In this document: positions 1 through 25,342 of the stretch, in pieces
Layout: every line of letters begins with the position of its first letter
How positions within the stretch are numbered: the first letter of the stretch is position 1
From: Polyangiaceae bacterium
Lineage (GTDB): Bacteria; Myxococcota_A; Polyangia; Polyangiales; Polyangiaceae
Assembly (NCBI GenBank): GCA_033763455.1
Contig: JANRKO010000078.1
Location: 1-25,342, forward strand
DNA length: 25,342 nt
Direction of reading: 5' to 3'
Notes under the pieces: generated by a model
Seen by the model: only the letters and a program-made list of their open reading frames with translations
Databases searched by the model: none
Told to the model about the DNA's origin: nothing
Position numbers and translations under genes: made by a program

Positions 1-138
1 CACCATTTGGCCAAGACCTGCGCGATGTTTCCTCCGAACGCAATTCCAATAAACACAAACCGAAGAGCCGGATGCGGGAAATTCGCAAGTCCGGTTCTGT
101 AAGGAGCACCGGGTGGCAACACCCGGTGTTTACTTGAT
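1..138 (+). mobile_element. 3' end of a group II intron (end of domain IV, domain V, domain VI, 3' splice site ...GAT), truncated by the window edge
   Basis: 65-97 GAGCCGGATGCGGGAAATTCGCAAGTCCGGTTC matches the domain V consensus, with AGC triad at 66-68, a 9-bp lower stem, a 2-nt bulge at 87-88 and a GAAA-containing loop. 100-136 folds into a domain VI hairpin with a GCAA tetraloop (116-119) and a single bulged A132, 7 nt from a terminal AT (137-138). Confidence 0.92.
2..52 (+). CDS. Possible C-terminal tail of the intron-encoded reverse transcriptase/maturase (…TIWPRPARCFLRTQFQ*), partial
   Basis: This frame is open from the window edge to TAA at 50-52, 12 nt before domain V, where IEP ORFs usually end. 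Only 16 codons are visible, so identity is inferred from position. Confidence 0.4.
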   Translation, partial: TIWPRPARCFLRTQFQ

Positions 139-157
139 GAACTTTGGGGTCCCCAGC

Positions 158-1687
158 ATGAAAATCCAGCTCAAGAACCTTGTAGCCTTTGTCACTCTCA
201 TTTTCGCCGCTGTCGCCGCAGACGGCTGCGGGAAGAACTTCGACAACTGCGCGGAAACGTATACGTGCCCCCCTAAGGCGGCCACGGGCAGGACGAATCC
301 GACTGGAGCGGGAGGGTCAGCGGGCACTGCAGGCTTAGCTTCCCTACCCACAGGGGGCACAAGTTCGAAGCCATCGGTGGGGGGCTCAGCGGGCACCGAG
401 GCAGTCGACGTTGGAGGCCCAGGCGGCACAACGGGGATGGCGGGAGCACCGGCGGTCGCGCCCATTGGAATTCTCGGTGAAGCGTGCGCGCCAAACGGCG
501 CGTATGCATGCGCGGGTGTCGCCCAGAAGGGAAAGCTGATCTGTCAGGGCGGCCATTGGGCCTCCAATGGCACCTGCGACGGCCCGAGCAACTGCGATAC
601 TTCGGCGATCAATCTCGGTTCGTGCCAAGCAATTGTTCCAGAATGTGCTGGAAAGGCCCCCGGGGCGCTCAGCTGCCAAACCAACAACGTGATCCAATGC
701 GGCACCGATCTTGTTTCCTCTACGTCCGTAAAGACATGTGCTTCGCCGACTCCACTCTGCAGCGCGGGAGCATGCGTCACCCCGAGCTGCGACGGACTGC
801 CGAACAACTGCGGACCCATGGGAAATGAGAGCTGCTGCGAAAGCCCGCTGGTTGAGGGCGGTACATTCAACCGTGGCAACGCCACGGATGGCACAGCTAC
901 CGTGAGTGCCTTCCGCCTGGACAAGTACGAGATCACTGTCGGGCGATTTCGCAAGTTTGTTGACGCTTGGATCGCGGGTTGGCGTCCCGCGGCGGGAGCA
1001 GGCAAGCACGCGCACCTGAATAACGGCAGCGGCCTGGTTCAGCTCACTGGAACACTCGGGTCGAGCGCTACGCCCGCCACGGCCGGCGCGTTTGAACCGG
1101 GGTGGGACGCAGCTTGGGCAGCCAATATCGCGGGCACTCAGAGCGGTTGGAATGCGAACCTCTCCTGTGATGCGACCCACCAAACTTGGTCGATCACCCC
1201 CTCGCTCGAAACACTGCCGATTAACTGCGCGAGCTGGTATGAACTTGAAGCGTTTTGCATTTGGGATGGAGGGTTCATTCCGACCGAAGCTGAGTGGAGC
1301 TTCGCAGCTGTGGGCGGGAACTCTCAACGCGCTTACCCATGGGGCGCAGACGCGCCTGATGCGAGCCACGCCATTTATAACTGTAACTATAGTGGGCGTG
1401 TTTCTTGCGACCTTGCGCCGGTGGGTTCAGCCTCTTTGGGAAATGGAAAGTATGGACAGGCTGATCTTGCGGGGAATCTTAGGGAGTGGACATGGGACTT
1501 CCGCCAGGCGTTTATGTACACGGAGTGCTCATGCAGTGACTTCGTCGAGCGCAGGACTGCTTCAGCTGGCGTCCTTGCGCTAGGCGGAGACTATAACGAC
1601 ACACAGGTGCCGTATTCGGACCACTTCGGCTACGTTGAGTCCAGCCGAAACAGCTATGTGGGTGCCCGTTGCGCCCGAATTCCCTAG
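158..1687 (+). CDS. Secreted/lipoprotein-like Cys-rich protein with C-terminal SUMF1/FGE-sulfatase (C-type lectin fold) domain
   Basis: MKIQLKNLVAFVTLIFAAVAADGC signal-like N-terminus, Gly/Thr/Ala linker and Cys-rich repeats. FGE motifs follow: VEGGTFNRG, FRLDKYEITVGRF, PINCASW, PTEAEW, YPWG, DLAGNLREW, GARCAR. Start moved to ATG158 because the ORF-track start (113) lies inside intron domain VI. Confidence 0.88.
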   Translation: MKIQLKNLVAFVTLIFAAVAADGCGKNFDNCAETYTCPPKAATGRTNPTGAGGSAGTAGLASLPTGGTSSKPSVGGSAGTEAVDVGGPGGTTGMAGAPAVAPIGILGEACAPNGAYACAGVAQKGKLICQGGHWASNGTCDGPSNCDTSAINLGSCQAIVPECAGKAPGALSCQTNNVIQCGTDLVSSTSVKTCASPTPLCSAGACVTPSCDGLPNNCGPMGNESCCESPLVEGGTFNRGNATDGTATVSAFRLDKYEITVGRFRKFVDAWIAGWRPAAGAGKHAHLNNGSGLVQLTGTLGSSATPATAGAFEPGWDAAWAANIAGTQSGWNANLSCDATHQTWSITPSLETLPINCASWYELEAFCIWDGGFIPTEAEWSFAAVGGNSQRAYPWGADAPDASHAIYNCNYSGRVSCDLAPVGSASLGNGKYGQADLAGNLREWTWDFRQAFMYTECSCSDFVERRTASAGVLALGGDYNDTQVPYSDHFGYVESSRNSYVGARCARIP

Positions 1688-1726
1688 TCCGTCACATGGG
1701 GGCGAAGGTCACACGACGAAGAAGCG

Positions 1727-3268
1727 CTAAGAGCGAAAGCTTCCCTGACGGCGCCGCCCCGCGAACGCTGCTAGCCATACTGAGGCCATACCGAAGGTCA
1801 ACATCGAGTTCCCGGATGGATCGGTACCAGCCAGACTACAGCCTGATGAGTTCCTGGTAGTGCCCGGAGTATTGGCGGCCGGCACACTCCCCGCGCCACC
1901 ACTGGTCGACGGCTTGGCACCGCCGCTGCCCGAGGAAGCGCCCCCTGCCGCGGCGGGCCTGCCACCAGCGCTTGGAGGAAACGGATTGGGATTCGAAGCT
2001 CCACCCGAATTGCTTGCTCCACCTAAACCTGAACTCGCACCACCGGTCGCAGTGGCACCACCCGTTCCGCTGGAAGCACCGCCGGTGCTTCCAACTGGCG
2101 GAACATACGGAGTGTAAGGCATGAGCTCAGCGCCAGCTGGCAACGGGGAATCACCCACTTTGAAAGGCGCCGCGTGATACACGATCACCTCGTTTCCCCC
2201 GACGCTCGAATGAGCAGCCGCAATGACGATCGCACTCGAGGTCAGTGTGAATGGCCCCGCATATTGCGTGCCCACATGAGTGACAGGGTTGGGAATCGTC
2301 CCGTTGGTGGTGTAGTAGACCGAGTCGGATTGAGGAGTGGTGGTCAAGGTCACCGTCACACTCGGACCGGCCAGCTCCCCGCCCTCTGGAGAAAATGTGA
2401 GCGGTGAAGCCGACGTTGCCGGTACCCCGCGACGTTGCGCAAACATCCACGGTACAAATCCCTCATCAGAGGCAAGGTACATTCCAGTTCCGTGCCCACC
2501 CGCTACGGCCTCGGTGTAGTAGGGGCGTCCACCGGCCTTCGCGAGGGTCTCGAACATGAGCCTATCGCTCGCAACAGGAACCCCCGTGTCGCCGGCCGCA
2601 TGGAAAGACCACACCGCCATGTTCTTCATACTAGACGCCGCCTGGGGAGAACCTCCACCGTCGGCCGGAACGCCTGCCGCAAAGAAATTAGGAGTGCGCG
2701 CAATCATGTCCCATGCGCCAAAGCCACCCATTGAAACGCCCGTTACGTAGATTCGGTCGGGATCGATGTTCGGGTACTGCGCCTGGAGGGACTGGATCAT
2801 TGCGCGAGTAGTCTGAAGCGTTTTGGACTCCCCCAACGTCGTGATGTCATAAGAATCAACGTTCGCCCAATCCCACAGCACGAAGGACGCGGAGTTCGGG
2901 TTCTCGCTGAGCGTGTTGTCACAATTGGGTGCCCTGGGCGCCATTACGTACGCCGGGTAAGCGGTGCGATTATCCATGACCTCCTGCAACTGACACGTGT
3001 AGCCGTCGTCAACTTGCCATTTGAAGTTAGCATCTTGCCCCTGCGCACAACCCACGGACGCGCCCGCCCCATGCAGGAAGATCACCAAGGGGTACTTGGT
3101 GTTCGGATCATTGGTTGGTGGCTCCCAATATGCGCAAAACATGCCATCTCGAGTGCACTCTTTGGTGCTGGCATCTGAAAGGGAACGACTCCCATCACAC
3201 GCAGCTTGCGCAGCGCCAGCGGCACCAACAGAAGCCAAAACCAACAGGCTGGTAAGTAGCAAACGCAT
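1727..3268 (-). CDS. Secreted alpha/beta-hydrolase (predicted esterase/peptidase) with chitobiase-C/Fn3-associated-like domain and MYXO-CTERM-like anchor, paralog 2
   Basis: GGAG RBS before ATG3268 and a signal peptide (MRLLLTSLLVLASVGAAGAAQA). Hydrolase motifs: YPLVIFLHGAG, DPDRIYVTGVSMGG nucleophile elbow, candidate Asp (HAAGD) and His (GGHG). Accessory domain FSPEGG...YYTTNGTIP...YAGPFTL, then a Gly/Ser linker and an SSGCS + hydrophobic + RRR tail. Confidence 0.85.
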   Translation of the reverse strand: MRLLLTSLLVLASVGAAGAAQAACDGSRSLSDASTKECTRDGMFCAYWEPPTNDPNTKYPLVIFLHGAGASVGCAQGQDANFKWQVDDGYTCQLQEVMDNRTAYPAYVMAPRAPNCDNTLSENPNSASFVLWDWANVDSYDITTLGESKTLQTTRAMIQSLQAQYPNIDPDRIYVTGVSMGGFGAWDMIARTPNFFAAGVPADGGGSPQAASSMKNMAVWSFHAAGDTGVPVASDRLMFETLAKAGGRPYYTEAVAGGHGTGMYLASDEGFVPWMFAQRRGVPATSASPLTFSPEGGELAGPSVTVTLTTTPQSDSVYYTTNGTIPNPVTHVGTQYAGPFTLTSSAIVIAAAHSSVGGNEVIVYHAAPFKVGDSPLPAGAELMPYTPYVPPVGSTGGASSGTGGATATGGASSGLGGASNSGGASNPNPFPPSAGGRPAAAGGASSGSGGAKPSTSGGAGSVPAANTPGTTRNSSGCSLAGTDPSGNSMLTFGMASVWLAAFAGRRRQGSFRS

Positions 3269-3463
3269 CTGAGACTCCGTAGGAATAGGAAGCAGGAGAT
3301 TGAAACCAACGCACGCGAGTTCGAAGGCTCCGGTGACAGTGCTCGGTACCCTACGGGCGCGAACGCTCGCTGTCCCGAAGTTTGTTCGGATACGCGGCTT
3401 CACTCGGGAAAACGAGATTGCTCTGCGCAAGGGCACTCTCGTGGTCAATGCGGTAAGACGTTG

Positions 3464-4930
3464 CTAGGAGCGCGAGCTGCGGTTACGGCGCCGTGAAGCA
3501 AACGCCGCTACAGCAACCGAGGCCAAGCCGAAGCTCAACAGCGAGTTCCCTGACTGATTGGTACTAGCCAGGCTGCATCCTGACGACTTGGTAGTACCCG
3601 CAGGCCTGACGACCGCCGGGATGCTCGCTGCGCCACCACTGGTTGACGGCTTGGTGCCGCCGCTTCCCGAGGAAGCAGGAGCACCACCTGTTGCGGCGCG
3701 AGCGCCGCCAGCGGCAGGAGGAAACGGATTCGCCACTCCGCCTGAGTTGCTGCTCGCACCGCCAGCTCCGCTCGAAGCGCCACCAGGCGGTACATACGGA
3801 GTGTACGGCATGAGCTCAGCACCGGCCGGCAAAGGCGAATCACCCACCTTAAAGGGTGCAGCGTGGAATACGTTCATATCCGTCCCCTCAACATTATGGT
3901 GGGCTGCGGCGATAACGACAGCGCTCGCGCTCAGCGTGAAAGGAGCTGTGTACTTGGTGCCCACGTGGGTGATCGCGTTAGGGATACTCCCATCGGTGGT
4001 GTAGTAGATCGAATCCGACTGTGGCGTAGCGCTCAGGCTAACGGTGACGGTGGGGCCATCCAACTGCCCGCCCTCCGGAGAGAATACCAACCACGGTGCA
4101 GGTGTGGAGGGAACTCCCCGGCGCTGTGCAAACATCCACGGCACGAAACCCATTGAGGCCGAGAGACCCATTCCTAGGCCATGGCTACTGCTAACGGCCT
4201 CGGTATAGTAAGGCCGCCCGCCGGCTCTGGCTACTGCCGCAAACGTTTCTTGGTCCCCAATTGCCGACACCTGGTCTTGATCGTCGTGCTCAGCCCAGAT
4301 GGCCATGTTTTTAAGGCTGGGTGCAGCCTGTGGGGAGCCCCCGCCCTCAGCGGGAACACCAGCTGCGAAGAGATCGGGTGTCCTTGAAATAAGGTCCCAG
4401 GTGCCGTAGCCACCCATCGACACTCCGACCACATAGATACGATCGGGATCGATATTGGCGTACTGCGTCTGCAGGGCCTGCATCATGGCACGCGCTGTGA
4501 TTAATGTCTGAGACTCGGCAAGCGTGGTGATATTGTAGGTTGCATCTGAGGTACCCCAATCCCAGTGGACAAACGCTCCACCTTGAAGGCCGGTGTCGTA
4601 GTTCGGAGCCCGCGGGGCCATGATGTACGCAGGGTACGTCGTGCGGTTTTCGATTAACTCCTGCAACTGACACGTCCAACCGTCGTCTACTTGTTGCGTG
4701 TTGTTGTTCGTCCCAGACGCACCAGCCCCGTGCAAGAAAATAACCAGTGGATACTTCGTGTTCGGATCGTTCGTCGCCGGTTCCCAATACCCACACTTCA
4801 TGCCATCTCGACTACAATCCTTGTAGTTCGCGTCGGACAACTTTGGGACACCCCCTTCACACACCGCCTGCGCGGCTCCCGTCGCAACAACTACAGCCAA
4901 CCCAAACAAGCTCGTGAACAAAAGACGCAT
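3464..4930 (-). CDS. Secreted alpha/beta-hydrolase (predicted esterase/peptidase) with chitobiase-C/Fn3-associated-like domain and MYXO-CTERM-like anchor, paralog 1
   Basis: AAGGAG RBS before ATG4930. Same architecture and motifs as the neighbour: YPLVIFLHGAG, GVSMGG, YYTTDGSIP, SSGCS...RRRNR. Confidence 0.85.
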   Translation of the reverse strand: MRLLFTSLFGLAVVVATGAAQAVCEGGVPKLSDANYKDCSRDGMKCGYWEPATNDPNTKYPLVIFLHGAGASGTNNNTQQVDDGWTCQLQELIENRTTYPAYIMAPRAPNYDTGLQGGAFVHWDWGTSDATYNITTLAESQTLITARAMMQALQTQYANIDPDRIYVVGVSMGGYGTWDLISRTPDLFAAGVPAEGGGSPQAAPSLKNMAIWAEHDDQDQVSAIGDQETFAAVARAGGRPYYTEAVSSSHGLGMGLSASMGFVPWMFAQRRGVPSTPAPWLVFSPEGGQLDGPTVTVSLSATPQSDSIYYTTDGSIPNAITHVGTKYTAPFTLSASAVVIAAAHHNVEGTDMNVFHAAPFKVGDSPLPAGAELMPYTPYVPPGGASSGAGGASSNSGGVANPFPPAAGGARAATGGAPASSGSGGTKPSTSGGAASIPAVVRPAGTTKSSGCSLASTNQSGNSLLSFGLASVAVAAFASRRRNRSSRS

Positions 4931-5179
4931 AAGAGACTCCTTGAAACCTTGGACAGAAGGACAGAGAGGTACGGTCGCGGGCAGGTGGTGTAGCGCTTTG
5001 GGCGCCAGCCGCTGTGGCACTCTACGACGAAGTGGCGCAAAAGTCCCTCAAAATAGGGCTTACTCGCGATTCCTCTAGGCCCCAACTCTGCCGGCCGCTG
5101 CGGGAACACTACCAGCCCGTCCCTTTCGCGGCCCGCGCGTCCCCGCTGAGGTCACAAAGGAACCTGGTACACAGGCGTA

Positions 5180-5701
5180 CTACGCCGCCGCCAAAATCTC
5201 CGTCTCGGCAAGCTTCCCTGCCAGGAGCTTCCGCCCGCGATGCAGCCTGCTCATCACCGTGCCCACAGGTATCTCGAGAACCTCCGCGGCCTCCTGATAG
5301 GAAAATTCGTCGAGATCGACAAGGCGAACGACATGTTCGAAGGAAGAAGGCAACTCCTTCATCGCGCCTTCCACGCGAATTGGCAGATGCTCTAGCACGG
5401 GCGCCGAGAAGGATGTGGGAGCGAGATTGGGATCGTTTGCGAAGGAGCAAAGGGCGCGCCTTTCGCGCCCCCGGCGACGCACCTGAGTGATAAAAACCGA
5501 AAACAAGATCTGGCAGAGCCAAGCGCGGAGATTCGTGCCGGCGCTGAATGAATTCTGAAACCTGAGAGCGCGCACTACCGTATCTTGCACTAGGTCTTCG
5601 GCCTCTTGGGGGCGGCGCGTAAGATGCAATGCACGCCGCCTTAACGCGGGCAGCTGGGCTTGGATCGATTTCCCGAAAGGACACTCGGCAGACGTTTTCA
5701 T
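5180..5701 (-). CDS. ECF-family RNA polymerase sigma-70 factor (SigH/SigR-like)
   Basis: Region 2 motif AEDLVQDT...F..GTNLRAWL..I and region 4 motif FSYQEAAEVLEIPVGTVMSRLHRGRKLL. ATG5701 has GAGGT 5 nt upstream; an alternative GTG start is at 5746. Confidence 0.9.
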   Translation of the reverse strand: MKTSAECPFGKSIQAQLPALRRRALHLTRRPQEAEDLVQDTVVRALRFQNSFSAGTNLRAWLCQILFSVFITQVRRRGRERRALCSFANDPNLAPTSFSAPVLEHLPIRVEGAMKELPSSFEHVVRLVDLDEFSYQEAAEVLEIPVGTVMSRLHRGRKLLAGKLAETEILAAA

Positions 5702-5819
5702 GGGGGACCTCGGGCACTCCTTTCGCAAGGTGCGTGCCAAGGTCACTCAGGCGCGCTTCCTCGAAGAAATAGCTGGATCCGCCGCAGATTGCCGTGCCCG
5801 AACGGACACAGCTCGCGTG

Positions 5820-7382
5820 TCAAAGTGGCAGGCTTAAACTGGGCCCTGCCAGCGCGGCAAGCACCTCGGGCACACCGTCGGCGATTTCACGAGCCAAAAG
5901 CCCGCGATCTGCGCCCGTTATGTCGCTGAAATTTTGGCCACTCTGGCCGTGCAGAAACGCAGCACAAGCCGCTGCTTCAAAAGGCGATAGGCGTAGACAA
6001 AGCGCGCCCACAATGCCTGACAGAACGTCGCCAGAACCACCAGTGGCGAGTGCGGGAGAACCCACGCGATTGACGAACGGCACTTCGCCTGGAGCACCAA
6101 TCAATGTACGTGGCCCCTTGAGCAGCACCGCTTGCCCGGTGAGACGCACGGCGCGTTCGAGCACAGAGAATCTGTTAGCCTCAACATCCTGGGCGCTAAT
6201 ACCCAGCAAACGCCCCATCTCACCAGGATGCGGCGTAAGCACTAGGCGGGCCTTGGAGGCCGCAAGATCGGCAGCACGCCCGGCAAAATGCGTGAGCGCG
6301 TCCGCATCCACCACCACTTTGCCTGAAAATTCCGCAAGGATCGCGGCAACCACTCGGCGCTCCCTCTCACCCAAGCCAAAGCCCGGCCCCACCACGACCA
6401 CATCCATACCGCGCAACGCTTCGCGCACGCTGCCTTCGATATCCGCACCCTCTAGGGTTGCCGTCATCTCTTCTGTTACGCGCTCCGCAAACACACTCGT
6501 GGTGTCGGCGAAACCTACCAGCGTGACCAAAGCTGCGCCGGCCCGCAGGGCTCCACGCGCACAGAGGAAGGCTGCGCCCACTTTTCCGGGAGAGCCAGCA
6601 ACTACAGCAACACGCCCCACGCTCCCTTTGTGAGCCGAGACGGCACGGGCGACGAGCAACTTGGATACATCGGCGGTTTCAAGGATCCGCCCCGAAATAC
6701 CTGAACCTAGGGACGGACCTGGAACCCCAATCGGCACAATGTGGATCTGCCCCGTGTGGTCGGCTCCCACTGTGGTCAGCATTCCAAGCTTCGGCGCTGC
6801 GAATGTGACCGTGTGGTGGGCAACCAGTGCAGCGCCCAGGGGCTGCCCGCTATCTGCGTGAATTCCCGAGGGAATGTCGAGCGCCACACGCACGGCATTG
6901 GCGGCATTAAGAAGCCCGAGAAGCTGCGGCCATGGCGGTAGAAGCTCGCGATCTAGGCCGATTCCGAACAAGGCATCCACGATCACACCTGCCGAGGAAA
7001 GCTGCCCAAGGAGCGCCCCTTCGGCCGCCTCAGGGGTCACCAGGGCAACATCACCACCGATGGCAACCAATGCCTCGAATTCAGCCCGCGTTTCCGCGGA
7101 GAACTTGGATGCGGCCCCAACTACTAACACTTTCGGTGTTAACCCACGCACTAACAGCTGGCGAGCGAGCACTAAGCCGTCCCCACCGTTGTTCCCAGTG
7201 CCACACACAATCAGTGGCGCAAGGCCACCGCCTGGGGCTGCACCAGCCCGTGCAAGCTTCTCCACAAGCTCCGCAGCTCCGCGCCCCGCATTCTCCATCA
7301 ACACCAAGCCGGAGACGTGGCAACGCGCGCTCGCGTCCGCATCGAAGGCACGCATCTGATCTTTGCTGAGTACCGGAATCAT
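5820..7382 (-). CDS. nnr: Bifunctional NAD(P)H-hydrate epimerase/dehydratase (YjeF/Nnr)
   Basis: Epimerase motifs LMENAG, CGTGNNGGDG, DALFGIG, DIPSG. Dehydratase motifs HKG..G, GPG.G, VVDADAL, TPHPGE, LKGPRTLI, LATGGSGDVLSG. Confidence 0.96.
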   Translation of the reverse strand: MIPVLSKDQMRAFDADASARCHVSGLVLMENAGRGAAELVEKLARAGAAPGGGLAPLIVCGTGNNGGDGLVLARQLLVRGLTPKVLVVGAASKFSAETRAEFEALVAIGGDVALVTPEAAEGALLGQLSSAGVIVDALFGIGLDRELLPPWPQLLGLLNAANAVRVALDIPSGIHADSGQPLGAALVAHHTVTFAAPKLGMLTTVGADHTGQIHIVPIGVPGPSLGSGISGRILETADVSKLLVARAVSAHKGSVGRVAVVAGSPGKVGAAFLCARGALRAGAALVTLVGFADTTSVFAERVTEEMTATLEGADIEGSVREALRGMDVVVVGPGFGLGERERRVVAAILAEFSGKVVVDADALTHFAGRAADLAASKARLVLTPHPGEMGRLLGISAQDVEANRFSVLERAVRLTGQAVLLKGPRTLIGAPGEVPFVNRVGSPALATGGSGDVLSGIVGALCLRLSPFEAAACAAFLHGQSGQNFSDITGADRGLLAREIADGVPEVLAALAGPSLSLPL

Positions 7383-7463
7383 GCCCAGCGCCTAGACCTT
7401 GGGGCCGCTTCGTGGTCGCGTTTCCGCAACCGCCTACCGCTCCGGGTTAACCCGGGTGGCAGC

Positions 7464-8216
7464 TCACGCACCGCTGCCGCGCTCCGAACGCTTCCGAACC
7501 CCGCGTTCGATGGCAGCACGAAAGCCCTTCACCGCCGCATCAATACCCACAAATAGTGCATCTGAGATAACAGCGTGCCCAATGTTGAGCTCTTCCACCT
7601 CAGGAATTTCGGCAATAGCGCGGACATTGTGCCGTGTGAGGCCGTGGCCCGCGGCCACTTCAAGACCGAGCGAACTTGCTTGATGTGCACCAGCCCGAAG
7701 TGTTTGAAGGATTTCGTGCGCTCGGCTTTCCTTGGCCAAACAATAATCCCCAGTATGGAATTCTACCTGGTTGGCACCCAGCTCTCGTGAAAGAGCTATC
7801 TGCTCTTTCTGGGCCTCAATAAAGAGGCTGAGCTTGACCTGATTGCTCTGGCAAACACGCGCGGCGCGTTCGATACGTTCGCGCCCCGCCACCACGTCGA
7901 GCCCACCTTCGGTAGTCCGCTCTTCGCGCTTCTCCGGTACCAAAGTGACCACATCTGGGCGGACACGCTCGATAATATGGAGCATCTCCTCGGTAGGGGC
8001 GCACTCCAGGTTCAGCACCGTGCCGAGTTGGGCCCGCATCCGCTCAAGATCTCGATCTTGGATGTGTCGGCGATCTTCCCGCAAATGCACAGTGATGCCG
8101 TCGGCTCCCGCCAACTCGCAAAGCTCTGCGATGAGCACGGGATCCGGATATTGCGACCCTCGCGCGTTCCTCAGCGTAGCGACGTGGTCCACATTGATGT
8201 GAAGCCTGATAGGCAT
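7464..8216 (-). CDS. pdxJ: Pyridoxine 5'-phosphate synthase
   Basis: NVDHVATLRNAR, GADGITVHLREDRRHI, TLVPEKREERTTEGGLDV, AAGHGL, ELNIGHA. Confidence 0.98.
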   Translation of the reverse strand: MPIRLHINVDHVATLRNARGSQYPDPVLIAELCELAGADGITVHLREDRRHIQDRDLERMRAQLGTVLNLECAPTEEMLHIIERVRPDVVTLVPEKREERTTEGGLDVVAGRERIERAARVCQSNQVKLSLFIEAQKEQIALSRELGANQVEFHTGDYCLAKESRAHEILQTLRAGAHQASSLGLEVAAGHGLTRHNVRAIAEIPEVEELNIGHAVISDALFVGIDAAVKGFRAAIERGVRKRSERGSGA

Positions 8217-8242
8217 AGGATCTTCTCTCTGGTTAGCTAGAG

Positions 8243-11200
8243 TTATTTGCCGTCAAACTCCCAGCCAGCACCGAAAGCCTCATTCTTTGGCGTAGGGAGG
8301 GCCTCACCCTTCGGGCCGTCGCGACGCACGACCATCGTGTAGCGAGTGGCGGTGTCCTCGCTTTCACGAGCGATCACGTTGATGATGTTAACACCGGGCT
8401 CTAGGGCTGCGTTGAGCGAGAAGCTCATGCTCGATCGATCCTTGCCCTGACGGTTGGAGGCGTAAAATACCTTGTTGCTGCCAACAAATATGTATGCGTC
8501 AAGAACTCCGTCTGCATCCGTAGCGCGACCCTCTATCTTGATGGTGCCATCGCGCGAAGCCAGCGCGGCGCTCTTTACCTCCAAAAGCGGCGGAGAGCGC
8601 GTGAACTGAGTCTCGAAGATGAGGCGTTCTGGGCCCGCACTCTCAGCAAGGCGCGCTGTTTCCACGAACCCAAAGCGGGCCCCACCCAGGTTAACCTTCG
8701 TAAACGCTCCCAGGCTGCCCACCCGTGCAACTACCGCTCCTGCCTTCAATACGCCCACGGCTCGCACCCCCGGTACCGGCTCGCCGCGCACTTCTGCCTC
8801 CACGCGCGCTTTCACAAACCCCGACTTGCCTTCCACGGCAAGGGGACTGGCCATAACCGGAATGCTCACCTTCTCGTTGGAGAACACTCGAAGATCGCGA
8901 TCCTCAATGATGAGCTCCACCTTGGCTTCATCAGCATCTAGCTGACCGAGCACGTCGAACGTAAAGGCTACCTCACGAGATTCGTCCGGCTTGAGCGGGC
9001 CGAGATCAAAGCGCCCCGCCTTGAGCAGCAGCCCGTCACCGGTGAGGTTGCGAATGGCAGCCTTGGTCCCCAAAGACGTGCCTTTGCCGGCGTTCTTGAC
9101 GGTCACATAGAGCGAAGCACCTTCGCCCCGGCTCAATTGGCCATCACCATTGCCTGGGCGATTGTCCACCAGTTGGTAAGCGTAGGCAAAAATAGGCCGC
9201 GGCAGGCTCTCAACAGTTGGCCGGAACTCCACATTCGCAGGTGGCTCGCCACCCTCTGCCGAAAACCGGACCTTCACGACATCTTGGCGTGTCACTGCGT
9301 CTTTTGGCAAACGACAGACGCGCCGTGCGTCGAGCGGCAGAGGTTCGGACGAGCCCGCCTTTCGTCCTTCAATATCGCAGAAACCAAGCGGCGCCAGAGC
9401 TTCCCGCGTCTCACCCGGGGCCAGCTTGCCGAAGACAAGTTCTTTTTCATCGTAATAGAAAGCGTCGCTCTTGGTGATCGCACGGAGTTGATATATCGGC
9501 TTGTCGCTCTTGTTCTTAACGCTCACCTTGAGCGTCATCGATTCTCCTCCCCTAACCGTGGCATTCTTCGGACTCGTTTCGAGCTTTACTTCGTAGTCGC
9601 CCGCTCTTGGCCCATCTATCCCGGCTTTGGGCGGCCCCTGCCAATCCACACCGAGCTTCTTGAGATCCTGCGCGATAGAGGCCATCTCACTTTTCTCAAA
9701 TTGCGCGAGAATTGGCTTGCTTTGCTCCAGCTGCTCTTGGCGTTTACCGGGCTTCAGGTGCGTTACTAGCTCTTGCGCAAAGCGGATGTAGAAGTCTTTT
9801 CGAAACTCATCCTCCACCTGCCCACCGAGCTCACGCAGCTCCGCACGCTCCTTTTCTGGGACGTTGTAGCGAAGCTTAAAGAAGGGGCGATCGCGATTGC
9901 GCTTAGCCTTGCTATCTAGGCTCTTGCTGAGATCGCGTTCGCGGAGTGCCGACTCCGACGCAAACAAGTCCATCTCGAGGTCGTCCACCGTCATGCTGTC
10001 GAGCTCAATGTCGGGAGTCACACCGACTCCCTGAATGGAGACATCCCCGGGAGTGAGATATTGGGCAATGGTGAGTTTGAGTGCCGCCTTTTCGGGGGTA
10101 ATGTTCTGAAAGACGAGCTGCACGCTGCCCTTGCCAAATGTGGTCTCTCCGACCACGATCGCGCGGTCGTTATTCTTCAGCGCACCGGCAACAATTTCGC
10201 TCGCACTGGCGCTCTGCCCGTTCACCAGAACAACAATGGGATAATTCGGCTCCGTACCAGCTAGGGTTGCCCGCTTCTCATCCCGCCCCTCGCTGTTACC
10301 CACGGTTGCCACAATCGTGCCTTGGGCAAGGAAGCGATCCGAGACGCGCGCAGCTTGGTCTAAAAGCCCGCCGGGATCGTTTCGAAGGTCCAACACCAAA
10401 CCCGAAAGCTTTTCCTTGGCCTGCAGGGTTCGGAGCGCGACATCCAGCTCGTCCATGGTGTTTGACTGAAATTGCTTGAGCTGCACGTAGCCAATGCCGC
10501 GAGCCAAAAGCCGTGATTCCACGGACTTTATCTGAATGACCTCGCGCGTTAGCTCGATAGGCTTAGAGCCATTCCAGCCATCTTTGCCGTCCCGGTGGAC
10601 CCAAATGGTTACCTTCGTGCCTGGCTCTCCGCGCAGGCGACTCACCGCGTCGTCGAGCGGCATGTTCAGCGTGGACTCGTTGTTGATATTGGTAATGCGA
10701 TCGAGCCGTCGCAGTCCTGAGCGCGCGGCGGGTGTCCCCGGCATCGGGCGCATGACGGTCAAAAGGTCATCGCGTAAGGCAATTACGATCCCGAGCCCGC
10801 CGAAATGCCCCGAAGTAGACATGTTCATGTCCTCGAACGCCTCGGGGCTCATGAAGTTGCTATGCGGATCCAACGTTCGCAATATGCCGTTGCATGCCGC
10901 GTATTCAACTTCGGCGAGGTCAACCCCAGAATCTTTGAGGTTCGCCTGGAGGTAAACAAATACCTCTCGCAGGCGAGCCGCAACATCCCAGGGACCTTGC
11001 ACGTTATCAACACGAAACTCCTGCGGAGGGGCTACATCCACTTGCACCTTCACCGTCGGAGATTTCTCCTCGTGAAGCACAATTACCTGGGCCACCTCAG
11101 TTTGAATTAGGGCCAGCGCACTTAGGAACATCTGGCGTGGGTTCACACGCTCAGGCTCAACATACTTCTCGACGATTTTCTTGAGCGTTCGGTTAACAGC

Positions 11201-11374
11201 CGTAAGCTTTGTGAGATCGTAGCGTTGCTTTTTGCGATCTTTGGCGGCCACGGCTTGGGCCACATCAAGCCCCTTCCAAAGCCCTCCTGTACCGAACCAG
11301 AGGGCAAACGCCGCCGCGAGCCCAAACAACAAAAGCAGTGTGGCTACTCGCCCTAAACGCTGAAGGAGTCGCAT
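8243..11374 (-). CDS. Long carboxyl-terminal processing protease, S41 family (deltaproteobacterial MXAN_5808-like type), with PDZ and C-terminal beta-sandwich domains
   Basis: N-terminal TM/signal from MRLLQRL (ATG11374). Motifs: LDPHSNF, FGGLGI PDZ loop, LDLRNDPGGLL, SASASEIVAGAL (Ser), TFGKGSVQ (Lys), GVTPDI. Long C-terminal extension. The ORF-track start (11584) overlaps mlaD and is unlikely. Confidence 0.9.
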   Translation of the reverse strand: MRLLQRLGRVATLLLLFGLAAAFALWFGTGGLWKGLDVAQAVAAKDRKKQRYDLTKLTAVNRTLKKIVEKYVEPERVNPRQMFLSALALIQTEVAQVIVLHEEKSPTVKVQVDVAPPQEFRVDNVQGPWDVAARLREVFVYLQANLKDSGVDLAEVEYAACNGILRTLDPHSNFMSPEAFEDMNMSTSGHFGGLGIVIALRDDLLTVMRPMPGTPAARSGLRRLDRITNINNESTLNMPLDDAVSRLRGEPGTKVTIWVHRDGKDGWNGSKPIELTREVIQIKSVESRLLARGIGYVQLKQFQSNTMDELDVALRTLQAKEKLSGLVLDLRNDPGGLLDQAARVSDRFLAQGTIVATVGNSEGRDEKRATLAGTEPNYPIVVLVNGQSASASEIVAGALKNNDRAIVVGETTFGKGSVQLVFQNITPEKAALKLTIAQYLTPGDVSIQGVGVTPDIELDSMTVDDLEMDLFASESALRERDLSKSLDSKAKRNRDRPFFKLRYNVPEKERAELRELGGQVEDEFRKDFYIRFAQELVTHLKPGKRQEQLEQSKPILAQFEKSEMASIAQDLKKLGVDWQGPPKAGIDGPRAGDYEVKLETSPKNATVRGGESMTLKVSVKNKSDKPIYQLRAITKSDAFYYDEKELVFGKLAPGETREALAPLGFCDIEGRKAGSSEPLPLDARRVCRLPKDAVTRQDVVKVRFSAEGGEPPANVEFRPTVESLPRPIFAYAYQLVDNRPGNGDGQLSRGEGASLYVTVKNAGKGTSLGTKAAIRNLTGDGLLLKAGRFDLGPLKPDESREVAFTFDVLGQLDADEAKVELIIEDRDLRVFSNEKVSIPVMASPLAVEGKSGFVKARVEAEVRGEPVPGVRAVGVLKAGAVVARVGSLGAFTKVNLGGARFGFVETARLAESAGPERLIFETQFTRSPPLLEVKSAALASRDGTIKIEGRATDADGVLDAYIFVGSNKVFYASNRQGKDRSSMSFSLNAALEPGVNIINVIARESEDTATRYTMVVRRDGPKGEALPTPKNEAFGAGWEFDGK

Positions 11375-11382
11375 CGCGGAAA

Positions 11383-11410
11383 AGTATAGGCGCCTTCCCG
11401 CTTTGTTCAA
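11383..11410 (-). promoter_or_regulatory. Putative sigma70 promoter for the S41 protease gene (TTGAAC-N16-TATACT)
   Basis: Minus strand TTGAAC (11410-11405), 16 nt spacer, TATACT (11388-11383), then 8 nt to ATG11374. Confidence 0.5.
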
Positions 11411-11477
11411 TTGGCGGAACCCACACCCACTCGTTAGCTTCCCTGGGACGGACGCTTGGGCGGAGGTGCCACGCTTC

Positions 11478-12599
11478 TCAGGGGGCTTTGGCGGCGGGGT
11501 CGCGCACTGGATGGTTGGGCGCCGCCTCGTCTTGCTGGATGGAATAACGGACGAGAGCGCGGAGGGCTTTATTGCGACCCACATTGCCTAACAAGATCTT
11601 CAAATCTTCATACACCGAAGGGTCGGTAAGCAGTGCCCCAACGGTGCCTTTGCCGTCACGCGCATCAGCGGCGATCTTGTTCAGGCTAACGCTCAGCTCT
11701 GTCAGGTTGCGAGTCAAATCTTCTGAGGCCGGGCCACCATAGATAAGGCTCTTGGCCAACCCATTGCCCTCGCGAACGCCCTTCAGGGTCAGCTGGAGTT
11801 CTTCGGCGGCTCCACCAATTTGAGCGATAGCTTGCGACGCCTCCTTGCCATAAACAACCTCATGAGCAAGCCCCGGGCCGGCCTTCACCTGCCCAACGAT
11901 AGCGTTCACGTCTGCAAGTGTATGATCTAGGGAAGCCGTTGCGCGCTCCAGGGTGGTAATCAAGTTCGAAATCCGCGCAGATTCCTTCGGATCGCGCAGC
12001 AAACGGGCAGCATAGCCGTCGCCTTCGTCGACGTTGTGCAAAATACTTCCCATAGATTTCAAAGAACCCCGAATATCCTGATGCAACTCTTCGTTCGCGA
12101 GCAAGCCCGTGGCTCGCTCCAAATTTGCCACTGTTTTCTCTACTTTTCCCGTAATACCGCCCAAACGCGAAAGCGCTACGGTGAGATCTTCACCGGCCTC
12201 GCTCTGAATAATTCCTCCGGGTTCAATGGCAGGTTGTGAACGCGTACCGACACTTACGTTCACCATCTTGTCGCCCAACATACCCTTAGCGACGATCTTC
12301 ACGATGCTATCTTTGCGAACACGCGCAGCCTCGTCTTTCACGATGCCGAGCGTGACGTACACCGTCGGATCTTTCGCCTCTTTGCTGTACTCCACGCTAT
12401 CTACGCTGCCCACGGTGACGCCACCCATGCGCACCTCAGAGCCACGCCGCAAACCTTCGACATCACTGAAGAGCGCGCGGTAATGGACTTTGGAATCGAA
12501 CATCTGCCGTTCGTCTCCGATGAGAAAGACGATCAGCCCCGCAGCGAGCAGCCCCAAAAACACGAAACCGCCAACTTTGACTTCTCTAGGGATACCCAT
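11478..12599 (-). CDS. mlaD: MCE/MlaD family substrate-binding protein with long helical C-terminus
   Basis: REVKVGGFV + TM segment, F.DVEGL..GSEVRMGGVTVGSV, GMLGDKMVNVS.G, and the myxobacterial-type tail GKGTVGALLTDPSVYEDL. Confidence 0.9.
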   Translation of the reverse strand: MGIPREVKVGGFVFLGLLAAGLIVFLIGDERQMFDSKVHYRALFSDVEGLRRGSEVRMGGVTVGSVDSVEYSKEAKDPTVYVTLGIVKDEAARVRKDSIVKIVAKGMLGDKMVNVSVGTRSQPAIEPGGIIQSEAGEDLTVALSRLGGITGKVEKTVANLERATGLLANEELHQDIRGSLKSMGSILHNVDEGDGYAARLLRDPKESARISNLITTLERATASLDHTLADVNAIVGQVKAGPGLAHEVVYGKEASQAIAQIGGAAEELQLTLKGVREGNGLAKSLIYGGPASEDLTRNLTELSVSLNKIAADARDGKGTVGALLTDPSVYEDLKILLGNVGRNKALRALVRYSIQQDEAAPNHPVRDPAAKAP

Positions 12600-12671
12600 G
12601 AAATAAGCTCGCTTGCCGGCCCCCGACCCCGACTTCAGCCAGGCACGGAGAGCAGCGGATGATTGTAGCCC

Positions 12672-13454
12672 CTAAGAGGTGCTCAGCAAGGTCTGCACGT
12701 CTTCCTGAACAGGGGCGCGACCGTGAATAAAGTCCTGCACCCGTGGGTCGTCGGTGTTCTGGAATTCCTGTACCGTCCCGGTGCAAATCACCCTGCCCCC
12801 GAGCACCATCGCCAGCCGATCGCTCACCGAGAATGCACTCTTCATGTCATGGGTGATGACGATGCTGGTGATATCCAGCCGTTCCTGAAGGCCCGTGATC
12901 AGGTGGTTCACGCGGGCCGTGTTGATGGGATCGAGACCCGTGGTGGGTTCGTCATACAGAAGAACTTCGGGCTTCACGGCGATGGCCCGCGCCAGCCCCA
13001 CGCGCTTGCGCATGCCGCCGGAGAGATCAGAGGGACTCATATTCTCAATCCCTGGGAGGTTCACCAGGCTGAGCGCCCAATTCACTCGGTCCTCGATTTC
13101 ACTCTTGCTCATCTTGTCGTGAAAGTGCTCTTGCAGGCCGTAGCCCACATTTTCTCCGACAGTGAGTGAATCAAACAGCGCGCCACTTTGAAAGAGCATC
13201 GCGATGCGGCGTCGCACGTCGGAAAAGGCGTCTTCGCTGAGCTTCGTGAGATCCTTACCATCGAAAGAAATTTCTCCGTGATCTGGACGCAAGAGGCCGA
13301 TGAGCATCTTCAAGAGTACGCTCTTTCCGACACCGGAGCCCCCACACACAGTGAGCACTTCGCCGCGCCGCACCTCAAGATCCAAGCCTCGATACACAAC
13401 CTTCTGGCCGAAGGCTTTCTTTACGTTCTTGAACGAGATGAGCGACTCGGTCAC
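12672..13454 (-). CDS. mlaF: MlaF/Mkl-type ABC transporter ATP-binding protein
   Basis: Walker A GGSGVGKS, FQSGALFDSLTVGENV, LSGGMRKRVGLARA, YDEPTTGLDP, ITHDM. The GTG start overlaps the recJ TGA (GTGA). Confidence 0.93.
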   Translation of the reverse strand: MTESLISFKNVKKAFGQKVVYRGLDLEVRRGEVLTVCGGSGVGKSVLLKMLIGLLRPDHGEISFDGKDLTKLSEDAFSDVRRRIAMLFQSGALFDSLTVGENVGYGLQEHFHDKMSKSEIEDRVNWALSLVNLPGIENMSPSDLSGGMRKRVGLARAIAVKPEVLLYDEPTTGLDPINTARVNHLITGLQERLDITSIVITHDMKSAFSVSDRLAMVLGGRVICTGTVQEFQNTDDPRVQDFIHGRAPVQEDVQTLLSTS

Positions 13455-15196
13455 AAGCTCACAATCTCCTGTATCCCAAATTCCACCGCTCCATGTCCTC
13501 GAAAGCGATCCAGCCTAAGCTGCCCCACAAACCGAATACGCGAGCCTGGATCAAGCTTTTTGGCGCCGAGCCCTGGCGCAAAACCGCCGAGGCGTTGTCC
13601 ACCATCTAGCTCAAGATCTAGCTTCAAGTGGCCGCCCTTCACCTCGCGAGCGCTCCTCACCGTGGCCTCCACCACGAGCTCAGGCTTTGGGTTTTTCAGG
13701 CCAAACGGTTCAAGCCGGTTCAAGTCCCTGAGGATATCGCTCGGTTGGTCGAGAGCAAAGTACTCGGCTCGATGGCTCGCCCGAGTGGGCAACGCCTGCG
13801 TTGTGCCATCGGCGCCCACGGGCTCGGCACAAGCATGCTCAAACGCGGTTCGCAGTGCCTCAAGGTTCGGCCACAAGATCTCAAGGCCTGCTGCGGCCTG
13901 ATGACCACCAAAACGCACCAACGTATGCGCACATTGGCTGAGCGCATCGTGCAAGCGGGAGCCTTCCGGACCACGCACCGAACCACGCCCCACCTCTTCT
14001 TCAAACCCGATCACAATCACAGGCTTTCCAAAGCGATCGGCGAGCCTGCCCGCCACAATGCCCACGATGCCATGATTCCAGCCCTTTTCGCCAATCACGA
14101 TGGCATTCCGCTCCGCCAAGCCTAAGCGTTCAATTTGCAGAAGGGCAGCCTCCACCATCACATCCTGAACACGACGCCGCTCTGCACTTTTCTGCTCAAC
14201 CTCAGCCGCCACCGAACGGGCCTCGGACTCGGACTTCGCCAAAAGAAGCTGTAAGGCGAGTGTGGGCGAGCCGAGCCGGCCAGGGGCATTCAGCCGTGGA
14301 GCTACCCGATACAAGATATCTTCGGTGGTGAAACCTGAAGAGAAATCGAGCTCAGCAAGCCCAAAGATGGCTCGAAGCCCTGGCCGTTCGCCGCGGGCGA
14401 GCACGGCCAACCCCGCCCGCACGAGTGCGCGATTGTCTGCATCGAGGGGCGCCACATCTGCCACGGTGCCGATGGCCACCAAATCAAGCCACTGCCTAAG
14501 CTCCAGCTTCCGAGCCAATTTTGTGCGCACCGCCCCCACCAAAACGAGCGCGAGCCCACAGGTTGCAAGCCCCTTGTAAGGGAACCCGCACTCGGGTCGA
14601 TGCGGGTTGAGGAAAGCGAGCGCTGGCAAGCGCTCCTCAGGCACCAGATGGTGATCCACCACGATGGCATCCACCTTGAGCCGGGCAAGCTCACGTAGGC
14701 TCACGTGATCCGAAGACCCACAATCACAGGTTATCACGAGCTGGGGCCTCTCAGCCAAGACGCGCTCAAGCGCCAACGCCGACAACCCGTATCCGCCCTC
14801 AAATCGACTTGCCAATATCGGAGTGACCAATCCGCCAAGCTGCGTGAGAGCCTCCGTGAAAAGAGCGGTAGCGGTCATCCCGTCGCAGTCGTAATCGCCA
14901 AATACGACAATGCGTTGCTGTTCTCGAACGGCACGAGCAATGCGCTCGGCGGCAAGCTCTCGGTCCCCCATGTTCTCGGGGTTGGTCAAATCGGCCAGCT
15001 TCGGCTCAAGAAAGCTGAGCGCATGTTGAGGCTCAACATGCCCTTCGGAGACCATCCAATTGGCGACGGTTCGAGTGAGGCCAAGCTCGGCCATTAACCT
15101 TGCAACCGCGGGGGAGGGCTCGGAGGGCAGGGCCTTGGGCGACGAGTCTGTCCCCGTTCCCCGGTCCAGCCTGGTCGCCAATAGCTCCATGTTCAT
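13451..15196 (-). CDS. recJ: Single-stranded-DNA-specific exonuclease RecJ
   Basis: GDYDCDG, EGGYGL, ITCDCGS, VDHH, GTVADVAPL, PRLNAPGRL, GRGSVR, FGGHQAAAG, LEPFGLKNPKP. Start set at ATG15196 (or 15190), downstream of the secF stop. Confidence 0.95.
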   Translation of the reverse strand: MNMELLATRLDRGTGTDSSPKALPSEPSPAVARLMAELGLTRTVANWMVSEGHVEPQHALSFLEPKLADLTNPENMGDRELAAERIARAVREQQRIVVFGDYDCDGMTATALFTEALTQLGGLVTPILASRFEGGYGLSALALERVLAERPQLVITCDCGSSDHVSLRELARLKVDAIVVDHHLVPEERLPALAFLNPHRPECGFPYKGLATCGLALVLVGAVRTKLARKLELRQWLDLVAIGTVADVAPLDADNRALVRAGLAVLARGERPGLRAIFGLAELDFSSGFTTEDILYRVAPRLNAPGRLGSPTLALQLLLAKSESEARSVAAEVEQKSAERRRVQDVMVEAALLQIERLGLAERNAIVIGEKGWNHGIVGIVAGRLADRFGKPVIVIGFEEEVGRGSVRGPEGSRLHDALSQCAHTLVRFGGHQAAAGLEILWPNLEALRTAFEHACAEPVGADGTTQALPTRASHRAEYFALDQPSDILRDLNRLEPFGLKNPKPELVVEATVRSAREVKGGHLKLDLELDGGQRLGGFAPGLGAKKLDPGSRIRFVGQLRLDRFRGHGAVEFGIQEIVSL

Positions 15197-15233
15197 GTCA
15201 TCGCGCCCCTTGGGCACGAGTGTCAACCAACCG

Positions 15234-16454
15234 TCAGGCCGCTGGGACGACGCGACCCGAACGAGCCTTGCCAGCTTTGTTGCCGCCAAGCTTGGCAAAG
15301 AACTTTCGATCCATCCATTCGGTGAGGGGCAAGGCGACGTAAATGGAAGAGTACGTCCCAAGGATGATGCCGATAATGAGCGTCAAGGCAAAGTCCTTGA
15401 GAGCACCGGTACCCCAAACGAAGAAGGCCAACAGGCTCAGCACCGTAGTCACACCAGTAAGGATGGTCCGACTTAGTGTCTCCGATAAACTCACATTGAT
15501 GAGTTGAGAGAACGTTGATCCGCGCATCTTCCCCAAGTTTTCGCGCACCCGATCATACACCACGACCGTGTCGTTCACCGAATACCCCACCAATGTGAGG
15601 ATGGCCGCGACCGTGACCAGGTTTAGCTCTTTCTGAAGCGCAACCAGTATCGCCACCGCCACCACAGCATCATGGAATAGCGCCACGATAGCGCCCGGAG
15701 CGAACCTCAAGTCAAAGCGAAAAGCCAGGTAGATCAGGACGCCAACTAGCGAGATGGCCAGGCTCTTGATGGCAGAATCCCGGAGCAAAGCACCAGCCTT
15801 GGGTCCAATCCACTCCACACGCAGGGCTGCATCCGGCACCTTTGCCGCACCCAGCCGTGATTTGAGCGCCCCGAGCAGCTGATCGCCCTTACCGACGAGG
15901 AAAACTTCCACCCGACGATCTCGGGCATTCTGCAGCGACGGATTGTTGTTGCCTGCGCGCAGCGCTAGGTGCGGGACGCCCATCATGCGCTCCTTGATCC
16001 AAGCGAGGTCTGGATCTTGGCGAAAACGGATCGATATCTTTTCGCCGCCCGGGCTGAACTTCACTTCCGTTGCGCGCTTTTCCTCCGGGCACTCGGCGGC
16101 CGGCAGGTTATCGCCGAAACAGAGCTTACGCTGGACCTTGATGCGCGTAGCATCGTCGATGCTCGACACATCCGGCACGCGGATCATGAACCGGTTGGTT
16201 GTGGCCTCTGCGACCCGAATCACATCGGGCTGCGAGAAGCCTGAGGCCGTCACCGCTTGCCGAATCTCGTCGGCTGTGACGGGCTGCTTGAACTCCACCT
16301 CAATCTCAGTGCCACCGCTGAAATCAGGTCCAAACTTGGGACCCACGACGAATAGCAGTATGAGCGCGATGATGAAGGTGACGACGCTGGCCCCGAGGAA
16401 CCAGTGCCGAAGGCCCATGAAATCGTAGATCTTGTTCGGAGGGAGGAATTCCAT
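15234..16454 (-). CDS. secF: Protein translocase subunit SecF
   Basis: FGPDFSGGT, YLAFRFD, ALFHD, GYSVNDTVVVYDRVRE, TLSRTILT, GTYSSIYVA. Confidence 0.97.
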   Translation of the reverse strand: MEFLPPNKIYDFMGLRHWFLGASVVTFIIALILLFVVGPKFGPDFSGGTEIEVEFKQPVTADEIRQAVTASGFSQPDVIRVAEATTNRFMIRVPDVSSIDDATRIKVQRKLCFGDNLPAAECPEEKRATEVKFSPGGEKISIRFRQDPDLAWIKERMMGVPHLALRAGNNNPSLQNARDRRVEVFLVGKGDQLLGALKSRLGAAKVPDAALRVEWIGPKAGALLRDSAIKSLAISLVGVLIYLAFRFDLRFAPGAIVALFHDAVVAVAILVALQKELNLVTVAAILTLVGYSVNDTVVVYDRVRENLGKMRGSTFSQLINVSLSETLSRTILTGVTTVLSLLAFFVWGTGALKDFALTLIIGIILGTYSSIYVALPLTEWMDRKFFAKLGGNKAGKARSGRVVPAA

Positions 16455-16457
16455 AGA

Positions 16458-18575
16458 TCAGCCCATACTGAAGCGACTGCGACTGCCAAAGCCACGCATC
16501 CAAAGATCAAATAGGGCCCGAGATACGAAGACGCCCGTGAAGATGCTGCACACGACGCCCACCATCAACGTGATAGCAAAGCCCTTGATGGGGCCGGTGC
16601 CGTATTGAGCCAAAACCACCCCTGAGATCATCGTGGTAACGTGGCCGTCCACGATCGCAGTGAACGCCCGCGAGTAACCCACTTCTACAGCTGAACGGGG
16701 AGCCTTGCCGTTGCGCAGCTCTTCCTTGATGCGTTCGTTGATAAGCACATTGGCGTCCAGGCTCATGCCGATGGTGAGAGCTAGGCCGGCGATGCCAGGC
16801 AGCGTCATGGCGGCGCCAAAAGAAGCCAGAATAGCCAGCTGCAGCATGAGATTCATCAACACCGCCGTGTTGGCGATAAGGCCTGCTCGACGGTAGTAGA
16901 TGTACATGAACACGAGTGCAATGAGCCCGCCGCCAACGGCACCTCGTACGGCGAGGTCGATGGAATCTTGCCCAAGTGAGGGACCAATGCGCTGCTCGTT
17001 CGAAGGCGAGATCGGCGCGGGTAGTGCACCCGACCTGAGCACGAGCTCCAACTTCTTGGCATCGCGAAGCTGTGCTTGTGGGTCTGGACCGCCCATGGTG
17101 ATCTGGGCACTGCCTCCCGAGATCCGCGTCTGAATCACCGGCGCACTCTGCACGCGGCCATCCAAGATAATGGCAAAGCGCCGTTTGATGTTGGCGCCCG
17201 TAATGGTGTCAAAGAGACGCCCACCTTGGTCGGTAAAGTCGAGCGCCACATACCAGCCGCCCATACTCGACTGATCCTGATTGGGCATGGCCTGGGCGTC
17301 ACGGATCATGTCGCCGGTTACCTCCGCTCGGCTCTTCAAAAGATAGGTGCGGATCCCATCTTCTTCCTGCTTTAGGGTTTCCGGATCTTCTCGGAACTCG
17401 ATCTCGTACCCGATCTCCCGATCCGGTGGTAAGGCAAGTGTCCCAACCCACTCCCGAAAGCGAGTCAGCGCCTGCTGCATCGTTTCGGTCTTTTGTTTCC
17501 GCAGGTAGGCGTAGGTGATGGTGTTGGTGCGTGTATCACCCTCGGCGTCCAAACCGATGGTCGCGTTTTCGCGTAGGAACTCGAGCCCCGGCGGAAGATT
17601 CTTGGGCTCCTGTGCATCCAGCTTGCTCTTCACCGTGTCGAAGAAATCTGTTTCATCGTCAAGCAGCTTGAACTCAAGCCGCGCCGTTTGGCTGATGATA
17701 TCTCGAATATTAGCGAAGCTCTTCTCGTCCTCGCCCGGCACTTCAACGATGACGTCCTCACCACGCGTGGAAACGGACGCTTCGCGCAAACCAAGCTCAT
17801 CCACCCGGCGCAGGATAATTTCACGCGCCTGGTTTACAGCACGCTCTCGAATCGACGACTCCACCGAATCTTTGACCGCGAACTCGTAGACGCGAAGGTT
17901 CTGGGACCGCGAGAACGTTAGCTCCCCGCGGAACATGTCGAGGAATCGGCTATCCACGCGCGATGGATCCAGCCCTTCATTCACAGTGAGCTTGATTGCG
18001 TTGGGCCGCGTTGGCGAAGGTTCAACGACCACCTTCTCACGCAGCTTGGCGTACACCGCTTCAGGCGGCGGCTCGTCACCTTTGTGCAAATCTAGTACTT
18101 TGGCGAGCTGCCGGCGCATCTGCTCGTAGTACTGATCGCGCTTGTCCTTGATGGCTTCGTCAACATCCACGGTGTAGACGAGCCTGAGCCCTCCTCGAAG
18201 ATCCAGGCCGGCGACCAACTCGAAAGTATTGCGCTCCTTCACCCATGCCGGGCACGGCACTCGGCCACCGGAAACTTTGGACAAGGTTGGCCAGAGGCCA
18301 ATCAAGCCGAGCGCGCCAACGATGACCACTAAGCCGAAACGAAAGCGCCACCCAAAATCGATCCAATTCAGAGCTGTGAAGGCGGCCCACAAGGCTAACA
18401 TGCCGAGGACTACCATCGACCAAAACGCATCGTAATAAGCGGAAACGGCGGCAGTAGCTGCGAACCCAGCTGCCAACCAAAGCGCATTCCGAGATTCACG
18501 CTTCAACAGGCCGGTCAGTGCGAACAGCGCAAACAGCGCAATGAAGATATAGGTAAGAAGAAGATTCGGGGTCAT
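16458..18575 (-). CDS. secD: Protein translocase subunit SecD
   Basis: GLDLRGG, RRVDELGLRE, VEVPG, AIILDG.V.SAP.I, LRSGALPAP, IGPSLG, TLPGIAG, DANVLINERIKEE, GPIKGFAITL. Confidence 0.97.
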   Translation of the reverse strand: MTPNLLLTYIFIALFALFALTGLLKRESRNALWLAAGFAATAAVSAYYDAFWSMVVLGMLALWAAFTALNWIDFGWRFRFGLVVIVGALGLIGLWPTLSKVSGGRVPCPAWVKERNTFELVAGLDLRGGLRLVYTVDVDEAIKDKRDQYYEQMRRQLAKVLDLHKGDEPPPEAVYAKLREKVVVEPSPTRPNAIKLTVNEGLDPSRVDSRFLDMFRGELTFSRSQNLRVYEFAVKDSVESSIRERAVNQAREIILRRVDELGLREASVSTRGEDVIVEVPGEDEKSFANIRDIISQTARLEFKLLDDETDFFDTVKSKLDAQEPKNLPPGLEFLRENATIGLDAEGDTRTNTITYAYLRKQKTETMQQALTRFREWVGTLALPPDREIGYEIEFREDPETLKQEEDGIRTYLLKSRAEVTGDMIRDAQAMPNQDQSSMGGWYVALDFTDQGGRLFDTITGANIKRRFAIILDGRVQSAPVIQTRISGGSAQITMGGPDPQAQLRDAKKLELVLRSGALPAPISPSNEQRIGPSLGQDSIDLAVRGAVGGGLIALVFMYIYYRRAGLIANTAVLMNLMLQLAILASFGAAMTLPGIAGLALTIGMSLDANVLINERIKEELRNGKAPRSAVEVGYSRAFTAIVDGHVTTMISGVVLAQYGTGPIKGFAITLMVGVVCSIFTGVFVSRALFDLWMRGFGSRSRFSMG

Positions 18576-18592
18576 GGCCAGTTCCGGGCGGG

Positions 18593-18997
18593 CTACTTCT
18601 TTTGATCCACGTTGGCGGCAGTCTCGGGACTGTCCTTGCCCAGCAATCCTGACTTAACAACCTCAATTTTCACGCCTGGCGCAATCTCCACCTTGGCGTA
18701 GCGATCTCCAACCTCCAGCAATTTGCCAACGATGCCCCCCTGGGTGAGCACTCGATCCCCCTTCTTGAGCTCGGCCAGCATCTTCTGAGCCTTTTTCTGC
18801 TGGGAGCGAGAATTAAGGAACAAGAAGATGATCATGGGGATCACCACCAACAGCGGGATTAGCCCACCAAACCCGGGGGCCTCGGGGGCGGGAGCTGGGG
18901 GAGCCCCCGCCGCGCCGGGCGAAGTTGCCTTATTTTGTGGGACTATTTCGCCGGGTCGGCCCGGAACGTTCTGCCATGCGTAAGCCGCGGAGCTCAA
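18593..18997 (-). CDS. yajC: Preprotein translocase subunit YajC
   Basis: Single TM followed by SQQKK...LKKGDRVLTQGGIVG...VEIAPGVKIEV. AAGGAGG RBS 6 nt before the TTG start; lies upstream of secDF. Confidence 0.93.
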   Translation of the reverse strand: MSSAAYAWQNVPGRPGEIVPQNKATSPGAAGAPPAPAPEAPGFGGLIPLLVVIPMIIFLFLNSRSQQKKAQKMLAELKKGDRVLTQGGIVGKLLEVGDRYAKVEIAPGVKIEVVKSGLLGKDSPETAANVDQKK

Positions 18998-19138
18998 AAG
19001 ATGCCTCCTTTATGGGGCGGCGAGACGCCAGCCTCTAAAGTGGGGCGCCTATACCGTTATTCAGCCCCCCACGCAAGCAACGCGCCCGTGAAGACGCCCA
19101 AGGGAAAACTAGAGTTTTCTGCCGATCAGAAGCGCAGC

Positions 19139-19167
19139 TTGACAGCGGAAAACACGAGGGGTAATCG
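19139..19167 (+). promoter_or_regulatory. Possible sigma70 promoter for tRNA-Val/thrS
   Basis: Perfect TTGACA at 19139-19144, but the -10 is weak (GGTAATCG at 19160-19167). Confidence 0.35.
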
Positions 19168-19222
19168 GATGCGCCCCGCTTGTACGCATCCAAACACCCA
19201 GCAGAAATAGGAAGAACCCTAA

Positions 19223-19294
<72 letters not shown>

Positions 19295-19394
19295 CAATCC
19301 TGGGCAATTTGCATGTGGTGGGCGCGGGGCCAGCCGAAGCTCGAGCGTTCGATCTACGGCTGGGTGGGGTCTCCTTCGACATGCGATCGAACTG

Positions 19395-21365
19395 ATGCCC
19401 GAGTCGAAGGAGCTCCCGGCGCACGAAGCGCTGGCCGAACGCGGCTTGCTCACCAAAGACATCGTTGCGGTGCGGGCGGGCGGGCAGATCTTCGATCTTC
19501 ACACGCCCATTCCAAGCTCGCTCCTGGGCGAGCTCGAAGTCATTTCGGACTCCACGCCCGAAGCGCTTCCGGTCATTCGGCACTCGGCGGCCCACGTGAT
19601 GGCAGATGCGGTGCAGCGCCTGTTCCCCGGGACGCAGGTAACGATTGGCCCCGCGATCGATCAGGGTTTTTATTACGATTTTCTGCGCCCCGAAGGCCCC
19701 TTTAACGACAAGGAGCTTCAGCAAATCGAAAAAGAGATGCGCCGCATCATCAAGGCCAACCGTCCATTCCTCCGGGAAACGGTGAGCCGCGCTGAAGCGC
19801 ACGCTCTGTTCGAAAAGATGGGCGAAAAATACAAGCTTGAGATCTTGCAGTCGATTCCGGAAGGCGAATCCATCTCTCTTTATCGGCACGGCGGCTCTGG
19901 CAAGCCAGAAGATAACTGGGTGGATTTGTGTGAAGGCCCCCACGTGCAGAGGACGGGGCAGCTCGGTGCAATCAAGCTGCTTTCAACGGGTGGCGCGTAT
20001 TGGCGTGGCGACGAAAAGAACCAGATGCTGCAGCGCATCTACGGTACCGCTTTCCGAACGCAGGAAGATCTCGATGCTCACCTGAAGCACCTGGAAGACG
20101 CCAAGGCACGAGATCACCGAAAGCTCGGGCGCGAGCTCGAGCTCTTCATGTTCCACGAATACGCGCCGGCAATGCCGTTTTTCCTGCCGCGTGGAGCCAG
20201 CATTTACCGCCGCCTGGTGGATTACATTCGCACCCTCTACGAGCGTTACGATTACCAGGAAGTCATCACGCCGCAGATCTTCGACCAGCGCCTGTTCAAG
20301 ACCAGCGGGCACTTGGATAACTACCGCGAGAACATGTACCTGCCCGTGACCACGGACTCGATTGACGAGCCGCACGAGCACGGGGATGGCACGCTCCACA
20401 CCCACCCGGCGCTCACCCACCTCGGGCAGAAGCCGATGAATTGCCCCAGCCATTGTCTGATTTTTGGGCAACGGCGGCGCAGCTACCGGGAGCTGCCGTG
20501 GCGCGTAGCGGATTTTGGTCGCCTCCACCGTTACGAACGCGGCGGCGTGGTGCACGGCCTGGCGCGCGTACGAAGCTTCTGCCAAGACGACGCGCATATC
20601 TTCTGCACCCCCGAGCAGATGTACGGGGAGCTTCTGAAGTTCAACAGCTTGTTGTTCGAAGTGTACCGAGCGTTTGGCTTCGTCGATGTTGCCGTAAAGC
20701 TGGCGCTGCGCCCAGAGAAACGAGTGGGCACCGATGAGCAGTGGGACCACGCCGAAGCCGTACTTGAGAAGGTTCTTTTGGAATCCAACCTCAAGTTTGA
20801 GCGCCTTCCAGGCGAAGGAGCTTTCTACGGTCCTAAGCTCGAATTTCACGTTACCGATGCGCTCGGGCGCAGTTGGCAGCTTGGAACTATTCAGGTCGAT
20901 TACGCGCTCCCCACACGCTTCGATCTCGAATACGTCGCGCCAGATGGTTTGGCACACCGCCCCGTGATGTTACATCGGGCGATCCTCGGATCCATCGAGC
21001 GTTTTTACGGCATGTACATTGAGCACACGGCCGGAAAGTTCCCCGTTTGGCTTGCACACGAGCAGGCGGTGGTGGTTACCGTAAGCGAGCGGCAGGCCGA
21101 ATACGCAGAGAAAGTGCGATCCCACCTCCAGGCACGCGGCCTGCGCATCAGCGTAGATGCCGGGCAAGATAAGCTGGGCGCCAAGATCCGTAACGCGCGC
21201 ATGATGCGCGTACCGTACATAGTGGTCTTGGGTGATGACGAAGCGGCCAACGGCACCGTAACCCCTCGCTCACGCGACGACGGAGAACTGGGAACCCTGA
21301 CACTTGAGGCTTTCACTGAACGGCTCGTGTCAGAAGCGCACCCGCCGAAGCTCGAAGAAAAATAA
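19395..21365 (+). CDS. thrS: Threonine--tRNA ligase
   Basis: RHSAAHVMA, DLCEGPHV, GAYWRGD, LQRIYGTAF, RDHRKLG, KPMNCP, GLARVRSFCQDDAHIFC, AFYGPK, HRAILGSIERF. Confidence 0.98.
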   Translation: MPESKELPAHEALAERGLLTKDIVAVRAGGQIFDLHTPIPSSLLGELEVISDSTPEALPVIRHSAAHVMADAVQRLFPGTQVTIGPAIDQGFYYDFLRPEGPFNDKELQQIEKEMRRIIKANRPFLRETVSRAEAHALFEKMGEKYKLEILQSIPEGESISLYRHGGSGKPEDNWVDLCEGPHVQRTGQLGAIKLLSTGGAYWRGDEKNQMLQRIYGTAFRTQEDLDAHLKHLEDAKARDHRKLGRELELFMFHEYAPAMPFFLPRGASIYRRLVDYIRTLYERYDYQEVITPQIFDQRLFKTSGHLDNYRENMYLPVTTDSIDEPHEHGDGTLHTHPALTHLGQKPMNCPSHCLIFGQRRRSYRELPWRVADFGRLHRYERGGVVHGLARVRSFCQDDAHIFCTPEQMYGELLKFNSLLFEVYRAFGFVDVAVKLALRPEKRVGTDEQWDHAEAVLEKVLLESNLKFERLPGEGAFYGPKLEFHVTDALGRSWQLGTIQVDYALPTRFDLEYVAPDGLAHRPVMLHRAILGSIERFYGMYIEHTAGKFPVWLAHEQAVVVTVSERQAEYAEKVRSHLQARGLRISVDAGQDKLGAKIRNARMMRVPYIVVLGDDEAANGTVTPRSRDDGELGTLTLEAFTERLVSEAHPPKLEEK

Positions 21366-21416
21366 CTACATGCTGGCACCTAGAACCACCCCTCCGAGGA
21401 GTATGGACAGACACAC

Positions 21417-22199
21417 ATGGCAATGAAACGACGCTTCCCGCGGGATACCCGTGGACCGCAAATTCGGGTTAACCACAGAATTCGTGTGCCCGAAGTGCGC
21501 GTCGTCGGCGAAAACGGCGAGAACCTAGGGGTGCTTCCAACCGATCAGGCGCTTCAGCGCGCACAGCGGGTGGGCCTAGATTTGGTGGAGGTGAACCCAA
21601 AAGCCGTACCGCCTGTCTGCAAGATCTTAGATTTTGGCAAGTACAAGTACGAAGAGAAGAAGAAGCTGCGCGAGGCAAAGCGCAAGCAGACCATCGTTGA
21701 GGTAAAGGAAATTAAGCTTCGCCCGAAGACAGACGACCATGATCTGGCAGTCAAGGTGCGTGCCTCCAGGCGTTTCCTCGAATCCGGCAACAAGGTGAAA
21801 GTCACCTGCCGCTTCCGGGGCCGCGAAATCACCCACCCTCAGAAGGCGCGCGAGAAGCTCGATTACTTCCTAACGAACCTCACTGACCTCGCGCTTGTGG
21901 AGCAGCCGCCGACGATGGAAGGCCGCACCATGGCCATCATCATGGCTACAAAGCCTCAGGTAATGCAGCGCCTTCAGAGCCAACGCGCCCAGCGCGACCG
22001 AGAACGGGCAGCAATGGGCTTGGCCGCACAAGAAGTGCAGGAGCCGGACGTAACAGATCTGGAGCAAGAGCTGCACGAGCAGGATGAGGACGACGACGAT
22101 GACGACGTGGTTGACGGCGACGACGATGATGCGGACGACGTAGACGACGACGATGATGATGATGATGCGGACGACGAAGACGACGAAGACGCCCGCTAA
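21417..22199 (+). CDS. infC: Translation initiation factor IF-3 with long acidic C-terminal extension
   Basis: RVNHRIRVPEVRVV, LDLVEV.P.A.PPVCKILDFGKYKYE, VKEIKLRP, GNKVKV...FRGRE, MEGR. Immediately downstream of thrS. Confidence 0.96.
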   Translation: MAMKRRFPRDTRGPQIRVNHRIRVPEVRVVGENGENLGVLPTDQALQRAQRVGLDLVEVNPKAVPPVCKILDFGKYKYEEKKKLREAKRKQTIVEVKEIKLRPKTDDHDLAVKVRASRRFLESGNKVKVTCRFRGREITHPQKAREKLDYFLTNLTDLALVEQPPTMEGRTMAIIMATKPQVMQRLQSQRAQRDRERAAMGLAAQEVQEPDVTDLEQELHEQDEDDDDDDVVDGDDDDADDVDDDDDDDDADDEDDEDAR

Positions 22200-22214
22200 A
22201 GCTGAGACAAGCCT

Positions 22215-22280
22215 GTGAGCGAAGCCTCCCGTTGGAGCTGGCTTCGCTCGCTACTTGGGCGCCCCGTGAGCGGAGCTAGC
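22215..22280. terminator. Inverted-repeat/hairpin cluster between convergent infC and kinase genes (possible terminator or REP-like element)
   Basis: Three copies of GYGAGCGRAGC: 22215-22225 (+), 22241-22251 (-), 22266-22276 (+). They allow stems of 12 bp or 15 bp including G-U pairs. No U-tract. Confidence 0.5.
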
Positions 22281-22281
22281 A

Positions 22282-22346
22282 GCGCACTAGCGAACTAAAA
22301 GTCCGCCGAAACCCCTGCGCACTAGCGAACTAAAAGTCCGCCGAAA
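22282..22346. repeat. Perfect 30-bp direct repeat x2 (GCGCACTAGCGAACTAAAAGTCCGCCGAAA) separated by CCCCT
   Basis: Copies at 22282-22311 and 22317-22346. The second contains the last codons and stop of the kinase gene. Confidence 0.95.
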
Positions 22347-23692
22347 TACACTCCGGCACCCACCACAAGGGCCAAGAGCAACACAACGGCGGCGATGAAC
22401 AGGGGCCGGTTGGTGCCCGGGCCTGGACTCAAAGAGACCGGGCTAGAAACTCGCTGCGGGCTCCTTTCCGGCTGCGCAGCCTGTGTACCAACAGAGGAGC
22501 GAGGGGCGGCCTCAAGGGCGGCAAGATTTCCGACTTCAAAACCGGCGGAACTCGAAGTCGGTGGCTTCACGGCCGTTACCAGATCTCCAAGATCGGTACT
22601 CCAGTCTTTGACACCGCCGAAAGACCCAAGGCTAAGTGGCGCGGCTCCTGGATTGGAGGTGTTGGACGTTCGCTGTTCGGTGCCCTCGCCATCTAACGAG
22701 GTAAACTCGATCAACGCTTCGTCGATCAAGCTTCCGATAATCGACTTCCGCGAGTCAAGCTTCTTCTTCGCGCGACGCTCTGCCCAAATCGGAGCTACCA
22801 GGCTCGCTAAATCGAACGAAGAAACGGAGCGGCCCGAAGCGAACATAACTGCATTCAGATCCGCCCCTAACTCACGTGCGCTTGCGTAACGCTGTGCGGG
22901 ATCTTGAGCCAAGCTCTTAGCCAAAACACGCTCAAGCTCCGCGGAAACATTTGGGTTGAACTGGCGAATGGATGGCACCTTGGCCGCTTGAACCTGGCGT
23001 ACTGTTTCAAGATCGGTATCGCCCAAGAACAAACGGCGCCCACTCAGAAGCTCCCAAAGGATGATTCCCACCGCAAAGATATCCGTGCGGGCATCCACCT
23101 CCTGGCCAAGCGCAGCTTCGGGCGAAAGGTAGCTGAATTTACCTTTGATGATGCCCGGCTCGCTGTGCTCCAACTGGCTGTTAGCTTTGGCGAGCCCAAA
23201 ATCCACAATTTTGACTTCGCCATGCCGTGTGAGCAACACGTTGGGCGGCGACATATCGCGATGCACGATGTGCATGCTCTCGCCATCTGAATCGCGGAGC
23301 TCGTGGGCGTAGGCCAAGCCCTCGCAAATACGAACGCAGATCAAACATGCTTCCTCCACCGGCAGAAGCTTGCCGACCTTCTTCTGGTACTCAATGATCC
23401 CTTTAAGATCGGAACCATCCACATACTCCATAACAATGAAGTACGTGTTGTCGCCAACACCGATATCAAACACCTGTACGCAGTTCGAGTGGGAGAGATG
23501 GGCGGAAAGGCGCGCCTCATCCAAGAACATCCCGATGAACTGCTTCTTCTCTGAGAGGTGCGGCAACACCCGCTTGATGGCAACCGTCTTCTTGAAACCC
23601 TCAAGCCCGGCACTTTCGGCACGAAAGACCTCTGCCATGCCTCCGGAAGCAATCTTTTCGACAACTCGATAGCGTTGTTGCTGCTGGGCCAC
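22322..23692 (-). CDS. Hanks-type Ser/Thr protein kinase with C-terminal TM anchor
   Basis: IASGGMAEVF, VAIKR, FLDEAR, HRDMSPPN, DFG, GKFSYLSPE, DIFAVG and a terminal hydrophobic helix. GTG start. Confidence 0.95.
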   Translation of the reverse strand: MAQQQQRYRVVEKIASGGMAEVFRAESAGLEGFKKTVAIKRVLPHLSEKKQFIGMFLDEARLSAHLSHSNCVQVFDIGVGDNTYFIVMEYVDGSDLKGIIEYQKKVGKLLPVEEACLICVRICEGLAYAHELRDSDGESMHIVHRDMSPPNVLLTRHGEVKIVDFGLAKANSQLEHSEPGIIKGKFSYLSPEAALGQEVDARTDIFAVGIILWELLSGRRLFLGDTDLETVRQVQAAKVPSIRQFNPNVSAELERVLAKSLAQDPAQRYASARELGADLNAVMFASGRSVSSFDLASLVAPIWAERRAKKKLDSRKSIIGSLIDEALIEFTSLDGEGTEQRTSNTSNPGAAPLSLGSFGGVKDWSTDLGDLVTAVKPPTSSSAGFEVGNLAALEAAPRSSVGTQAAQPERSPQRVSSPVSLSPGPGTNRPLFIAAVVLLLALVVGAGVYFGGLLVR

Positions 23693-23700
23693 GAAATGGC

Positions 23701-23793
23701 AGCGTACGGCTCCTCCGAACAGGGGGTCAACCGCACCCGAGGCTCACCCTCCCCCCACGCCACTTGACCCGAGGCGCGCGCCCCGTTCATAAA
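23701..23793. promoter_or_regulatory. Putative back-to-back sigma70 promoters for the kinase (-) and small protein (+)
   Basis: Minus strand: TTGACC (23730-23725)-N18-TACGCT (23706-23701). Plus strand: TTGACC (23764-23769)-N18-CATAAA (23788-23793). Confidence 0.45.
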
Positions 23794-23800
23794 GAGGCGC

Positions 23801-24025
23801 ATGAGCGCTCATGATCACTCATGCGACCACGCCGAGCATGCCCCCTTCGATCCGGACGCCCTGGATCCGGGAGAGCCGCACTCGCCGTTCTGGCTGCCCT
23901 TCGTGGGGATCGGGCTTTTCTTGCTGGGTCTCGGCTTGTTCCTGGTAACTCGCGACCCTGCAAGCGCTGAATCCACCGACGGCGCGGCCCAAAAGACGCT
24001 CGAGGTCGCCAAGCCCGCACCGTGA
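23801..24025 (+). CDS. Small single-pass membrane protein with His/Cys/Asp-rich N-terminus, unknown function
   Basis: AAGAGG before the ATG. MSAHDHSCDHAEH N-terminus and a clear TM segment (FWLPFVGIGLFLLGLGLFLV). Fills the gap between the kinase and the tRNA. Confidence 0.7.
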   Translation: MSAHDHSCDHAEHAPFDPDALDPGEPHSPFWLPFVGIGLFLLGLGLFLVTRDPASAESTDGAAQKTLEVAKPAP

Positions 24026-24154
24026 AAGGTGCCCGGCTGGGAGCGCTCACGCGCCAAGAAAAAAATCGAACCTGAGCCCCCGATAAGCGGTCCAAATTCC
24101 GCACTTCGGGCTCGCGTTTGGGCCGGTATCGTGTAGATTCCCGCCTCCCCGATA

Positions 24155-24227
24155 GGGGCCGTAGCTCAGCTGGGAGAGCGCCTGCATGGCATGCAGGAGG
24201 TCAGGGGTTCGATCCCCCTCGGCTCCA
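24155..24227 (+). tRNA. tRNA-Ala(GGC)
   Basis: Acceptor stem GGGGCCG/CGGCTCC-A with G3:U70, D arm TAGCTCAGCTGGGAGAGC, anticodon arm CCTGC-ATGGCAT-GCAGG, T arm AGGGG-TTCGATC-CCCCT. CCA is not encoded. TAGATT followed by a GC-rich stretch lies upstream (24134-24150). Confidence 0.97.
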
Positions 24228-24274
24228 CAAAGAAACCGGAAGCGTCAACTGAGTGTGAAAGCGGCCTCTCACAC

Positions 24275-25280
24275 ATGAAGGTTCTGGTCACCGGCGGGGC
24301 GGGGTTCATTGGGAGCCACATTGTGGAAGCCGGGCTTGCACGTGGGCACGAGCTTCTGGTGCTCGACAACCTCTCAACGGGCCTGCGCTCCAACGTTCCC
24401 CAAGGCGTGGATCTCTTGGAAGTAGATCTACGAGATGCGAAAGCCACGCTCGAAGCCGTTCACAAGTTTCAGCCCGACGCTATCTGCCATCAAGCCGCCC
24501 AAGCAAGCGTTGGCCTGAGTATGGAACGGCCAGCTCAAGACGCGGAGAATAACGTAGTCGGCTCGCTAAATCTCTTGGAGGCGGCTCTAGCCTCGCACGT
24601 GAAAACCTTCGTGTTTGCGAGCACGGGCGGTGCCATTTACGGCGAAATCCCAACCGGCACGCGGGCAACTTCCGCAACTCTCCCCGCACCCGAAAGCCCG
24701 TATGCCGTGGGCAAGTTGGCCGTCGAGAATTACCTCAGGTTGTACGAACGCAATCAGGGGCTCAAAACAAGCATCCTTCGTTACGCCAATGTCTACGGGC
24801 CACGCCAAGGTAGCGGCGGCGAGGCAGGCGTTGTGTCCGTGTTTCTGAACCGAGAGTTAAACGGGCAGCCGCTACCCATCTTCGCGCAAGTCACGCGCGG
24901 CGACGACGGCTGCGTGCGCGACTACGTGTACGTGGAAGATGTGGTTCGCGCCAATTGGTTTGGCGTTAGAGGGAATGCTTACAGTTCCGCTATTGAACCT
25001 CGGAACGGGAGTTGGAACGAGCACGCGGAAATTGGCGGAAGAGGTGTGCGAGCGATTGGGGCGTCCCGCGAAACTTCAGTTTGAGGAGCCTCGGGTGGGA
25101 CATCTGCGGCATTCCGTGCTGGATCCGTCGGATGCGCAGCGGGTGCTTGGTGAGCTTATGTCACTTGGGGGCGGGTTGGATGAGACGGTGAGGTGGTATC
25201 GGCGTATGTCCTCGCCGCGCCCCGTTAAATGGGTCTTTTCTAGCGTCGGACGCCCGAGTTCAGCCTTGACAACAAGCTAA
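24275..25280 (+). pseudogene. NAD-dependent epimerase/dehydratase (GalE-like extended SDR) split by a single-base frameshift at about 24959-24961
   Basis: MKVLVTGGAGFIGSH, ASTGGAIYG, YAVGK, RYANVYGPRQ and VRDYVYVEDVVRAN are in one frame. The expected continuation LALEG...NLGTGVGTS...PRVGHLRHSVLD...LDETVRWY is in the +1 frame. Confidence 0.85.
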
Positions 25281-25342
25281 CTGAGCTGATGTGGCAAAGG
25301 AATTTCGCGTCCCTCAAGCGCAGAGTTTAGGGCGAGCTTGAG

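Follow-up and report, generated by a model that had tools for sequence, protein, structure and literature searches.

Bacterial group II introns are thought to persist mainly through gene avoidance. In the yeast mitochondrial cox1 introns aI1 and aI2, the upstream exon and the intron protein form one in-frame fusion, from which the protein is later cut out. Class D (IIB3) introns of the RmInt1 type encode an RT-maturase without DNA-binding or endonuclease domains, are about 1.9 kb long, and reach high copy number. The literature compared comprised passages of PMC4424553, PMC7306698, PMC8919778, PMC3552965, and PMC12584367. In the compared part of Table S1 of PMC3552965, class D proteins are mostly 401-439 aa, Sr.me.I1 is assigned to class D with a 419-aa protein, and the named class D introns are mostly located in transposases or non-coding DNA. 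Group IIC introns target transcription terminators, according to the excerpted text of PMC12584367. The same excerpt describes a IIB1 clade at start and stop codons (Michel et al. 2007), in which groEL introns interrupt the stop codon after its second base and turn it into another stop codon. Every member of that clade has a CL1-lineage RT and, close to its 5' end, a subdomain Ia of 300-700 nt; these introns are large, EcKTE56.groEL measuring 3228 nt.

The window, which is the whole stretch of 25,342 nt that was analysed, belongs to a Polyangiales-type metagenome-assembled genome (MAG) of 92 contigs (184 contig ends) that is 93.7% complete. It begins inside a group II intron, and the features at this end are as follows.

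1..138, + strand: last 138 nt of a group II intron; the same sequence is found at 14 contig ends
3..137, + strand: tail of the RT/maturase frame, 44 codons plus TGA at 135-137, running through domains V and VI; open frame that aligns with the C-terminus of the protein P0001
65..97, + strand: domain V, the catalytic helix (RF00029 alignment, MFE structure)
100..136, + strand: domain VI, a 16-pair helix with a GCAA loop and bulged A132 (sequence, MFE structure, RF00029 alignment)
135..139, + strand: TGATG, in which the RT stop (135-137) overlaps by one base an ATG (137-139) made of two intron bases and exon base 139 (sequence)
139..1687, + strand: 3' exon, read in the frame of the junction ATG; its product is of secreted or lipoprotein-like type and has an FGE-sulfatase domain (Pfam PF03781, E 3.5e-29)

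The first-pass annotation had placed an intact ribozyme 3' end here, with domain V pairing 65-73 with 89-97 and carrying an AGC triad and an AA bulge, and with domain VI pairing 100-115 with 120-136, bulging A132, closing on GCAA, and ending in AT. Each of these details was recovered from the sequence, the RF00029 alignment, and the MFE structure. In domain V, the triad is at 66-68, the bulge is at 87-88, and a G-U pair at 67/95, which is usual, is accompanied by another at 73/89. Three of the 16 pairs of domain VI are G-U, the loop occupies 116-119, and A132, the seventh nucleotide counted from the intron 3' end, is the presumed branch point; the last two intron bases are the AT at 137-138. 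The covariance-model search that the annotation had suggested was run, and the whole of Rfam model RF00029 (Intron_gpII, positions 1-77) matched the + strand at window 63-138 with 54.1 bits (E 3e-8), against a gathering score of 40 bits. The segment folds at an MFE of -44.2 kcal/mol versus a mean of -21.2 (sd 2.9) for 200 dinucleotide shuffles (z = -7.9), none of which folded as well (0/200). Window 63-138 is a genuine group II intron 3' end.

The first 139-140 nt of the window are found at 14 contig ends, of which 13 are 100% identical and one differs by a single mismatch, and these 14 are the only RF00029 matches in the whole genome. At 13 other contig ends, an identical stretch of 136-139 nt begins with GTGCG, the intron 5' end. 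Two of two tested 5' ends match positions 1-86 of RF02005 (the group II D1-D4 model), where they are cut by the contig end, with 45.7 and 43.9 bits (E 4.5e-11 and 1.7e-10; the full-length cut-off is 49). About 14 identical copies of one intron are present in this MAG, and the intron accounts for 27 of the 184 contig ends. Since the 14 3' ends and the 13 5' ends are all at contig ends, the contig break is explained as a collapsed repeat, and the remainder of the intron is unassembled because the contig begins within that repeat. Two contigs continue the 3'-end repeat 107 nt further upstream. The RT frame is assembled for its last 80 codons in this genome, its upstream continuation on contigs C77 and C21 reading ...ALYKWLNRRSQKRSFTWERF..., and the maturase domain PF08388 has no match anywhere in the 93.7%-complete assembly. 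A single metagenome scan with the exact 5' end gave a close relative (L108-L110) and not the interior of this genome's intron.

Full-length relatives measure 1.95 kb. In L027 and L109, RF02005 (109 and 111 bits), an RVT_1/YADD ORF, and RF00029 are all present, and the intron 3' end analysed here is identical to L109 at 217 of 245 nt and to L027 at 198 of 245 nt. The 484-aa protein of a relative gives RVT_1 only in Pfam (E 4.4e-39), with a YADD motif and no endonuclease domain. It ends about 55 codons past an X-domain-like ...WLNRRSQKRSFTWE..., and those codons come from the linker, domain V, and domain VI. The RT of the clade is 484-492 codons long, compared with the mostly shorter class D proteins. 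Over residues 32-429, the relative's protein shares 40.5% identity with that of a multicopy S. meliloti intron, which from its species, size, and copy number is probably RmInt1 (Sr.me.I1) itself. The relatives group as one clade with hosts among Myxococcota and Bdellovibrionota MAGs; the host labels are those of the MAG bins, and some rows may be wrong. In a quick tree search with a midpoint root, from which L027, L039, and L040 are absent, the 13 rows bearing the reading-frame trait described below form one clade (SH-aLRT 100). The sole class D reference in that tree (S. meliloti) is connected to the clade through a long branch that carries an unreliability flag, and the tree holds no references from classes E, F, or g1-g4.

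What the first-pass annotation had ventured about the element as a whole was borne out by these comparisons. A multicopy intron had been offered as a possible cause of the contig break, a GUGYG 5' end had been named as a feature to look for, and a resemblance to endonuclease-less classes had been tentatively suggested; the 14 contig-terminal 3' ends, the 13 GTGCG ends with their RF02005 matches, and the lone RVT_1 domain of a protein whose nearest named counterpart is that of the S. meliloti class D intron agree with all three. The upstream RT ORF with YADD that it expected was found in the full-length relatives L027 and L109, and the part of it assembled in this genome is the 80-codon tail. 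Its suggestion of a mobile retroelement agrees with the identical copies, with an intron-less allele at the window's own site, and with copies in other genes of a same-genus genome, which are described further below. The best explanation as a whole, to which fair confidence is attached, is a presumably active, endonuclease-less intron of about 1.95 kb that belongs to a distinct clade with RmInt1 (class D) as its nearest named relative, resides in start codons, and has frames laid out for passage of ribosomes.

The copies are inserted inside start codons. In this genome, the first base of the 3' exon is G in 14 of 14 cases, and the 5' exon ends in AT in 11 of 13 and in GT in 2 of 13, which places the intron between bases 2 and 3 of a start codon, in the sense orientation, between the T and G of ATG or GTG. 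The interrupted genes include those for fumarase, ZapA, a YrdC-type protein, and an EngB-type protein. ORFs in the junction frame span 15-574 aa and reach at least 100 aa in 8 of 14 cases, while the remaining two frames extend to maxima of 53 and 176 codons; the window's own junction ORF is 137..1687 (516 aa). Pfam domains begin at profile position 1-2 in 8 of the 12 junction ORFs scanned (position 8 for the window's FGE-sulfatase domain), and in five of the ORFs (fumarase, Sua5/YrdC, ZapA, GTPase, and response regulator) the domain sets in at residues 5-31. Six of the 14 junction ORFs are short (15-69 aa), and the four of these that were scanned gave no Pfam match. Empty-site evidence was drawn from the fumarase copy and from a metagenome contig. 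In two same-genus genomes, the ATG start of the fumarase orthologue falls at the junction ATG in the alignment, and the DNA upstream of it matches the 5' exon on C53. A search of 40 relatives for the window's FGE-sulfatase gene gave paralogues of the domain and no clean ortholog. Among the relatives of the intron, the junction codon is ATG in 14 of 16 loci, and the 5' exon ends in AT in 11 of 13 and in GT in 1 of 13 of those with at least two visible bases; the exceptions in the clade are L031 (junction ATC), L035 (ATA, with 5' exon CG), and L109 (5' exon GA).

The guide that would select such sites is very short. A hairpin loop in domain I of the clade carries a conserved (G/U)UAUG, and in 12 of 12 anchored members this loop forms 3-6 contiguous pairs with the exon, the first of them at exon position -1. 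Loop and exon covary, with AUA facing exon UAU in L038 and UCGC facing exon GCGA in the retargeted L109. The 5'-AUG-3' of the EBS1 loop would pair with C-A/G-U at exon positions -3 to -1, and one more intron base presumably pairs with the first exon G. For this genome's intron, EBS1, the RT core, and the 5' frame past codon 47 are inferred from relatives whose ends share 81-95% identity with it.

The reading frames of the clade are arranged around the same two junctions. A short PRP-containing ORF tail noted in the first-pass annotation proved to lie in frame 2, which is closed by stops. The real RT/maturase frame is frame 3 (3-137), which matches the C-terminus of the relatives' RT, passes through domain V, and ends at TGA (135-137). 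In 16 of 16 lineage loci, the RT stop occupies intron positions -3 to -1, and a UGAUG or UAAUG overlap is found in 14 of 16. In all 57 of 57 loci outside the clade in which domains V and VI were located, the RT stop is 80-292 nt further upstream, including the S. meliloti class D intron, in which the protein stops 95 nt before the intron end. At the other side, 9 of 13 members have a 5' junction frame that runs open for 147-172 codons until the RT start, other frames reaching 58 codons at most; it is closed early in the remaining four (85 codons in L030, 45 in L036, 47 in L045, and 19 in L035). Over 420 nt, 9 of 12 members have no stops (shuffle P 0.0006-0.015 each), and a stop-free frame was found in 0 of 12 outgroup introns. 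A hairpin with UAA and the RT AUG is kept in the clade and is absent outside it. Relative to the RNA alignment, the phase of the 5' frame drifts, and yet the frame remains open, which needs selection. Neither the insertion inside start codons nor this reading-frame layout had been noticed in the first-pass annotation.

Set against the described systems, the clade shares features with several. With class D, it shares an RT and X region without a D/En region (RVT_1 only), a length near 1.9 kb, and high copy number. It departs from class D in that the ORF is not confined to domain IV with a stop before domain V, and in that the insertions are in start codons rather than mostly in transposases or non-coding DNA (Table S1 of PMC3552965, compared part). 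Class g2 was considered and excluded, since g2 has a FADD motif and the clade has YADD. As in the IIB1 start/stop-codon clade, insertion is at the initiation codon of housekeeping genes, between codon bases 2 and 3; here the start codon is rebuilt, whereas in groEL the stop codon is changed (PMC12584367, excerpt). The start-codon clade nevertheless differs from that IIB1 clade. Subdomain Ia is absent, since in L027 and L109 no more than 56-57 nt separate the 5' splice site from the RF02005 match; the 5' splice site is about 500 nt from the RT start; and the nearest named protein is class D. A frame relay is not mentioned for the IIB1 clade in the excerpted text of PMC12584367. With group IIC, the likeness consists of the missing endonuclease domain, the very short EBS1-IBS1 pairing, the lack of an evident EBS2, and a target set by a feature of gene architecture instead of a long sequence (as far as the excerpt of PMC12584367 goes). 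Group IIC introns insert after terminator hairpins or in attC, outside genes, whereas the sites here are start codons next to a promoter-like motif and the RNA matches RF02005. An upstream hairpin was found at 1 of 13 5' exons (C51). Entry of translation into the intron from the upstream exon's frame would recall aI1 and aI2, unlike which two stop-start overlaps part the 5' frame, the RT, and the host protein. Literature searches turned up neither an RT frame extending across domains V-VI nor a frame free of stops over domains I-III, and they gave no account of the present clade at start codons; Michel et al. 2007 or Simon et al. 2008 may mention them. The terms "start codon" and "initiation codon" are absent from the compared passages of PMC4424553.

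The insertion sites also share a motif, T followed after 17 nt by TGnTAGRGG, 6-9 nt ahead of the start codon. In 12 of 13 sites (background 9.7%), a TA precedes the junction by 14-17 nt, and 11 of 12 have T at -23 from the motif TA (background 20%). The relaxed motif was defined and tested on the same sites, and the P values are inflated for that reason. The TAG of the motif was also considered as the stop codon of an upstream gene; this was rejected, as it closes frames of 0-91 codons only. A view of the motif as a general feature of gene starts was weakly supported, CTAG being no more than weakly tied to ORF starts genome-wide (1.3-1.4 fold).

These patterns might arise if an ordinary RmInt1-like intron with the very short guide C-A-U|G inserted widely and the start-codon copies survived as the least harmful, their ATG being rebuilt. 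The open frames would then be tolerated by-products without function, and the upstream motif would mark genes that tolerate insertion. A guide of 3-4 pairs should indeed hit many sites, copies at non-start sites are known from L031, L035, and L109, and the six short junction ORFs of this genome are compatible with such hits. Yet this genome holds no internal C-A-T-G copy, all 13 5' exons and all 14 3' exons fitting a start codon, and the TA that marks 12 of its 13 sites was seen in 9.7% of random [AG]TG sites. The RT-stop and open-frame traits are clade-wide and were absent from 57 and 12 outgroup loci, respectively, and a 5' frame kept open through phase drift implies selection. Survivorship is accordingly regarded as an unlikely origin of the pattern.

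The motif is read here as the gene's own promoter, a reading to which several observations point. Members in AT-rich hosts carry -10-like hexamers in place of CTAG, and in L109 a promoter scanner gave TTTACA-18-AAGAAT ending 9 nt ahead of the intron. If the motif is the promoter, the targets would be leaderless or nearly so, and the RNA 5' exon would be a few bases only. The intron RNP might instead recognise the motif itself as a DNA signal, by means of the RT or of a second exon-binding site, in which case the genes need not be leaderless. The Ll.LtrB protein reads the distal 5' exon. Such a signal would fit the strong enrichment of the motif at the sites, the rarity of CTAG in the genome (10,520 observed versus about 23,900 expected), and the failure of a strict sigma-70 criterion, by which a promoter was called at 0 of 13 sites of this genome and at 2 of 25 lineage sites. 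Against direct reading, the spacing from motif to junction varies over 14-17 nt, and the distance to the conserved T, about 37-40 nt further upstream than the junction, is long for an RNP that has no DNA-binding domain. A search for a complement of the motif that could serve as EBS2, made over the first 560 nt of the closest full-length relative, gave none. The hexamers of AT-rich hosts replace CTAG, and L109, although retargeted, is still 9 nt downstream of a good promoter. Recognition of the motif by the RNP is judged quite improbable.

The frame layout suggests a translational relay; both this function and the manner of target finding are deduced from the arrangement of the sites and frames. 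The host start codon is preserved at the 5' junction as AU plus intron G1 and opens the stop-free frame over domains I-III. This frame ends at the UAA in the conserved hairpin, at or just ahead of the RT start codon. The RT frame then crosses domains V and VI to a UGA/UAA stop that overlaps the AUG rebuilt from two intron bases and the exon G. By termination-reinitiation at both overlaps, the RT could be made from a transcript beginning at the host start codon, and the host protein could be made even when the RNA is unspliced. Such a relay would explain the tolerated insertions in housekeeping genes. Ribosomes on a ribozyme would unfold the RNA, in conflict with splicing.

A bolder version, put forward tentatively and considered rather doubtful, is that the clade is specialised for the extreme 5' end of leaderless transcripts, with an anticodon-like guide of 3-4 nt, targets found through exposure of the sense (non-template) strand in the promoter open complex, and a translationally transparent intron. 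Ribosomes would load on the 5'-terminal AUG, cross the ribozyme, restart on the RT, cross domains V and VI, and start once more at the host gene. If true, neither splicing nor a ribosome-binding site would be required to make the RT and the host protein, and in the L109 variant the intron would provide the host gene's only AUG. The clade can be read as a design made of a start-codon guide, a conserved promoter-like context, and a chain of frames that would express parasite and host from the unspliced transcript. A working relay would be a new way for a retroelement to sit harmlessly in essential genes, would bear on how translation is reconciled with ribozyme folding, and would offer a compact, endonuclease-free intron with predictable landing at gene starts.

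The long 5' frame could also be thought to encode a functional protein of its own, about 150 aa from the ribozyme region, as 147-172 codons without a stop in 9 of 13 members might suggest. This is highly improbable: about 22 alignment columns per codon position hold phase in eight members, the closest relative L109 is in a different phase at the 5' end, and the third-position excess is absent (0.26/0.38/0.31 versus 0.36/0.26/0.61 for the RT). As judged from these alignments, the 5' frame is not a conserved protein.

That the window holds a dead relic fragment, as its 138 nt and the lack of any assembled maturase domain in the genome might imply, has next to no probability given the collapsed-repeat signature of 14 identical 3' ends and 13 identical 5' ends, the intact full-length relatives, and a presence/absence polymorphism at the window's very site. 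The intron-less allele was found in a soil metagenome (run X1), in a contig that passes from the end of C88 straight into the window sequence from 138 on. The empty site reads ...CTCGT|GAAC..., and the start codon of the FGE-sulfatase gene there is GTG. The same-genus genome G001 has four intron copies in other genes, all with G at +1.

The first-pass annotation had placed domains V and VI of a group II intron at the window start, and Rfam model RF00029 matched there over its full length at 54.1 bits (gathering score 40, E 3e-8). The same stretch gave the expected two-hairpin fold with an energy of -44.2 kcal/mol (shuffle mean -21.2, sd 2.9), a value equaled by 0/200 shuffles. The described domain V and VI pairings, AGC triad, AA bulge, GCAA loop, bulged A132, and terminal AT were all present in the sequence; the intron finding is real and its first interpretation right. 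The ORF tail containing PRP was misassigned, as it lies in a closed frame; the frame of the intron-encoded reverse transcriptase/maturase (RT) is window frame 3, which continues past the start of domain V.

Window 63-138 (+): intron domains V and VI (RF00029)
Window 3-137, frame 3: tail of the RT/maturase frame

The metagenome assembled genome (MAG) comprises 92 contigs (6.56 Mb, 93.7% complete), and contig C78 begins with the window. The first 139-140 nt of the window were repeated at 14 contig ends (13 identical, contig C21 with one mismatch), exactly the ends carrying the 14 RF00029 matches of the genome. Clustering of all contig ends gave 13 others sharing an identical 136-139 nt beginning GTGCG, and both of the two tested matched RF02005 (group II D1-D4-6) at positions 1-86, cut by the contig end. 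The suspected multicopy intron behind the contig break was thus confirmed, with all 14 3' ends and 13 5' ends at contig ends. The proposed upstream search succeeded for the GTGCG 5' ends and the in-frame RT tail, which two contigs extend 107 nt further inward as maturase-like ALYKWLNRRSQKRSFTWERF; the maturase domain itself was found in none of the assembled contigs of this MAG, from which the intron interior is absent, and a metagenome scan for that interior returned a close relative only. Besides the intron, at least 10 further repeat families of 4-11 members each lie at contig ends of this MAG, including 11-, 8-, and 7-member sets with IS-like ends; because so many repeat families end contigs, the genome seems rich in mobile elements.

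Mobile, multicopy, and endonuclease-less, this group II intron sits between the second and third bases of start codons and rebuilds AUG at both junctions. In this genome, the first base of the 3' exon was G in 14/14 copies and the last base of the 5' exon was T in 13/13 (11 AT, 2 GT), so the empty site reads A/G-T^G (caret, insertion point). The frame starting at the junction ATG was open for 15-574 codons across the 14 copies (at least 100 aa in 8/14), and the maxima in the other two frames were 53 and 176 codons. Pfam domains were present in 8 of the 12 junction ORFs scanned (the two shortest were omitted), with no match for the other 4, and the matches start at profile position 1-2, except 8 for the window FGE-sulfatase gene. 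The domain begins at residues 5-31 in five (fumarase, Sua5/YrdC, ZapA, EngB-type GTPase, and response regulator); the remaining matched ORFs are a sulfatase, a DUF5122 protein, and the window FGE-sulfatase gene. Two empty sites were recovered. The fumarase genes of the same-genus genomes G001 and G002 begin ...ACATG CCC ACC..CGC ATT GAA, their ATG aligning with the junction ATG of C21 and their upstream DNA matching the 5' exon on contig C53. The other, at the site of the window copy, is seen in a 240-nt contig from soil-metagenome run X1 that spans window 138-301; its upstream part equals the last 30 nt of the 5' exon on contig C88 before the final T, giving an intron-less allele ...CTCGT^GAAC... 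with a GTG start. G001 carries four copies in four other genes, none common with this genome, with G at +1 in all and junction ORFs of 80-617 aa. Behind window position 142, a contig from sediment-metagenome run X2 links the intron 3' end to a 3' exon absent from this genome, which suggests more insertion sites in related populations.

A full-length relative was obtained by exact domain V search as an internal copy in another Polyangiaceae MAG (L027), with the layout RF02005 (109 bits), a 484-codon ORF (RVT_1, YADD), and RF00029. Pfam gave no domain beyond RVT_1 in this protein, in agreement with the endonuclease-less type first proposed. Two metagenome contigs (L109 and L110) carry a 1,953-nt intron matching this genome's intron ends at 132/139 and 217/245. 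Using the L027 protein as query, 80 of 194 confirmed loci were retained; among these, loci at 47-73% identity came from MAGs labeled Myxococcota, Bdellovibrionota/Oligoflexia, and a few odd bins, and loci at 35-42% came from many phyla and were used as the outgroup, both sets matching RF02005. The junction codon in relatives was ATG in 14/16 (L031, ATC; L035, ATA), the junction ORF was long or open in 10/13 assessable relatives, and of the 13 5' exons showing two or more bases, 11 ended in AT, one in GT, and one in CG. The atypically sited intron of L035, in a Myxococcales MAG, lies ~660 nt upstream of a tmRNA gene (3614-3974, minus strand, 181.6 bits).

The RT frame of the lineage stops (TGA/TAA) at intron positions -3 to -1 in all 16 loci with a mapped 3' end and overlaps the junction codon as UGAUG or UAAUG in 14 of them. 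In the outgroup, the RT stop lies 80-292 nt upstream of the intron end, before domain V, in 20/20 closely examined loci, and likewise upstream in 57/57 loci with located domains V and VI, which include the Sinorhizobium meliloti class D intron and several copies from one genome; the first exon base is unconstrained. A Terriglobia MAG in the outgroup holds eight copies of an ordinary intron (L052-L059; RT stop 105-116 nt before the intron end) whose junction codons happen to read ATG, so a junction ATG alone is not diagnostic. In a quick, midpoint-rooted IQ-TREE search, from which 15 near-duplicates and every row <400 aa were omitted, the 13 rows with the RT stop at the intron end formed one clade (SH-aLRT 100, branch 0.88) apart from 38 other RF02005-type proteins, and by this tree the trait appears to have arisen once.

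On the 5' side, the frame set by the host start codon (AT or GT from the exon, G1 from the intron) was open for 147-172 codons in 9/13 members, the exceptions being L030 (85 codons), L036 (45), L045 (47), and L035, whose insertion is not in a start codon; the other two frames reached at most 58 codons. The first 420 nt of this frame held no stops in 9/12 members (shuffle P 0.0006-0.015 each), and it was open (47 codons) over the first 139 nt of this genome's own intron. No stop-free frame was found in 12 outgroup introns with a recognizable 5' end, whose junction frame has 2-12 stops. The stop that closes the 5' frame is the UAA in a conserved hairpin absent from outgroup introns (..GAAGUGGGGUAAYGCCC/AUGGAGCGAAGG); in five members an AUG overlaps this UAA (UAAUG), and in the rest the conserved RT AUG follows 5 nt after it. 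The stop-start overlaps are specific to the clade. A conserved protein in the 5' frame was considered and rejected: a single phase is kept across eight members at only ~22 columns for each codon position, with no third-position excess (0.26/0.38/0.31 vs. 0.36/0.26/0.61 in the RT). Judged from sequence, the conserved trait is the openness of the frame, in the phase set by the start codon. We infer a translational relay across the intron into the host gene, in which ribosomes would start at the kept host start codon, cross domains I-III, and end at the hairpin UAA, then reinitiate on the RT, pass through domains V-VI, and terminate at UGA/UAA, and finally reinitiate on the host gene. With these steps, unspliced RNA could yield both the RT and the host protein, so that intron insertion into housekeeping genes would be tolerated.

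A domain I hairpin loop reading (G/U)UAUG in 12/13 aligned full-length members (UUAUA in L038) was taken as the putative guide site EBS1, in which 5'-AUG-3' would pair with exon positions -3 to -1; its U opposite -2 takes A or G, which fits ATG and GTG starts. Pairing ran for 3-6 contiguous pairs from -1 in 12/12 anchorable members. The assignment is supported by covariation, with loop AUA facing exon ..UAU in L038, UCGC facing a 5' exon end of GCGA in L109, and, at the fourth position, A opposite U or C opposite G in seven members. The L109 intron (86-2038; also L110) has no start codon at that exon end, its open 5' frame begins on a GUG belonging to the intron itself and runs for 165 codons, and its 3' junction forms ATG followed by a long ORF (MAFQIDTDGL...), whose only nearby in-frame start is the AUG to which the intron contributes its final two bases. 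With both EBS1 and 5' exon changed, L109 is therefore a retargeted variant of the same intron. A second site (EBS2) was not found when sought in the closest full-length relative.

Upstream of the junction, TA occurred 14-17 nt away in 12/13 5' exons of this genome (9.7% at random [AG]TG sites), mostly within (T)G-C-T-A-G-R-G-G. CTAG is rare in this genome. T was found at -23 from that TA in 11/12 (background 20%), the place of the first -35 hexamer base given a 17-nt spacer, and TGn precedes TA at four sites. TAGRRT-type hexamers were ~2-fold enriched 6-12 nt ahead of long-ORF starts. A promoter scanner gave TTTACA-18-AAGAAT ending 9 nt before the intron in L109, and L037 has TTGACC-17-TATTAT upstream. 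The TAG was rejected as a stop codon of the preceding gene, as it closes no upstream genes. A strict sigma-70 rule was satisfied at 0/13 sites in this genome and 2/25 overall (background 0.05%), and the relaxed motif was defined on the very sites tested; for these reasons, we hold the motif to be the target gene's promoter with slightly better than even confidence. If so, the RNA 5' exon would be only ~2-5 nt long, which would suit a short guide and the lack of EBS2. For targeting we favor, as a speculation, that the intron reverse-splices into the sense strand where this is exposed close to the transcription start; the sense orientation of all copies and the varying motif spacing would agree with such a route.

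Among named introns, the class D intron of S. meliloti is closest (~40% identity), a proximity and not a class assignment, and the usual class D confinement of the ORF to domain IV does not hold in this clade. The specialized IIB1 start/stop-codon clade described in PMC12584367 (Avi.groEL and EcKTE56.groEL) is likewise tied to such codons and also inserts after the second codon base, before the third. The 300-700 nt subdomain Ia that defines it is missing from the present introns, and its RNA and RT probably represent another lineage. No description of the frame architecture was found in the literature covered by the searches and reading. The element is a new form of group II intron of unusual and testable design.

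Other window features were as follows.

Window 19223-19294 (+): tRNA gene (Rfam tRNA, 68.9 bits)
Window 24155-24227 (+): tRNA gene (Rfam tRNA, 63.7 bits)
Window 1727-3448 and 3464-5020 (-): adjacent paralogues of 573 and 518 aa, secreted esterase-like proteins

Both paralogues have a Gly/Ser-rich C-terminal region followed by a hydrophobic tail with Cys and then RRR, a pattern reminiscent of a myxobacterial C-terminal sorting signal.
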